The notes under the pieces were generated by a model. The model ran no database searches and was not told the origin of the DNA. It worked only from the letters and a program-made list of their open reading frames with translations. Shown here in pieces: positions 1 to 64,000 of a stretch of DNA of 64,000 nucleotides. Source of the stretch: a bacterium (lineage in GTDB: Bacteria; UBA8248); assembly GCA_965200245.1 (NCBI GenBank), contig CBDATS010000004.1, forward strand, positions 1,344,001 through 1,408,000, written 5' to 3'. The translations under genes were made by a program, and so were the position numbers. The first letter of the stretch is position 1. Each line of letters opens with the position of its first letter.

Positions 1-795
1 GTGAAATCTTACGACACCCGCTGGATGTGCGAACTCATCAAGCCCTACATCAAGAGCGACGGCATTTTCGTCGGTGCCCAGAACAGCATGAACAACGACA
101 TGATCGCATCCGTCATCGGGCGCGAACGCGTGGTGGGTTGCTGCGTGGAACTGTCGGCGGAGATATTCACGCCCGGCTTCATCCAACGGAACACCCCGCG
201 CAAGGGCACCTGGTTCGCCGTGGGTGAACTGGACGGCCCTGTCACCCCGCGCGCAGAGAAGGTCCGCGACATCTTCGCCAAAGTCGGCGTTACCGAGCTG
301 AGCACGAACATCGAGGGCACCAAGTGGACGAAGCTCATCGCCAACTGCATGACGATGGGACCCTTCGGACTGCTGGGCCTCAGGAACGCAGAGACCCGCG
401 AGCTTCCGGGCGTCATCGAGCTCTCGGTCGGGCTCGGGAAAGAGGCAATGTCGGTGGGCGAGGCGCTGGGCTACGGAGTGGAACCGGTGTTCGGCCTCTC
501 TTCGGATGATTTCGCGGGGTCGGACGATCAGGTGCTCATAACGGCCATGAAGACGCTGCTCGGCCACGTGGGGCCCCGCTCGCGCACCGCGCCGATTCAG
601 GACCACATCAAGGGGCGGAAGAGCGAGATGGAATACATCAACGGTCTCGTCTCGCACCGGGCGAGAGAACTCGGCATCCCCACCCCCTACAACGACGCAG
701 TGACCGAGATCGCACGGATGATCGACGACGGCGAAATCGAGATGGGCCGATCGAACTACGAACTTCTTCAGGCAAAAGTCGCTGAATTCGTCTAG
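1..795 (+). CDS. Ketopantoate reductase (ApbA/PanE) family oxidoreductase, 5' partial
   Basis: KSYDT, AQNSM, KWTKLIAN and QDHIKGRKSEMEYING motifs; ORF runs off the left edge. Confidence 0.8.
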   Translation: MKSYDTRWMCELIKPYIKSDGIFVGAQNSMNNDMIASVIGRERVVGCCVELSAEIFTPGFIQRNTPRKGTWFAVGELDGPVTPRAEKVRDIFAKVGVTELSTNIEGTKWTKLIANCMTMGPFGLLGLRNAETRELPGVIELSVGLGKEAMSVGEALGYGVEPVFGLSSDDFAGSDDQVLITAMKTLLGHVGPRSRTAPIQDHIKGRKSEMEYINGLVSHRARELGIPTPYNDAVTEIARMIDDGEIEMGRSNYELLQAKVAEFV

Positions 796-805
796 GGTGC
801 CCGCC

Positions 806-1213
806 ATGCCCTTTTTTCGCTGGGACGACATGAAAAAGCGCAACATCGTCTCGACCACGGATTCGCGTGGCAGCATGATTCCGGGTACATTCACTACCCT
901 GACACGCTAGGAGCAGCCGCCCGGAATGGCGACCCGTCCGCATAGCCACGGCTGCGAGCAGATGATCCACGTTCTGGAAGGCGTCGGCTGGTTCCGCGTC
1001 GGAGAGGAGGAGAAAACCCTGGGTGCTGGCGAGGTGGTCCACATACCCGTGGGAGTGGAGCATGAACTCAGAAATCCGGGGCCGGACGTTTTCGTCTATC
1101 TTTCCTTCAAAAACCGATCGGAAGACTGGCCGCCGAAAGAAGCGCTCACCGACGGAGAATATGCCGCGCAACCGGACCGAATGAAAAATTCCATTGGGAG
1201 ACAACAGCGATGA
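806..1213 (+). pseudogene. Cupin-domain protein interrupted by in-frame TAG (908-910)
   Basis: ATG 806 (MPFFRWDDMKKR...TLTR*EQPPGMATRPHSHGCEQ) is in frame with ORF 926-1213; HSH..EQ and GEVVHIPVGVEH cupin motifs. Confidence 0.7.
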
Positions 1214-2364
1214 TTGATCCTTTCCGCATGTGTGCCGTGCCGCGCGTGCGCTTCGGCAGAGGCGAGGCTGCCTTCATCGGCGCCGAAGCGAAGGGACTGG
1301 ACATGACGCGTCCCATGCTGCTCGCGGATCCCGGTCTTTCGGGCGCAGGTGTGCTCGATCCCGTGACGGAAGGCCTCGATGCGGCGGGTGTCCCATACCG
1401 TCCCTATGAAGATGTGGAATCCAACCCATCGGATCCGAGTATCACGCGCGCCCAGGCGTTTTATGAAGCGAACGAATGTTCCGGCATCATCGCCGTGGGC
1501 GGGGGAAGCGCCATCGATACCGCCAAGGCGATAGGGGCACTTCTCACAAACGGCGGAAAGATAAGCGACTATTACGGGGCGGGCACGGTGGAAAAATCCA
1601 TTCCACCATTCATCACTGTCCCGACCACGGCGGGCACGGGCAGCGAGGTGACGCGCGCCTCCATCATCACCGACATCGAACGCGGAACCAAGTCGAGCAT
1701 CCACAGCGACGCGCTCTACGCCGATGTGGCGGTGGTGGATTCCTCCCTTCTTGCGACGCTTCCGAAATTCTTCGCCGCCGGCGCGTTGATGGACGCACTC
1801 ACCCACGCGGTGGAATCTCTCGGTTCCCCGCGCGCGAACCCCTGGTCGCAGGCGCTCTGTTTTCAGGCCATCGGCCTGATCGGCCGGAACGCGCGTCGTT
1901 TCGTCGCCGATCCCGCAGACCCCGACGCCTCCGACCCTCTGGCACTGGCGGCGTGTCTTGCCGGCGCTTCCTTTACGAATACGGGGCTCGGCATCGTGCA
2001 CGGCCTCACGCACCCGGTCTTCAACTTCTTCGGCGGCCACCACGGAACCACGAACGGAATACTCCTGGCCCCCGTGATGCGCTTTAACCTGCCCGCCATG
2101 CGCGATTCCTACGCCCGGCTGGCCCCGTTGCTGGTGAATCCTGACGAGGGAGCAGACGATACACAGGATGCGGAACTCGCCATCGAGCGCGTCCGTGCCC
2201 TGGCGAACGACATCGATATCCCCGATTCGCTCGCGGCCATCGGCGCCAGGGAGGAATATCTCGACCGCATGGCACATGAGGCGGCCGCCAGTTCCACGGT
2301 AGTGACGAACCCCGCGCCCGCCGATGCGGAAGACATGAAGCGGATTTATCTGGAACTGCTGTAG
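1210..2364 (+). CDS. Iron-containing alcohol dehydrogenase
   Basis: GGGSAIDTAK, PTTAGTGSE, DALTHAVES and HGLTH..HG metal ligands. Confidence 0.92.
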   Translation: MIDPFRMCAVPRVRFGRGEAAFIGAEAKGLDMTRPMLLADPGLSGAGVLDPVTEGLDAAGVPYRPYEDVESNPSDPSITRAQAFYEANECSGIIAVGGGSAIDTAKAIGALLTNGGKISDYYGAGTVEKSIPPFITVPTTAGTGSEVTRASIITDIERGTKSSIHSDALYADVAVVDSSLLATLPKFFAAGALMDALTHAVESLGSPRANPWSQALCFQAIGLIGRNARRFVADPADPDASDPLALAACLAGASFTNTGLGIVHGLTHPVFNFFGGHHGTTNGILLAPVMRFNLPAMRDSYARLAPLLVNPDEGADDTQDAELAIERVRALANDIDIPDSLAAIGAREEYLDRMAHEAAASSTVVTNPAPADAEDMKRIYLELL

Positions 2365-2377
2365 GCTTTTTTGCGGT

Positions 2378-2998
2378 TCATGGAACCCAGCGACGCGCTT
2401 CTTCCCGGATCGCCTGCGCTTTTTCGGTTCCTTCCATCACCAGGTTCCCGGACGGCGGGCTGCCGCTGAATTTCTCGTTGCGCCAACAGTGATAGCGAAG
2501 TGCCCTGGGGTATGGTGTCAGGTCCATCGCCTCGAAGTAGGAAGCTGGTACCTCACCCGGCTTGTGGGGGTCCATGCGGTCTTTCTCGTAAATCATCGTG
2601 CGCTTGATGACGCGCCAGCGCCCGTCCCTGCGCTCGAACAGATCCACCACACTGCTCCACGTCGAGAAATCGAAATCGTAGCCGTCCATCGTCCTGCGCT
2701 GGTGCAGGGTGAGGTAATACTCGCAGACGCCCCGCTCGCCGTTCACGCGGACGCGCACGTTGCCCGCAATGTGTTTCTGGGAGTCGTCGGGGTGATGGCC
2801 GTGCATCATATCCCTCGATTCGGTGATGAACGCATGCGCGTTGCCCATGAACCATGACGTGGTGATGTCTGCATCCGGGTGGAAGCAATCCAGCAGTCCA
2901 TCCCAATCGCCCGTATCCCGGCAGATGTGGGAGAACATGGATGTCTCCATCATTTCAAGCTTGTCCGCCGCCGCGCGCAGCCTTGCATCATCGTTCAT
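2378..2998 (-). CDS. SnoaL-like / NTF2-family protein
   Basis: RDTGDWDGLLDCFHPDA and DLFERRDGRWRVIKRTMIYEKDR. Confidence 0.8.
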   Translation of the reverse strand: MNDDARLRAAADKLEMMETSMFSHICRDTGDWDGLLDCFHPDADITTSWFMGNAHAFITESRDMMHGHHPDDSQKHIAGNVRVRVNGERGVCEYYLTLHQRRTMDGYDFDFSTWSSVVDLFERRDGRWRVIKRTMIYEKDRMDPHKPGEVPASYFEAMDLTPYPRALRYHCWRNEKFSGSPPSGNLVMEGTEKAQAIREEARRWVP

Positions 2999-3059
2999 CC
3001 AATCCTCTCCTCTCGCGGGTATCGCTCGACGTTCGTTGTTTTTCTTCCCTGTATCGCGC

Positions 3060-4847
3060 CTATAGAACAGTTCGCGCGCCGATGGCCGGCTCTCCGTGCC
3101 CGAGGCCGGGCAGTTCCCATACGCCGGAGCCTGCCGGGTTCTGTTCTCCCTGGATGTTCGCGTCGATCACGTAGGGACGCCCGGCCTTCACCGCCTCATC
3201 CACCGCCTCACTCAAATCGGCTGCCTTGTCCACCCGCACGCCCGGTATGCCCGCAGATTCGGCCATGGCGGCGAAATCGGGGTTGTAGGGCCTGGCGGAA
3301 GCGTGTTCCTGGAAATCTGTGGCCAGTTCCCGGCCATCCAGATAGCCCCGCTGAAGTCCCCGGATGGAGGCAAAGGCGTAGTTGTTCCAGACGACCCAGA
3401 CGGCGGGGATGTCGTATTCCACCGCCGTCATGATTGCACTCGGGTGCATGGCGAAAGCACCGTCTCCACACACTGCGACGCAGGGTCTCTGCGGGGCGGC
3501 CAGCCTGGCCCCAAGCACGCCCGCCACGCCGAAGCCCATCGCGCCGTATCCCATGGAACCGATGAGCGATTGCGGCCCCCTGGGGCGGCAATACTGAATC
3601 AGCCAGTTGTGGTGAATGCCGACATCGCTGATGAGGATGGCGTCATCGGGCAAAGCCCTGTCGATTTCATGTGCCGCCCGCTGGGGATGGATGGGTTCGG
3701 TGTCATCGCGGTAGCCGGGAGCCGTGAACTCCTCCCATTCGTTTCGCCAGTTGTCGATATTGCGAAGCCAGTCTGTCCGCGTCGCAGGGATTTCAGCACC
3801 CTGATCGCTGCCGAGCGCTTCGTTCAGCTGATCGAGAAACACGTCCACATCCGCCATGAGGCCCAGTGTCACCGGGTAGTTCCGCGCGATCTCCTCGGGA
3901 TCGATATCCACATGGATCAGCCTGGTGGGCGGGATGTTGAATGAATAGCCGGGCAGCCAACTGCTCGAAGTGCGATCATCGAATCGGACGCCGAGCGCAA
4001 GCAAAACGTCCGCCTGGCGCGCGGCGTGGTTCGCCGGATAGGTACCGTTTCTGGCGATGAGCCCCAGGGCCAGGGGATGATTCGCGTCGATGGCCCCCAT
4101 CCCGCTCGATGAACACGCCACCGGGATCTGAAGCCTTTCGGCGAGCGCGACCATCTTCGCGGCGGCACCTGCGTATTTCACGCCCTGACCCACCAGAATC
4201 ACGGGTCGCCCGGCGGAGGAGAGCATCTGCGCTGCCTTTTTCACTCCTTCGGGATCGGCCCCGCAACGGCAGGATATGTTCGCGTTCCACTCCGAGGCCT
4301 GCGGCATGTCGACCTCGGCCTCTTCCTTGAAAATGTCGAAAGGCACGTCGAGTACGACGGGGCCGCGCCTGCCTGTCATCATCGTCTTCCACGCCTGGCG
4401 CGTGAACTGGGGTACCATCTCCGCCCGGGTGGGCTGGTACACCCGCTTGCAATAAGCCTGAACGGTCGAGGGGAAATCCGCCTGGTAGTGGCGGTAGGTT
4501 TCCTGGAAAGCACCCCGGTTGAACTGGTTGGTGGGAATGTTGCCCGTTACGGCGAGAAAGGGCACGGAATCAAAAAAGGCGTTGGCCAGGGAAATCGGCA
4601 TGTTGGCTGAACCCGGCCCGCAGGAGGTGAACGTCGCTACCGGCTTGCCCGACACCCGGTAATACACGTCGGCCATGAAACCGGAGAGCGACTCGTGGCG
4701 CACCGAGAGTGTCTTGATCTCGTCTGCGCGTTCGTAAAGCGCGTCCAGAAAGCTGATGTTCCCGTGGCCGCACAGGCCGAAGATATAGGGAACATTTTCC
4801 TGAATCAGATAGTCGACGATGATTTGGCCACCATTCATGCGTGTCAA
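3060..4847 (-). CDS. Thiamine diphosphate-dependent enzyme (acetolactate synthase/IolD-like superfamily)
   Basis: RHE catalytic Glu, CGPGSAN, GDGAF...NN ThDP motif; N-terminal GLCGHGN. Confidence 0.9.
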   Translation of the reverse strand: MTRMNGGQIIVDYLIQENVPYIFGLCGHGNISFLDALYERADEIKTLSVRHESLSGFMADVYYRVSGKPVATFTSCGPGSANMPISLANAFFDSVPFLAVTGNIPTNQFNRGAFQETYRHYQADFPSTVQAYCKRVYQPTRAEMVPQFTRQAWKTMMTGRRGPVVLDVPFDIFKEEAEVDMPQASEWNANISCRCGADPEGVKKAAQMLSSAGRPVILVGQGVKYAGAAAKMVALAERLQIPVACSSSGMGAIDANHPLALGLIARNGTYPANHAARQADVLLALGVRFDDRTSSSWLPGYSFNIPPTRLIHVDIDPEEIARNYPVTLGLMADVDVFLDQLNEALGSDQGAEIPATRTDWLRNIDNWRNEWEEFTAPGYRDDTEPIHPQRAAHEIDRALPDDAILISDVGIHHNWLIQYCRPRGPQSLIGSMGYGAMGFGVAGVLGARLAAPQRPCVAVCGDGAFAMHPSAIMTAVEYDIPAVWVVWNNYAFASIRGLQRGYLDGRELATDFQEHASARPYNPDFAAMAESAGIPGVRVDKAADLSEAVDEAVKAGRPYVIDANIQGEQNPAGSGVWELPGLGHGEPAIGARTVL

Positions 4848-5062
4848 AATACGGCTCCTTGTAAGATATATTCGGGAGTTATACGATAAGACTTTAGGAA
4901 TTCACATGAACCCTGTCAATTTGGCGCGAACGTATGTCTCGGGCGCAGGGATTTCTGCAGTTCGAATTCTCGGTTACCACCGTATTTCGATATTGATGAT
5001 CGAAGCGTCGTTTTCCCTGACGGGAGTTTTCATCCCTTTCATTCTTCGAGGAGAGCAAAATC

Positions 5063-6052
5063 ATGACTGGAATCAGATGGACATCACTTCTGGGCGCGGT
5101 GGCATTTCTGTTTGCCGCGCAGTTCGGCGCAGTGTTGCCGGAAGCATCGGCCCAGCAACGCATCACCATGAAGGGTGGCCAGATTCGCGGCGCCTACAAC
5201 AGATGGGCCAGCGCATACGCCGTATACCTGACGAAAGAGCTCAAGGGTGTGCAGGTTTCTTCCGAATCCTCCACCGGCTCTTCCGAGAACGTGCGCGCGG
5301 TCAACTCAGGCTCCGTGGAAATCGCCCTGACGTTTTCGAGCGACGCCTTCCTGGGCTATCGGGGCAAGATGCATTTCAGGAAACCCCAGACGAACATGCG
5401 AACCATGACGTATCTTTTCGGTTCAGTCGGCCACCTGCTCGTGCCTGCGAACAGCGACGTCAGGAAAATTGAGGATTTGAAGGGAAAGACCATCTCGATG
5501 GGCGGCCCGGGATCGGGCTCTGCGAAGAACCTCACCGCACTCCTCAAGCATCTGGGAATCTGGGGCACGTTCAAGCCCGTTTACCTGGGCCGCAAAAGCC
5601 CCGAGGCCTTGCGAAACGGAAAGATCGCCGGATACAACTGGCACCCGGGTATCGGCAACGCGATGATTCGCGATACCGCCACCATGATGAAGCTCCGCTT
5701 CATCAACATGGACGCCCCGGCCCGAAAGTCCGGGTTCTATAAAAAATTCCCGTTCTTCGGCCCCACGGTAATTCCGGCGGGCGTCTACCCGAACGTGAAC
5801 GTGGACACTCCCACCTTCGGTACCGGCACCGTCATGATCGCGGGAAGTCAGGTTTCTGCCGATCTGGTTTACAACATCATGAAAGCCATGTAATCCGAAA
5901 AAGGACGCAAATACATTCTCTCCGCTGCTGGGAAGGTGGCGAAGGAACTTTCGCTCAAAAACGGTCTCAAGCTCATCAACGCGCCGCTTCACAAAGGGGC
6001 GATCCGGTTCTGGAAAGAAGCGGGCAAGAAGATTCCGAAAGAATTGATGTAG
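5063..6052 (+). pseudogene. TAXI family TRAP solute-binding protein with premature TAA (5891-5893)
   Basis: Signal peptide, STGSSENV, GGPGSGS; the same frame continues past TAA to PLHKGAIRFWKEAG and TAG 6050-6052 (329 aa restored). Confidence 0.85.
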
Positions 6053-6073
6053 CCTCTTTGAAGTGAAGAGAAT

Positions 6074-6113
6074 GAAACCTTTCACGCGGGGTTTTCCCCG
6101 CGTGAAAGGTTTC
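6074..6113 (+). terminator. Perfect 18-bp stem-loop between solute-binding and permease genes (mRNA stabiliser/attenuator)
   Basis: GAAACCTTTCACGCGGGG-TTTT-CCCCGCGTGAAAGGTTTC. Confidence 0.65.
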
Positions 6114-6124
6114 CGGAGGTCGCC

Positions 6125-8266
6125 ATGGGCGCAAGCGACGATGTCCAGGTCGCGACCGAGCTGAGCGGAAGCCGCGCCTCGGAACTGCGGGGCGCATGGA
6201 AGCATTTCCACCAAGCCGTCTGCGTCGCCTTCGCACTGTTCGCCCTTTGGGCGGCGGGGCCTGGAATTCCCGAAGACAATCTGCACCTGGGCATTTTCAC
6301 TCTTGTCATGTGGGTCATGAGTTTCCTCGTCTATCCAGGGGGCAGGGAAACAGCCTGGAAACCGCCCGATATACCCGATTGGGGAGTAGCGCTCGGATTG
6401 GTGGCGCTGCTCGCCACAGCGATATATCGAGCGGAAGGCGTTTCGGAAGAAGGCGCGCTGGCGACGGACTGGGCTGTGTGGGCTGGTTGCATCGTCCTCG
6501 GCGGACTCTCGCTCGTGCGTCCTGGAGCACTGAATCTCGCACTGATGGGGCTGACCTGTCTTTGTCTTGGCTATTTCGTATCCAACTACCTGGAGCTTCA
6601 GGACAGAACGGGAGCCTGGCATCAGACGGACTTCTGGATGGCGTTCGTGGCCATCGTACTCGCCCTCGAGGCGGCGAGGCGCGGGCTGGGGCTATGGATT
6701 CCGGCCATTGCTGTCATCGCGTTGCTGTTCGCCCATTTCGGCGCATATGCGCCCGGTCAACTTGCCCATCGAGGTTCCACGGTTCATCAAATCGTAAACT
6801 ACACTTTCTGCTCCCAGGAAGGGATCTTCGGGGTCATGACTTCCGTCATGGCCAGTTACGTCTTGATATTCATCTATCTGGGCGCGTTCATGAATCAGTC
6901 GGGAATGGGCAGATTCTTCATCGAAATGCCTATGGCGCTCGCCGGTCGAACGGTGGGCGGACCCGCCAAGGTGGCGGTCATCGCATCCTCCATATTCGGC
7001 TCGATATCGGGGAGCAGCATCGCGAACATCGTCTCGACGGGCACCTTCACCATACCCCTGATGAAAAAGGTGGGCTTCCGCCCCCACGTGGCGGGAGCGG
7101 TGGAAAACAGCGCTTCTCTGGGCGGTCAGCTGCTGCCCCCCGTGATGGGTTCCGGCGCGTTCGTGATGGCGGAGATAACGGGCGTGCCCTACGTCCGGAT
7201 CATGGCCATCGCCGTGGTACCCGCGTTGCTCTATCTCCTGTCGATCAGCGCTATCGTTCACTTCGAAGCGAAACGACGGGGGATCCAGGGAATCGCCGGG
7301 GATGAACTTCCCGAACCGAAAGAGGTTTTCGCATCCGGCTGGTTCCATCTTTTGCCGCTGGCAATTCTTCTGGCTTTCCTGATCGCCGGTTATTCTCCGG
7401 ACTGGTGCGCTGTCATGGCCATCTTTTCCATCCTGGTGATCAATTGGATTCGCATGGGGTTGGCGCGGTTTTTTCCGAAACGGTTTCCGGGGTCCATAGA
7501 GCGGCTGAACATGCAAGGCGTATTCAACGCCATGGTGGAGGGTACCCGGAATTCTCTCGTCGTAGGCTCGGCAGCCGCCGCAGTGGGAATCATCGTCGGA
7601 ATGGTGGCGCTCACAGGTCTCGGACTGAAGATGAGCTACCTGCTCGTGGCGCTATCGGGCGGCAGCCTCCTGTTCGCCCTGTTTCTGGTGGCGGTGGCAT
7701 CCCTTGTCCTGGGCATGGCGCTGCCGATTACCGCCTCTTACCTCGTATTGGCCGTTCTCGCAGGACCCGCCCTTGAAAATCTGGGCGTTCCCCTCATCGC
7801 CGCGCACATGATCGTCTTCTGGCTGAGCTAGGACTCGAACATCACGCCGCCGGTATGTCTTGGGGCATACGTCGCTGCTTCCATCGCCTCGGCGGACCCC
7901 TGGAAGACGGGCTGGGCCAGTTTTCGGTTCGCCAAAATGCTCTACGTGATGCCTCTTCTGTTTGCCTACACACCCATACTATTGACCGGATCGGTGCCGC
8001 TCACGATCTGGACGATGGGGGCGGCCCTGTTCGGCGTCATTGCGTTTTCCGCATGGACGGTGGGCTTTTTGGGGAGGAAGACCTCTCCGATCGAATGGCT
8101 GCTTTTGGGTTCTGCCGCCCTGTTTTGCTTTCTGCCGGCAAAATTTCAACTGCCAGGGGGTTTCTCCGCATACTTCGCAAACGTGGCGGGAGTTGTTCTT
8201 CTGTTCTCAATCCATGCCTGGCAAAAATGGTGTGCACCGGGGAAAGCCCCCGAACTACCAGCCTAG
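6125..8266 (+). pseudogene. TRAP transporter fused 4TM/12TM permease with premature TAG (7829-7831)
   Basis: GGPAKVAV, GSISGSSIAN, GGQLLPPVMG; AHMIVFWLS*DSNITPPVC continues in frame into ORF 7937-8266 (713 aa restored). Confidence 0.88.
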
Positions 8267-9157
8267 CGGTTCGTCCTCGAAAATCCCGAGCGATTCGAGC
8301 GTCTTTTGCGTGCAGGCCCTGGCGTCGTCGTCCAGAGGGAGAATGGGTTTTCGCGTCTCGCCCACGGGCCTGCACATGAGATCCATCGCGTATTTCACCG
8401 TCGCGGGGTAGTTCGTCTGCAACAGGTGCAAAAGGATGTCCATTCTATATTGCAAGGTCCGCGCTTTTTCATGATCTCCCGAGACGCAGGCATCATAAAG
8501 GGAGAGAACCATCCTGGGGGCGACTTCCCCGCAGTTGGAAAACGACCCCGAACCGCCGACGGGAATCGACGTGAGAAGCCATTCGATTCCGGTGAACACG
8601 GAAAAATCCATCCTTGCGGCCGAGGCGATGCGGCACGCGCCCGTAAAGAAATTCATGTCGAAGCTCGCGTCTTTCAGGGCGTGGAAGTTCGGGAGTTTTT
8701 CGAGCATCTCTTCCAGCATCCTGTGGGATATCGACACCTGAAGTCTCGGGTTGTTATAGGCGATCAACATGCTATCCACGCACCTTCCCATCGTGAGGAA
8801 ATAATCCAGATGGGCTTCTTCCTCGGGCGCCCAGTGGTAGGGTGAGAGCACGACGATTCCCGTCGCTCCCGCCGCCTCTGCATGTCTCGCCAGGCCGATG
8901 GAATTATCCGGTCCTGAAGCGGTCACGTTCACGAACACGGGTACGCGACCTGCCGCAGCGTCCACCAGAAGACGCGCCAGTTCCTTTCGTTCACTTTCAT
9001 TCAGGTTCAGGGACTCGCCGATGTGCATGGGATGGGCGATGAAAGGAAATCCCTGTTCGATCAGAAAATCGACTTGTTTCGCGAAGGTATCGTAATCAAC
9101 GCCGCCGGCGGGATGGAACGCCGTCGTGGGTGCTCCCATGATGCCCTTGAGCTTCAT
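8255..9157 (-). CDS. Dihydrodipicolinate synthase (DapA)-family class I aldolase/lyase
   Basis: AYNNP, LKDAS Schiff-base Lys, ATVKYAM; atypical PMHIGE motif. Confidence 0.85.
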   Translation of the reverse strand: MKLKGIMGAPTTAFHPAGGVDYDTFAKQVDFLIEQGFPFIAHPMHIGESLNLNESERKELARLLVDAAAGRVPVFVNVTASGPDNSIGLARHAEAAGATGIVVLSPYHWAPEEEAHLDYFLTMGRCVDSMLIAYNNPRLQVSISHRMLEEMLEKLPNFHALKDASFDMNFFTGACRIASAARMDFSVFTGIEWLLTSIPVGGSGSFSNCGEVAPRMVLSLYDACVSGDHEKARTLQYRMDILLHLLQTNYPATVKYAMDLMCRPVGETRKPILPLDDDARACTQKTLESLGIFEDEPLGW

Positions 9158-9226
9158 CCGGCCTCCCTCCCTCTGGGTAGTGGATTCCGAATTTCATGCG
9201 CCATAGGCGCCTTCCTGTTTTCAGGT

Positions 9227-10987
9227 CTAGACCGAGAGTTTTTCCATGCTTCCGAGTTTTCTGAAAATAATCGTTCCCAGCAGGAGCAGCGCGGTCTGCA
9301 CGAGAGCGAATGCCGCCACGACGCCCAAAGCCTCGTTTTCCTGCAGGATGTACAGTGCCACCGCCATGGGAGCACTGTCTTCCGTCGCCAGGAGCACGGA
9401 TACCGGCAATTCCCTGATGAACATGATAAACAGCATCAGATAGGCCGCAAAGATGCCCGGCCTCAACAATGGGACCGTGATCTTCCTGATCGTCGCTAGG
9501 AACGAGGAACCGCATATTCTGGCGCTTTCCTCGAGTTCGGAACTCAACGATTGCAGCACCGAAGATATTGTTCTGAGGCCATAGGGCAGATAGCGAGTCA
9601 TATACGCCATCATGAGCAATAGCATGGGCAATGCATAGAGTGGTGTCTTGATCCATGTGATGAGAAAGGCCATGCCCATGATTAGACCCGGCACGCCAAT
9701 GGGCAGGGTGCTCAGGTAATCGACCGCGCCACTGAGCTTCTTGTTCCTGCCCCTGAGAATCACCATGGAGAGGAACGTACACAGGACCACCGTGATGAGT
9801 CCTCCCACAAGCCCGAGGATGAGACTGTTCTTGGTGGCGCGGATGGCGTATTCGTATTCAAACAGAACATACGCCCAGTTGTAGATGGAAAGCTGGCTCC
9901 AGCGGAAGCCGCCCAGCCAGGCGCGGTTGAACGACGCCAGCAGGAGCGCGCCCAGCGGGAGGATGACTGCCAGCAGTATGTACATGAAATTGATGGCCAA
10001 TGCGACGTACTTCCATTTGCCGAGGGAAACCCGGCTTGGACGATAGCCTTTTCCTGTCACGGTCACGTAACTTCTTGGCGCGATAATCTTTCGCTGGATG
10101 TAGAGGCCCAAGGCGGTGAATATCATCAAGACGCTTCCCAGGGCGGCCGCTCCGCCGATGTCCAGGGGATATTCTTCCATTTTCGTATAGATGATTGTCG
10201 AGAGCGTCGATATTCTCGCGATCGGACCCAATAGACTGGGTACACCGAAGACACCCATGCTCACCACGAAAACAATGACTGCCCCTGAGAGCATGGCGGG
10301 CGTGGAAAGCGGAATCGTTATCCTCAGGGCCGTGCGCAAAACGCCGGTCCCGCAAACCCGCGCGGATTCCTCGAGAGCGGGATCCATCCGATTCAGGGAA
10401 CCTATGGTGAAGAGGTACATGTAAGGCGTATAAAACAGCGCCATCACCATGATGATCCCGCCCATTGAATAGATGTTGAAAGGCGGGGCCGACAATCCGA
10501 AGAGATCGATCATCCAGCGATTCAATATGCCCGTCCTCGGGGCGGCCAGTGCCCACCAGGCCACAGCCCCCAGAAACGAGGACAGGAAGAAGGGAGTCAG
10601 GGTCAACGCTTCCAGAGGTCCCCGGAAAGGCATATCGGTGCGGGCATGGAACCAGGCAAGCGAAACGCCTGTCAGGCAAGAAAAAATTGACGTTCCGAGC
10701 GCAATGATCAAGGTGTTCAGCGAAGCGTCGAACACCTCGGAGGTAGAGAAAGTCTTCGTGAAGTTCGTGAGCGTAAATATGGATTTCCCGGCTTCGGGGT
10801 GGGTCACGAACGCGCTGTATATAAACACCGATACGGGCAGGATCGCCAGAACGGTAAGCAGGCCCAGCGAACCGAGTTTCAGTGAATTTTCAGAGTTGAA
10901 GAACCACCCTGCAAGGGAGGAGGCCGCAGCGGGGGAGCCTGCTCCGGCGCCACGGACCTCCATCCCCGATTTCGGTGCGTTGCTCAA
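9227..10987 (-). CDS. ABC transporter permease (FbpB/AfuB-like, duplicated TM domain)
   Basis: Two EAA loops (LEESARVCG, LEESARICG); YVTVTGKGYRP linker. Confidence 0.9.
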   Translation of the reverse strand: MSNAPKSGMEVRGAGAGSPAAASSLAGWFFNSENSLKLGSLGLLTVLAILPVSVFIYSAFVTHPEAGKSIFTLTNFTKTFSTSEVFDASLNTLIIALGTSIFSCLTGVSLAWFHARTDMPFRGPLEALTLTPFFLSSFLGAVAWWALAAPRTGILNRWMIDLFGLSAPPFNIYSMGGIIMVMALFYTPYMYLFTIGSLNRMDPALEESARVCGTGVLRTALRITIPLSTPAMLSGAVIVFVVSMGVFGVPSLLGPIARISTLSTIIYTKMEEYPLDIGGAAALGSVLMIFTALGLYIQRKIIAPRSYVTVTGKGYRPSRVSLGKWKYVALAINFMYILLAVILPLGALLLASFNRAWLGGFRWSQLSIYNWAYVLFEYEYAIRATKNSLILGLVGGLITVVLCTFLSMVILRGRNKKLSGAVDYLSTLPIGVPGLIMGMAFLITWIKTPLYALPMLLLMMAYMTRYLPYGLRTISSVLQSLSSELEESARICGSSFLATIRKITVPLLRPGIFAAYLMLFIMFIRELPVSVLLATEDSAPMAVALYILQENEALGVVAAFALVQTALLLLGTIIFRKLGSMEKLSV

Positions 10988-11015
10988 TTTCTGATTCTCC
11001 GGGAATTACGTACCA

Positions 11016-12158
11016 TTACTTTTTGGTTCCCGAACCGAACACCTCGATGAATTCAGCCTTCCATTTCTTCACGTCCGCGGGCGTGACTTTGCTCCAGTCG
11101 GTCGGGATGACGTTAATCTTGTCGATGGGAGGTGCAAGGCCGTCTTTCGCCAGGATGATCTTGTTGATTTTCGGATCCTTGTGCGGCGGGAGCGGCCTGC
11201 CGGAATTCAGCGGATTATAGTTGAGGAGCATGTGGTGGCCTCTCACGCTCCGCCAGTAATCGACGAACAGCTTCGCCATGTTGGGGTTTTTCGCCTTCGC
11301 CATAATCACGGAACCGATGGGAAGTGCCACTACGCCTTCTTTGGGGTAGATGGGGTCCATCTTGACGCCGGCTTTCTTGGCGATCCAGTTGTGCCGGGCC
11401 ATGATAGTCGTTCCGAGCCAATACTCACCAGCCATGATGGAACGTCTCTGCGCCGACCCTCTCGCCATCACGCCGGCTCCGGCAGCGCTCAATTTCTGGA
11501 AGTAGCTCTTCGGCAACCGTTCACGGAGTCCCTTGTACCAAAGCGTGTACGTCTCGGATGGCCTCGCGTCGCCGACCAGCACCTTGCCCTTGAACTCGGG
11601 TCTGAGCAGGTCATACCAACTCGTCAGTTTTACGTCGCCCGCTAGGTCACGATTGACGGCCATGGTGTTGATCTGGGCATCGGACACCCAATACCCGTCG
11701 CCGTTCATGTTCGCCTTTTCGGCCAGGCTGTAATGCTTGTCTTCCGGCGAGACGTATTTCATCAAATGACCGCGCCGCTTCATCGAGTGCAGCCAGGAAG
11801 CCGCGGCGAGCACGACCACGTCGACGGAGAGCTTGTTCGCCTTGATTTCCTGCTCGAAACGCTTGATGAGCGTACCGGAACGTCTGTTGGCGAAACGGAA
11901 TTTCACGTTTGGCAGTCCATAGAGTTTCTTGAAGGCCTTTTCCATCGCCTTGGCCGCTTTCACGGGAGCGAGGTTCGTGGCCCAGGAGAAAGCTCCCTCC
12001 TTTCTGGCGCCTTCGATCAATTTCGCGACGCGGGCTTTTTCCGCGCCTTTCAACTCTTTCAGAATAGGTGCCTCTGCCGCGTGCGAAATCCCGCCGAGCG
12101 CAAACAACCCTGCCAAGAATATCGCCGTCAACAACGCGCAACTCCATCTCGTTTTCAT
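11016..12158 (-). CDS. ABC transporter extracellular solute-binding protein
   Basis: Signal peptide, GARKEG, SWYDLLRPEFKGK, IYPKEG, NPNMAKLFVDY; alternative TTG start at 12173. Confidence 0.85.
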   Translation of the reverse strand: MKTRWSCALLTAIFLAGLFALGGISHAAEAPILKELKGAEKARVAKLIEGARKEGAFSWATNLAPVKAAKAMEKAFKKLYGLPNVKFRFANRRSGTLIKRFEQEIKANKLSVDVVVLAAASWLHSMKRRGHLMKYVSPEDKHYSLAEKANMNGDGYWVSDAQINTMAVNRDLAGDVKLTSWYDLLRPEFKGKVLVGDARPSETYTLWYKGLRERLPKSYFQKLSAAGAGVMARGSAQRRSIMAGEYWLGTTIMARHNWIAKKAGVKMDPIYPKEGVVALPIGSVIMAKAKNPNMAKLFVDYWRSVRGHHMLLNYNPLNSGRPLPPHKDPKINKIILAKDGLAPPIDKINVIPTDWSKVTPADVKKWKAEFIEVFGSGTKK

Positions 12159-12224
12159 CAACTTCTCTCCCAAATGATGAGTAAAAACAGGTATCGACGG
12201 GAGGCGTTCTGCCAGCGTCTCCCG

Positions 12225-13319
12225 CTAATCACGCAACACCACGCATCTTGAAGGTGAAATGTTCAAGGTGACGGGTTGACTGACTCGTATCTCTGTATCG
12301 CCACGAACGTGCACCCTCAATTCCAGACTGCCCGATTGAATCAGGCAATCCCAGGATTGTCCGAGATAGACAGCATCGCTCACCTGGCCCTCTAGAACGT
12401 TATTTTCATTCGCCCCGTTTTCTCCAAGCTCGATGTATTCGGGCCTTACGGTGACAAGCAGATCCGAACCGACTGGAATTTCACGCTCGATTCCTTTCGC
12501 GCAAAGGATTTTCGACTGAAGGGAGGGTACATCGACCCAAAGGCCTTTGCCGGCCTCCATTTCAGCGGCCTTTCCCTTGAGAATGTTCGTCACGCCGATG
12601 AAATCGGCGACAAAACTGTTGGCCGGCTCGTTGTATGTGGCGTGCGGGTCTCCTTCCTGTTGTATCCTGCCGTCTTTCATCACGATGATCCGATCGCTCA
12701 TGACCATGGCTTCGGCCTGATCGTGGGTGACGTAAATGGCCGTCAATCTGAGTTCCTTGATCAGGTTGGCCAACTCGATCCGCATCCGTTCGCGCAGCTT
12801 CGCATCAAGGTTGCTGAGGGGCTCATCGAAAAGGAGAACGCGGGGATTGTAGGCCAATGCGCGTGCGAGGGAGACTCGCTGTTGCTGGCCGCCGGAGAGC
12901 TTCGTGGCGTTTCTCTCTCCCAGGCGACTGAGGCCGACGAGATCGAGCGCTTTGGCAACTTTTTCGTTCACCTCCGCGCGGCTGGCCCCCTGGGCCTGAA
13001 TGCCATAGGCAACATTCTCGGCAACCGACATGTGAGGCCAGATGGCATAAGACTGAAAAACCATGCCGAGCCGCCGCTTTTCGGGCGGCAGGCAAACCCC
13101 GGTCCGGCTCGATGTAAACACCTCGTTCGCGATCAGGATATCACCCTCATCGGGTGTCTCGAGTCCCGCGATGCAGCGAAGCGTCGTCGTCTTTCCGCAT
13201 CCGCTCGGACCCAGCAAGGTCACGAATTCCCCTTCCCCCACAGTGAAGCTGACGTGATCCACCGCCAGTGTTTCCAAACCGAAGCGTTTCACCAAATCAT
13301 TTACGACCACTTCCGCCAT
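12225..13319 (-). CDS. ABC transporter ATP-binding protein (PotA/FbpC-like, TOBE domain)
   Basis: GPSGCGKTT, LSGGQQQRV, LLFDEPLSNLD, YVTHDQAEA. Confidence 0.95.
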   Translation of the reverse strand: MAEVVVNDLVKRFGLETLAVDHVSFTVGEGEFVTLLGPSGCGKTTTLRCIAGLETPDEGDILIANEVFTSSRTGVCLPPEKRRLGMVFQSYAIWPHMSVAENVAYGIQAQGASRAEVNEKVAKALDLVGLSRLGERNATKLSGGQQQRVSLARALAYNPRVLLFDEPLSNLDAKLRERMRIELANLIKELRLTAIYVTHDQAEAMVMSDRIIVMKDGRIQQEGDPHATYNEPANSFVADFIGVTNILKGKAAEMEAGKGLWVDVPSLQSKILCAKGIEREIPVGSDLLVTVRPEYIELGENGANENNVLEGQVSDAVYLGQSWDCLIQSGSLELRVHVRGDTEIRVSQPVTLNISPSRCVVLRD

Positions 13320-13405
13320 GGAAAAACCCTATTCATGAATTTCGTTTATAAGTATTGCGTTCCAGCCTATTTCATTTCCGTCAATAATGTAAGTCGCGCG
13401 CGTAT

Positions 13406-15061
13406 TTAATTTGCAGAGTGGCCGATGGACACGTTCGTTTGTCCTGTTTTGTGCGGAATCAACCGGAACCCCTCGTATCCCGCTTCCACGATTCTGGCGC
13501 ATTTTTCTGAATAGGCGGCGAACCCGGCGATGTAGGGCATGAAGACGCGCGGCTTGCCCGGTATGTTCGCACCCAGATACCAGGAAGTGCACTTGTAACG
13601 AATCGTCTTGGCGGTTTCCTCGTTGTTGTGCGCCACCCAGGCGTCTTCCGCCTCTACGGAAGCCTCGATGGATTTCATCCCGTTTTCTCGCAAATGCACG
13701 AGACACGCGCCTATCCACTCGACGTGATGGTCAATGGAAGTCTGCATGTTCGTCAGCACCGAAGGGCTTCCTGGACCGGTGATGGTGAACAGGTTCGGAA
13801 AGCCCGCCGTCATCAGGCCAAGGTACGTGCGGGGGCCTTCTTTCCATTTGTCCTGCAGGGTGCGTCCGCCGCGCCCTCTGATATCGATTCTGAGCAAGGT
13901 CCCCGTCATGGCGTCGAACCCCGTGGCCAGGATGAGCATGTCGATGTCATAGACCCGCCCGGCTGTCATCACCCCCTCGGGCGTAATCCTCTCGATAGGC
14001 GATCCACTGACATCGATCAGGTGCACGTTCGAACGGTTGTAGGTCTCGTAATACTCCGTCACCACGCAAAGACGCTTGCATCCGATGACCGTCGTGGGGC
14101 AAAGCAATTCCGCTGTTTCGGGGTCTTTCACGACCGAGCGAATCTTGTTGCGCACGAAATCGCCCGCCGTCTGGTTCGCCTCCTCGCTGTAGCGCAAATC
14201 CGTGAAGGCGGAGAGGAAGGGCAGCCCCCCGTGTGCCCAGCGTTTCTCGAATTCGCGCTCGCGTTCTTCTTCGCTGACCTCCAGGGTCTCCTGCTCGCCA
14301 AAAGTCTGATCGAATCCCGTCGCTGAACGCTTGGCTCTCGCCCTGATTTGCGGGTAGTTCGCCTTCACCTCGCGCTCGCGTTCCTCACTGAGGGGGCCGT
14401 TGTGCGCCGGCACGGCATAGTGCGCCGTTCTTTGAAAAACGAACACTTCGTCCGCCTCGCGCGCGATGATGGGAATCGACTGCATGGCGGATGAACCCGT
14501 GCCGATGACGCCCACGCGCTTGCCCGAGAAATCCACCTTTTCATGTGGCCAGAGACCCGTGTGGTAAACGGGGCCGTCGAAATCACCCAGGCCCTCGAAA
14601 GCCGGTAAGTTGGGAGAGGAGAGACATCCGGTGGCCATCACGCAGAAGCTGGCCGTAATTCGCTCACCGGTGCCCGTCTCGACAATCCAGTGGCTGGCCT
14701 CCTCGTCGAATACGGCGGAGGCGATTCGCGTGTTGAATACAATGTCCCTTCTCAAATCGAAGCGCTCGGCCACGTGGTTGATATAGCGCAGAATCTCGGG
14801 CTGGCTCGCGTAGCGTTCGCTCCAGGCCCATTCCTGCTGGAGTCCTTCGGAGAACTGATAGGAATACTGGACACTCTCCGTGTCGCATCGCGCGCCCGGG
14901 TAGCGATTCCAGTACCAGGTGCCGCCCACGTCGCCGCCTGCCTCGTAGACGCGCGCCCTGAAACCGCGCGTGCGCATCCTGTAGAGCATGAAAAGCCCGG
15001 CGACGCCTGCGCCGACAATAAGAACGTCCAGGTCCGCTTTCGACTCGTTACTCAACCCCAA
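13406..15061 (-). CDS. Type I Baeyer-Villiger monooxygenase (cyclohexanone/steroid monooxygenase-like)
   Basis: GAGVAG, GGTWYWNRYPGARCD, FDGPVYHTGLWP fingerprint, GTGSS, ATGFD. Confidence 0.93.
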   Translation of the reverse strand: MGLSNESKADLDVLIVGAGVAGLFMLYRMRTRGFRARVYEAGGDVGGTWYWNRYPGARCDTESVQYSYQFSEGLQQEWAWSERYASQPEILRYINHVAERFDLRRDIVFNTRIASAVFDEEASHWIVETGTGERITASFCVMATGCLSSPNLPAFEGLGDFDGPVYHTGLWPHEKVDFSGKRVGVIGTGSSAMQSIPIIAREADEVFVFQRTAHYAVPAHNGPLSEEREREVKANYPQIRARAKRSATGFDQTFGEQETLEVSEEEREREFEKRWAHGGLPFLSAFTDLRYSEEANQTAGDFVRNKIRSVVKDPETAELLCPTTVIGCKRLCVVTEYYETYNRSNVHLIDVSGSPIERITPEGVMTAGRVYDIDMLILATGFDAMTGTLLRIDIRGRGGRTLQDKWKEGPRTYLGLMTAGFPNLFTITGPGSPSVLTNMQTSIDHHVEWIGACLVHLRENGMKSIEASVEAEDAWVAHNNEETAKTIRYKCTSWYLGANIPGKPRVFMPYIAGFAAYSEKCARIVEAGYEGFRLIPHKTGQTNVSIGHSAN

Positions 15062-15171
15062 GACCTCTTTGTTTTCGCCCGTTTTTCCGGTAATCGGAAG
15101 CAGCGCATGTTTTCATTGGTTTATCGATATCTTCAGGAATTCATTGGGTGAGAAGCGCCGGATTTCGCGCC

Positions 15172-15525
15172 CTAGTGTTCATAGGCCCTGGTGGCGCTCA
15201 CGGGAATCATGCAGACGAACTCCATGGTCTCGCCTGAATCGTTGTGGAAGGTGTGATTCTCACCCGGAGCGACGAAAACAGCCGAACCCGGCGCGATGGT
15301 CCGCGTCTCGCCCTCGACGATCACTCGACCCTCGCCTTTCAGCATGAACACCTGGTGCTCCCAGGGGTGGGAATGGTCGGGCGTCTGACCGCCCGCTTCA
15401 ATCTCTATGACCCGCATCGCCATTTCGGTCTCGCCGTCGCGTTCGCTGAGCAGCCAGCGGATTCCGGTACCCTTGGCTGCCTTCTCGGCCTTTAGTTCCG
15501 CGTCCTTGTAGTTCATCACTTTCAT
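15172..15525 (-). CDS. Cupin-domain protein
   Basis: TPDHSHPWEHQVF and GSAVFVAPGENH; start MKVMNY preceded by GAGG. Confidence 0.85.
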   Translation of the reverse strand: MKVMNYKDAELKAEKAAKGTGIRWLLSERDGETEMAMRVIEIEAGGQTPDHSHPWEHQVFMLKGEGRVIVEGETRTIAPGSAVFVAPGENHTFHNDSGETMEFVCMIPVSATRAYEH

Positions 15526-15821
15526 AGCGTCACGCCTCGCGTAGTTTGGTTCTGCACTCGACCTTACAACTGGAATATGCCGAATCATACCACATCCGGT
15601 CCTGCGAGTGTCAAAACCCCCTCTCCCTGCACCGCGCGCGCGTTTTTTCCACAATACGCTGCAACCCCGTCTCCGGTGCTTCGAGTTTCTTGATCAAAGT
15701 GTTCCGGAAGCGCTCAATCTCCTTCCGATTGTCAGCGTCCTGTGAGTCATGTCACTTCAATTTCGCGCAGCGTTCAATCGTTTCAATAACGCCGTCGGAG
15801 GTCGTCTATGGCAATCCGAAC

Positions 15822-16081
15822 ATGCAGGAAGTCAGCATTATTGTCATATCCATGTGTCTCGATGACCACGGGCCGCCTCACTGCCATGCGTTATATAGTG
15901 GAGATGAAATTCGAGTGGGGCTCGACACCCTCTCGATACCGCAGGGCAGGTTTCTCCTGCGTGCCCGAGGTCCCCTGACCGAATGGACATCCATTCATCA
16001 GGTCATCAGGCAGAACTCCGCGAAGCATGGGACCGGGCACAAAAGCTGGAGGCTCCCCGAAAGATTGCTCTCCTGGAATAA
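15822..16081 (+). pseudogene. Degraded DUF4160-family gene (toxin-antitoxin associated)
   Basis: DDHGPPHCHALYS...EWTSIHQ, then after an 8-bp duplication AELREAWDRAQKLEAPRKIALLE*. Confidence 0.7.
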
Positions 16082-16552
16082 TCCAGGGTGGAAGACAGTT
16101 CGAATTCGAAGAGACTCGGAAGTGTACTGTCTAATTTGGGAGCTTGCATCAGGGGAATTCCATGTCAGGGATGACAGGCGACTTGCCCATCGGTGAAGCA
16201 TGAGCGACAAGAATCTCTCGCTCCGATCCGGGCCCCATCGGGAAAGCCACGGAAATCCGGTTCGTTCCGGTCGGATGCCCCGTCCATGGCCCTGTTCAGG
16301 GGAGCCTGTCCTTTTTCCCGTACAGAGTCCCCCATCATTCCCTGCCCGATCCGCTCTTGCCCTTGCCCTGCAGCGGGTAACGAATTAGTATTATTCATCA
16401 TCAGTTATCAGGGTTTGACCTGCGGCGTCCTCGGGAAACGTGGTCGCCGCCCGCCAACGGGGAGAGATGCAACATGCTCGGAATCAGGGATTTCTTCCGT
16501 ATTTTGAACTTGACAAGCCCGGCAGGATCGACGTACCGACGCGGAGTGTGTC

Positions 16553-18813
16553 ATGAGGGGGCCGGCCGGATGGCGGCACGGGACAAGCCGCCGGGTCTCC
16601 CCGCCTGAATCCTGTTCTTCCCCTCCCGCCGGTGGACGTTCCGCTTCCCGCAGTCGCGCGTCTTCCATCAGGGCTTTCGGTTCCTGTGTCCTGGCCGTTC
16701 TCCTGCTGACCTTCCTGCTCGCCGGCCCGGCCGCCGCAAACAACGAATGCGGCGACCCGCCCAACACTGGCGACCCCAGAGTCATCACCTGCGACGGAGA
16801 CGACCAGACCAACGCCGCTGGCGGCATCGAATGCCAGTTCGGCGACAACAACCAGGCCGACGCCAACGACTACACCATCATGGTCAAGGCAAAGTCAGGC
16901 GGCACCGGCCTCGACATCGACACGACGGCCGACGATACCAGCGGCGTTCTTGGAGAACACGGATCGACCGGCAACCTCACCATCGAGATGTCCGCGGCGA
17001 CATCGAGACTACAGGGAAGAACGCCCACGGCGTCCACGGGAGACACGACGGCACCGGTGAGCGCAAAATCTCCATCAGCATGTCCGGCGGGAACATCAAG
17101 ACCGGGACCGGGAGTGGCCAGGATACCGGGCGATTTGCTTTGGGTCTCTATGGAGAAACCGCAAGCAACAACTCCGGCAACCTGTCCATCACCATGTCCG
17201 GCGGCACTATCGAGACCGGGTTCGGGGACGGCACGGGAGCAGGCCATGGCGCCGCCGGCATCTATGCCAAGAAAATCGGCACGGGCATGTCCACCGTCAC
17301 CCTGTCGGGCGGCGACATCCATACCAAAAATAGCAAGGCCCACGGAATTTTTGGCACGGCCAATTACACAAAGCAGGGCCGTTTTACCGTCCACGTTCCC
17401 ACGGGCACCGTGGATATCGGTATGACCGGCGGCAGCATCACGACTTCCGGAAGCGGCGCCCGCGGCATCTACGCGCAGCACGAGGGTACCGGTGCTTTCG
17501 ACCCCGTCGTGGTCGAGGACAGCACGATCTCCGCAGCCCAGGCGGAAGCGATCTATCTCGAGGCCGACCCCGCCAAGACCCTGAGGCTCAGGAACAGTTC
17601 GATCTCAACTGGCGCCACCTCCGGCAACGCGATCGGGTTCAGCGGCAACACCGACGACACCCTGACGGTCCTGGGACATGAGGACGCTGGCATGACGGCC
17701 ACGACCACGATCCGGGGCGATGTGGCGTTCGGCGGCGGCAGCGACACGCTTGTCTTCAGTACCTGCCGGGAGGCCGATATCAGCGAGAACACTGCCTGCG
17801 AGGAGCAGACAGCCAGCGCGGGCGATCTCACCCTGAGCCATACCACCGGGATGTTTACCGGGCTGGAGAGCATCCGCAAGATCGGCTCGGGCACAGCTCG
17901 GCTGACCGATCTGGGCGCGGCGGGTGCGATGATGTCGCTGGAGGACGGCGACCTGCGCCTGACGGAGGCCGTCCTGGAGGGGTATCCGGTGCGCAGGGGA
18001 AGCGGTCCGGACGGGCGTTCGGTGAGGTTCGGGCTCCGCGGGGGTTCCGGAACCCGCGCCGTCTCCCTCGACATGGACCTGCGTCTCGGGGCGTCGGTGG
18101 CCCCCCTCGCCGAGGCGTTCTCGGATTCCCGGGACGAATCGGCCGAGGTCGAGCTCACGGGCGAGGTCTACGCGGCCGGTCTGGGCTGGCGGGGAGACGC
18201 GTTTTTCTCCGACGTGGCGCTCGCCCACGGCCGCTCGCGCGTATCATCACGGACGCTGGAGGCCACTGGCCTGTTCAGGGGCTCGTTCGACGTGAAGCAG
18301 ACCCATGCCGAAGCGAGGGCAGGTCGGCTGTTCCCCGCCGGAGGCATGCGCATCACCCCGTCGGTGTCGGTGTTCGCCGGTTCCCTGGACCACGGGGGCC
18401 ACACGGCGGAGGGCGCGGTGATGAGGGCCGAGATCCCGGGCTACTCGCAGGACTACCGGGGATGTCGGGCCGGGGTGGAGGTCGCGACGGCGGAGTGGCT
18501 GGAACTCTCCCCCGCGCTGCGCTGGCGGCCCGACCTGCAACTGGATCTGGCACACACCACGACGGACGGACCGGAGACGCTGACGGTGCGCAAGGCGGAC
18601 CATGCCGGGGTCATAAGCTTCCCCGAGAAAAAACGGGTGATCGGCGTGCCCCGGGAGGCGTTCCGCCTCGGTCTGGGCGTCACGCTGAAAGGCAGTTCGG
18701 ATGCCTGGAGCCTGCGCCTCGGTTACCGGGGAGAATGGACCGGCGGCGAGGACGAATGGGCCGGCCGTGAGGACGAACATTCCGTGCAGGCGGGCTTCTC
18801 GATACGGTTCTAG
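16553..18813 (+). pseudogene. Autotransporter/adhesin with Gly/Thr-rich passenger repeats, frameshifted near 16994
   Basis: Signal peptide (LLLTFLLAGPAAA) in ORF 16553 frame; SGGxIxT repeats and C-terminal GFSIRF beta-signal in ORF 16747 frame; one added G (TCC G[G]C GGC GAC) fuses them. Confidence 0.75.
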
Positions 18814-18821
18814 AACCACTT

Positions 18822-18862
18822 CCCGACAGCCCGGCAGTCCCCGTGACTGCCGGGCTGTCGGG
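18822..18862 (+). terminator. Perfect 18-bp GC-rich hairpin just after the autotransporter stop
   Basis: CCCGACAGCCCGGCAGTC-CCCGT-GACTGCCGGGCTGTCGGG; no U-tract. Confidence 0.55.
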
Positions 18863-19261
18863 CGGGGCAGTGGATCCCGGTCGGGCCCGAGGCGAAGCAC
18901 CGACCGGGAAACGTCTTTCGGGCAGCACGCAACCCCTCCCCGTAACAGGTTAACCTGGGTGTTCCCGGCGGAGAGCAGATGCCGCTACCCGGACCCAGGT
19001 CCGTCGCCGACTCGGTACACAACCTCTAGGTGCGCGCGATACGAAAGGCTTGGCCGTATGATAACTGCATGGACGAGGGGAAGCGCCGCGTGGACGTCAC
19101 TTCTTGTTTCGGAATGTGTTTGTTCATCGACGCGAATGTGGACGCGGTGTTGGGTGCGATAGAGGCAATGGGGCTTTCGGGTCACACCCGCATCAAGGGG
19201 GAAGGGAATTTTCCACGGCCCGCAATTCGCGGATTGGCGGTGACGAAATGCGCAGAAGCCT

Positions 19262-19864
19262 TTAGTCCGACTTCTCCCAATAAAGCCAGAGGCCGTGTTC
19301 GGACGCGATACGGAAAGAGCCGAGTGCCGTATTTTCAGCGATTTGGCGAACATCGGCGCGCGAGAGTCGCTTCTTGCCGGGGTGGTCGTTCAGCGCGCGC
19401 GCCTCGGGCAGGAGCGATTCGATGAGTGCATTCGACGCCCCTGCCCCGAACCCGCCACCATGCGCGCCCATCCCACCGGGCCTCAAGACGCGGTTCATTT
19501 CGGCGACGATTCTCTCCTGGTCGTCCCAGAAGAATAGTCCGCCCCGGAATATGACGAGATCGAAAGAGGCCGCATCGAACGGAAGGTTGTATTTGTCAAC
19601 AGGTTCCACGCGAAACCGCGCGGACATGTCTGCCTCTGCTATGGTCTCGGTGATATAGTCGCTCAGGGCCTGTGTGTCGTCTCCGCAGACGAAGAGCATC
19701 CCGGGGCAGCGCTCTGCCAAGGCAATCGCCACGCCCGGGCCGTAAGGGCCGATTTCCAGGACGTCGCCCGTGTCACGCCCGTATTCGGCGTGAATCTCCA
19801 TCGCCGCGTAGGGATAAAAAGGCTGAAAATGAGCGTTTACGGCGCGAATCAACTCGAAATCCAT
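19262..19864 (-). CDS. Class I SAM-dependent methyltransferase
   Basis: VLEIGPYGPG, LPFDAASFDLV, EMNRVLRPGG. Confidence 0.85.
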   Translation of the reverse strand: MDFELIRAVNAHFQPFYPYAAMEIHAEYGRDTGDVLEIGPYGPGVAIALAERCPGMLFVCGDDTQALSDYITETIAEADMSARFRVEPVDKYNLPFDAASFDLVIFRGGLFFWDDQERIVAEMNRVLRPGGMGAHGGGFGAGASNALIESLLPEARALNDHPGKKRLSRADVRQIAENTALGSFRIASEHGLWLYWEKSD

Positions 19865-20062
19865 GCGTGCTGTTCTCTCTTCGTTTGGATGCGCCGCTCC
19901 TGAAAGCAACGGCTGGATAAAAGTCTTCGCAGGGATGATATACCAATCGCGAAGCGTTTACGAAACCCGGTGCATCGGGCGCAAAACCTCATTTTCAAAA
20001 CGCCCCGTCTGCGATATTCTGCGGCCCAATCAGGGAAAAGCCCGACTGGTTCAGGAGACCCC

Positions 20063-21103
20063 ATGGAAGCGGCAAGCGAAGCAGCGGATGTCTATGAAGC
20101 AATAGAGACGTATCACGAAAAAGGCTGGACAGACGGTCTGCCCGTGATTCCCCCGACGCCCGAACTCGTAGAATGCTTTCTGGAGGCTTCGGGTCTGGAT
20201 GCCGATGACGTCGTTTTTCATCTGGCGGAGCGAAAAAGAACCGTCCGGAACGGGAAAGTAGTCTTGAACGCCATCATGGCGGGGTGTTTGCCCTCCTACA
20301 TGCCCGTCATTCTGGCTGCGCTCGAAGCTATGGCCGATCCGGCCTACAACCTTCACTCAAGTGCCACGAGCACGGGCGGGGCGGCCCCCTTCATGGTCGT
20401 AAACGGCCCGATTCGCCACGAGATAGGCCTCAACATGCATGGGAACATATACGGGCCGGGCAACCGCGCCGGTGCGACGATAGGACGCGTGCTCAGGCTC
20501 ATCATCATTAACTGCCTGGGATCGAAGCCGGGTCTTCTGGATCGCTCCACCCAGGGAAACCCGGGCAAGTACAGCTTCACATTTGCGGAATGGGAGGAAA
20601 CGAGTCCCTGGGAACCCTTGAACCTCGAACTCGGATATCCTGCCGAAACGAGCACGGTGACGCTTCTCGCGGCCGAAGGTCCGCACAACATACAGAACCA
20701 TTACGGCAAGGGGAGAGGAATCGCCGAAACCGCCGCCGCCACCATGGCGAGTCTGGGAAGTATGAGCGAGGGGCAATCCTTTTTTGTTTTCGCGCCCGAG
20801 CATGCGCATCTTCTGGGAGAGGAATTCCCCGTGAAAAGAGAATTGAAGGACTATTTGTTCGAGAACGCGATTCTCCCCCTGGATCAGCTCCTTCGCACGG
20901 GAAAGCTCGACAGGCCCATCGACGCCGATGAGAACGGTAACGTACGCCACGCGCTCAAGCCCGAAGACATATACATCGTTGTCGCAGGAGGCGAGGCTGG
21001 CGGACATTCCTCCTGGGTTCCCTCCTGGAGCAGGAGGCGGAACGGAGAAGCCGTCACCCGCCCGGTACTGAACGCGGTCGAGCGGCGCGAATCTCGCGGT
21101 TGA
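20063..21103 (+). CDS. Conserved uncharacterised protein typically paired with UGSC-family proteins
   Basis: GWTDGLPVIPPT, NAIMAGC, NGPIRHEIG, GPGNRAGATIGR, QGNPGKY; AGGAG SD before ATG 20063. Confidence 0.8.
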   Translation: MEAASEAADVYEAIETYHEKGWTDGLPVIPPTPELVECFLEASGLDADDVVFHLAERKRTVRNGKVVLNAIMAGCLPSYMPVILAALEAMADPAYNLHSSATSTGGAAPFMVVNGPIRHEIGLNMHGNIYGPGNRAGATIGRVLRLIIINCLGSKPGLLDRSTQGNPGKYSFTFAEWEETSPWEPLNLELGYPAETSTVTLLAAEGPHNIQNHYGKGRGIAETAAATMASLGSMSEGQSFFVFAPEHAHLLGEEFPVKRELKDYLFENAILPLDQLLRTGKLDRPIDADENGNVRHALKPEDIYIVVAGGEAGGHSSWVPSWSRRRNGEAVTRPVLNAVERRESRG

Positions 21104-21189
21104 AAAAAGTACAGGAGCGGGGATTGACCCATGGGAAACGAGACTGGAAATTGTCTGTGCACTGATTCATACCCGGAAGGAGGTTTTCG

Positions 21190-21735
21190 ATGAACCCCGT
21201 AGTGGAGACGGCGATACCGATTTACGATCCGACAGTGGAACCAGTGATCGAAACCGAAGAACGCACAAATCGCGACGGCGCGCTCGCGGGAAAACGCATC
21301 GGCCTGCTCTGGAACTCTAAGGTGGGTGCGGACAAACTCATGCGTTACATTCTGGATGAGTTGCGGACGGACGGCGCGGATCCCGACCTCGCCGTAGAAC
21401 TGTCGAAAGAATACGACACCCGTCCGGCGAAGCCCGAGGTGTATGCGGAAATGGCCGAGAAATGCGACCTTGCCATCACCGCGGTGGGTGACTGAGGGTC
21501 CTGTTCTTCGTGCAGTGTGCACGATGGAATCGAGCTTGAAAAAAAAGGCGTTCCCACGGCCGTCATCTGTACCGAGCCCTTCCGCCCCACGGTCGAAATG
21601 GTCTCCAGGGTGCGCGGTATGCCGGATTATCCTGTGGCTTATATCCCCCATCCGGTTGGCAGTCTCACGGACGAGCAACTCCGGGGCCGCGCGAGAGACA
21701 TCGCTCCCACGATCAGGACGCTTCTTACGGGCTGA
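21190..21735 (+). CDS. UGSC-family selenoprotein (Sec at TGA 21493-21495), 181 aa
   Basis: ORFs 21190-21495 and 21517-21735 are one frame: AITAVGD-U-GSCSSCSVHDGIELEKKGVPT; hairpin follows the UGA; GGAGG SD. Confidence 0.88.
21503..21530 (+). promoter_or_regulatory. Putative bacterial SECIS element
   Basis: GTTCT-TCGTGCA-GTG-TGCACGA-T-GGAAT stem-loop with G-containing apex about 20 nt 3' of the UGA. Confidence 0.7.
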
Positions 21736-21756
21736 GCCACGCCTGAAACCGGCTCG

Positions 21757-22638
21757 CTACATCGCTTTCAGGGCAATTATCGCTCCTCCAGCGACCACAC
21801 AGACTGTACCAAACAGGATGGGGAGCGTGATTCGTTCCATATCGCGCAAGAATATCCAGGTGTACAAAAGAGCGAAAAGCGGCGCGGTGGATGAAAGCGG
21901 CGATACAACCGAAATGTCGCCATACTTCAAAGCGGCGAAATGACTCAAGAACGCCAGCGTGTTAATGAGTCCGCAGGGGCCATAGAAGTGCCAGGCCTTT
22001 CCCCATTTGAGTGAGGGACGCAGGGGTTTTGGCAGGAACCATAATACCGCGAACAGCGCGACGAACCCGAAAACACTGGTGAGCGTGATGCCGAGCAGTG
22101 CAGATGGAACGATCTCGATGCCGATTTTTCTGAAAATGTTCGACGTGGAAAATCCCAAAACAGACAGTAACGGCAACCAGATGGCGCGCCTGTCCCAGCG
22201 AACGTCGCTCTTGCGCTGATAGGTAATCCCCCCACACCCCAGCACGACAAGGAAAATCCCGGCCCAGACGTATGTCCCCGGCCGTTCACCAAGGAAAATA
22301 TAGGCGAAACAGGCTGAAAAAAGCGGATTGGCGGCCAGGAGGGGAACTGCACGCGATACGCCCAGGCGATGTATGGCCTGGAACATGAATACGCGGCCGA
22401 GCGAAGGCCCCGTGATGCCTGACAGGAAAAACCAGAACCAGGCTTCCGAACTCCAGTAGGAAGGCTCCCAGGTGAGGATCGTGAGCGCTATCAGCCATGG
22501 GATGTTTACTATCAAGCCAATGACGACGCCTGTCATGGCCGTACCGTGTTGCTGCCCCCGTCTGGCAATGAGGCTGAAGGCTGAGGACATGGACGCGGTG
22601 CCCAGGGCGAACCCCGCCGCCAGCAACGTATCGTTCAT
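21757..22638 (-). CDS. DMT/EamA family transporter
   Basis: About 10 TM helices; GVSRAVP and GDISVVSPL repeat halves. Confidence 0.88.
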   Translation of the reverse strand: MNDTLLAAGFALGTASMSSAFSLIARRGQQHGTAMTGVVIGLIVNIPWLIALTILTWEPSYWSSEAWFWFFLSGITGPSLGRVFMFQAIHRLGVSRAVPLLAANPLFSACFAYIFLGERPGTYVWAGIFLVVLGCGGITYQRKSDVRWDRRAIWLPLLSVLGFSTSNIFRKIGIEIVPSALLGITLTSVFGFVALFAVLWFLPKPLRPSLKWGKAWHFYGPCGLINTLAFLSHFAALKYGDISVVSPLSSTAPLFALLYTWIFLRDMERITLPILFGTVCVVAGGAIIALKAM

Positions 22639-22793
22639 GAAGCATCTCCCGGCCGAAACACAAAAAAAGACAAGCGCTGTTTCTTGTCAAACGAGTGGAC
22701 ACAGAGCCATGCTGAGATCGGAATTTGAGGGCACGGAATGAGACTCACCTTGAAGAATTATTAAGGGGTTTTGGGCATATCACATCCTGGTTA

Positions 22794-24244
22794 TCAACCA
22801 TCGGTAATCGGCTGGGCGATGATCCGCAGGCTCACCATGGTGTAGCCCACCATGAGAAGGAGCATCGGGTATTGGCTGCGCACGGCGGCGAAACGGTTCT
22901 CCAGCGCACGCAGTGCCGTCACGTGCGCCAGGTAGACTGCGCTGATATGACCGATAACGATCGCCGCGATCGAAGCGTACCAGGTCGTCTTGGCGCCGAT
23001 GATTCCGATGTCGACTTTATAGGCGGCGGTTCCCCACAGGTTCCACCCTGTCCCGAAGGGATCCGAAAGCAGCGGGATGATACGTTGCCCCTGGATGAAG
23101 AGAAAGGAAAAATAATGCGCCACGTGGTACCCAATCGCGATGGGGACCAGCGAAAAAACGAACAGGCGCGCGAATTCCCCTGTTGTGAGTACGTTTCCGC
23201 TCATGGTGCGCATCAGCATGCAGAATACGTAATAGACGCCCAGAAACAGGGCTGGAGCCGCGATAAGCGCGATCGTATCTGCCACGAGCAAGGCATCGCG
23301 CCCTGCCCAGGTGACCGCTTCGTATGTCCCTGCGCGCAGCAAGTGCCATAGTGGTGTTTCGGTAAAACCGTCGAAACTCACCGTCGCCAACATCAGGATC
23401 ACTAACACCACCATGGAGTTGCTCATGCCTTTCGTGTCCAGAAGACCCACAGCCGGCGGTCTTATGTGCCACTCTCTTCTCCCTTCCCCGTTCAGGCGCG
23501 CCTCTGTGATCGAGAACCGTCCCATTACGCCGAATATGATGGAAAATGCCTCTCCGCGCTCAAGCCACGCATCCTTGCCGCAGAGGAACATGCCCGTCCA
23601 GGTGATGATGGAATACCCGATTGCGGCGAGCGCGAGGTTGTGGGGCAGGTCGTTGTGCGGCCAGACGATCTCGGCCCACGCGAACCACAGGAACAGGCCC
23701 ACGGCCGGCCACACGCCCGGGTTTCCCGAAAACGGCTGCCTGGGTGACAGGGAACCGCCGGGCCTGATTTTTCGGTACAGCGTCTCCGCCCAGGAAAAGA
23801 TGATGCTCCACGGATTCACCAGCGACCAGAGGTTGCCTGCCAGCGCGCAGACATAGGCCAGCCCCACCCACCAGACAATCCAGACCATGGTGGGCGCGAA
23901 GTTCTTGTCCGGGTTTTCCGTTCCACAGAGACCCGCCACAAGCGTCACAAAAAACAAGGTGACCGAAATCGCCCTGATGAACGAGAGGAAAACCGCCCCG
24001 CCCATCCACGCGAAAACGGGAGATGCGAGAAGGTCATGGCTCGGATAATCCATGTGCTCTGGTTTTTTCGCACGAAAAGTCCCATGCACAGGAAAGAAAA
24101 CACCACGGATGCGCCCGCACCCAGCATGAACAAACCCAGTGGCACCGGCAGATCGTACCTCTGACCGAACCCGTGTGCCGATGCGACGGATGGAAGCAGG
24201 CAGACGGTGGCAGCGAGGAAAAACCCTTGGGCGTTGAGGCTCAT
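22794..24244 (-). pseudogene. Multi-pass membrane protein ('fenitrothion hydrolase FedB'-like), frameshifted at A6 tract 24063-24068
   Basis: Signal peptide + HGFGQRYDLPVP in ORF 23945-24244 joins ORF 22794-24089 (SLVPIAIGYHVAHY, SDPFGTGWNLWGT, RSQYP) if one A is added. Confidence 0.75.
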
Positions 24245-24257
24245 AAAGTTGTCCTCT

Positions 24258-24698
24258 TCACGGATGCACCTCGAGGTAGAACAATACTTTCTCGCTGTGG
24301 CCGCCGCTTTTTTTCTTCCCGTGAGAGTGAGAGCCGTGTTCCGTTACGGGGAATCGGCCCGCAACTTTGGCGCGAAACGCCATCACGGCTGTTTTGCCCG
24401 GCGAAACAGTTTTTTCGATGTCATAACCATGGAGGTGGACTTCGGTTTTCCGATCGGCCATGAGGTTGAGTCTGACCTTGTCTCCCTGCTTCACGCGAAC
24501 CACTTTCTTGCTGCCCTGGATTTTCCCGCCAGCGATTTTGAGCGTAATGCCTCCGAGTGCCTCGCCTTTCACGGGAGTTTCCTTCATTGCCGGTTTCTTC
24601 CCCTGGTGGCCATGCCCCCTGTCTGCGCTTTGGGCGGGGATTGTCTGAAAAAGTGCGACCAGCACAAGAATAGAAAAAACCCTGCAAATGAATTTCAT
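24258..24698 (-). CDS. Secreted His-rich cupredoxin-like protein
   Basis: Signal peptide, VRVKQGDKVRL, EVHLHGYD, AGRFPVTEHGSHSH; GGAGGAG SD. Confidence 0.75.
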   Translation of the reverse strand: MKFICRVFSILVLVALFQTIPAQSADRGHGHQGKKPAMKETPVKGEALGGITLKIAGGKIQGSKKVVRVKQGDKVRLNLMADRKTEVHLHGYDIEKTVSPGKTAVMAFRAKVAGRFPVTEHGSHSHGKKKSGGHSEKVLFYLEVHP

Positions 24699-24831
24699 GT
24701 CCACTCCTCCCCGAAGCAGTCTTGGCAAGGACGAATCCTCTTCGCTTGCCATGGGAAACAATTGATTGGCGGCGTATCAGGAAACCCTGCAAGCGGGGTC
24801 ACTATATCAGAACAGATAAAAGCACGCTTCG

Positions 24832-25713
24832 TCAGAGGGCACGGCCGGCCACCAGCGCGCCGCCCACGACGACTGCCACCGTTCCCAGGAGAATCGGCCA
24901 GGTAATGCGCTCGACCTGACGCAGGAATATGGCCGTGAGCAGCAGTGCCCACAAGGGCGCGGTGGCGGCGAGCGGAATCACGATGGTCAGATCGCCGTAC
25001 CGGAGACCGTATAGATGCAGGAGAACCGACAGGGCGTTCAGGGAACCTCCTATGCTGTAGGCCACCCACGCTTTCTTCCCTGTCAGTGAAGGCCTCAGGT
25101 CTGGCGGCAGATACTGTCCGAAAACATAGAGAAACGTCCCGCCTGCGACGCTCATGATCGATATTCCCAAAAACGGGTTGGGCGATGTGCCAACGCCGAG
25201 TTTTCGCAGCATGTGTGAGATCGAGAAAAAGACCACACTGCCGAGCGCTACGAGCAAATCGCTGCTCCGGATAGGCTGGGCCTCCCCTCTTCTCGAGGTA
25301 ATTCCCATACACCCAAGGACGATTAGCACCGTGCCCGCCAGAATGTACGGCCCTGGTCTTTCGCTCAGGATGAAGATACCGATTATCGCCGAGAAAAGCG
25401 GCATGGTGGAATTGAGTGGCACGGCGCGCGCCACACCCATCAAGTGAATCGAATGGAAAAAACATACCCTCCCCACGGCGGGACCCATGATTCCCGCCAG
25501 CGCGAAAAACAGCCAACCCAGAGGCTGGTAGTGAGCGGGTTCCCATGTCCAAATCGCCCCGAGGAACAACGGCGGCAGAGAGGCGATGATCCCGATAAGA
25601 ACGCCTGATACCGCGTTCGCGTGCTGCTGCCCGCTTCTCACAAACAGTGTGAAGGAGCCGACCACGAGCGCCGTGGAGAGCGAGAAGAGAACCGAGAGGG
25701 AAGTTGTGGTCAT
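24832..25713 (-). CDS. DMT/EamA family transporter
   Basis: About 10 TM helices; clear paralogue of 21757-22638. Confidence 0.88.
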   Translation of the reverse strand: MTTTSLSVLFSLSTALVVGSFTLFVRSGQQHANAVSGVLIGIIASLPPLFLGAIWTWEPAHYQPLGWLFFALAGIMGPAVGRVCFFHSIHLMGVARAVPLNSTMPLFSAIIGIFILSERPGPYILAGTVLIVLGCMGITSRRGEAQPIRSSDLLVALGSVVFFSISHMLRKLGVGTSPNPFLGISIMSVAGGTFLYVFGQYLPPDLRPSLTGKKAWVAYSIGGSLNALSVLLHLYGLRYGDLTIVIPLAATAPLWALLLTAIFLRQVERITWPILLGTVAVVVGGALVAGRAL

Positions 25714-25758
25714 TCAGGATGTGTCTTTTGGCCAAAAATCAAAACCGGGAGAAATAAT

Positions 25759-27798
25759 CTAGATCCCGGCCATTTCGCAGGGAGCGTAGTGGGAGAAGCG
25801 CATGCTGTAGGTGGCACGGCCCTGGGTAGCGGAGCGCAGGGAAGTGGCGTAGCCGAACATCCTGATGAGAGGCACCGAGGCGCGCACGATACTCACGGGC
25901 GATGCGCCGCCGCGTTCTTCGACACCGGTCATTTTTCCGTCCCGTGCGTTGATGTCACCGATGATCGCACCAAGAAATTCACCGGGCGCCACGACTTCCA
26001 CCGACATGACCGGTTCCAGAAGCTGGCCGCCCGCCGCTCGGCAGGCTTCCGTGAACGCGTTCGCCGCCGCGATGGAAAAGGCGGCCTCGGTAGCACGTTC
26101 TCTGTCGTAATCCACCTCGATCAAATTGACGCTTACGTCTGTCATTTCATAGCCTGCCATGGCGCCGCTCGAAGTGGATGCTTTGAGCGATTCCAGTGCG
26201 GCGGCAATCAGATTTCCCGGGATTCCGGGATCGTCCACCGCGCTGGCACAAGAGACGCCACCGCCGGGTCTGGGCGCTACGCCCACGCGCACCCGCGCGA
26301 ACTGGGGTTCGCCCGCAAGTTCCCTGTCGAAGGTAAATTCGGCGTCGGCTTCTTTCGCAAGCGTCTCCCGGTACACTACACGAGGTGCACCGACCCGCAC
26401 GTTCACGCCGAAGTCCTCGTTAATCCGGCGCGTGAGCACCTCCAGATGGAGTTCGCCCATGCCGCTCATTATCGTCTGGCCGGATTCGGAATCCACTTGC
26501 ACCTGGAACGTCGGATCTTCCGCCTGCAGTTTCGACAGAGTCTCGTTCAGTTTTTTGGTTTCCGTGGCGTTCCCGGGTTCGATCGCGACCGAAAGAACAG
26601 GCTGGGGCGCGAGAATCGACTCGAAGGCTATCGATTCAGCCTGCGCACAGAGGGTGTCACCCGTAACCGATTCTTTCAGGCCAGCTGCAGCGACGATGTC
26701 GCCTGGCCCCACGGCATCGATGCGCTCTCGCTTGTGGGAATACATTCTGAAAAGCCGGGCGAAGCGTTCGCTGTTTTCTCTCGCGGGGTTCCACAGGTTC
26801 TCTCCCACCTTGGCCGAGCCGCTGTACACCCGCAGGTAGGTGAGTCGCCTGCCTTCATCGATTTGCACCTTGAACACCAAAGCGGAAAAAGGCGCATCCT
26901 CATCAGGTGGGCGCGTGAGAGGTTCATCTCCGCCCGGATCGAAACCGACCGCAGGCGGCACATCTACCGGAGAGGGCAGATAATCCACCACGGCGTCCAG
27001 CAGGGGCTGTATTCCTTTGTCCTTCAGTGATGAACCGCAAAAAACGGGCAAGAGCTCGCCAGCGAGCACGGCACGCCGCAAACCCGCCTTGAGCGTTTCG
27101 GCATGTATGGTGCTTCCCTCCAGATACGCTTCCATCACGGAATCGTCGTGATCCGCTACCGCTTCGACGAGAGATTCCCTCAATTCGGTCGCTTTTTCCT
27201 TGAGCGTATCCGGGAGTGTGCGCCGATGGGATTCTCCCCCCTCCCAGGTGAGAAAATCACCGCCCAGTACCTCCACTTGGCCCGTATATTCTTCACCCTC
27301 TCCGTCGGGCCAGTGCATGAGTACGGGTTTGACACTCAGTTTTTCCACTATCATTTCGATGGTGCGCTCGAAATCCGCGCCCAGGCGATCCAGTTTGTTG
27401 ATAAAGGCGAGTCGGGGCAGGCTGAACTTATCCGCCTGCCGCCATACGGCCTCGGTCTGCGGCTCGACGCCTTCCACGGCGCTGAAGATTGCGACGGCGC
27501 CATCAAGCACGCGCAGGCTCCTCTCCACCTCGATAGTAAAATCCACATGGCCGGGGGTGTCGATGATGGTAATTTCATGATCCGCCCACGTGGTGGTTAT
27601 AGCCGCCGAAGTGATGGTGATGCCGCGCTCGCGTTCCTGACTCATCCAGTCCATGGTGGCCGAACCATCGTCTACTTCGCCGATTCGGTGTACTGCGCCC
27701 GAGTAGAAGAGCATCCGTTCCGTGGTTGTCGTTTTTCCGGCATCGATATGAGAGATGATACCGATGTTTCTTCTCTTATCGAGCGCGGGGCGCTTCAT
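25759..27798 (-). CDS. fusA: Elongation factor G (stand-alone copy outside the str operon)
   Basis: HIDAGKTTTTE, RGITI, DTPGHVDF, NKLD, GMGELHLE, FGYATSLRSATQG. Confidence 0.93.
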   Translation of the reverse strand: MKRPALDKRRNIGIISHIDAGKTTTTERMLFYSGAVHRIGEVDDGSATMDWMSQERERGITITSAAITTTWADHEITIIDTPGHVDFTIEVERSLRVLDGAVAIFSAVEGVEPQTEAVWRQADKFSLPRLAFINKLDRLGADFERTIEMIVEKLSVKPVLMHWPDGEGEEYTGQVEVLGGDFLTWEGGESHRRTLPDTLKEKATELRESLVEAVADHDDSVMEAYLEGSTIHAETLKAGLRRAVLAGELLPVFCGSSLKDKGIQPLLDAVVDYLPSPVDVPPAVGFDPGGDEPLTRPPDEDAPFSALVFKVQIDEGRRLTYLRVYSGSAKVGENLWNPARENSERFARLFRMYSHKRERIDAVGPGDIVAAAGLKESVTGDTLCAQAESIAFESILAPQPVLSVAIEPGNATETKKLNETLSKLQAEDPTFQVQVDSESGQTIMSGMGELHLEVLTRRINEDFGVNVRVGAPRVVYRETLAKEADAEFTFDRELAGEPQFARVRVGVAPRPGGGVSCASAVDDPGIPGNLIAAALESLKASTSSGAMAGYEMTDVSVNLIEVDYDRERATEAAFSIAAANAFTEACRAAGGQLLEPVMSVEVVAPGEFLGAIIGDINARDGKMTGVEERGGASPVSIVRASVPLIRMFGYATSLRSATQGRATYSMRFSHYAPCEMAGI

Positions 27799-27871
27799 GG
27801 AAATACCCTCTTTTTAGAAAACAGATGCGCAGATTACATTGGGAAGGAGAAGATAGGAAAGCCTGAATCGA

Positions 27872-27899
27872 AATAAGTGGCGGACGGTGGCCATCCGCC
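27872..27899 (-). terminator. Possible intrinsic terminator between NHLP gene and fusA
   Basis: Minus strand GGCGGATGG-CCA-CCGTCCGCC followed by ACTTATTT. Confidence 0.45.
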
Positions 27900-28114
27900 T
27901 CATTTCCTTTACGAGGGGAATTATCTACTTAAATCCGCAGGTCTGGATATCTTGATTTTTGCGTTTCCAGGTGTACCGTTTGCGTCACGGGCGGAATTAC
28001 TGCCAGAATCAGTTTATGCGCCGCCTTCTTCCATTCAGCCCATACACCGGATCTGACAGTAACTCAGTGGGCCCTTTCGTATATGACTTCCCTTATTGAT
28101 ACCAGCCGTGATCG

Positions 28115-28381
28115 TCAAGGTATTCGACCGCCAAACGGATCGTATTGGCCGCCACTGGCGTCTTCCAGCTGTTCCTCGGTGAGCCGTGCCGCAGGCGGGA
28201 GGACGAGATAGCTGTTCTCGGCGTCGTCTTCCATCACATGCAGGTTGAAATTCTCCGGCATCGTCACCCCGAACTCCTCCGATATCACGGCCTTCGGCTC
28301 GGAGATAAGGCGGGCACGGAATTCCTCGTTATCGCCTGCCTTCTCGATCAGGTGCTTGCGCATCTCGGTAACGGATTTCAT
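28115..28381 (-). CDS. NHLP (nitrile hydratase-like leader) RiPP precursor
   Basis: LIEKAGDNEEFRARLISEPKAV, YLVLPP, LTEEQLEDASGG double-Gly site, core QYDPFGGRIP; AAGGAG SD. Confidence 0.88.
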   Translation of the reverse strand: MKSVTEMRKHLIEKAGDNEEFRARLISEPKAVISEEFGVTMPENFNLHVMEDDAENSYLVLPPAARLTEEQLEDASGGQYDPFGGRIP

Positions 28382-28839
28382 TCTGGGCTCCTTTCCTGGA
28401 GAAATGAGTATGGGTGGATCCCCTCGATGTTTTCGTTTTTTTGCATCGTCATCATGGGCAGGATATGGATGTTCCGACGGGAAAGCAAGAAATTTTCTGA
28501 CGTTTTACTGGTGAGGAACGAGTTTCCTCCCGGAGGCCCGTCCGTATGCCACCGTTCTCCCGGGAAACCGGCGGCCGAAGGATCCGTTTTTCCAGAATTC
28601 AGCTATTCAGACTTGTGGATTTAAGGATGTAATTCCCTTTGCGAGAGATAAAAAAGATCTACATCCGTTTTCTCCATGCCGCCCGCTGGATGACAGGGCG
28701 GCTTCCCTTTATGGTTTCAGGAATCCATGGAAAGAAACGGAACGAGAGGTCGATTTCCATCTCTCCCCATCCCCCATGCTGCCTACGGGCGATGCCCTGT
28801 TGCAGGGCAGGACCGAGCGGAGAAAGCGGCGTAAGCGCG

Positions 28840-29112
28840 TCAGGGAGAAACGGCGCGCTTGCCTGGACCTTTGTGGCCAGGCGAGGGATAAATCATACGG
28901 CCTATGGGTTTTGGAGTCGCACGCGAAAAAGGGAGCTCAGGCTCAGGCGTCAGTCTCGATTCAAGTTCCTTTTGTTGGGCCTGCCAATCCTCGAAAGAGA
29001 TATGACCTTGCAAATAAAGGGCGAGATTCCGCATGCAAGCTTCGTGAATGCGTTTCGATATTTGGCTCGTCTTATGTGCCTTGTCCCCGGGTATTCGAGT
29101 TTTCATCACCAT
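28840..29112 (-). CDS. Hypothetical 90-aa basic protein
   Basis: AAGGAGG SD 6 nt before ATG 29112; helical-looking core; family not recognised. Confidence 0.55.
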   Translation of the reverse strand: MVMKTRIPGDKAHKTSQISKRIHEACMRNLALYLQGHISFEDWQAQQKELESRLTPEPELPFSRATPKPIGRMIYPSPGHKGPGKRAVSP

Positions 29113-29415
29113 GAAGGGCCTCCTTTTTCGCTTTCCCTCCACCTGAACGGGATCAGCTTGATAATCTATATATAGTGCTTTCTGTGCAATAATGCACTAT
29201 ATTTTGTGTTAAAATTGGAATAAAAATTGTTGCTATATGGAAAATTCTTGTATTTGCCGGTCATGCGAAAATTCATGAAACACAGTCCTTTGTTTTCTGG
29301 AGATGTCTGGCGCCATAATATCAGCATGTTAAGATGATATTGTTTATGCCTTACATTTCGTCCCGCATGAAAAAATCTTCGCGGGGGAAATCCGCCAAGG
29401 TGAAAAGGATCTGCC

Positions 29416-30282
29416 GTGAGCTTGAAAAAAATCCCGAAAAATATCCTCTCCTGCGGTTTCTCTCTTTTGATTTCGACGTTTTTGCTTTCTGGATGCATCC
29501 TGAACCAGGAGACAAGGACCGCTCATGGCGATGTAATTCGGAAATGGTTTTTGGAATTTCCTTGGGGCCGCGTGGAAGCTTATGCCATCCAACCACTCGA
29601 AAGAGGTATTTCTCCCCAAAGGCGCTACCCGGCGATTCTCCTCCTCCACGGAGCAGATGCCCGTGCCCAAAGATTCCGGCGTGCCATGCTGGCTCATGTT
29701 CGTGACGGTTTCATCCTGATGAGCATTTCGCTGCCCGGTTTCGGCGCATCCACGGGGTCCGAGGATTTCGCAGGACCCAAAAGCGTGAATGCCGCACTGG
29801 GTGCACTTCGTTATCTTGGTGCCAGAGAGAACGTCGTAAAAGGCGGCATATTCGTCTACGGAATCGGACAGGGGGCCTCAGTCGCTGCTCTCGCGGCGAC
29901 CAGGAGCGCGAACATTTCGGGTCTCGTTCTCGAAAACGGATTCTACGACCTGGAGAAAATCCATGCGCTCTTGTCCCGAAAACAGAGGAACAGGATACGC
30001 GCGCTGCTCGGCGGCACGCCTGTTCAAAACGTCGAGACCTACCGGGAGCGTTCTCCCTCCCTCATGGTCGACAAAATGAAGGTTCCGATTCTGCTTCTGC
30101 ACAGCCGGGAGAGTGCTTACCCGCTCAGCGGCGCAGAAGCTTTTCAGAAAGCCATCAACGGCAAAGGCGGGAGGGCAAATCTGCAAAGAATCAAAAATCA
30201 GGGGCCGTTCGAATCGCTCACGCATCCCAATATCGCGAAGTGGGTCATCCCTTTCATCCGCGAAATACGCAAAACGCGCTAG
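29416..30282 (+). CDS. Alpha/beta-hydrolase (S9-like) fold lipoprotein with degenerate active site
   Basis: LLSGC lipobox, PAILLLHG, PGFGASTG, YRERSP; nucleophile elbow reads GIGQG. Confidence 0.78.
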   Translation: MSLKKIPKNILSCGFSLLISTFLLSGCILNQETRTAHGDVIRKWFLEFPWGRVEAYAIQPLERGISPQRRYPAILLLHGADARAQRFRRAMLAHVRDGFILMSISLPGFGASTGSEDFAGPKSVNAALGALRYLGARENVVKGGIFVYGIGQGASVAALAATRSANISGLVLENGFYDLEKIHALLSRKQRNRIRALLGGTPVQNVETYRERSPSLMVDKMKVPILLLHSRESAYPLSGAEAFQKAINGKGGRANLQRIKNQGPFESLTHPNIAKWVIPFIREIRKTR

Positions 30283-31412
30283 AAACCCGTCTGAACCTTC
30301 TCCCAGGAATCTATTTGGGCCAACCGGTCGCAAACCGAGGGGTGCGAATGAAAGAGCACCACGACCCAGCCTGGCGGTTCGGGGTCCGCCAAGTTTTGCC
30401 TGCACAGCTTGACGAGGGCAGAAGACAGACCACCCTGTGCCTGCGCGTATTCGGTGGAATAGCGATCGCAGCGGTACTCCAGGTTACGGGAAACCGCCAG
30501 AACCAACGGAGACAGCACCACTCCCAATAGACTCCACGCAATCCACAGGACCAGGATGCAGGCAGGCTCTCCGGGCTGTACGAGAGCGGGGCCCAGCCAT
30601 ATCAGCGCATGGTGGGAGAGATATACCCCCAATACCATTATCGTGCTCTTTATCGTTATCAGGGCCGGTATGTGGCCACCCACGTGATGCGCGATTTCAT
30701 GGGCGAGGATTGCCTCGATCTCATCGGGCGCGAAATCGAGCAGCGTATCCGAGAGGACGACTCTCCGTGACGGCCCCCAGCCGACCAGGGCGGCGTTCGC
30801 CGCTTTGCTCTTGGAACTCATATCCATTTCCCACACGCCGCCGTATACTCTCGCCTTCGTTCGCTCCAGCAAGGCGAGGAGACGCTCCTTGAGTCCCTCG
30901 TTTGCCAGGGGTTTGAAGCGGAAAAATACAGGTGCGAGCAAGACGGGAGCGATAAGGGAAATAAAAACCATGAGCAAGACCGAAGCCAGCGCGGCAATCC
31001 ACCACCAGTGTACTGACCACCGAACCATGATCATCAAAAAAATTCCGCTGGCTGAGCCACCGAGAAGGAGGAGAAGAGCCAATCCCTTGCATCTGTCCCA
31101 CAGCCAGCCTGCCAGTGACTGGTTCGATAAATTTTCCCGGTGAGCGAGTACGTAGCCGCTGTAGATGTCAAGGGGTAAAGAAACCAGCGTTTTTGTGAGG
31201 GTGACAAGAGAAAAAGTGGTGAATCCTCCCCAGAAAGCACCACGCGCCGGGACCTCGGCCCCTGCGTCCAGATACCAGAACAGGAAGGCGACCAGGACGC
31301 CGAATTCCAGCAGCGAGGACACCAATCCCGTATACAGACGCCGCATTTGATATGCTCTAGCGCGCTTTATGAATTCTTCCTCGAATACGGGCAATCCATC
31401 GCTGTCCGGCAT
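30279..31412 (-). CDS. M48 (Ste24-like) zinc metallopeptidase
   Basis: ANAA, LAHEIAH, EYRCD, HSHP; TM N-terminus. Confidence 0.9.
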   Translation of the reverse strand: MPDSDGLPVFEEEFIKRARAYQMRRLYTGLVSSLLEFGVLVAFLFWYLDAGAEVPARGAFWGGFTTFSLVTLTKTLVSLPLDIYSGYVLAHRENLSNQSLAGWLWDRCKGLALLLLLGGSASGIFLMIMVRWSVHWWWIAALASVLLMVFISLIAPVLLAPVFFRFKPLANEGLKERLLALLERTKARVYGGVWEMDMSSKSKAANAALVGWGPSRRVVLSDTLLDFAPDEIEAILAHEIAHHVGGHIPALITIKSTIMVLGVYLSHHALIWLGPALVQPGEPACILVLWIAWSLLGVVLSPLVLAVSRNLEYRCDRYSTEYAQAQGGLSSALVKLCRQNLADPEPPGWVVVLFHSHPSVCDRLAQIDSWEKVQTGF

Positions 31413-31588
31413 GTCGTTTTGAGCCCTGGGCGCATATACAGGGAATCGGAAGACGAAAATCTCAGGGCGTTAATCTGGCAAATCACATTTGATTATGCAA
31501 ATATATTCTCCACCAGATGGATCATAACAAATCGAGTACCTGAAACCCGACTCCCGGAAACGGGGGCGGTAGCCGGGGAGCCAGTCCT

Positions 31589-32623
31589 TTGTCCCGTCAT
31601 TTCATCGATATGAGAAGCGACACCGCAACGCGCCCCACGCAGGCAATGCGAGAGGCCATCACCGCCGCTCCGGTGGGAGATGATACGCTCAGGGAGGATC
31701 CGAGCGTCAACAGACTCATCGAAAAGGCTGCCGCCTTGTTCGGGAAAGAGGACGGCCTTTTCGTCTCGTCAGGCACGCTGGCCAATCAGTTGGCCATCAA
31801 GGTGCACACGAACCCGGGCGATGAGATCATCGCCGATTCGCATTGCCATCCCTTTCGAAGCGAACTGGGAGCAGGCCCTTTTCTGTCAGGGGTTCAATTC
31901 GCATTGATCTCGGCGAAACGCGGAGTTTACGCCCGCGAAGACGCCGAAAAATGGCTTCGCCCCAGGGGGGGATACCCAAAGAGCGCCATGCTTTGGGTGG
32001 AGAACACGCACAACCAGGGCGGGGGCCATGTGTTCCCCCTCGAACAACTTGATGAGTTGCGCACCTTCTCAAGTGAGCAAAAAATCCCACTTCACATGGA
32101 TGGTGCCCGCATATTCAATGCCATCGTCGCCTCCGGCGTTCCCCCGAAGGAATGGGCGAGGCGCTGCGATTCGATGTGCTTTTGTTTCTCCAAGGGATTG
32201 GGCTGTCCGGTGGGTTCGATTCTGCTCGGAGAGAAAGTGTTCATCCGGGAGGCACGCCGTTACTGGAAAATGTGGGGAGGCGGCTGGCGTCAGGCGGGGA
32301 TGCTTGCCGCCGCAGGTCTCCATGCGCTGGAACATCATGTGGATCGCCTGGCGGAAGATCACGCAAATGCCCAGCTTTTCTCCGAACTCACCGCTGGAAT
32401 TCCGGGCATTCGACCTGTCCATGACACCACGCCCACCAACCTTGTGTTTCTCGACGTATCGGCGACCGGCAGGACGGCGTATCAGATCAACGAGGCGATG
32501 ATGGAAAAAGGCGTCGCCTTCTCCGTTCCGAACATGAAGGTTCTTCGCGCCGTCACCCACCTGGATGTATCGAGAGAAGACGTGCAGTCCGCCGCTCGGA
32601 TTCTGGCGGATTCGGTGAAATGA
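31589..32623 (+). CDS. ltaE: Low-specificity L-threonine aldolase (PLP-dependent)
   Basis: DMRSDT, VGDD, SGTLAN, ENTHN, HMDGARIFNA, CFSKGLGCP. Confidence 0.88.
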   Translation: MSRHFIDMRSDTATRPTQAMREAITAAPVGDDTLREDPSVNRLIEKAAALFGKEDGLFVSSGTLANQLAIKVHTNPGDEIIADSHCHPFRSELGAGPFLSGVQFALISAKRGVYAREDAEKWLRPRGGYPKSAMLWVENTHNQGGGHVFPLEQLDELRTFSSEQKIPLHMDGARIFNAIVASGVPPKEWARRCDSMCFCFSKGLGCPVGSILLGEKVFIREARRYWKMWGGGWRQAGMLAAAGLHALEHHVDRLAEDHANAQLFSELTAGIPGIRPVHDTTPTNLVFLDVSATGRTAYQINEAMMEKGVAFSVPNMKVLRAVTHLDVSREDVQSAARILADSVK

Positions 32624-33402
32624 ACTCAAGGGCTCGGGTCACCGTTCTGGGCTGTGGCACTTCCACTGGCGTTCCTTCCATCGGGTGCACGACAGCTGCA
32701 TGTCTTTCGGATGATCCCAGGAACAAGCGGCTGCGACCGAGCATCATCATCGAGCACAACGGGCGAAACCTGCTCGTCGATACGGGTCCCGACTTGCGCG
32801 AGCAGGCACTCAGACACGAGATAACCCGGGTGGATGCCGTGGTCTATACCCACTATCACGCCGACCACACCCATGGCATCGACGATTTGCGCGCCTTCAA
32901 CTTCCTGGTGAGAAAACCGATTCCCTGCTATGCCTTTCCCAATACAGTGAGGATTCTGCGCCAGAATTTTAGCTACATATTCAATGATGCGAGGGACTAC
33001 AGTGGTTTCAAGCCGCAACTCATGCTGACGGAGGTCGGGGAGTCCAGCTTCGGGGCGGCCGGCATCGACGTCATACCATTCGAACTCGAACACGCCGGAA
33101 TGAAAGTGATGGGCCTGCGGGTGGGAGATTTCGCCTATGCGACGGATTGCAACGCGATTCCGGAAAAATCCATGGAAATCCTGAAGGGAGTACGTATCCT
33201 CATCCTGGACGCCCTGCGCCACAGGGAGCATCCCTCTCACTTCACGGTTGCCGAGGCGCTGGAAATCGTCGAGTCGCTCAAGCCCGAGCAGACGTATTTC
33301 ACCCACACCAATTTCGAGCTGGAATACTACGAAACGAATCGGAAACTGCCCGGCGGCGTGGAACTCGCCTATGACGGACTGAGTTTCGGCATCTTCCTGT
33401 AA
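32620..33402 (+). CDS. MBL-fold metallohydrolase (PhnP-like)
   Basis: LGCGTSTGVP, THYHADHTHGIDDLR, HPSHF, AYDG. Confidence 0.9.
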   Translation: MNSRARVTVLGCGTSTGVPSIGCTTAACLSDDPRNKRLRPSIIIEHNGRNLLVDTGPDLREQALRHEITRVDAVVYTHYHADHTHGIDDLRAFNFLVRKPIPCYAFPNTVRILRQNFSYIFNDARDYSGFKPQLMLTEVGESSFGAAGIDVIPFELEHAGMKVMGLRVGDFAYATDCNAIPEKSMEILKGVRILILDALRHREHPSHFTVAEALEIVESLKPEQTYFTHTNFELEYYETNRKLPGGVELAYDGLSFGIFL

Positions 33403-33410
33403 TAGTTGCG

Positions 33411-34238
33411 CTATACGTCGCTGGAGTCTTCCGGAATTTCTCCTGTCTCGTCATCCATGCGGCTTGCACTCGCCGTCTGGCTCAGGTCCGAAAACAGGAG
33501 ATATCCAGCCAGATAGTAGGAGATTGAGGTCACCATCACGCCCGTCTGCAGAAGGACCTGGCCCAGAAGGCCTCCTCCGAAAATTCCCTGTATCACCTGC
33601 CAGAGTATGAACCAGACCAGCAGGTAGGTCATCACCAGTACAACGATGGTTCTCTCCCCTCCACTCGATACCACGCCCGCACGGCGAAAGGCCTGGGCGA
33701 AGTCGTCACCATAGAGCAACGCGGTCAAGGTGCAGAAATAATACCGAACCGCCGGCGTGAGAACGAGAAAAACCGTGACGGCGAAGGCAAACGGAAGGCT
33801 GATGGGCGAGTCTCCGAACAGAAAACCGAAGATGAACAACGCGGTCGCAAACCCGACAACACCCAGCAACTGCAGGCCGAAGGTATATGCCAGATCCACC
33901 TTGGCGACGGACTTCAGACGGTTCATCGCCTCGGCAATGTCCCAAACGGCCCCATCGCCCACGCGCTCGGACTCCACACGCAGAATCAGGAGAATGAACA
34001 GGAACACCTGCAATACGCGCAAGAGAAGCTGGGAGGCGATCATGAGAGGAAAGAGCAGCGTGAGGTTCGCCTCGGGTTCCATCAACGATTTAATCGAGGG
34101 GTGTACCGAGAGCGCAATCATGGAAACGGGCACGTAAATCGCGACGAAAAGGCGGGTTATTTGCGCAAAATCCTTCGCATGGTTGCGAACGCCGTACTCG
34201 ATATATCTGGACAACGGGCCCACGGCTGTATTTTTCAT
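33411..34238 (-). CDS. Hypothetical multi-pass membrane protein
   Basis: 275 aa with about 6 hydrophobic helices. Confidence 0.7.
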   Translation of the reverse strand: MKNTAVGPLSRYIEYGVRNHAKDFAQITRLFVAIYVPVSMIALSVHPSIKSLMEPEANLTLLFPLMIASQLLLRVLQVFLFILLILRVESERVGDGAVWDIAEAMNRLKSVAKVDLAYTFGLQLLGVVGFATALFIFGFLFGDSPISLPFAFAVTVFLVLTPAVRYYFCTLTALLYGDDFAQAFRRAGVVSSGGERTIVVLVMTYLLVWFILWQVIQGIFGGGLLGQVLLQTGVMVTSISYYLAGYLLFSDLSQTASASRMDDETGEIPEDSSDV

Positions 34239-34422
34239 TTCAAAAACAAACCCTTAGAAGAATATGGCCGTTCGTGCCGGCATTGATCTCCATCCTCTAG
34301 GAGCGATACACTAAGAGTAGAGTTCCACCGCGCCTCGAATCGCGAGACCGCCCGGGATAGCCGCCCCCCAATCGACAGAGTTCACTATACTCGCTCATGA
34401 TGAGGAATAGAAGGCAAGCCCC

Positions 34423-35211
34423 ATGAGTTTGGAGACAATGGTGACGAAAGGCATTTGCATTCTCGGCCGGCGCGCGATAGGAACCGTCGCCGGGATGGGA
34501 AGCGCCGCGGTCTTTTTGCTCGAGTCCCTCCGGTGGATGTTTGCGCCTCCCTGGCGATTTTCGCTCCTTACCCGCCAGATATACATCATCGGCACGGGTT
34601 CGCTCTCTATCGTTTTGCTGAGTGGTCTGTTCACCGGAATGGTACTGGCCCTCCAGGGAATCTACGCATTCAGAAAATTCGGTTCTGAAGCCTTCCTTGG
34701 CCCGGCGGTCGCCTTCAGCCTCATCCGTGAACTCGGACCCGTACTCACTGCCCTGGTTGTCACCGGAAGGGCAGGATCCGCCATGACGGCCGAGATCGGC
34801 ATCATGCAAATCACCGAACAGGTGGATGCCCTCAAGAGCATGGCGGTAAACCCCCTGCAGCGCCTCGTCTCTCCCCGACTGCTGGCGGGCGTCATAGTAT
34901 TTCCCCTGCTGACGGTGCTTTGCGACCTCATTGGCATATTCGGGGCCTATCTCGTGGGCGTGGAACTGATGGGACTGAGTTCCGGCACTTTTTTCGGGGA
35001 GATGCAGGACAAGATCGAGATGGCCGACATCGAAGTAGGCTTGTGGAAATCGATTGTCTTCGGCCTGATCGTCACATGGGTTTGCTGCTATAAAGGGTAT
35101 CATTGCGGCCACGGGGCCGAGGGGGTGGGCAAGGCGACCACCTCGGCCGTGGTGCTGTCTTCCGTCCTGATCCTGGTGGGTGATTATTTCCTCACTTCGA
35201 TTCTCATCTGA
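34423..35211 (+). CDS. mlaE: MlaE family ABC permease
   Basis: RELGPVLTALVVTGRAGSAMTAEIG, TEQVDAL, GVGKATT. Confidence 0.92.
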   Translation: MSLETMVTKGICILGRRAIGTVAGMGSAAVFLLESLRWMFAPPWRFSLLTRQIYIIGTGSLSIVLLSGLFTGMVLALQGIYAFRKFGSEAFLGPAVAFSLIRELGPVLTALVVTGRAGSAMTAEIGIMQITEQVDALKSMAVNPLQRLVSPRLLAGVIVFPLLTVLCDLIGIFGAYLVGVELMGLSSGTFFGEMQDKIEMADIEVGLWKSIVFGLIVTWVCCYKGYHCGHGAEGVGKATTSAVVLSSVLILVGDYFLTSILI

Positions 35212-35226
35212 AGAAGGAACGGAATC

Positions 35227-35676
35227 TTGTACCGTAAAAACGTGGAATTCGGTGTCGGCATATTCGTTGTGGCAGGAATTCTGGCGCTCGCCTATCTTTC
35301 GATCAATCTCGGCGGTCTGGATATCTTCGATGACGGTGCGTATGAAGTCTCAGCCAGGTTTACGACCGCGACGGGCCTGAGACGAGGCGCCTCCGTGGAA
35401 ATGGCGGGCGTGCGCGTCGGACGGGTTAGCGAAATCTCCCTCGACGGGGAAGATGCGAAAATCACGCTGCGCATTGATGAAAACCTCAAACTCTCGCGGG
35501 ACTCCATCGCCTCCATTCGTACGAAAGGGGTCTTGGGTGATAAGTACGTGAGCATCAGTCAGGGAGGATCGGAGAAAATCATCCCCCCGGGCGGGTCGAT
35601 ACGCGAGACGGAACCACCGGTTGACATCGAGAAACTCATCGGAGACTTTATTTTCGGCAATGTGAAGAAGGAATAA
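35227..35676 (+). CDS. mlaD: MlaD / MCE substrate-binding protein
   Basis: GLRRGASVEMAGVRVGRV, IRTKGVLGDKY; TTG start. Confidence 0.92.
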   Translation: MYRKNVEFGVGIFVVAGILALAYLSINLGGLDIFDDGAYEVSARFTTATGLRRGASVEMAGVRVGRVSEISLDGEDAKITLRIDENLKLSRDSIASIRTKGVLGDKYVSISQGGSEKIIPPGGSIRETEPPVDIEKLIGDFIFGNVKKE

Positions 35677-35841
35677 AGGGGCATCGACGCCGGAAAAATG
35701 TCTCGGGACATGCGTTGCGCTCTTTCGTTATGAGGCTTGGCAGGGGCTCCGGAACCGGAGGGTCACGATATATTTCGAGCTACCAGATCCTTCCTGTATT
35801 CGCCAATCCCGGACTCTGACCTCGTAGCAACAGGAGAATCC

Positions 35842-36447
35842 ATGCTTTTGGAAAAACGTTTACCACCGTTTATAGCCGCCTTCCTCGCGTTCGCTTTTCT
35901 TGCTTCACCCGTCCAGGCAGGCGAACCAACCAAGGTGGTGCGCCTGGGAATAACCGGGGTGGTGGATATTCTTCGTCAACCCGATTTGAAGGTCCCCGAG
36001 AAAAAGGTGGAGCGCAGAAACCGAATACGCAAGGTCATCCACAGGTATTTCGATTTCGAGGAAATGTCGCGGCGAAGCCTGGCGAGGGCATGGAGAAAAC
36101 GAACGGCTGAGGAGAAGGCCGAATTCATCGATCTTTTCAGCTATCTGATGGAACGCAACTACGCCAATACGCTGGAAAGCTATACGAATGAGAAGGTCGT
36201 CTACGGCAAGGAATCCATAGACGAGGAATTCGCCAGGGTTGACACCGTCATCGTTACGTCGGACAGGAAAGAGGTCGCCGTCGTCTACAGACTCCACAGG
36301 GTCAAGGGTGAATGGCGTGTCTACGACGTTCTGGTGGAGGGCGTGAGTCTCGTGAAAAACTATCGCGACCAGTTCCGTTCCATCATCCGGAGAACTTCCT
36401 ACGCCAACCTCGTGAAAATCCTCCGGGCCAAGCGAGACGAGGGCTAG
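35842..36447 (+). CDS. mlaC: MlaC/Ttg2D periplasmic lipid-binding protein
   Basis: FDFEEMSRRSL, WRVYDVLVEGVSLVKNYRDQF; AGGAG SD. Confidence 0.9.
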   Translation: MLLEKRLPPFIAAFLAFAFLASPVQAGEPTKVVRLGITGVVDILRQPDLKVPEKKVERRNRIRKVIHRYFDFEEMSRRSLARAWRKRTAEEKAEFIDLFSYLMERNYANTLESYTNEKVVYGKESIDEEFARVDTVIVTSDRKEVAVVYRLHRVKGEWRVYDVLVEGVSLVKNYRDQFRSIIRRTSYANLVKILRAKRDEG

Positions 36448-36775
36448 TGGGGTCACCCGCCGCGGGCGGTCTTCCCGGCATGCGGGGAAGCGGGTATTTG
36501 CGATTTATCTCCGCATGGTTTCGAAGCCCCATCGCCTCTCTCTGTACGATGAGAAAATATCGGTAGCGCTCTGCCTCATCCATCGCTTGATGAAGCGTGC
36601 CCTCAAGTCTTTCCCTGATTTTATCGCAGAGTTCTCCTCCCTTCTCCCACGCACGCCAGGCGGCCCACGCCCTTTGATGACGCTTGGAGAATTCGCTGCC
36701 GATGCGGCCTAGAGAGGAGGCCATTTCCTCGGCTATCTCGCGTTCCACGGCCAAGGGCCTGAATTTTCCGTTCAT
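36383..36775 (-). CDS. Small conserved hypothetical protein (DUF6665-like)
   Basis: EIAEEMASSLGRIG...YFLIVQREAMGLRNH; starts just after the MFS stop. Confidence 0.6.
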   Translation of the reverse strand: MNGKFRPLAVEREIAEEMASSLGRIGSEFSKRHQRAWAAWRAWEKGGELCDKIRERLEGTLHQAMDEAERYRYFLIVQREAMGLRNHAEINRKYPLPRMPGRPPAAGDPTSPRLAWPGGFSRGWRRKFSG

Positions 36776-36779
36776 GCCT

Positions 36780-37964
36780 TTATGCCGTCTCCCTGGGCAA
36801 TCCGAAAGAGATGAACGAACCGACGATGCCGAACGCCATGCATACCAGTGGCAGCGCCGTTTCCACGCCGATGTAATCGGCCAGACCGCCCACGGCAATC
36901 ATTCCGATGCTCGCCACGAACCAGACCACGCCCAGCATGAAACTGCTCACCAGGGCGGCGTGCTCGGGGGCGATCTCCTGGGCGTACGTCACGGAAACCC
37001 CCATCTGCGCATAAAAAGCCGCGCCCGAGAGCATGACGAAAATGGTGCGCCAGGGCTCGTCGAACAAAAAGACAAGGCCCAATGCCGGCGTGCCCATGCA
37101 AATGGCCATGATCGTCACGATCCGTCTGCCAAATATGTCGGATAGATGCCCGCCGTAGATGCCGCCCATCGCCGCCGCGACCAAAAACAGGGTGATTGCC
37201 GTACCACCCGCGGCCAGCGAACCACCCTTGGCGATAATATATATCGGCAAGAAAACCTGCACCGTCATCGTCACCGTCGTACGGCACAAGTTCACGAGCC
37301 ACAACAGAAACAGCGGCCGGAACACGAGCCTAAGCATCTGAATCGTCTGCATGAAGCTCTGTGGTTTGGAGGATTTGCCCGTGTCCTGAATGGGTGGAGA
37401 GATGAAGAACAGGGGAACTCCGATGATGATGCCGACGAGGCTCGCGTAGGGCATGGTATCTATGCCCCATTTCGTGACGATGAACGTCGCCATTCCCGAA
37501 CCCAATCCCACGCCCAGACGGCCACCGGCAATGTAGAGCGACATGCCGAACCCTTTTCTCGCGCCGGCGGACTGGCCGGCGATGACCGACGCGACGGGAT
37601 GGAAACAGGCAGAACCCGAGCCCGCGATCAGCATCAGCAGCATGAGGAGCCAGAAATTCGGCATGTAGAGCATGAACGCCAAAAGCGCACCGCCCAGCGG
37701 CCCGAGCGCCAGAAACCATCCTTTCTTGAACCTGTCGGCGAAGTAGCCAAAAACGGGCTGACCCACGGCGCCCGTGACGGAAAGCGTGGTGGCCAGAAGG
37801 CCCGCCAAGCTCAAAGGCAGGTCCAGTCGCTCGACGATGAGGGGAAGTAGCGGGGGGAGAAAGCCGAAATAGCTGTCGTTCGCCACATGGGCGACGATGA
37901 GCAGGGAGATTCTTCTTTTCTTGAGGCGCTCTGGAACCGCGCCTGCTACGGTCGTATCGCTCAA
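36780..37964 (-). CDS. MFS transporter (Fsr-like)
   Basis: HVANDSY, QPVFGYFADR, FHP, GGHLSDIFGRR. Confidence 0.88.
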   Translation of the reverse strand: MSDTTVAGAVPERLKKRRISLLIVAHVANDSYFGFLPPLLPLIVERLDLPLSLAGLLATTLSVTGAVGQPVFGYFADRFKKGWFLALGPLGGALLAFMLYMPNFWLLMLLMLIAGSGSACFHPVASVIAGQSAGARKGFGMSLYIAGGRLGVGLGSGMATFIVTKWGIDTMPYASLVGIIIGVPLFFISPPIQDTGKSSKPQSFMQTIQMLRLVFRPLFLLWLVNLCRTTVTMTVQVFLPIYIIAKGGSLAAGGTAITLFLVAAAMGGIYGGHLSDIFGRRIVTIMAICMGTPALGLVFLFDEPWRTIFVMLSGAAFYAQMGVSVTYAQEIAPEHAALVSSFMLGVVWFVASIGMIAVGGLADYIGVETALPLVCMAFGIVGSFISFGLPRETA

Positions 37965-38027
37965 AAAGTTCTCCGAAAGTAAATCTCTGGAATCAGCCCG
38001 TCTGAACAGGGCACGGATTGAAGGCGA

Positions 38028-40673
38028 TCATGTCATCTTCTGGATCAGTCCGGGAACTGCCGCGAGGGCTTCATCCACTTTTTCGACGTCCTTGCCGCCC
38101 GCCTGCGCAAAGTCCTGCCGCCCGCCGCCTCTGCCGTCGACAATAGAGGCCACCTCCTTCACCAGATTCGCGGCGTGGACGCGGGGGGCGAGGTCTTTCG
38201 TTACGCCCGCGGCGATGGTGACCTTGCCATCCGTCACGGCAGCGACCACTGCGACACCGCTTTTCAGCTTGCCCTTCGCCGCATCGACGATACCCCGCAA
38301 TTCGCCTGCCTGAAAACCATCGCGCCGCACGGCTATCAGCTTGACGCCGGAAACCTCCCGGGCTTCCGAAGCCAGATCGTCCATTTCGTCGCGCGATTGT
38401 CTCTCGCGCGATTCCCTGAGTTCACGCTCGAGTGTCTTCACGCGATCAAGCAGGCGTCTCACCCGCTCGACCTCCTCGAGCGGCGCCGCTCGTGTGAGTT
38501 CTCCGATCTCGGAAAGAACGTGTTGTTCCCTGCGGGTCTGGAGGAGTGCCCCCTCCCCCGTCAGGGCTTCGATGCGCCGCACGCCCGAGGCCACGCTGCC
38601 CTCGTGCAGGATGCGGAAAAAGCCGATGTCTCCCGAGGCGCGCGCGTGTGTGCCTCCGCAAAGCTCCATGCTGAAATCGCCCATGGAGACGACCCGCACA
38701 TCCTCGCCGTAGCGTTCACCAAAGAGTGCCGTCGCCCCTTCGGCCAGCGCGTCGTCTATCGACATGTGGCGGGTCTCCACCCCGGTGTTCTCACGAATGC
38801 GCTCGTTGACGATGTCCTCCACGCGTTCGCGCTCGCGCGTCGTCATCGCCGCGAAATGGGTGTAGTCGAACCGCAGCCTCTCGGGCGATAGGTGGGAGCC
38901 GGCTTGTTTTACGTGATCACCCAGAACCTGACGCAATGCGTATTGTAACAGGTGGGTGGCCGAGTGGTTTCGCCTCAGGAGGAGACGCCTTTCTGCGTCG
39001 ATTCGCGCGGTGATGTCTTGTCCTTTCCCGAGAGTTCCTTCCGTCACCTTCACGTGGTGGACGTACACGTCGGGAAGCGGCTTTTGCGTATCGAGTACGA
39101 CAGCAGCGCCATCGGCCCAGGAGAAACCGCCCCTGTCGCCTTCCTGCCCGCCCGCCTCGCCGTAGAAAGGTGTCTTGTCGAGCACGACGCGTACCTCTTC
39201 CCCAGGGCCAGCCTCATCACGCAGCGCGCCGTCAAGGATAATGGCACGCACGCAGGCTTCCTGCTCATCCTTTGCATAGCCTGTGAACTCCGTCGTGCCC
39301 GCCGCATCGCGCACATGATGCCAGACTGCATCGACGGCGGCTTCGCCCGACCCCTTCCAGTGGGCGCGGGCGCGCTCACGCTGCTGCTCCATCACCTCGC
39401 CGAAACTACCCTGATCTATTTCGAGACCGTGGAAAGCGGCCGTCTCCACCGCCAGATCCCACGGATAGCCGTAGGTATCGAGCAGGGTGAACACTTTCCT
39501 GCCGGGAATGACTTCGCTGCCCGATGACTTCACTTCTTCCGCGAGCGCATCCATGCGCGGCTGGCCCTGCGCCAGTGTATTGGCGAACCTCTCTTCTTCG
39601 GCCAGCGTGACGCGGGAGATGTAGCCCAGGCTCTCTCTCAGTTCGGAAAAGGCGTCTCTCATCATCTCGGCCACCACGCCGGCTGTCTGATACAGGAACG
39701 GTCCTTCGATACCCAGCATCCTGCCATGGCGCAAGGCGCGCCTCGCCACGCGCCTCAGCACGTAGCCGCGGCCCTCGTTGCTCGGCAGAACGCCGTCCGC
39801 CACTAGGAAACTGACCGCGCGAACGTGGTCCGCGATGACGCGGAACGAAACATCGCTCGGCGCATCACTGCCGGTGTACTTCTTGCCGCAACGCTCTTCG
39901 ACCGAATGAATAAGCGGCATCAAAAGATCAGTGTGGTAATTGCTGTCTTCTTTTTGCACCACCGCCGCAAGGCGTTCCAGCCCCATTCCCGTATCGACCG
40001 AGGGCTTGGGCAGTGGCTCCATCTTTCCCGAAGCCTCCCGGTTGAACTGCATGAACACGAGGTTCCAGAGTTCAAGGTAGCGGTCCCCATTCTCATCCTC
40101 TTGCCCGCTGCCCGGCGGCGCGCCGACGATGTGATCCCCCTGGTCGTAGATGAGTTCCGAACACGGGCCGCAAGGTCCGGTCTCTCCCATCGCCCAGAAA
40201 TTATCCTTCTCGTCCATGCGGACGATGCGTTCAGGCGGCACGCCCACGATGCGTTCCCAAAGCTTCGCCGCCTCGTCGTCCTCCCGGAAGACGGTGATCC
40301 ACATGCGAGACCCATCGAGACCCACGCGATTCACCAAAAACTCCCAGCCGAACTCGATCGCCTTCTCCTTGAAATACTGGCCGAACGAGAAGTTGCCCAG
40401 CATCTCGAAAAACGTGTGGTGCCGGGCCGTTCTTCCAACGTTTTCAAGGTCGTTGTGCTTGCCGCTCACCCGCAGGCATTTCTGGGAAGTCACCGCTCTT
40501 GAGTAGTCGCGTTTCTCCAGGCCCGTGAACACGTCCTTGAACTGCACCATGCCTGCATTGGTGAACAACAGGGTGGGATCGTTCATGGGCACGAGGGAGG
40601 AACTGCGGACGATCCGGTGCTCCTCGTCGGCGAAGAACTCAAGAAATTTCTGGCGGACCTCATTGCCCTTCAT
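38028..40673 (-). CDS. alaS: Alanine--tRNA ligase
   Basis: FTNAGMVQFK, HHTFFEMLGNFSFG, NHSATHLL, ELCGGTH, GGGRQDFAQAG. Confidence 0.98.
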   Translation of the reverse strand: MKGNEVRQKFLEFFADEEHRIVRSSSLVPMNDPTLLFTNAGMVQFKDVFTGLEKRDYSRAVTSQKCLRVSGKHNDLENVGRTARHHTFFEMLGNFSFGQYFKEKAIEFGWEFLVNRVGLDGSRMWITVFREDDEAAKLWERIVGVPPERIVRMDEKDNFWAMGETGPCGPCSELIYDQGDHIVGAPPGSGQEDENGDRYLELWNLVFMQFNREASGKMEPLPKPSVDTGMGLERLAAVVQKEDSNYHTDLLMPLIHSVEERCGKKYTGSDAPSDVSFRVIADHVRAVSFLVADGVLPSNEGRGYVLRRVARRALRHGRMLGIEGPFLYQTAGVVAEMMRDAFSELRESLGYISRVTLAEEERFANTLAQGQPRMDALAEEVKSSGSEVIPGRKVFTLLDTYGYPWDLAVETAAFHGLEIDQGSFGEVMEQQRERARAHWKGSGEAAVDAVWHHVRDAAGTTEFTGYAKDEQEACVRAIILDGALRDEAGPGEEVRVVLDKTPFYGEAGGQEGDRGGFSWADGAAVVLDTQKPLPDVYVHHVKVTEGTLGKGQDITARIDAERRLLLRRNHSATHLLQYALRQVLGDHVKQAGSHLSPERLRFDYTHFAAMTTRERERVEDIVNERIRENTGVETRHMSIDDALAEGATALFGERYGEDVRVVSMGDFSMELCGGTHARASGDIGFFRILHEGSVASGVRRIEALTGEGALLQTRREQHVLSEIGELTRAAPLEEVERVRRLLDRVKTLERELRESRERQSRDEMDDLASEAREVSGVKLIAVRRDGFQAGELRGIVDAAKGKLKSGVAVVAAVTDGKVTIAAGVTKDLAPRVHAANLVKEVASIVDGRGGGRQDFAQAGGKDVEKVDEALAAVPGLIQKMT

Positions 40674-40741
40674 ATGCTGATTTCTCCAAATGATGCCCTG
40701 AATCGTGAAAATCACTGCGGCGAGACGAGCGCCGCTTCGCT

Positions 40742-42361
40742 TCAGATAGCGACGTCTTGTTGATACAGGCCGAAAACCTCGCGCATGGTGTCCGAGATCT
40801 CCCCGACCGTGGACTCGGCTTTCACCGCCCTAAGGATGTAGGGCAGAAGGTTATCGTTACTTCTCGCCGCGTGACTCAAGGCGTCGAGCGCTTCGCTCAC
40901 TCGATCGGCGTGGCGCCGTATCCTCAGCGAGGTCACGCGTTCTTTTTGTTCTCCCTCGACTTCCGGACGAATCTGGAGCGTCGATATGCGCGATTCTTCT
41001 TCTTGCTGGTAGCGGTTCACTCCGACGACGACTATCTTCCCTTCATCGACGAGCCGCTGGTAAGCGTAGGCACTTTCCTGAATCTGGCGCTGCACCCATC
41101 CCGTCTCGATGGCATGAAGCATACCGCCCGAATCGTCGATCTCCTGAATGATCTCCGCCGCCCGTGAGGCAATCTCCGACGTCAACGCCTCAATGGCGTA
41201 CGCACCACCGCACGGATCCGCCACGTTCGGCACATTCGACTCCTCGGCGAGTATCTGCTGGGTTCTGAGCGCGAGTCTCGCTGCATCTTCCGTGGGAAGG
41301 GAGAGGGCCTCATCCATCGAGTTCGTGTGAAGCGACTGCGTGCCTCCCAACACGGCGGCCATCGCCTGAAGGGCGACGCGCACGACGTTGTTTTTCGGTT
41401 GTTGCGCCGTCAGTGCGCTGCCAGCGGTCTGGGAATGGAACCGCAGCATGCAGGCCTTCTCGGAACGTGCGCCGAAGCGTTCACGCATGATCCGCGCCCA
41501 GAGCATGCGCGCAGCGCGAAACTTCGCGATTTCCTCCAGAAAATGATTGTGGACGTTGAAGAAAAACGAGATGTGCGAACCGAGTTCATCCACTTTCAGG
41601 CCTGCAGCGACCGCGGCCTCCACATATGCGATGGCGTTTGCCAGCGTGAAGGCAACCTCCTGAACGGCTGTGGACCCTGCCTCGCGGATGTGGTAGCCGC
41701 TTATGGATATGGCGTTCCACTTCGGAACCCTGTCCTTGCAGAACTCCATGGTATCGGTGATGAGGCGCAGGCTTGCCTCGGGCGGATATATATAGGTTCC
41801 GCGCGAGATGTATTCCTTTAAAATGTCGTTTTGCACGGTTCCCCTGAGCGCCTCGGAAGGAATGCCGTGTTTTTCTGCCACCGCGACGTACAGGGCCAGC
41901 AGGATAGGGGCGGTAGCGTTGATGGTCATCGAAGTGGAAATCTTGTCCAGCGGGATGTCATCAAGCAGAATCTCCATGTCCTCGATGGAGGCGATGGATA
42001 CCCCCACGCGGCCCACTTCGCCATACACCAGGGGGTGGTCCGGGTCGTAGCCTATCTGGGTGGGGAGATCGAACGCCACGGAAATCCCCATCTGCCCGTG
42101 ATCGAGGAGGTAGCGGTAGCGGTGGTTGCTCTCGCGCGCGCTGCCGAAACCGGCATATTGGCGCATCGTCCAGAGCCTGTCCCGGTACATGTTCCTGTAG
42201 ATGCCGCGTGTGTAGGGATGCGCCCCCGGCTTCTCGTCGAGGTTTCGCGAATCTTCCTCACCCGGACCGAAATACGCCGGCAGCGTGATACCGGAAAGGG
42301 TGGCTCTACCCTCCTCCTCACTCCAGGCCATTTGGGCCGTGGCGATACTCGGCTCACTCAT
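40742..42361 (-). CDS. Methylmalonyl-CoA mutase, catalytic large subunit
   Basis: [38 protein letters not shown]; no DxHxxG B12 domain. Confidence 0.92.
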
Positions 42362-42559
42362 CGTGAGAAACCTCTGCAAAGCGAGAATATGTATGCATCT
42401 TTATTTCAGGGAGGTACAAAATATCATATTCGTGCGCTATCAAGCCAGCTTTAAGGCATCGCCGGTATCCGGCAAGATGAGACTATGGCAGGCACATGCG
42501 TCGCCTCCTGAAAATTTCCCGGAAATTCCAAAATCGCGTGATTTGGGGTAAACTAGGGC

Positions 42560-43165
42560 ATGGCTACCTACCGCTTGCCCCTGTTTCCGCTTCAAATCGT
42601 CCTTTTTCCGGGTCAGCAACTGCCCCTGCACATTTTCGAGGAGCGCTACAAGACCATGATCGGCGAGTGCATCGAATACGAATCCCCCTTCGGAATCGTA
42701 CTTGCAGGGGAAAGCGGCATTCACAAAGTCGGATGCACGGCCCGTATCTCTGAAGTTGTCGAAACATTTCCCGACGGCAGGATGAACGTCCTCGCCCTGG
42801 GCGGACAGCGTTTCGAGTTGTTTCGCGTCTATGATACCCAGCCCTATTTCGAGGGGGAGGTGAGCGATTATCATGACAGGGAAGGGGTCGACCCCACGGA
42901 ATTGTGCCAATTGGTGTGGGAGGCTCTCGAAAAAAGCGATCCTCCCCGATTGAATCTGTCCGAGGATTTGTTGGAGGATCCGTTCCTCTTCTCATTCGCC
43001 GTCGCCGGGGAACTCAAGATGCCACTTCGGGAAAAGCAAATTTTCCTGCGTTCGAGTTCTCTCGAATGGCGGCTGAAGCGGCTGATCGCGTATCTCAGAG
43101 AAGACGAACACCGGAAATTCGACTATGCCGACCACGAGAAATCCGCCCACAGAAACGGACATTAA
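42560..43165 (+). CDS. LON peptidase substrate-binding domain protein
   Basis: LPLFPL..VLFPG..LPLHIFEERY, VGCTARI. Confidence 0.9.
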   Translation: MATYRLPLFPLQIVLFPGQQLPLHIFEERYKTMIGECIEYESPFGIVLAGESGIHKVGCTARISEVVETFPDGRMNVLALGGQRFELFRVYDTQPYFEGEVSDYHDREGVDPTELCQLVWEALEKSDPPRLNLSEDLLEDPFLFSFAVAGELKMPLREKQIFLRSSSLEWRLKRLIAYLREDEHRKFDYADHEKSAHRNGH

Positions 43166-43203
43166 TGCATTTCAACCGTTGATGGGAAAGCCTGGGCAGT
43201 TCG

Positions 43204-43989
43204 CTATCGTTCTCCTTCCAGCACCTGGACGCGCTCGACAGAAAACGCCCTTCCGGTATCGGGGTCTATCTCGACGAGCACACCGTTCAACTGTCCCTCC
43301 CCCCCAGCCACTTCGAAGCGACGCGGAAGCCCGGTTATGAATTTTTCGAGAACGATCTCCGTCTTCATCCCGATAATGGAGTTGCGAGGCCCCGTCATGC
43401 CGACATCCGTGATAAAGGCCGTTCCCTTGGGCAGTACTCGCTCGTCCGCCGTTTGAATGTGGGTGTGCGTGCCGAAGACGGCACTTACGCGGCCGTTGAG
43501 ATGCCAGCCCATTGCCACCTTCTCACTCGTGGCCTCCGCGTGAAAATCGACAATGATCATCTTCGTCTCACGGCCTACGCTTTTGATGAGACTGTCGGCT
43601 TCCCGGAAAGGACACTCGATGGGCGGCATGAAGACGCGACCCATGAGGTTCAAGACGGCGAGGCTTCCCTGTTCGGTTTCGAGGACGAAGATACCCTTGC
43701 CCGGCGTTCGGGGAGGGTAATTGCCGGGTCTGAGCAGACGCGGTTCACGCAGAATGAAATCGGACGTCTCCTTGCGGTTCCAGATGTGATTCCCCGATGT
43801 GATGACGTCTGCGCCTGCATCAAGCAGTTCATCCACGTGGGAGTTGTTGAGCCCGAAGCCGCCGGCCGCATTCTCTCCGTTGATGACGCACACGTCCACC
43901 CCGTGTTCTTGCTTGAGCGTGCCCAGATGGGTACAGGCCATGCGGCGGCCCACCTTGCCCGTGACGTCTCCGACAAACAGGAGTCTCAA
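43204..43989 (-). CDS. ymdB: YmdB-family metallophosphoesterase
   Basis: GDVTG, NGENAAGG, DFHAEATSEK, GTHTHIQT; follows rny. Confidence 0.93.
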   Translation of the reverse strand: MRLLFVGDVTGKVGRRMACTHLGTLKQEHGVDVCVINGENAAGGFGLNNSHVDELLDAGADVITSGNHIWNRKETSDFILREPRLLRPGNYPPRTPGKGIFVLETEQGSLAVLNLMGRVFMPPIECPFREADSLIKSVGRETKMIIVDFHAEATSEKVAMGWHLNGRVSAVFGTHTHIQTADERVLPKGTAFITDVGMTGPRNSIIGMKTEIVLEKFITGLPRRFEVAGGEGQLNGVLVEIDPDTGRAFSVERVQVLEGER

Positions 43990-43996
43990 GACGACC

Positions 43997-45580
43997 TCAA
44001 CGCGCGGTGGCTACGTGGCGGGTCTCACGGATGACGGTGACGAGTATCTCACCCGGATAAGTGCGTTCACTCTCGATTCTCTTGGCTATATCACGCGCCA
44101 GGAAAGTGGCCTGCGAGTCGTTGACCTCATCGGGCAGGACCGACACGCGAATCTCCCGGCCCGCCTGGATGGCGAAGCACTTCTCCACGCCCTTGAATGA
44201 TTCGGCGATCTTCTCCAACGCCTCCAGTCGCTTGATGTAGCTCTCCACCATTTCGCGCCTGGCTCCCGGCCGGGCGGCGGAAAGCGTATCGGCCGCCTTC
44301 ACCAAGATGGATTCGATGCAGTTCGCCTCCTCGTCCTCATGGTGAGAGACGATGGCGTTCAAGACCTCGGGCGGTTCGTTGTAACGCTTGGCGATGTCAA
44401 AGCCGATCTGGACGTGGGAACCCTCGACCTCATGCGTCGCCGCCTTGCCGATGTCGTGAAACAAACCTGCCCGCTTTGCCATTGTGGGGTCGATGCGCAA
44501 CTCGTCCGCCAGCATGCCAGCGAGATAGGCCACCTCTTTTGAGTGCATGAGCGCGTTCTGGCTGTAACTCGTGCGGTACTTGAGCCTCCCGAGCAGGTTC
44601 ACGAGTTCGGGATGCACATCGCCGACTCCGAGTTCCATGATGGCCTCCTCGCCCGCCCGGCGTATCTGGGAGTCGATGTCTCTTTTCGTCTTGTTGACAA
44701 TGTCCTCGATGCGACCCGGATGGATTCTCCCATCCTGCACGAGTGCCTCGAGCGCGAGGCGTGCCGTCTCTCGGCGCACCTTGTCGAAACCCGAAACGAC
44801 GACGGCCTCGGGCGTGTCGTCGATAATCACGTCCACCCCTGTTGCCATCTCAAGGGCACGTATATTTCTCCCTTCACGGCCGATGATGCGGCCCTTCATC
44901 TCATCGGTGGGCAAATCCACTACGCTAACCAGGTTTTCTGCCACGTGTTCGGAGGAAAAGCGTTCCACGGCCAGGGCGAGTGTGTTTTTCGCCCTGGTCT
45001 CCGCGGTATTCCTTGCCTGGCGTTCAAGACGCTGTACCTCGGCGGCGATATCCTGTTTCGCCTCCTCCATGAAGCGATCCATCAGTTCTTTTTTCGCGTT
45101 CTCGACGCTGAGGCCGGAGATTTCCTCGAGTTTTCTGATCTCCTCCTCCTGCAACTGCCTGTAGCGCGCCTCCTCGCGCTTCAAATCCTGTTCCTTTTCG
45201 CTCAAGTCGGCGGCGCGACGCTCAAGCGCCGCTTCCTTGCCTTCCAGGTTTTCACGACGCCTGTCCAGCACCTCTTCGCGCTGGTTCACCCTTTGCTCGA
45301 GTTTTTGCAACTCATCCACACGGGATTTGTTCTCCCGCTCAAAGCGTTCTCTCTCCTGCAGCAACTCTGCCTTGTGTGCGACTTGTGATTCCTGAATCTT
45401 TTGAGCGAGTTCCTTGGCCGCGCTATCGTTCACCTCCTGAATCCGCTTGTCGGCGTCCGCCTCCATGCGGTCCATCGTCTCTTCATGCCGGCGTTGCATC
45501 GCCCGCTTGCTCAACAACACTGCCAAGCACACGAGTACGACGGCAACAACAGCTATTTGCCACAAAGCCACGTTATCCAT
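43997..45580 (-). CDS. rny: Ribonuclease Y
   Basis: TM anchor, coiled coil, [12 protein letters not shown] (KH), HDIGK (HD); GGAGG SD before ATG 45580. Confidence 0.96.
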
Positions 45581-46208
45581 ATTCGCCTCCTGGGGCCATA
45601 TATTCACGTGAGAGGCATCGCAGCGCCTCCCGATCGGTTATCACCCAATCAACGTTGACATCCCATGCGTCGTGTTTCCAGGATTCGCCATTGAGCAACT
45701 GAAACCTGAACCCGGCGCCCACCAGAATAGGGGCGGAGCGCTCCGAGCCGTCACGATGCCCCTGAAAGGTGCGGTCGTAGTATCCGCCGCCGGTTCCCAG
45801 CCGGCCGCCATACAAATCGAACGCAAGGCCGGGGATCACGACCACATCAAGTTCGTTCACATCCAGGGGGGGAATATTGCGGATGGGTTCTGGAATTTGA
45901 AGCGTGCCCGGCTGAAGTTCCGATTCAGGGTCATTCACCGGACAGAAGTGTAAAATTTCTTTCCCCACACGGGGGAAGAAATATGTCCTTTTCGCATTGC
46001 TGCCTTCACTCCAGAGCGACGAAAAATCCATCTCGCCGCGAACCGCCGCATATATTCCGACCCTGCGCGCGCCCATGAATGCAAGAAAAGAATCCAGGCG
46101 CCGTCCCGCCAAGTGGTTCAACACACTGGCCTCGGCAGGGGAAAATCGTTCTCTCATCTCCTTCATTTTCAGCCGAACATCCCGTTTCCTGGTTTCTGAT
46201 TCGGCCAT
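45573..46208 (-). CDS. 5-formyltetrahydrofolate cyclo-ligase
   Basis: [17 protein letters not shown]; downstream of 6S RNA. Confidence 0.9.
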
Positions 46209-46291
46209 GAACCCTCTTTCAACGCCAAACCCGAGTCCCTTGCGCGCGAGACCGGAAATATCGACCGCAGACTCAGGCGCTATGTCAGTAA

Positions 46292-46471
46292 TGACCCCGC
46301 CTTGTGCCGTGTGAAGTTCGCTTTGAACCCAGCTTTCGCCAGGTGGGCGTCCACATCCATGGCTTTAGGCCGAAATCCCCGAGAGGAATAGCTCACCACC
46401 GTGGGGCAGGACTCCCGTTACAATAGTACTGGGTCAAAATGCTTTGCCCCATCACGTACACGGCAGGGTCA
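46292..46471 (-). ncRNA. ssrS: 6S RNA
   Basis: About 180 nt between zapA and 5-FCL; complementary ends GACCCTGCCGTGT...ACACGGCACAAGGCGGGGTC. Confidence 0.88.
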
Positions 46472-46547
46472 AAAACAAAAGAGCATTATGACACTAAAAC
46501 CAGGGGATGAATACAGGGAAAAACTACTGCGTGGAGAAAACGATTGT

Positions 46548-46826
46548 TCAGCGCGCTTTTCTCACCATCTCCAGCAAAGAATCAGCGCGTTGGGAGAGGA
46601 CTTCCTCACTTCGTTGTTTCTTTTTTCTCTCCTCGAACAACTCGTTGGCGATGTTCATTGACGCCAGCAATGCGACCTTTATCGGATCGTTCGACTGACG
46701 TGAGACCTTGTGAATTTGAGAATCCACATATTCGGCGAGTTGCAACGTGTAACCCGTGTCGGCCGAACTTCTCAGGTTCAGGGAATGACCAAATATCTCT
46801 ACCACGAATGTATTCTCCCCGGCCAT
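46548..46826 (-). CDS. zapA: Cell division protein ZapA
   Basis: VEIFG, LAEYVD, VALLASMNIANE. Confidence 0.9.
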   Translation of the reverse strand: MAGENTFVVEIFGHSLNLRSSADTGYTLQLAEYVDSQIHKVSRQSNDPIKVALLASMNIANELFEERKKKQRSEEVLSQRADSLLEMVRKAR

Positions 46827-46870
46827 AAGCAGTCTCCTTATTGCCGTTATCCTCTATATCCTGCGACGAA

Positions 46871-47125
46871 CTACTCAATGTGCGTCAGAATCTTCTCCAC
46901 ACGCTCCCGAACATCGGCCAGTTCTTTTTGAAGCCGTGTGTTCTCCGCCTGACATTTTGCCAATTCGTCAGCCTGGACGCGCACGGACTGGGATTCGGTG
47001 CGGGCCTCTTCCTTAAGATTTTGGAGTTGCGTCTCCAACTCCGCACGTGAACCCTTCAGGGCGTTACGTTCCTCCAAAAGATTCGTGAGCGCGGTTTCAA
47101 GGGCATTTAATTTATCGATGACCAT
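46871..47125 (-). CDS. ZapB-like coiled-coil protein
   Basis: 84-aa heptad coiled coil upstream of zapA. Confidence 0.7.
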   Translation of the reverse strand: MVIDKLNALETALTNLLEERNALKGSRAELETQLQNLKEEARTESQSVRVQADELAKCQAENTRLQKELADVRERVEKILTHIE

Positions 47126-47215
47126 TCAGCCACTCTTTCCAAGGGCGAAAAAAACAATTTCGACAGTACGTTGAAATAATTTTAGGTTCGGACATAATCG
47201 GTGTCAAGGAAGCCA

Positions 47216-49627
47216 TCATGAGCGCAGCCGCGCACCCAGTCGCTCGCCCAACGCCCCGACAATTTCATCGAACGCTTCGCCGACTTGTTCGTCGGTGAGT
47301 GTGGCCTCAGGATTTCGGAACACAAGCGAATAGGCCAGACTTTTCTCTGCCGAGGCCTTGAGAGCAGCGTCCTGATAGACATCGAACAGATTCACCGACT
47401 CGAGCCAGTCTCCCCCCGACCGGCGTATGAGTTCTTCTACCTCACCATTGGTCCGTGTTGTGTCCACCACGACCGCCAGATCGCGCAGTGAGGCCGGGTA
47501 CCTCGGCAAGGGATTTAATCGACGGGGAGCGGTTTCGATTTCCGACAATGTGCCGAGGCTAATTTCGAAAGCGGCCACACCCGTCTCGATGTCCCAGATG
47601 GCCATCGCCTCTTGCGCCACCAGACCGACGTGGCCAAGCGTCGCATCGCCGGCGAGAATCCTGGAAACCGCCGATGGTGCCCAACCCGGAGCGGTTTCGA
47701 CCGGCTCGAACAGGAGATTCTCCAGCTTCAGGGATGCGAGAAAGCGCTCGAGCACCCCTTTGAGTTCGGACAAAGCCGCTGGAAGCGACACGCCATCTCC
47801 TGACGCTGTGTCACCGCCACTGACACCCCCCAGTCGCAGCACCTGCTTCGGCAAGGTTTCTCCATCCGATGGATGAAACGTGCGTCCCAGCTCAAACAGG
47901 CGTATGTCGCTTGTGCCGCGGCTCAGGTTGTGTGCCACATTCGCGAGCAAGCCCGCGAGCAGCGTGGTTCTGAGCACGTCCATCTCGCCGCTCAGGGGAT
48001 TGCGCAGTGCCACCATCTGCTCATCGCGCCATCCCATGCGCCCCAGATCCCCTTTGCTCACGAAGCTGTAGTTGAGCGCCTCGCTGAAGCCTCCGGCCAC
48101 CATGAACCTTCGTGCCTGAAGTTCCAGCTTGCGGGTGCGCGTAGGCCTTGCGGGAGGGCTTCCCGAAGCTGGGAGAGTGGCGGGTATGTTCTCATAGCCC
48201 ACCCTTCTGCCTACCTCTTCGATGAGATCGATTTCGCGCTCGATGTCGGGCCGGAAAGTGGGAACCTCGACACTGAAGATGTCTTCTTCCTGCTCGTTTA
48301 CGATAAGTCCCAGGGATTCGAGACTCTGTCTCACCCGGGGGCCTTCCAGGGGAACGCCGAGCAGCCTGGACGCACGTGCCACCCGAATCGGCACCAGCCG
48401 GGGCAAAATAGGCGTGGGATGTATATCCACCACACCCCGGGCGACTGCGCCGCCCGCAGTCTGGCGAATGAGTTCGATGGCCATATCCGCCGCTCGCACC
48501 GTGCCCGAGGGGTCCACGCCCCTCTCGAAGCGATACGACGCCTCGGTCGACATGCCCAGACGCCTGCGGGTGCGGCGGATGGTCTGGGGTGTGAAATAGG
48601 CGCTTTCCAGCAGGATGTCCCGGGTGTCATCGCTCACCTCGGAATAGAGTCCCCCCATCACGCCACCGATGGCGACGGGCTTTTCACCGTCACAGATCAT
48701 GAGGTCTTCACAGTCCATCCCGCGCTGTTGGCCGTCGAGCGTGGTGAAGGGGCCGTCGTTCTCCTCCCAACGTCTCACGATGATTTTATGCTCAGCGAGG
48801 CGGTGCAGATCGAACGCGTGGAGCGGCTGTCCGAGTGAGAGCATCACGTAGTTCGTCACGTCGACCACGTTGTTGATCGGCCTCATCCCAGCCGCACGCA
48901 GACGCCGTGCCATCCATCCGGGCGATGGGCGGATTTCCGCGTCTTGGATGATGCGGGCAGCGTAGCGAGGACATTTGTCCGGCTCCCAAATCTCCACCGC
49001 ACATACCGACGCGGCGGAAGTTCTCTCATCCTCTTCGACGGAAATCTCAGGCGACTTGAGCGAAGTTCCCAAAAGAGCCGCCGCCTCACGCGCCACACCG
49101 ATGACAGAGAGACAATCCGCGCGGTTCGGCGTGATCGAGATGTCAAAAATCACGTCGCTCAGACCCAGGAACTTCGCAGCGTCTGCTCCTATCTCCTGTT
49201 CTTTGTCAAGCAACATGATGCCGCCATGATCCCTCCCCAAACCGAGTTCGCGTTCCGAGCAAATCATCCCTTCGCTCTGCTCGCCGCGAATCCTGGCCAC
49301 TTCGATTTTCATCCCGCCGGGCATCCGCACCCCGGGTGTGGCCAGCACGACGCGCTCTCCCGCCGCGACGTTGGGCGCACCGCATACCACGGAATGCTCC
49401 CCCGCGCCGTCCGCCACGCGGCAGATTTTCAACCTGTCCGCATTGGGATGGGGGTCGACCGACATGATTTCAGCCACCACGAGCCCCTCGAACGACGCAT
49501 CGGGCCGTTCGAGCGCCTCGACCTCGAGACCGGCAAGCAGAAGCCCGTTCGCCAGCCGATCGGGCAGTTCGGGGTCTTCCATATCCAGGTCGATGAAATC
49601 GGCGAGCCATTCCAGGCTAATCCGCAT
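47216..49627 (-). CDS. pheT: Phenylalanine--tRNA ligase beta subunit
   Basis: HPNADRL, CGAPN, TPNRADCLS, RFERGVD, C-terminal anticodon-binding domain. Confidence 0.97.
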   Translation of the reverse strand: MRISLEWLADFIDLDMEDPELPDRLANGLLLAGLEVEALERPDASFEGLVVAEIMSVDPHPNADRLKICRVADGAGEHSVVCGAPNVAAGERVVLATPGVRMPGGMKIEVARIRGEQSEGMICSERELGLGRDHGGIMLLDKEQEIGADAAKFLGLSDVIFDISITPNRADCLSVIGVAREAAALLGTSLKSPEISVEEDERTSAASVCAVEIWEPDKCPRYAARIIQDAEIRPSPGWMARRLRAAGMRPINNVVDVTNYVMLSLGQPLHAFDLHRLAEHKIIVRRWEENDGPFTTLDGQQRGMDCEDLMICDGEKPVAIGGVMGGLYSEVSDDTRDILLESAYFTPQTIRRTRRRLGMSTEASYRFERGVDPSGTVRAADMAIELIRQTAGGAVARGVVDIHPTPILPRLVPIRVARASRLLGVPLEGPRVRQSLESLGLIVNEQEEDIFSVEVPTFRPDIEREIDLIEEVGRRVGYENIPATLPASGSPPARPTRTRKLELQARRFMVAGGFSEALNYSFVSKGDLGRMGWRDEQMVALRNPLSGEMDVLRTTLLAGLLANVAHNLSRGTSDIRLFELGRTFHPSDGETLPKQVLRLGGVSGGDTASGDGVSLPAALSELKGVLERFLASLKLENLLFEPVETAPGWAPSAVSRILAGDATLGHVGLVAQEAMAIWDIETGVAAFEISLGTLSEIETAPRRLNPLPRYPASLRDLAVVVDTTRTNGEVEELIRRSGGDWLESVNLFDVYQDAALKASAEKSLAYSLVFRNPEATLTDEQVGEAFDEIVGALGERLGARLRS

Positions 49628-49659
49628 CGGGTTTCCTCATTGTGCGCGGGATTCCAAAA

Positions 49660-50766
49660 TCAGAATTGCCGCAACATTCTCAAATCGTTTTCAAAGAAAA
49701 GTCGGATGTCGCTGATGCCGTAGCGCAGCATGGTGATGCGTTCCACCCCCAGACCCCAGGCGAATCCGGTCCATCGCTCGGGGTCATATCCCACCGCTTC
49801 GAATACTGCCGGATCCACCATGCCCGCACCGAGGACTTCCATCCATTCCCCGTCCGCCACATGTTCGCTGGCGATGTCCACCTCGACGCTCGGCTCGGTG
49901 AAGGGGAAGAAACTGGGCCTCAGTCGCACGCGGTACTCCGGTCCGAAGATTTCACGTACGAAAGCCTCAAGCGTCCCCTTGAGATCTGCGAACGTGACAC
50001 CCTCATCGACGTAGAGACCCTCTATCTGGTGAAACATGGGTGAGTGCGTGACGTCGGCGTCGCAACGGAAAACCTTGCCGGGTGCGATGACCTTCACGGG
50101 CGGCGGCTGGCTTTCCATCACCCGAATCTGGACGGGCGAGGTGTGCGTGCGCAAAAGAGCGTCGCCGGTGAGATAAAACGTATCTTGCATATCGCGAGCG
50201 GGGTGATCCTTGGGGATGTTCAGGGCCTCGAAGTTGTAATAGTCGAGTTCTGCCTCAGGGCCTTCGGCTACGGAATAGCCCAGGCGCGTGAGCACCTCGA
50301 TCAAATCCTCCATCGTCTGGACGAGGGGATGCTCGTGGCCGATGAGTGGTGCACGTCCGGGAATCGTGAGGTCGAGTCGTGATTGGGCGGCGACATCGGC
50401 GGCCCCGAGAATCTCGTTCGTTCGCTGTTCGATCAACTCACACAACGCGCCACCCGCTTCCCTGTTTTTCAGGCTCTCGCCGAGGACGCGGTACGCTTCG
50501 ATTATCTTGTCCCTGTCATTTTCCCTGATGGCAGAGACGCTTGCCTCGATGTAGGCGCGAATGGAGTTGGCCAGAGGCCCGACGATGCGCTTCTCCTGCG
50601 CTGACAAATCCTTGAGACCCCGCATCACTTCGTTGAGCACACCGCCCTTGCGGCCCAGATAGCGGATGCGCACTGCCTGGGCCGCCCCCGCGTCGCGGGC
50701 AGTCCAGGCGTCCGACAACGCGCCTGAGGATTCACGGATAATGTCGACAAGCCGGTCTTCGCTCAT
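49660..50766 (-). CDS. pheS: Phenylalanine--tRNA ligase alpha subunit
   Basis: HPARDMQDTF, LRTHTSPVQ, FPFTEPS, GVERITM. Confidence 0.97.
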   Translation of the reverse strand: MSEDRLVDIIRESSGALSDAWTARDAGAAQAVRIRYLGRKGGVLNEVMRGLKDLSAQEKRIVGPLANSIRAYIEASVSAIRENDRDKIIEAYRVLGESLKNREAGGALCELIEQRTNEILGAADVAAQSRLDLTIPGRAPLIGHEHPLVQTMEDLIEVLTRLGYSVAEGPEAELDYYNFEALNIPKDHPARDMQDTFYLTGDALLRTHTSPVQIRVMESQPPPVKVIAPGKVFRCDADVTHSPMFHQIEGLYVDEGVTFADLKGTLEAFVREIFGPEYRVRLRPSFFPFTEPSVEVDIASEHVADGEWMEVLGAGMVDPAVFEAVGYDPERWTGFAWGLGVERITMLRYGISDIRLFFENDLRMLRQF

Positions 50767-50801
50767 GTCTGGTTCTCAAGTCCCATCCATTCGGGCAACA
50801 T

Positions 50802-50832
50802 AAAAAAGGCTCCACCCGGCAGGGTGGAGCCT
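50802..50832 (-). terminator. Rho-independent terminator after rplT
   Basis: Minus strand AGGCTCCACCC-TGCC-GGGTGGAGCCT then T-tract. Confidence 0.85.
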
Positions 50833-50851
50833 GAAGCACTTCTCCCTGGCT

Positions 50852-51208
50852 CTAGGCGGCTTGCGCCTTGGCGATTTCCACGAGTTTGCCGAAAGCCGGG
50901 GGATCATTGATCGCCATATCGGCCAGTATCTTGCGGTTCACTTCCACGCCCGCTTGGCCCAGTCCCCAGATGAAGCGGTTGTAGTTGAGGCCATGCAGCC
51001 GGGCCGCCGCATTGATGCGCACATTCCAGAGGCGCCTGAACTCGCGCTTGCGTACCCGGCGGTCACGATAGGCGTAAGCGCGGGCGCGGTGCACGGACTC
51101 CCGGGCGGAGCGAAAGCGTTTCGAGCGCGCGCCCCGAAAGCCCTTCGCTTCCTTGAGAAGCCTGCGATGTCTCTCCCTGCCCGCCGGTTTTCCTGTCGAA
51201 CGCGGCAT
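50852..51208 (-). CDS. rplT: 50S ribosomal protein L20
   Basis: [35 protein letters not shown]. Confidence 0.97.
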
Positions 51209-51441
51209 GATTCTGTTACTCCCTCAACGGTGATTTTCTTTCATAGCCCCGGAGTCCGCCCGGAATTTTCAAACAATCCCGGCGACCGACCGAGGGGGAC
51301 TATACCCCCACGGACAAATGACCGCAAGCCCGATGCGTCGGAAAAAAAGAGCGAACTACCTTTATTTGACCACCGGATTGCTCATCTGCCTCCCGATCCG
51401 GGGAAACGACGGAGGTGCCTCAACGATGTGTCGCGAAAAGG

Positions 51442-51639
51442 CTACATATAAGGAATGAGCCGCTTGATCATCTTCGCGCCCGTGGGATTCGCGATGGTGC
51501 TGTGGCGTAGTTCCCGTTTTCTTTTCGTCGTCTTCTTCGTCAGGATATGACGGTGATGGGAGCGGTTGCGCCTCACCTTGCCCGTGGCCGTGATCTTGAA
51601 GCGCTTGGCTGCTCCGCGATTCGTCTTCATCTTAGGCAT
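51442..51639 (-). CDS. rpmI: 50S ribosomal protein L35
   Basis: [21 protein letters not shown]. Confidence 0.97.
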
Positions 51640-52363
51640 CTTCTTTCACTTCTCCTTCGGGTTTCTTTTTCTCCGCTCCCTCGTCCGGGCCGAGTTCAAT
51701 CTGTGCTCCCTTGAGCGCATCGGCCAGAGGGGTCGTCAATTTCCCTTCGTCCATCGAGACGCCTTCTGCTTTCCGGCCCGATTTCTTTCGCGGCGTTGTA
51801 TCCTTTTTGGGCGGTTTTGTCGATTTCGGCGCGAGCACCATCGTCATGTTACGGCCTTCGAGGTTGGGAAACTGCTCCACCGTGCCGATTTCGATGAGTT
51901 CGTTCGCCATTCTTTCCAGTAGTTTTCGGCCTAGTTCGGGGTGCGTCACCTCGCGGCCGCGGAACATTATGGTGACTTTCGCCTTGTTGCCGTCGTTCAG
52001 AAAACGCTCCGCGTGTTTTCTCTTGATCGCGTAGTCGTGCTCTTCAATCTTGATGCGAAGCTTGACTTCTTTCACCTCTACCACGCGCTGTTTCTTCTTG
52101 GCTTCCTGTGCCTTTTTCTGCTGAGTGTATTTGTAGCGGCCCAAGTCCATGATTTTGCATACGGGCGGGTCCGCGTTGGGAGAAACCTCGACGAGATCGA
52201 GATCCCGGTCTTCGGCAGCTTCCACCGCCTCCTCTGCGGTGAGAACGCCGAGCTGCTGGCCGTCCTCGTCGATGACACGCACCATCGGCACGCGAATGTC
52301 CCGGTTGGCTCTTGGGCCCGTGGCAGTCGGGTGGATGTCCCGTCCTCTAAAGCGTGAGGCCAT
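51632..52363 (-). CDS. infC: Translation initiation factor IF-3
   Basis: [30 protein letters not shown]; ATG 52363 with GGAG SD. Confidence 0.95.
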
Positions 52364-54242
52364 ATCCGACCGCTCCCGTGGTGAGTGATTTCGTTTCGAT
52401 GTCGCTTCGCATTCTCTGCATAAGTTCCTCCAGTGAAATGGATCCCACGTCGCCTTGTTCACGAAGCCTGAGGGACACTCCCCCTGTTTCCGCCTCGCGG
52501 GCGCCGAGGATGAGCATATACGGTATCTTGTCTCTCTGAGCTTCCCTTATTTTATACCCAATCTTCTCGTTTCGGAAATCCCCTTCGGCGCGGATACTTG
52601 CGGCGAGCAGTTTGCGCTCCACCTCACGGCCGTAGGAGATGGAATCGTCGGTGATTGTCATGATGCGTGCCTGTTCGGGCGCGAGCCACGTCGGGAACGC
52701 CCCTGCGTAGTGCTCTATCAGTCCGCCCACGAAACGTTCCATCGAACCCATTACGGTTCTGTGGATCATCACGACCTTGTGACGCGCGCCATCGGCGCCG
52801 ACATAGTTGAGGTCGAATCGCTTGGGCAGGTTGAAATCGAATTGAATGGTCGGGCCTTGCCAGCCGCGTCCGAGAGCGTCGCGCATCTTGATATCGATTT
52901 TCGGCCCGTAGAACGCCGCCTCGCCCTCGATGCGCTTGTAGGAGATGCCTCGCTTTTCGAGTGCCCTGGTGAGTGCCGCTTCCGCCGCTTCCCAATCCCC
53001 GACCACGCCGGCGTACTTGCTGAAATCAGAACTGTCGTGCACCGAGAGTTCGGTCTCGAAATCCTCGTAGCCGAACGTATTGAGCATGAAATGGGCCAGA
53101 TCGATGACGCCCAGCACCTCGTCTTCGGCCTGTTCCGGCGTGCAAAAGATGTGCGCGTCGTCCTGGGTGAAGCCCCGCACCCGGAGCATGCCATGCAACG
53201 CGCCGCTTCGTTCGTAGCGGTAGACTGTACCCAGTTCCGCCAGGCGGTAGGGCAGATCGCGGTAGCTGTGGATCTTCTGCTGGTAAATCAGGATGTGGCC
53301 CGGGCAGTTCATGGGCTTCAAGACGTATTCATCCTCGTCGATGTTCAGCACATACATGTTTTCCCGGTAGAAATCATAATGCCCGGAAGTCTTGAAGAGC
53401 ACGTCGCGCGTGATATGGGGGATGGAGACGAGTTGGTAGCCGCGCTTTACGTGTTCATCCTCCCAAAAGCGCTCGATCACCTTCTTGACGGTCGTGCCCC
53501 GGGGTTGCCAGTAGATGAGACCACCGCCCGCGCCCTCATCGACCAGGAAGATGCCGAGTTGCTTGCCGATGACGCGGTGATCTCTCTTTTTGGCGTCCTC
53601 GAGTTTTTGCAGTTGGTCGGCCAGTTCTTCTTTGGTCGCGAAGGCGGTGCCATAGATGCGCTGGAGCATCTTGTTCTTCTCATCGCCGCGCCAGTAGGCA
53701 CCCGCCACACTCAGGAGCTTGAAGTTGCGCAGCCAGCCCGTGCCTGGAACGTGTGGCCCCCGGCACAGATCCACGAAGTCGCCCTGGCGGTAGATGGAAA
53801 GCGCCTCGTCTTCGGGTAAATCGTGAATCATCTCTATCTTGTAGCTCTCGCCCCTTTCCTCGAAAAGGGCCAGCGCATCCTCGCGCGAGATGTCCTCGCG
53901 CTCGATGGCGTATTTCTTCTTGGCGAGCTTTTTCATTCTTGCCTCGATCGTCTTCAAGTCCTCGGGCGTGAAGGTGACGTCGATGTCGATGTCGTAATAA
54001 AACCCGTTTTCGATCGGAGGGCCGATGGTCAGTTGTGCGTTCGGGTAAAGTTCCTGCACCGCTTGGGCCATGAGGTGCGCCGTGCTATGGCGCAGTATCT
54101 CCAAGCCCTCCTCGGAATCGAGCAGGATGAACTCCGGTTTGGCGTCGTCGGGAAGACCGCATTTCAGATCAACGGGTTCTCCGCCAATCTTCAGCGCGAT
54201 GACATCTTTGGGAAAGTCTTTTCGCTTGGTTTGCTGGGACAT
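52347..54242 (-). CDS. thrS: Threonine--tRNA ligase
   Basis: RHSTAH, DLCRGPH, RDHR, KPMNCPGH, RVRGFTQDDAH. Confidence 0.98.
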   Translation of the reverse strand: MSQQTKRKDFPKDVIALKIGGEPVDLKCGLPDDAKPEFILLDSEEGLEILRHSTAHLMAQAVQELYPNAQLTIGPPIENGFYYDIDIDVTFTPEDLKTIEARMKKLAKKKYAIEREDISREDALALFEERGESYKIEMIHDLPEDEALSIYRQGDFVDLCRGPHVPGTGWLRNFKLLSVAGAYWRGDEKNKMLQRIYGTAFATKEELADQLQKLEDAKKRDHRVIGKQLGIFLVDEGAGGGLIYWQPRGTTVKKVIERFWEDEHVKRGYQLVSIPHITRDVLFKTSGHYDFYRENMYVLNIDEDEYVLKPMNCPGHILIYQQKIHSYRDLPYRLAELGTVYRYERSGALHGMLRVRGFTQDDAHIFCTPEQAEDEVLGVIDLAHFMLNTFGYEDFETELSVHDSSDFSKYAGVVGDWEAAEAALTRALEKRGISYKRIEGEAAFYGPKIDIKMRDALGRGWQGPTIQFDFNLPKRFDLNYVGADGARHKVVMIHRTVMGSMERFVGGLIEHYAGAFPTWLAPEQARIMTITDDSISYGREVERKLLAASIRAEGDFRNEKIGYKIREAQRDKIPYMLILGAREAETGGVSLRLREQGDVGSISLEELMQRMRSDIETKSLTTGAVGYGLTL

Positions 54243-54339
54243 AAACGGGCGTTGGCTGGCGCCGCAATCTCCTCTGGAAGTTCCTCGAATCGCTATCCTT
54301 GCGATGTGGCAGCGATTCGCCCCACCGTCAATTCCATCA

Positions 54340-54414
54340 TGGTAGGCGCGGGCGGTTTTGAACCGCCGACCTCTTGCGTGTCAAGCAAGCGCTCTCCCCC
54401 TGAGCTACGCGCCT
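54340..54414 (-). tRNA. tRNA-Val(GAC)
   Basis: AGGCGCG acceptor stem, CTTGC-TTGACAC-GCAAG anticodon arm, GTTCAAA T-loop, encoded CCA. Confidence 0.96.
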
Positions 54415-54604
54415 TCGTCCGGCATATCCGGTATAGCGAGATGATAGGAAAGCGCTCGGCGTATTGTCAACGCGCGCCTTCCACACGCAAATGAAAAAAC
54501 GCATTCGGCGAAAAACCAGCCCGCCCGCAAGCCTCCCCGTGGCGAACCATACGCCCGGAAGCCCCCGGAATGCCCGCTATATGACAACTGATGCGGCAAA
54601 CGGG

Positions 54605-55846
54605 TCAACTCGCTTTTTCATAGACGAGCAGCGGATTTTCCTTTTGCGCCACTACGTTTTCGTTGATGATGATTTCCTTAACGCCCACCATGCCCGGCAG
54701 CTCATACATCGTATCGAGCATCAAATCCTCAATGATGGAGCGAAGCCCGCGCGCGCCGGTGTTGCGCTCGAGTGCCTTTTCGGCGATGGCAACAAGCGCC
54801 CCTTCCGTGAACTGCAAGGTGACGCTCTCGAACTCCACGAGCTTGCGGTATTGCTTGACGAGGGCGTTTTTCGGTTCGGTCAGAATGCGCACGAGCGCGT
54901 CGCGGCCCAAATCGTCGAGCGTAGCCACGACGGGCAGGCGGCCCACGAACTCGGGAATCAAACCGTACCTCAACAGATCCTCGGGCGTCACTTGGGCGAG
55001 CAGTGCGCTCAGGGAATCTTCCTTCTCGTTCTTGAGACTGGCCTCAAAGCCCATTCCCATCTGACCGACTCTTTTCTTGATGATTTCATCGAGACCCACG
55101 AACGCTCCGCCGCCGATGAAGAGAATGTTTGCCGTGTCGACACGCAGGAACTCCTGGTGGGGATGCTTGCGTCCGCCCTGGGGCGGCACGTTGGCCACCG
55201 TTCCCTCGATGATCTTTAGCAGGGCCTGCTGTACGCCTTCGCCGGAAACGTCTCTCGTGATGGAGGGGTTCTCGCTCTTTCGGCTGATCTTGTCGATTTC
55301 GTCAATGTAGATGATGCCGCGCTCGGCTTTCGTCACGTCGTAATCGGCCGCCTGCAGGAGCTTGAGAATGATGTTCTCCACGTCCTCGCCCACGTAGCCG
55401 GCCTCGGTGAGAGTGGTGGCGTCGACGATGGCGAAGGGCACGTCGAGAAGTCTTGCGAGGGTCTGGGCCATGAGGGTCTTGCCCGAGCCAGTGGGGCCGA
55501 CAAGCAGGATGTTGCTCTTCTGCAGTTCCACGTCGTGTAAGTCGATTTGCGCCTCCACGCGCCGGTAATGGTTATAGACGGCAACGGAGAGCGATTTTTT
55601 CGCCTTCTCCTGACCCACGATGTGCTCATCAAGGATGGCCTTGATCTCGGTTGGCTTGAGGAGGGTTTTCCTTTTCTTCTTCTGCTCCTCGTTCCATTCG
55701 TCCATCATGATTTCCTGGCACAACTCCACGCACTCGTCGCAAATGTACACGTGCGGCCCGGCGATAAGCTTCTTCACCTCCTCCTGGCTTTTTCCGCAGA
55801 ACGAGCAACGAAGGGTTTCTTTTTTTTCTGAGGCTCGCCTCGCCAT
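54605..55846 (-). CDS. clpX: ATP-dependent Clp protease ATP-binding subunit ClpX
   Basis: CSFC..CDEC zinc finger, [19 protein letters not shown] loop. Confidence 0.98.
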
Positions 55847-55898
55847 CGTTCATTCTCCCTCGGTGAAGAGCGTTTCGGGAAATGGAACCGGCCCCGGG

Positions 55899-56549
55899 CT
55901 AGGAGCCATTGTTTTCCTGATTCTGTCCATCGTCCATGCCTTCACCCGACATGAGGTTCGATGAATCGGTGCGGGCGATGATTACATCGTCGAGCAGGCC
56001 GTATTCCCTCGCCTGCTCGGCGGTCATGAAATTGTCCCGATCGGTATCTTGCTCGATTTTCTGGATTGGCTGGCTGGTGTGTTTCGCGAGTATCTCGTTG
56101 AGTTCCTCGCGCATGCGGAGAATCTCGCGCGCCTGGATGTCGATGTCGCTCGCCTGGCCTTGCACGCCGCCCAGGGGCTGGTGAATGAGAATGCGCGAGT
56201 TGGGCAGGGCATAGCGCTTGCCTTTGGCACCCGCCGTCAGTAGAAGCGCACCCATGCTCGCTGCCTGGCCAATGCAGATGGTCGAGACGTCGGGCTTGAT
56301 GTACTGCATCGTGTCGTAGATTGCCAGGCCCGCAGTAACGGACCCGCCGGGGCTGTTCACGTACATTGCGATGTCCCGGTCGGGTTCTTCCGCCTCTAGA
56401 AAAAGCAGCTGGGCTGTCACGAGGTTCGCGATGGTGTCGTCTATCGCCGTGCCCAGAAAGATGATCCTCTCCTTGAGCAGGCGGCTGTATATGTCGTACG
56501 CCCGCTCGCCTCTGTTTGTCTGTTCCACCACCATGGGTACAAGTGCCAC
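55899..56549 (-). CDS. clpP: Clp protease proteolytic subunit
   Basis: [29 protein letters not shown]. Confidence 0.98.
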
Positions 56550-56552
56550 TGT

Positions 56553-57929
56553 TTATCCATCCTCTTTCGAATCGCCGTCTACGGCGCGCTCCGCCCCCGC
56601 TCCCTCCCCGGAGTCGTGGGAATGCGCGTCGTGATCGGCGGCATCGTGAACGTCGAGTTCCACGTCGGCCTGATCATATAGCCAACTCACCGTCTTGTTG
56701 TAGTTGATGTTCGAGACGAGCGAGGCCATCGCCCCGGTTGTCATCAGTCTCTCGCGAAGTTTCTCGGGCGTCATTCCGTAGCGCGCGGCCGAGATTCGAA
56801 TCTGCGCCTCTATCTCCTCGCCACTCGCCTCGATTTCCGCCGTCTCGCGGATGCGCTCAACGAGGATGAGCCTGCGAACCTGTTCCTCTGCGCGTGGCCT
56901 TACCTCCTCGCGCAACTCCTCGATCCTGGCTTCCGAAAGTTGAACGTCTGGGTTTTCCTGACGAAGGCGGCGTTCATACCCACGAATCTGCTCATCCGCC
57001 TCCCCCTTGACAAGCGTGGGAGGAACTTCGAAAGGATGTGCCTCCAGCAACGATTTCAGCAACTCGGATATCCCCTGGTTGCGTACGTTTGCATCCTCCA
57101 TGGATTCCATCTCTTTTGCGATGTCGGCCCGCAAATCCTCGGTGCTCGTGTAGCCGCGGCCCAGGGATTTCACGAACTCCTCGTTGAGTTGTGGTGGATG
57201 CGGCTCCTTGACTTCCTTGAGATGCAAGTGGAACCTCAGGCTCTTGCCCGCGATGTTGGGCGATGCGCCCTCGGGAACGTCGATGTCTACGTCCTTTTCC
57301 TCTCCTCGCTTCATGCCGACGAGGGCGTCGCTCAACTCTTTTTCGCTCTCATCGCCCCCGATCATGAGTGCCTGGTTCTCCCCACGCGTACCCGGCACGG
57401 CCGTATCGTCTTCGAAGCCCTCGATGTCGAATAGAACGTAGTCGCCCGTCCTGGCCTCTCTCTCCACATCCTCGAAGGCGGCGGCGCGCTGGCGGAGGGC
57501 TTCGATCTGTTGATCGACCATCTCTTCCGTCACGTTGTGGCGATGAACCTTGACCTTGAGACCCTTGTATTCGCCGAGCTTGAAGGGGGGGATGACCTCC
57601 ACCGTCGCCCTGTACGTCAACTCGGGCGCGTCGTCGTCCATATTGATGTCAGTCACATTGGGTTCGCCGACCGGGCGCATGCCCCTGTCCTCAAGCAAGC
57701 TGCGGTAGGAGGTCGAAATCACCCGGTTCAGGACTTCGGCCTGCACCTCCTCGCCGTAGTAACGCTCAAGCACGCGACGGGGGATTTTTCCCTTCCGGAA
57801 GCCCTTCATCTTCACGCGCCCCGAGAGCCGCCTGTAGGCGCGATCCATCTCGTCGGTGACCTCCGTACGCGGAACGGCGACTTCGAGACGCTTCGTACAG
57901 GCGTCGATGTCGCTTACTGTGCCGGTCAT
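56553..57929 (-). CDS. tig: Trigger factor
   Basis: GFRKGKIP signature; tig-clpP-clpX order. Confidence 0.95.
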   Translation of the reverse strand: MTGTVSDIDACTKRLEVAVPRTEVTDEMDRAYRRLSGRVKMKGFRKGKIPRRVLERYYGEEVQAEVLNRVISTSYRSLLEDRGMRPVGEPNVTDINMDDDAPELTYRATVEVIPPFKLGEYKGLKVKVHRHNVTEEMVDQQIEALRQRAAAFEDVEREARTGDYVLFDIEGFEDDTAVPGTRGENQALMIGGDESEKELSDALVGMKRGEEKDVDIDVPEGASPNIAGKSLRFHLHLKEVKEPHPPQLNEEFVKSLGRGYTSTEDLRADIAKEMESMEDANVRNQGISELLKSLLEAHPFEVPPTLVKGEADEQIRGYERRLRQENPDVQLSEARIEELREEVRPRAEEQVRRLILVERIRETAEIEASGEEIEAQIRISAARYGMTPEKLRERLMTTGAMASLVSNINYNKTVSWLYDQADVELDVHDAADHDAHSHDSGEGAGAERAVDGDSKEDG

Positions 57930-57984
57930 ACATCACTCTCCAGAATCAAAACAGCAGTCAAAATCACGCGAAAAACTTGCGCCC

Positions 57985-58070
57985 TGGTGCGAAGGGGGGG
58001 ACTCGAACCCCCACGCCCGAAGGCACTGGATCCTAAATCCAGCGCGTCTACCAAATTCCGCCACCCTCGC
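57985..58070 (-). tRNA. tRNA-Leu(TAG)
   Basis: GCGAGGGTGGCGGAATTTGGTAGACGCG, CTGGA-TTTAGGA-TCCAG, long variable arm, GTTCGAG, CCA. Confidence 0.96.
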
Positions 58071-58242
58071 ATCCTCCTGGCGAGCAAAGGCATATGCTCA
58101 AAACCACTTGCAAACCCACCGCCCGCAGAGAGTCCCCGGACCGGGATTACGCGCCTCTCAATCTAGTCGTACACAGGCGGGCCGTCAACGGGGAATCCCG
58201 ATCACGCTCATCCTCCGGCAAAAGAAGTGGAAAATCCCGGAC

Positions 58243-61200
58243 TCAAAGGCGAACAGCGCCCGACGGATTTCCACTTCCGGGAGTCGATTCCGCCTCGCGT
58301 CTTTGACGTGAGACCTCGTAGTTCAAGGAAGAAGCGAGCCAGCGCTCGACAAAGGCGGGTTCCATGCCTTTTCGTCTGGCATAGTCGCGCACTTGATCCT
58401 TCCCGATTCTGCCCACGCCGAAATACCTCACCTCGGGATGGGCGAAATACCACCCGCTCACCGAGGCGGCGGGCCACATGGCGAAGCTCTCCGTGAGCTT
58501 CACGCCCGCATTGGCGTCTGCGTCGATGAGGTCGAAGAGCGTCTGTTTTTCGGTATGGTCCGGGCACGCCGGATAGCCCGGCGCGGGGCGGATGCCTCGG
58601 TATTTTTCCTTGATGAACGCCTCGTTGCCCAACTCCTCGTCCCGGGCGTATCCCCATAATTCCTTGCGCACACGCTCATGAAGGCGCTCGGCAAACGCCT
58701 CGGCCAGCCTGTCGGCCAGGGCCTTCACCATGATGGCGCTGTAATCGTCGTTCGCCCGTTCGTAGGCGCCCGCCGCCTCGTCGACGCCCAGCCCTGCTGT
58801 AACAGCAAAGGCGCCGATGTAATCCACTATCCCGCTCTGTTTAGGTGCCACGAAGTCCGCCAGGCACATGTTCTCTGCGCTCGATTTACGCATCTGCTGG
58901 CGCAGGAAACGGGCCACGGCGACCACCTCGTTTCTTTCTGTATCTACATAAATCTCCACGTCGTCGCCCACCGAATTCGCCGGGAACAGGCCAATGACCC
59001 CCTTGGCACGAAGTGAGTGCTGCTCAATGATGCGCTCGAGCATCTCCTGTGCGTCCTGATACAGGCCGAGCGCGGCTTCTCCCACAACCGGGTCCTTGAA
59101 TATTGCGGGGTATGTGCCACTCAGCTCCCAGGTCCGGAAAAACGGCGTCCAGTCGATGCGATCCCGCAAGTCCGCCAGCGGGTAGTCTACGAACACCCGA
59201 ATTCCCTGAACGCTCGGCGCGGGAGACGCTCCGCCCGCCCAATCGATTCGCAGACGGTTCTCGCGCGCTTCTTCGATCGTGCAGAACTCCGTGTGGACGC
59301 GCCGCGCCTCGTGGCGTTCGCGTACGGTTTCGTATTCCTCTCGTCTTGCGGCGAGAAATTCCTCGCGCATCGAATCACTCATGAGGCTTCCCATCACGCC
59401 CACGCTCCTCGAGGCGTCCTCCACGTAGACCGTCGGCCCGCTGTAGTCCGGCGCAATCTTGACGGCGGTGTGCGCCCTGGAAGTCGTCGCGCCGCCGATG
59501 AGCAGCGGAATATCGAAACCCAAACGTTCCATCTCGCTTGCCACGGTCACCATCTCGTCAAGCGAGGGGGTGATGAGGCCACTGAGCCCGATGACATCCA
59601 CCCCTTCCTCACGGGCGGTCTGTAAGATTTTCGTGCAGGGGGTCATGACGCCCAGGTCGATGACCTCGTAGTTGTTGCACTGGAGCACCACGCCCACGAT
59701 GTTCTTGCCGATGTCGTGCACATCGCCTTTCACGGTGGCGAGAAGCACCTTTCCGTTCGATGTCTCCTCACCCTCCACCTTTTCCGCCTCCAGGAAGGGA
59801 ACCAGGTGGGCGACGGCTGTCTTCATCACCCGCGCGCTCTTGACCACCTGGGGCAGAAACATTTTTCCCGAGCCGAAAAGTTCGCCCACGACGTTCATGC
59901 CATCCATCAGCGGACCCTCGATGACCTTGATGGGATGCGCCGACGCGAGGCGAGCCTGCTCGGTATCCTCCACGATGTATTGTGTGATTCCCTCCACCAG
60001 CGCGTGGGCGAGGCGCTCATTCACCGGCCGTTCGCGCCAGGCGAGATTATCGGCGCGCGATTTCGCCTGGCCCTTCACTCCCTCGGCCACCTCGAGGAGG
60101 CGTTCTGTAGAATCCGCGCGGCGGTTCAGGAGCACATCCTCGATTCGTTCAAGCAGATCTTCCGGAATCTCCTGATACACCGCGAGCTGGCCCGCGTTCA
60201 CGATGCCCATGTCCATACCGTTCTTGATGGCGTGATAGAGAAACGCGGAGTGCATGGCCTCGCGCACGCCGTTGTTGCCCCGGAACGAGAAGGAGACGTT
60301 GCTTATCCCTCCGCTCACGAGTGCGCCCGGGAGTTCTTTCTTGATGCGGGCTACCGCCTCGAAATAGGCGGCGGCGTATTCGTTGTGTTCCTCGATGCCG
60401 GTGGCGACGGCGAAGATGTTGGGGTCGAAGATGATGTCGCTGGGTGCCAGACCCACTTCGCGCGTGAGGACCTCATAAGCCCGTTCGCAAATCTCGAACT
60501 TGCGCTCCGCGCTCTCCGCCTGGCCCTGCTCGTCGAAGGCCATTACCAAAACGGCCGCGCCGTAACGCTTCGCGAGCCGTGACTGCTTGATGAAGGGCCC
60601 CTCGCCTTCTTTCAAACTGATGGAATTGACAATGGACTTTCCCTGCAGGCACTGAAGACCGGCCTCGATGACCTCCCACTTCGAGGAGTCGATCATCACC
60701 GGCACACGACTGATATCGGGTTCCGCGGCAATGAGCCTCAAGAAGATGACCATTGCCTCCCTTGAATCGAGCATTCCCTCGTCCATGTTCACGTCGATGA
60801 GTTGCGCGCCGTTTTCCACCTGCTGGCGGGCGACTTCGAGCGCTTTTTCGTAATCTTCCTCGCGGATGAGCTTGGCGAAGCGCGCCGATCCCGCCACGTT
60901 GGTGCGCTCGCCCACGTTCACGAAACCCGTCTCGGGACCGATGTTCAAGGGCTCGAGACCGCTCAGGCGGCAGCGCGGCGGAATTTCAGGGATCCGGCGC
61001 GGGGCGAAACCTTTCACTGCTTCCTTGATCGCACGAATGTGCTCGGGCGTGGTGCCGCAACAGCCACCTACTAGGTTCAGAAAACCGCTGCGGGCGAATT
61101 CGGCGAGCACCTCGGCCATGTAGGCGGGCGTGTCGTCGTATTCACCGAACTCGTTGGGAAGGCCTGCATTGGGATAGATGCTCACGGGAACGTCGGCCAC

Positions 61201-62004
61201 GCGGGAGAGTTCACGTATGTAGGGACGCAAATCCTCGGCCCCTAGGGCACAATTGAGTCCCACGCACATGGGCCTGTAGCCTGCAACGGAGTTCCAGAAT
61301 GCTTCCGTCGTCTGGCCCGAGAGGGTGCGCCCGCTCGCGTCTGTGATGGTTCCCGAAATCATGACGGGGACGCGGTACCCCTCGTCCTCGAAAAACTGCT
61401 CGGCGGCGAACATGACGGCCTTGCAATTGAGGGTGTCGAAGACCGTCTCGACCAGGAGCAAGTCTGCGCCGCCCGCCAAGAGTCCGCGAATCGAGGTGGT
61501 ATAGGCCGCCACGAGTTCTTCGAAACTGATGTTTCTGAATCCTGGCTCGTTTACCTTCGGCGAGATGGAGGCGGTGCGGTTCGTGGGTCCCATGACGCCT
61601 GCCACGAAGCGCAGTTCCCCCGGATTCGCACACTCGAAGTCGTCCGCAGCCTCCCTGGCGATGCGTGCGGACGTCTCGTTCATCTCGTAGACCATATCCT
61701 CCATCTGGTAGTCCGCCATGGAGATGGCCGTCGAGTTGAACGAATTGGTCTCGATGATGTCCGCACCCGCTTTGAGGAAATCGTCGTGAATGCATCTTAC
61801 GACATCGGGCTGTGTGATACTGAGCAGATCGTGGTTGCCCCTCAAATCGCAGGGATGATCGGCGAAGCGCTCGCCCCTGTAGGCGATCTCGCTCAGTTTC
61901 TCGTTCTGGAGCATCGTGCCCATCGCGCCGTCGATGATCACGATGCGTGACGCCAGAAGATCATAAAGCGCGTCTATGCGTCTGCTTCTCGCTGGGGTTT
62001 CCAT
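58243..62004 (-). CDS. metH: Cobalamin-dependent methionine synthase
   Basis: [33 protein letters not shown]. Confidence 0.98.
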
Positions 62005-62135
62005 AAGCCGTCCCGAATCAACCTTTTAAAGACCAGAACCCGGACCAAAGGGGGGTTATAAGCGATTTTCCGGCGCGAGAAAAGCGTGAAAATTTCAAAT
62101 CGGGATTGTGAAGGAATCGGAGCAGCCTGAACTGA

Positions 62136-62945
62136 CTACCCCTCGTGGTTCACCTCTTCCTCGATGAAGGCGTAGGCGTTGTGGTCGTGGATGGATTCGA
62201 AATTCTCCACCTCCACCTGGAACCACTTGATGCGCTTGTCGTTTCTGAGCAGCAACGCCGCTTCGCGCACTACATCTTCCACGAAGCGAGGGTTGTCAAA
62301 AGCCGTCTCGGTGACGAATTTTTCGTCCTCGCGCTTGAGGATCGGGTAGAGTGCGCAGCTTCCTGCGCTCTCGGCGATCTCGACGAGTTCCTCGATCCAG
62401 AACTCGCCGTCAAAGCGTACCTTGATGCACACGTGTCCCCGCTGGTTGTGCGCCCCGCGCAGGCTGATCTCCTTCGAACACGGACAAAGGGTGGCGATGC
62501 GTACCATGATGCTCAGGACGAAGTCGTCCACCGCGCCCGCTGAGGCCTCGAAACCGCATTCGAGCGCCATCAGCCCCTCGGCACCCGTGACCGGAGCGGC
62601 CTTGTGCATGAAGTAGGGAAACGTGACGGAGAAATGCGCCGTCTGCGCGTCGAGACGCTCGCGAATTGTCTGGAGGAGCGAGGGCACGCTGTCTACGCCT
62701 ATGGCGTCGGTGTGCTCGTTCAGCACCTCCATGAAGCGGCTCATGTGGGTGCCCTTGAAGTGGTGCGGCAAATCCACGTACATGTTGACATTGGCGATAG
62801 TATGCTGGGCGTCCTTCGCCCGATCCTTCACCACGATGGGATAGCGGATATTCTTCACCCCCACCTTGTCGATCTTGACGTTGCGCTCATCCGAACTCGC
62901 CTGCACGTCGGCGAGGTCGGCCGGCTCCGCCGGAAGGCCTGACAT
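62136..62945 (-). CDS. folE2: GTP cyclohydrolase IB
   Basis: KGTHMSRF, TLCPCSKEIS, GAHNQR, FVED, ESIHDHNA. Confidence 0.95.
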   Translation of the reverse strand: MSGLPAEPADLADVQASSDERNVKIDKVGVKNIRYPIVVKDRAKDAQHTIANVNMYVDLPHHFKGTHMSRFMEVLNEHTDAIGVDSVPSLLQTIRERLDAQTAHFSVTFPYFMHKAAPVTGAEGLMALECGFEASAGAVDDFVLSIMVRIATLCPCSKEISLRGAHNQRGHVCIKVRFDGEFWIEELVEIAESAGSCALYPILKREDEKFVTETAFDNPRFVEDVVREAALLLRNDKRIKWFQVEVENFESIHDHNAYAFIEEEVNHEG

Positions 62946-63061
62946 CGAATCTCATCCTTTCCGCTCTGTCTGGCAGAACATTCATTCAAGCGGCTTAATA
63001 CGGGTTCTCGTTATTTCCGGCACCGCCCCGAGCGCCGAATGAAAGCGGGGGGAATTTAGGA

Positions 63062-63415
63062 CTATTTCTCGGGAGATTCTCTTCTGATGCGCTCAATCTT
63101 GGCCATCTTCCCGGAAACTGCCTCGCCCAGTTCTATCCCCCGTGCGTTGGCGTAGTTTATGAGGGCGATCATCACGTCCGCCGCCTCGTCCGTATAGGCC
63201 GCCCGTTCCACCTTGCGGCCTTTCCATTCCTTTTTCTCCAGATTCGCGAGTTCGCCCGTCTCACCCGCAAGCTCCAGGGCGAAAAACTTGGGCTCGCGCT
63301 CCGGGAACGCCTCTTGCTGATACCGCGCGAATTCGGCCTGCAGGGTGTTGAGCCCCTCGTAGGAGCGCGGCAGCTTAGGCGTGTCCACGCCATTCACCGG
63401 AACCGTTCCCTCCAT
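63062..63415 (-). CDS. MazG-like all-alpha NTP pyrophosphohydrolase
   Basis: LAGETGELAN..KK and DEAADV motifs; start ATG 63415 or GTG 63397. Confidence 0.8.
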   Translation of the reverse strand: MEGTVPVNGVDTPKLPRSYEGLNTLQAEFARYQQEAFPEREPKFFALELAGETGELANLEKKEWKGRKVERAAYTDEAADVMIALINYANARGIELGEAVSGKMAKIERIRRESPEK

Positions 63416-63631
63416 GCAAGTCCGGGAATCGAGTAACCTTCCGCCGTTGCGCCCTGTCGGGCACGCGGAATGCAAGTCTCTCACTCAGGACCAGAGGCGT
63501 CAATCAGCGGGCGTGGATCTCGATTGACGCCGAATGCGCCAGATTTTACTCTCTCCCCCAAGGTTTTCATCATATCGACTGACATGCGGGCGTGAAGATG
63601 TCCGCGAGCACCCAAACGGAGGGAAGTCCCC

Positions 63632-64000
63632 TTGCCCAACATCGATCTGCATCACCACATCTACAACCCCGAAGCGGAAGCGCTCGCCGCGAAAGAACGC
63701 GAAAGACGCCCCCAGCACGCCGACAGTTTCGAGGGCTTCTTTCCTCCTGTCTCCTCGCGCTACAACGCGAAGATGACGGAGGAGAACTGGGGCGTGCAAC
63801 TCGCCGACGCGGACCGCAAGCTGAGCGACATGAAGGCGGACAGGCTCGACATGGCACTGGTTTCCCCGCCACCGCCTACTTTCTACTACTGGATCGGCGG
63901 TGCGGCGGGCGAGGAAATTATCCAGATACAAAACGACGGCGTCGTCGATTTCTGCAACAAGAACGCCGCGCACTTCCGGGGACTGTGCAACCTGCCCATG
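63632..64000 (+). CDS. Amidohydrolase_2 (ACMSD/LigW-like) protein, 3' partial; absent from the ORF track
   Basis: Manual translation from TTG 63632: MPNIDLHHHIY...DRLDMALVSPPPPTFYYW...QNDGV...FRGLCNLPM, open to the window edge; GGAGG SD. Confidence 0.85.
   Translation, partial: MPNIDLHHHIYNPEAEALAAKERERRPQHADSFEGFFPPVSSRYNAKMTEENWGVQLADADRKLSDMKADRLDMALVSPPPPTFYYWIGGAAGEEIIQIQNDGVVDFCNKNAAHFRGLCNLPM

What the first reader, a model, noticed from the sequence alone, without database searches (positions are those of the whole stretch)
20063..21735. Hidden UGSC-family selenoprotein (UxxCxxC) and uncharacterised partner: a two-gene redox system of unknown function
Seen: the ORF track splits one gene at TGA 21493-21495. 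Read-through gives a 181-aa protein with D-U-G-S-C-S-S-C-S-V-H-D. It follows, 86 bp downstream and on the same strand, a 346-aa protein with GWTDGLP/NAIMAGC/GNRAGATIGR motifs. Known: UGSC proteins were predicted computationally as Sec/Cys proteins, and I know of no assigned biochemistry. Inference: a two-subunit selenium-dependent oxidoreductase, with the divergent methyltransferase and convergent EamA transporter possibly handling the same substrate. It is the strongest candidate here for an undescribed system.
Basis: partly seen in the sequence, partly recalled or inferred. Interest (0 to 1): 0.82.

Follow-up and report, generated by a model that had tools for sequence, protein, structure and literature searches.

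The report
UGSC selenoprotein gene with obligate partner
The in-frame stop codon is a real selenocysteine codon in a catalogued but functionally unexplained selenoprotein family (UGSC), and the gene before it encodes that family's near-constant, unnamed partner, so the two probably form one selenium-dependent reductase whose substrate is unknown.

Summary
ORF 21190-21495 stops at TGA 21493-21495 and the frame runs on to 21735, giving 181 aa with D-U-G-S-C-S-S-C. It scores above both curated cut-offs for the UGSC family. Homologues carry TGA at this column in 73 of 76 cases and Cys in 3. A covarying hairpin follows the TGA, and the genome has selA, selB, selD and tRNA-Sec.

The 346-aa upstream protein has no Pfam or NCBIfam model and no solved-fold match, but its family is very large (6633 representatives at 50% identity). 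A UGSC gene lies beside it in 75 of 80 loci from many phyla, and the two are fused in others, including a paralogue in this genome.

Other family members carry a redoxin CxxC domain in place of UGSC, or add a thioredoxin-reductase-like or ferredoxin:thioredoxin-reductase-like domain. This points to a reductant-to-Sec/Cys-to-partner relay ending at an invariant Cys75. The substrate is unknown.

The methyltransferase and EamA neighbours are kept only within the genus. This scan noted the same module in 8 other genomes. It is a new member of a known kind, and it bears on an open question about an abundant environmental selenoprotein.

The parts
20053..20058 (+). Shine-Dalgarno-like AGGAGA, 4 nt before the partner's ATG
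   Evidence: Read directly. Homologues start at the equivalent Met in alignment A1, so ATG 20063 is preferred to the upstream GTG 19970 listed.
20063..21103 (+). Gene for the 346-aa partner protein, an unnamed family. Presumed catalytic subunit with invariant Asp24 and Cys75.
   Evidence: Translation. No Pfam or NCBIfam hit. More than 5015 clusters of relatives and 6633 representatives. AF2 model pLDDT 84.4, pTM 0.88, with no PDB match. Asp24 is kept in 126 of 126 and Cys75 in 125 of 126 aligned HSPs.
21175..21183 (+). Shine-Dalgarno-like GGAAGGAGG, 6 nt before the UGSC ATG
   Evidence: Read directly.
21190..21735 (+). UGSC-family selenoprotein gene: 181 aa, Sec102, Cys105, Cys108. Its terminal stop is also TGA (21733-21735).
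   Evidence: AF2 model pLDDT 93.8 with five beta-alpha units and Sec at the N-terminus of helix 103-118. Flavodoxin-like Foldseek matches.
21493..21495 (+). In-frame UGA read as selenocysteine
   Evidence: 73 TGA and 3 Cys among 76 homologues. All 94 UGSC matches in 14 related genomes carry exactly one TGA. selA, selB, selD and tRNA-Sec are present.
21503..21530 (+). SECIS-like hairpin. Core stem 21508-21514 pairs with 21518-21524, apical loop GUG at 21515-21517, lower stem 21503-21507 pairs with 21526-21530.
   Evidence: MFE fold. The core stem is conserved in 69 sequences: 91.7% of cells paired, pair 24-30 is CG in 59 and GC in 10, and the covariation score is 0.226 against 0.079 in shuffles (0 of 500 reach it). 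Loop G26 and U27 are invariant.
19262..19909 (-). Divergent class-I methyltransferase. A neighbour, not shown to belong to the system.
   Evidence: Pfam Methyltransf_11. Kept in 11 of 11 congeneric loci and in 0 of 80 distant loci.
21757..22638 (-). Convergent EamA-family transporter. A neighbour, not shown to belong to the system.
   Evidence: Pfam EamA. Kept in 11 of 11 congeneric loci and in 0 of 80 distant loci.

Best explanation
The two genes encode a two-component, selenium-dependent thiol/selenol-relay reductase. UGA 21493 is decoded as selenocysteine with the help of the hairpin just downstream (shown as far as sequence analysis allows). The 181-aa UGSC protein is a flavodoxin-like alpha/beta domain. 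Sec102 sits at the N-terminus of a helix and Cys105 one turn later, so the two can cycle between selenol/thiol and selenenylsulfide (inferred from the model and motif). It works with the 346-aa partner, which is the substrate-specific catalytic subunit. The partner's strictly conserved Cys75 lies between two helices, and Asp24, Lys169 and His247 are likely active-site residues (inferred). Electrons come from a pyridine-nucleotide disulfide reductase or a ferredoxin-dependent disulfide reductase, pass through the UGSC Sec/Cys pair, and reach the partner, which reduces a small-molecule substrate that is still unknown (inferred from domain fusions). In this organism the reductase is not encoded beside the pair. 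The many paralogues (13 partner genes and 7 UGSC genes) suggest a family of reductases with different substrates that share one kind of selenium shuttle.
For: Sec reading: family scores above curated cut-offs; 73 of 76 homologues have TGA and 3 of 76 Cys; 94 of 94 UGSC matches in 14 related genomes have one TGA; a covarying hairpin; selA 572.7 bits, selB 391.9, selD 338.6 and tRNA-Sec 75.9, all above their cut-offs. One functional unit: UGSC is adjacent to the partner in 75 of 80 loci from many phyla (62 downstream on the same strand, 11 upstream on the same strand, 2 on the opposite strand). None of the 5 loci without it has 600 nt of flank on both sides. Single-frame fusions occur in L091 (542 aa) and in this genome (L220 5527-7248, minus strand). 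Of 38 odd-length representatives, 24 carry a UGSC domain or a fragment cut at the Sec codon, in both gene orders. The same 14 of 21 related genomes have both families and the same 7 have neither. All 7 UGSC genes of this genome have a partner gene within 3 kb. Redox relay: 5 of 16 fusions of 499-563 aa have an AhpC-TSA/Redoxin domain in place of UGSC; three were read, two with C-x-x-C and one with C-x-x-S. Of 28 longer relatives, 22 are partner plus Pyr_redox_2, and one source names 5 of them thioredoxin reductase; P0212 has C-A-V-C. One representative is UGSC fragment plus partner plus FeThRed_B. A UGSC gene with TGA lies directly upstream of the partner-reductase fusion in 8 of 8 loci that hold upstream DNA. 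Catalytic Cys: Cys75 is kept in 125 of 126 and Asp24 in 126 of 126 HSPs, paralogues included. UGSC fold: 38 Foldseek matches at E<=1e-3; the 50 rows shown include flavodoxin-like and other alpha/beta Rossmann-type domains, and no thioredoxin fold.
Against: No physical interaction, selenium incorporation or activity was shown. The complex prediction could not be run. No substrate is indicated: the nearest neighbours of the pair differ between lineages. No reductase gene lies beside this copy or beside the other copies of this genome. Only 1 of 80 distant loci has a Pyr_redox_2 neighbour and 1 of 80 a DSBA neighbour. Two partner paralogues of this genome have no UGSC gene within 5 kb (L224, L225), so pairing is not strictly one to one. 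The loci with reductase fusions are close relatives of each other (68-91% identity to the query), so 8 of 8 is not eight independent cases. Hairpin covariation lies inside a strongly conserved coding motif and the sequences are related, which inflates the shuffle test. The direction of electron flow is inferred only from the kind of fused domains.
Confidence: 0.6

Rival explanations
1. Glycine/proline-reductase-like mechanism. UGSC is a catalytic selenosubunit like GrdB or PrdB. Its selenol attacks the substrate directly for reductive cleavage of a C-N, C-S or C-O bond, while the partner only binds and activates the substrate, in the role that PrdA or GrdE plays (this role is recalled from the literature, not tested here). 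Cys105 then resolves the selenoether or selenenylsulfide, and an external reductase recycles it.
For: UGSC residues 88-158 hit NCBIfam glycine reductase selenoprotein B at positions 333-397 (E 2.6e-4). hhalign of the UGSC profile against this genome's own GrdB-like selenoprotein aligns Sec to Sec over 79 columns, including an H-P-x-G motif (probability 47%, E 1.9e-4). The genome's four GRDB-family genes show the same strand-U-x-x-C-helix layout. CoA-transferase III, acyl-CoA dehydrogenase or enoyl-CoA hydratase genes lie directly beside 3 of the 7 UGSC loci of this genome, and acyl-CoA-related genes lie next to the pair in 10 of 80 distant loci. This would fit small carboxylate or CoA-ester substrates.
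Against: UGSC fails the GrdB family thresholds (20 bits against 602; no PF07355 hit). The short PrdB-like gene gave only 6% probability. The partner shows no profile similarity to the genome's GrdB-like or GrdE-like proteins (probability 0.1% each). Replacement of UGSC by an ordinary redoxin CxxC domain in 5 fusions fits a generic electron shuttle better than a specialised catalytic selenol. The partner's own invariant Cys75 is left unexplained.
Confidence: 0.25
2. The partner is not an enzyme acting on a metabolite. It is itself the redox target, or a scaffold, sensor or maturation factor of UGSC (for example a protein regulated by reduction of Cys75). The pair has no reductase activity towards small molecules.
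For: No known catalytic fold or family was found for the partner. Neighbourhoods are heterogeneous.
Against: There are dozens of invariant polar residues, which is typical of an active site. Thirteen paralogues sit in one 3.7-Mb genome, four of them in tandem. Catabolic genes are often in the same operon-like runs. Several kinds of electron-donor domain are fused to it. These are patterns of metabolic enzymes, not of regulators.
Confidence: 0.1
3. TGA 21493 is a true stop. The locus is a broken gene or two small ORFs, and no selenoprotein is made.
For: Table 11 gene calling splits it. The whole 71-nt stretch folds only slightly better than shuffles (z -1.14). There is no Rfam match.
Against: TGA is kept at exactly this column in 73 of 76 distant homologues and 94 of 94 related copies, with intact conserved sequence after it. 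The hairpin shows compensatory changes. The Sec machinery is complete. RNA-library contigs identical to the DNA span the codon.
Confidence: 0.02

Closest known systems
UGSC family (seleno)protein (Pfam PF24696; NCBIfam NF041046; the 'UGSC-containing protein' of Zhang and Gladyshev 2008, PMC2398784)
   Same: Full-length match above both curated cut-offs, the U-G-S-C motif, and Sec far commoner than Cys. GOS had 255 Sec and 21 Cys sequences (passages read); here 73 against 3.
   Different: Nothing sets this copy apart from the family. The printed conjecture of a thioredoxin-like fold is not borne out by the model, whose Foldseek matches are flavodoxin-like or Rossmann-like.
'Unknown_1' domain fused to UGSC (Zhang and Gladyshev 2008, Figure S1A)
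   Same: That paper reports UGSC fused to a conserved domain of unknown function found in aquatic organisms (passage read). I find UGSC fused to the partner family in both orders.
   Different: Identity with the partner family is not verified. Figure S1 is a PDF supplement that I could not read.
Selenoprotein B of glycine/sarcosine/betaine and D-proline reductases (GrdB, PrdB; PF07355, TIGR01917)
   Same: Sec at the end of a beta strand followed by x-x-C and a helix, then a conserved H-P-x-G. There is weak but Sec-registered similarity over the C-terminal half. It is encoded next to a second subunit.
   Different: It is below family thresholds. The N-terminal half is unrelated. The partner is not related to GrdE or PrdA. 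No GrdA-like protein is involved.
Thioredoxin systems with fused or dedicated reductases (thioredoxin reductase with thioredoxin and a target; AhpF/AhpC and NTRC as recalled examples)
   Same: The logic is the same: a pyridine-nucleotide disulfide reductase domain with C-x-x-C, a small redox shuttle with a U/C-x-x-C motif at a helix N-terminus, and a target enzyme with a conserved Cys. Fusions between neighbouring members of the chain occur.
   Different: The shuttle has a flavodoxin-like fold, not a thioredoxin fold, and nearly always uses selenium. The terminal enzyme belongs to no described family.

Membership tests
UGSC family (PF24696 / NF041046) | Score above the curated cut-off over the full profile | tested here: met
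   PF24696 182.4 bits against 25, profile positions 2-171 of 172. NF041046 144.6 bits against 125.
UGSC family (PF24696 / NF041046) | U(or C)-G-S-C motif at the conserved column | tested here: met
   D-U-G-S-C at residues 101-105. D101, U102, G103 and C105 are invariant in 30 sequences.
Bacterial selenoprotein gene | In-frame UGA aligned with UGA or Cys in homologues | tested here: met
   73 TGA and 3 Cys of 76. 94 of 94 copies in 14 related genomes carry one TGA.
Bacterial selenoprotein gene | Stem-loop (SECIS) directly downstream of the UGA | tested here: met
   Hairpin at 21503-21530. The core is 91.7% paired in 69 sequences with compensatory CG-to-GC changes, and 0 of 500 shuffles reach the covariation score. 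Binding by SelB was not tested.
Bacterial selenoprotein gene | selA, selB, selD and tRNA-Sec in the genome | tested here: met
   All four are above their cut-offs. selA and selB lie 11-16 kb beyond the window's end on the same contig.
Bacterial selenoprotein gene | Selenium actually incorporated in the protein | not testable with these tools
   Needs 75Se labelling or mass spectrometry.
GrdB/PrdB selenoprotein B (PF07355, TIGR01917/TIGR01918) | Score above the family cut-off | tested here: not met
   TIGR01917 20 bits against 602.2. TIGR01918 15.3 against 65.45. No PF07355 hit at E<=0.01.
GrdB/PrdB selenoprotein B (PF07355, TIGR01917/TIGR01918) | Homologous Sec-bearing segment | tested here: inconclusive
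   hhalign against this genome's GrdB-like protein: probability 47%, E 1.9e-4, Sec aligned to Sec. Against a PrdB-like protein: 6%.
Thioredoxin-fold oxidoreductases (as conjectured for UGSC in 2008) | Thioredoxin fold | tested here: inconclusive
   The model has five beta-alpha units. The 50 best Foldseek rows are flavodoxin-like, Rossmann-like or GTPase-like, with no thioredoxin fold among them. A fold that is not listed is not formally excluded.
GrdE/PrdA proprotein family (PF09338), for the partner | Sequence or profile similarity | tested here: not met
   No Pfam hit. hhalign of A1 against this genome's PF09338 protein gives probability 0.1%.
Any Pfam-A or NCBIfam family, for the partner | A hit at E<=0.01 (P0002), or a consistent weak hit among 27 members at E<=5 | tested here: not met
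   0 families. Among the 27 members of A1 only scattered chance hits appeared, the commonest in 5 of 27 at E 0.14.
Any solved fold, for the partner | Structural match in the PDB | tested here: inconclusive
   Foldseek gave no match at E<=1e-3; the best was class I fumarate hydratase at E 1.6e-2 with TM 0.2-0.3. VIA-align over 48161 chains gave a best Z of 4.3 and none at 5 or more.

The most novel reading that the evidence does not exclude
The pair is the core of an undescribed, very widespread class of selenium-dependent reductases. The catalytic subunit has a fold not matched in the PDB and a universal Asp/Cys site. It is fed by a flavodoxin-fold Sec/Cys shuttle that takes the place of thioredoxin and is recharged by thioredoxin-reductase-like or ferredoxin:thioredoxin-reductase-like modules. 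This bacterium has 13 catalytic paralogues and 7 shuttles. CoA-transferase III, acyl-CoA dehydrogenase and enoyl-CoA hydratase genes sit beside several copies. Together these would mean a set of reductive steps on CoA-activated organic acids or similar small molecules. The DNA is held by runs labelled sponge metagenome, and the family occurs in many marine and soil lineages.
Probability: 0.35. Interest if true: 0.8.

Novelty: new member of a known kind. Interest (0 to 1): 0.55.

Why it matters
[quoted passage not shown] A 2026 review still lists it among selenoproteins whose functions 'remain largely uncharacterized' (passages of PMC13188914 read). The work here gives a concrete experimental route to its function. 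UGSC is tied to one large unnamed protein family. That family has an invariant Cys. Natural fusions name the likely electron donors. The suggested experiment is to express a natural UGSC plus partner-reductase operon, follow NAD(P)H oxidation, trap the Sec-Cys intermediate, and screen substrates suggested by neighbouring genes. This window's copy is an ordinary member. Its local value is that the genome holds an unusually large set of paralogues for comparison.

Tried and rejected

2. Rfam at E<=1 over 19800-22000 gave no match. I recall that Rfam has no general bacterial SECIS model.

3. The promoter and terminator scan found nothing above the shuffled expectation.

4. The partner was tested against solved structures by sequence (0 hits at E<=10), by Foldseek and by VIA-align wide. 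No convincing match was found. Recurrent weak rows (class I fumarate hydratase, chorismate-mutase/YjgF-like, 'Toblerone' cyclic amide hydrolases, MmgE/PrpD) stayed at Z<=4.3 and are not used.

5. UGSC against PDB sequences gave only 1o1y at E 0.19.

6. The partner profile against this genome's GrdB-like and GrdE-like proteins showed no similarity.

7. The Atlas search returned only the partner's own unnamed clusters. Two bore automatic names ('Thioredoxin family protein', 'Thiol-disulfide oxidoreductase family protein') without any Pfam family. This was treated as a lead only.

8. I looked for Sec in place of Cys75 in 130 partner HSPs and found none.

9. A conserved third gene was sought by clustering 738 ORFs of the 80 loci. 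Besides the partner, the only large cluster (41 loci) is an antisense artefact over the split UGSC gene. The next cluster spans 7 loci.

10. RNA evidence is weak. Two RNA-library runs (X6, X7; contigs only) hold short contigs identical to parts of both genes. One spans the TGA. None bridges the two genes, and the tool warns that DNA may be present in such libraries. This shows neither expression level nor co-transcription.

11. One search translated L220 in the wrong frame and was useless. One search repeated it correctly.

12. Alignment A4 of the reductase fusions was poorly aligned (1133 columns) and was not used for searching.

13. The best-150 limit hid the most distant relatives, so no bridge to a named family could be sought there.
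Full report
**Observation.** Table 11 ORF calling gives a 101-aa ORF at 21190-21495 and, in the same frame, a 72-aa ORF at 21517-21735. The DNA has TGA at 21493-21495. Reading that codon as U gives a 181-aa protein with D-U-G-S-C-S-S-C-S-V-H-D, where U is residue 102. The gene's real stop is also TGA (21733-21735).

Both ATGs are preceded by Shine-Dalgarno-like purine runs (read). Homologues start at the equivalent Met, so I prefer ATG 20063 to the upstream GTG.

**Is the UGA selenocysteine?**
- The read-through product matches Pfam PF24696 (UGSC) at 182.4 bits (cut-off 25) over profile positions 2-171 of 172.
- It matches NCBIfam NF041046 at 144.6 bits (cut-off 125).
- In 80 loci fetched through the partner protein from one-genome-per-species contigs, 76 UGSC genes cover this column. 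Of these, 73 have TGA and 3 have Cys.
- In 14 related genomes all 94 UGSC matches carry exactly one in-frame TGA.
- The genome has selA (572.7 bits), selB (391.9), selD (338.6, itself with an in-frame TGA) and tRNA-Sec (75.9), each above its cut-off.

A hairpin follows the UGA, with core stem 21508-21514 pairing with 21518-21524 and loop GUG. In an ungapped alignment of 69 homologous 63-nt stretches, the 7-pair core is paired in 91.7% of cells.
- Loop G26 and U27 are invariant.
- Pair 24-30 is C-G in 59 sequences and G-C in 10.
- Pair 22-32 is U-A in 58, G-U in 10 and A-U in 1.
- The covariation score is 0.226 against 0.079 in shuffles (0 of 500 reach it), and sliding the partner strand drops pairing to 61% or less.

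Position 30 is a third codon position that follows position 24 across subfamilies, which argues for an RNA constraint. Two caveats apply. The stem lies in a very conserved coding motif, and the sequences are related. The 71-nt fold as a whole is only z -1.14, and Rfam has no match.

**The partner.** P0002 has no Pfam or NCBIfam hit. The 27 members of alignment A1 share no weak Pfam hit. The family is nevertheless very large: more than 5015 clusters at 90% identity, and 6633 representatives at 50% identity with E<=1e-3, of which 1915 have E<=1e-30. Every name listed by a source is 'hypothetical protein' or a bare gene-call record. A1 shows dozens of invariant polar residues. Over 130 HSPs that include distant paralogues, Asp24 (126 of 126) and Cys75 (125 of 126) are essentially universal, followed by Trp22, His247, Thr104, Asp160 and Lys169.

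The AF2 model is confident (pLDDT 84.4, pTM 0.88). It has no PDB match: no Foldseek hit at E<=1e-3, a best VIA-align Z of 4.3 over 48161 chains, and no sequence hit. In the model Cys75 lies between helices 63-72 and 77-91. That is a usual place for a reactive cysteine; this last point is my inference.

**The two genes are one unit.**
- UGSC lies beside the partner in 75 of 80 loci from Methylomirabilota, Gamma- and Alphaproteobacteria, Chloroflexota, Binatia, Acidobacteriota, Tectimicrobiota and others. It is downstream on the same strand in 62, upstream on the same strand in 11, and on the opposite strand in 2.
- The five loci without a hit (L030, L063, L074, L082, L097) all lack 600 nt of flank on at least one side.
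- L091 holds a single 542-aa frame with UGSC first, the partner second and one TGA. This genome has such a fusion too (L220:5527-7248, minus strand).
- Among 38 representatives of unusual length, 24 carry a UGSC domain or a fragment that starts or ends at the Sec position. These are gene calls cut at the UGA, and both domain orders occur.
- In 21 related genomes the same 14 have both families and the same 7 have neither. These genomes are kin, so this is not independent evidence.
- Clustering 738 ORFs of the 80 loci found no third conserved family. The next largest cluster spans 7 loci.

**What the fusions say about mechanism.**
- Five of 16 fusions of 499-563 aa have an AhpC-TSA/Redoxin domain where UGSC would be. 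Of the three I read, two carry C-x-x-C and one C-x-x-S. A thioredoxin-fold dithiol module can therefore stand in for UGSC.
- Of 28 relatives longer than 606 aa, 22 are partner plus Pyr_redox_2. One source names 5 of them thioredoxin reductase, 2 carry UGSC, and 4 have no Pfam domain.
- P0212 has the C-A-V-C motif in that domain. I recall this as the position of the redox-active pair in low-molecular-weight thioredoxin reductases.
- One representative joins a UGSC fragment, the partner and a ferredoxin:thioredoxin-reductase beta-like domain.
- In all 8 metagenome loci that hold DNA upstream of a partner-reductase fusion, a UGSC gene with TGA lies directly upstream. These loci are close relatives of each other.

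The simplest reading is a chain from reductase to UGSC (Sec102/Cys105) to the partner (Cys75) to the substrate.

**UGSC fold.** The UGSC model (pLDDT 93.8) has five beta-alpha units with Sec at the N-terminus of helix 103-118. Its Foldseek matches are flavodoxin-like or Rossmann-like (38 at E<=1e-3), and there is no thioredoxin fold in the 50 rows shown. The 2008 conjecture of a thioredoxin-like fold is therefore not supported. The first 34 residues, with an invariant Pro in a D-P-T motif, have no secondary structure in the monomer model. They may be a docking tail; this is inference.

**Relation to glycine and proline reductases.**
- UGSC weakly hits GrdB models around their Sec (E 2.6e-4, far below the cut-off).
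- hhalign against this genome's GrdB-like selenoprotein aligns Sec with Sec over 79 columns (probability 47%).
- A PrdB-like gene gave 6%.
- The partner is unrelated to the GrdB-like and GrdE-like proteins of the genome.

UGSC probably shares an ancestral Sec-bearing half-domain with GrdB and PrdB, but it is not a member of that family. The rival mechanism, in which Sec attacks the substrate directly, remains possible.

**Substrate clues.** These are weak.
- The nearest neighbours of the pair in the 80 loci (119 ORFs from a crude caller, 52 without a Pfam hit) are heterogeneous. They include 5 MFS transporters, 3 CoA-transferase III, 2 enoyl-CoA hydratases, and single acyl-CoA dehydrogenase, thioesterase, MaoC, ChsH2 and MeaB genes. 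Together the acyl-CoA-related genes fall in 10 of 80 loci. There is one Pyr_redox_2 and one DSBA.
- In this genome, CoA-transferase III, two acyl-CoA dehydrogenases, or CoA-transferase III plus enoyl-CoA hydratase lie directly beside 3 of the 7 UGSC loci.
- This window's copy has none of these. Its surroundings are an ABC transporter, an FMO-like flavoprotein, two EamA genes, unassigned membrane proteins and an EF-G paralogue.

The methyltransferase and EamA genes flank the pair in 11 of 11 orthologous loci of congeners. They have no relative in any of the 80 distant loci. They may be a genus-specific association, but nothing ties them to the system.

**Genome context.** The genome has 7 UGSC genes, each with one TGA. 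It has 13 partner paralogues, including four in tandem. Congeners have 3-9 UGSC genes and 4-10 partner genes.

**Literature.**
- searched 'UGSC' with 'selenoprotein' and found 9 papers.
- searched 'UGSC' as a whole word from 2019 and found 11 papers, 5 of them on selenoproteins or trace elements.
- Neither search found a functional study.
- I read only the passages found around the term in PMC2398784, PMC13188914 and PMC9312934. The other papers I saw only as listings.
- Figure S1A of PMC2398784, a PDF supplement, could not be read. The equation of 'Unknown_1' with the partner family therefore stays unverified.

**Earlier notes.** Eight notes of this scan on other genomes describe the same module. 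My tests agree with them.

**Verdict.** This is a genuine selenoprotein gene of a known family together with its usual partner. It is an ordinary member, but it belongs to a system whose chemistry is unknown and now testable.

Noticed in passing
G000:C4:1230217-1234648 (minus strand; locus L219 8239-12649): Four partner paralogues in tandem. One UGSC gene lies about 2.7 kb away (C4:1226993-1227496), with a molybdopterin oxidoreductase gene between them and an acyl-CoA dehydrogenase nearby.
   Followed up: partly
G000:C4:1246527-1248248 (minus strand; locus L220 5527-7248): A natural single-frame fusion of a UGSC domain (motif U-G-G-C) and a partner domain, with one in-frame TGA. Another partner paralogue lies directly downstream.
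   Followed up: yes
Loci L104-L107 (G000:C5:577348, C8:244993, C4:784599, C4:1532214): Four GRDB-family (PF07355) genes each run through an in-frame TGA. One is a 438-aa GrdB-like gene next to a PF09338 (GrdE/PrdA-type) gene. The other three are 266-306-aa PrdB-like genes with U-x-L-C. The genome is rich in selenoproteins.
   Followed up: partly
G000:C8:72779-73741 (locus L010): The selD gene itself contains one in-frame TGA, so selenophosphate synthetase is probably a selenoprotein here.
   Followed up: no
Locus L122 1510-2535 (G000:C2:258801-259793): In a divergent partner paralogue the reading frame continues with family-like sequence after a TGA that sits at the place of the family's conserved Trp322. 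No UGSC gene lies within 5 kb. It is unclear whether this is a stop, a Sec codon or decay.
   Followed up: partly
Locus L223 5134-6890 (G000:C4:1133750-1135344): A UGSC variant with H-U-G-S-S, lacking Cys at +3, is followed by a partner gene that is interrupted by a frameshift in this assembly. CoA-transferase III and enoyl-CoA hydratase genes lie directly upstream.
   Followed up: partly
window 21486-21530: In both RNA-library runs a contig of about 2.1 kb and much higher depth (84 and 68) matches only these 45 bases, the Sec codon plus hairpin, with one difference. It is presumably another UGSC gene sharing the conserved SECIS region.
   Followed up: no
window 16747-18813 (+): A 688-aa ORF rich in Gly, Thr and Ser with no Pfam hit lies upstream of the methyltransferase. 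Its nature is unknown.
   Followed up: no
window 22794-25713 (-): Two EamA transporter genes (21757-22638 and 24832-25713) bracket a 431-aa protein and a 167-aa protein, neither with a Pfam hit.
   Followed up: no
Proteins P0185, P0215, P0244 (representatives, not in the window): In redoxin-partner fusions, a short conserved stretch with a Cys (P-G-C-G-S/A or F-G-C-A-S) lies in the linker between the two domains. Several residues invariant in the window's subfamily (S-T-G-G, G-G-H-S) are replaced.
   Followed up: no
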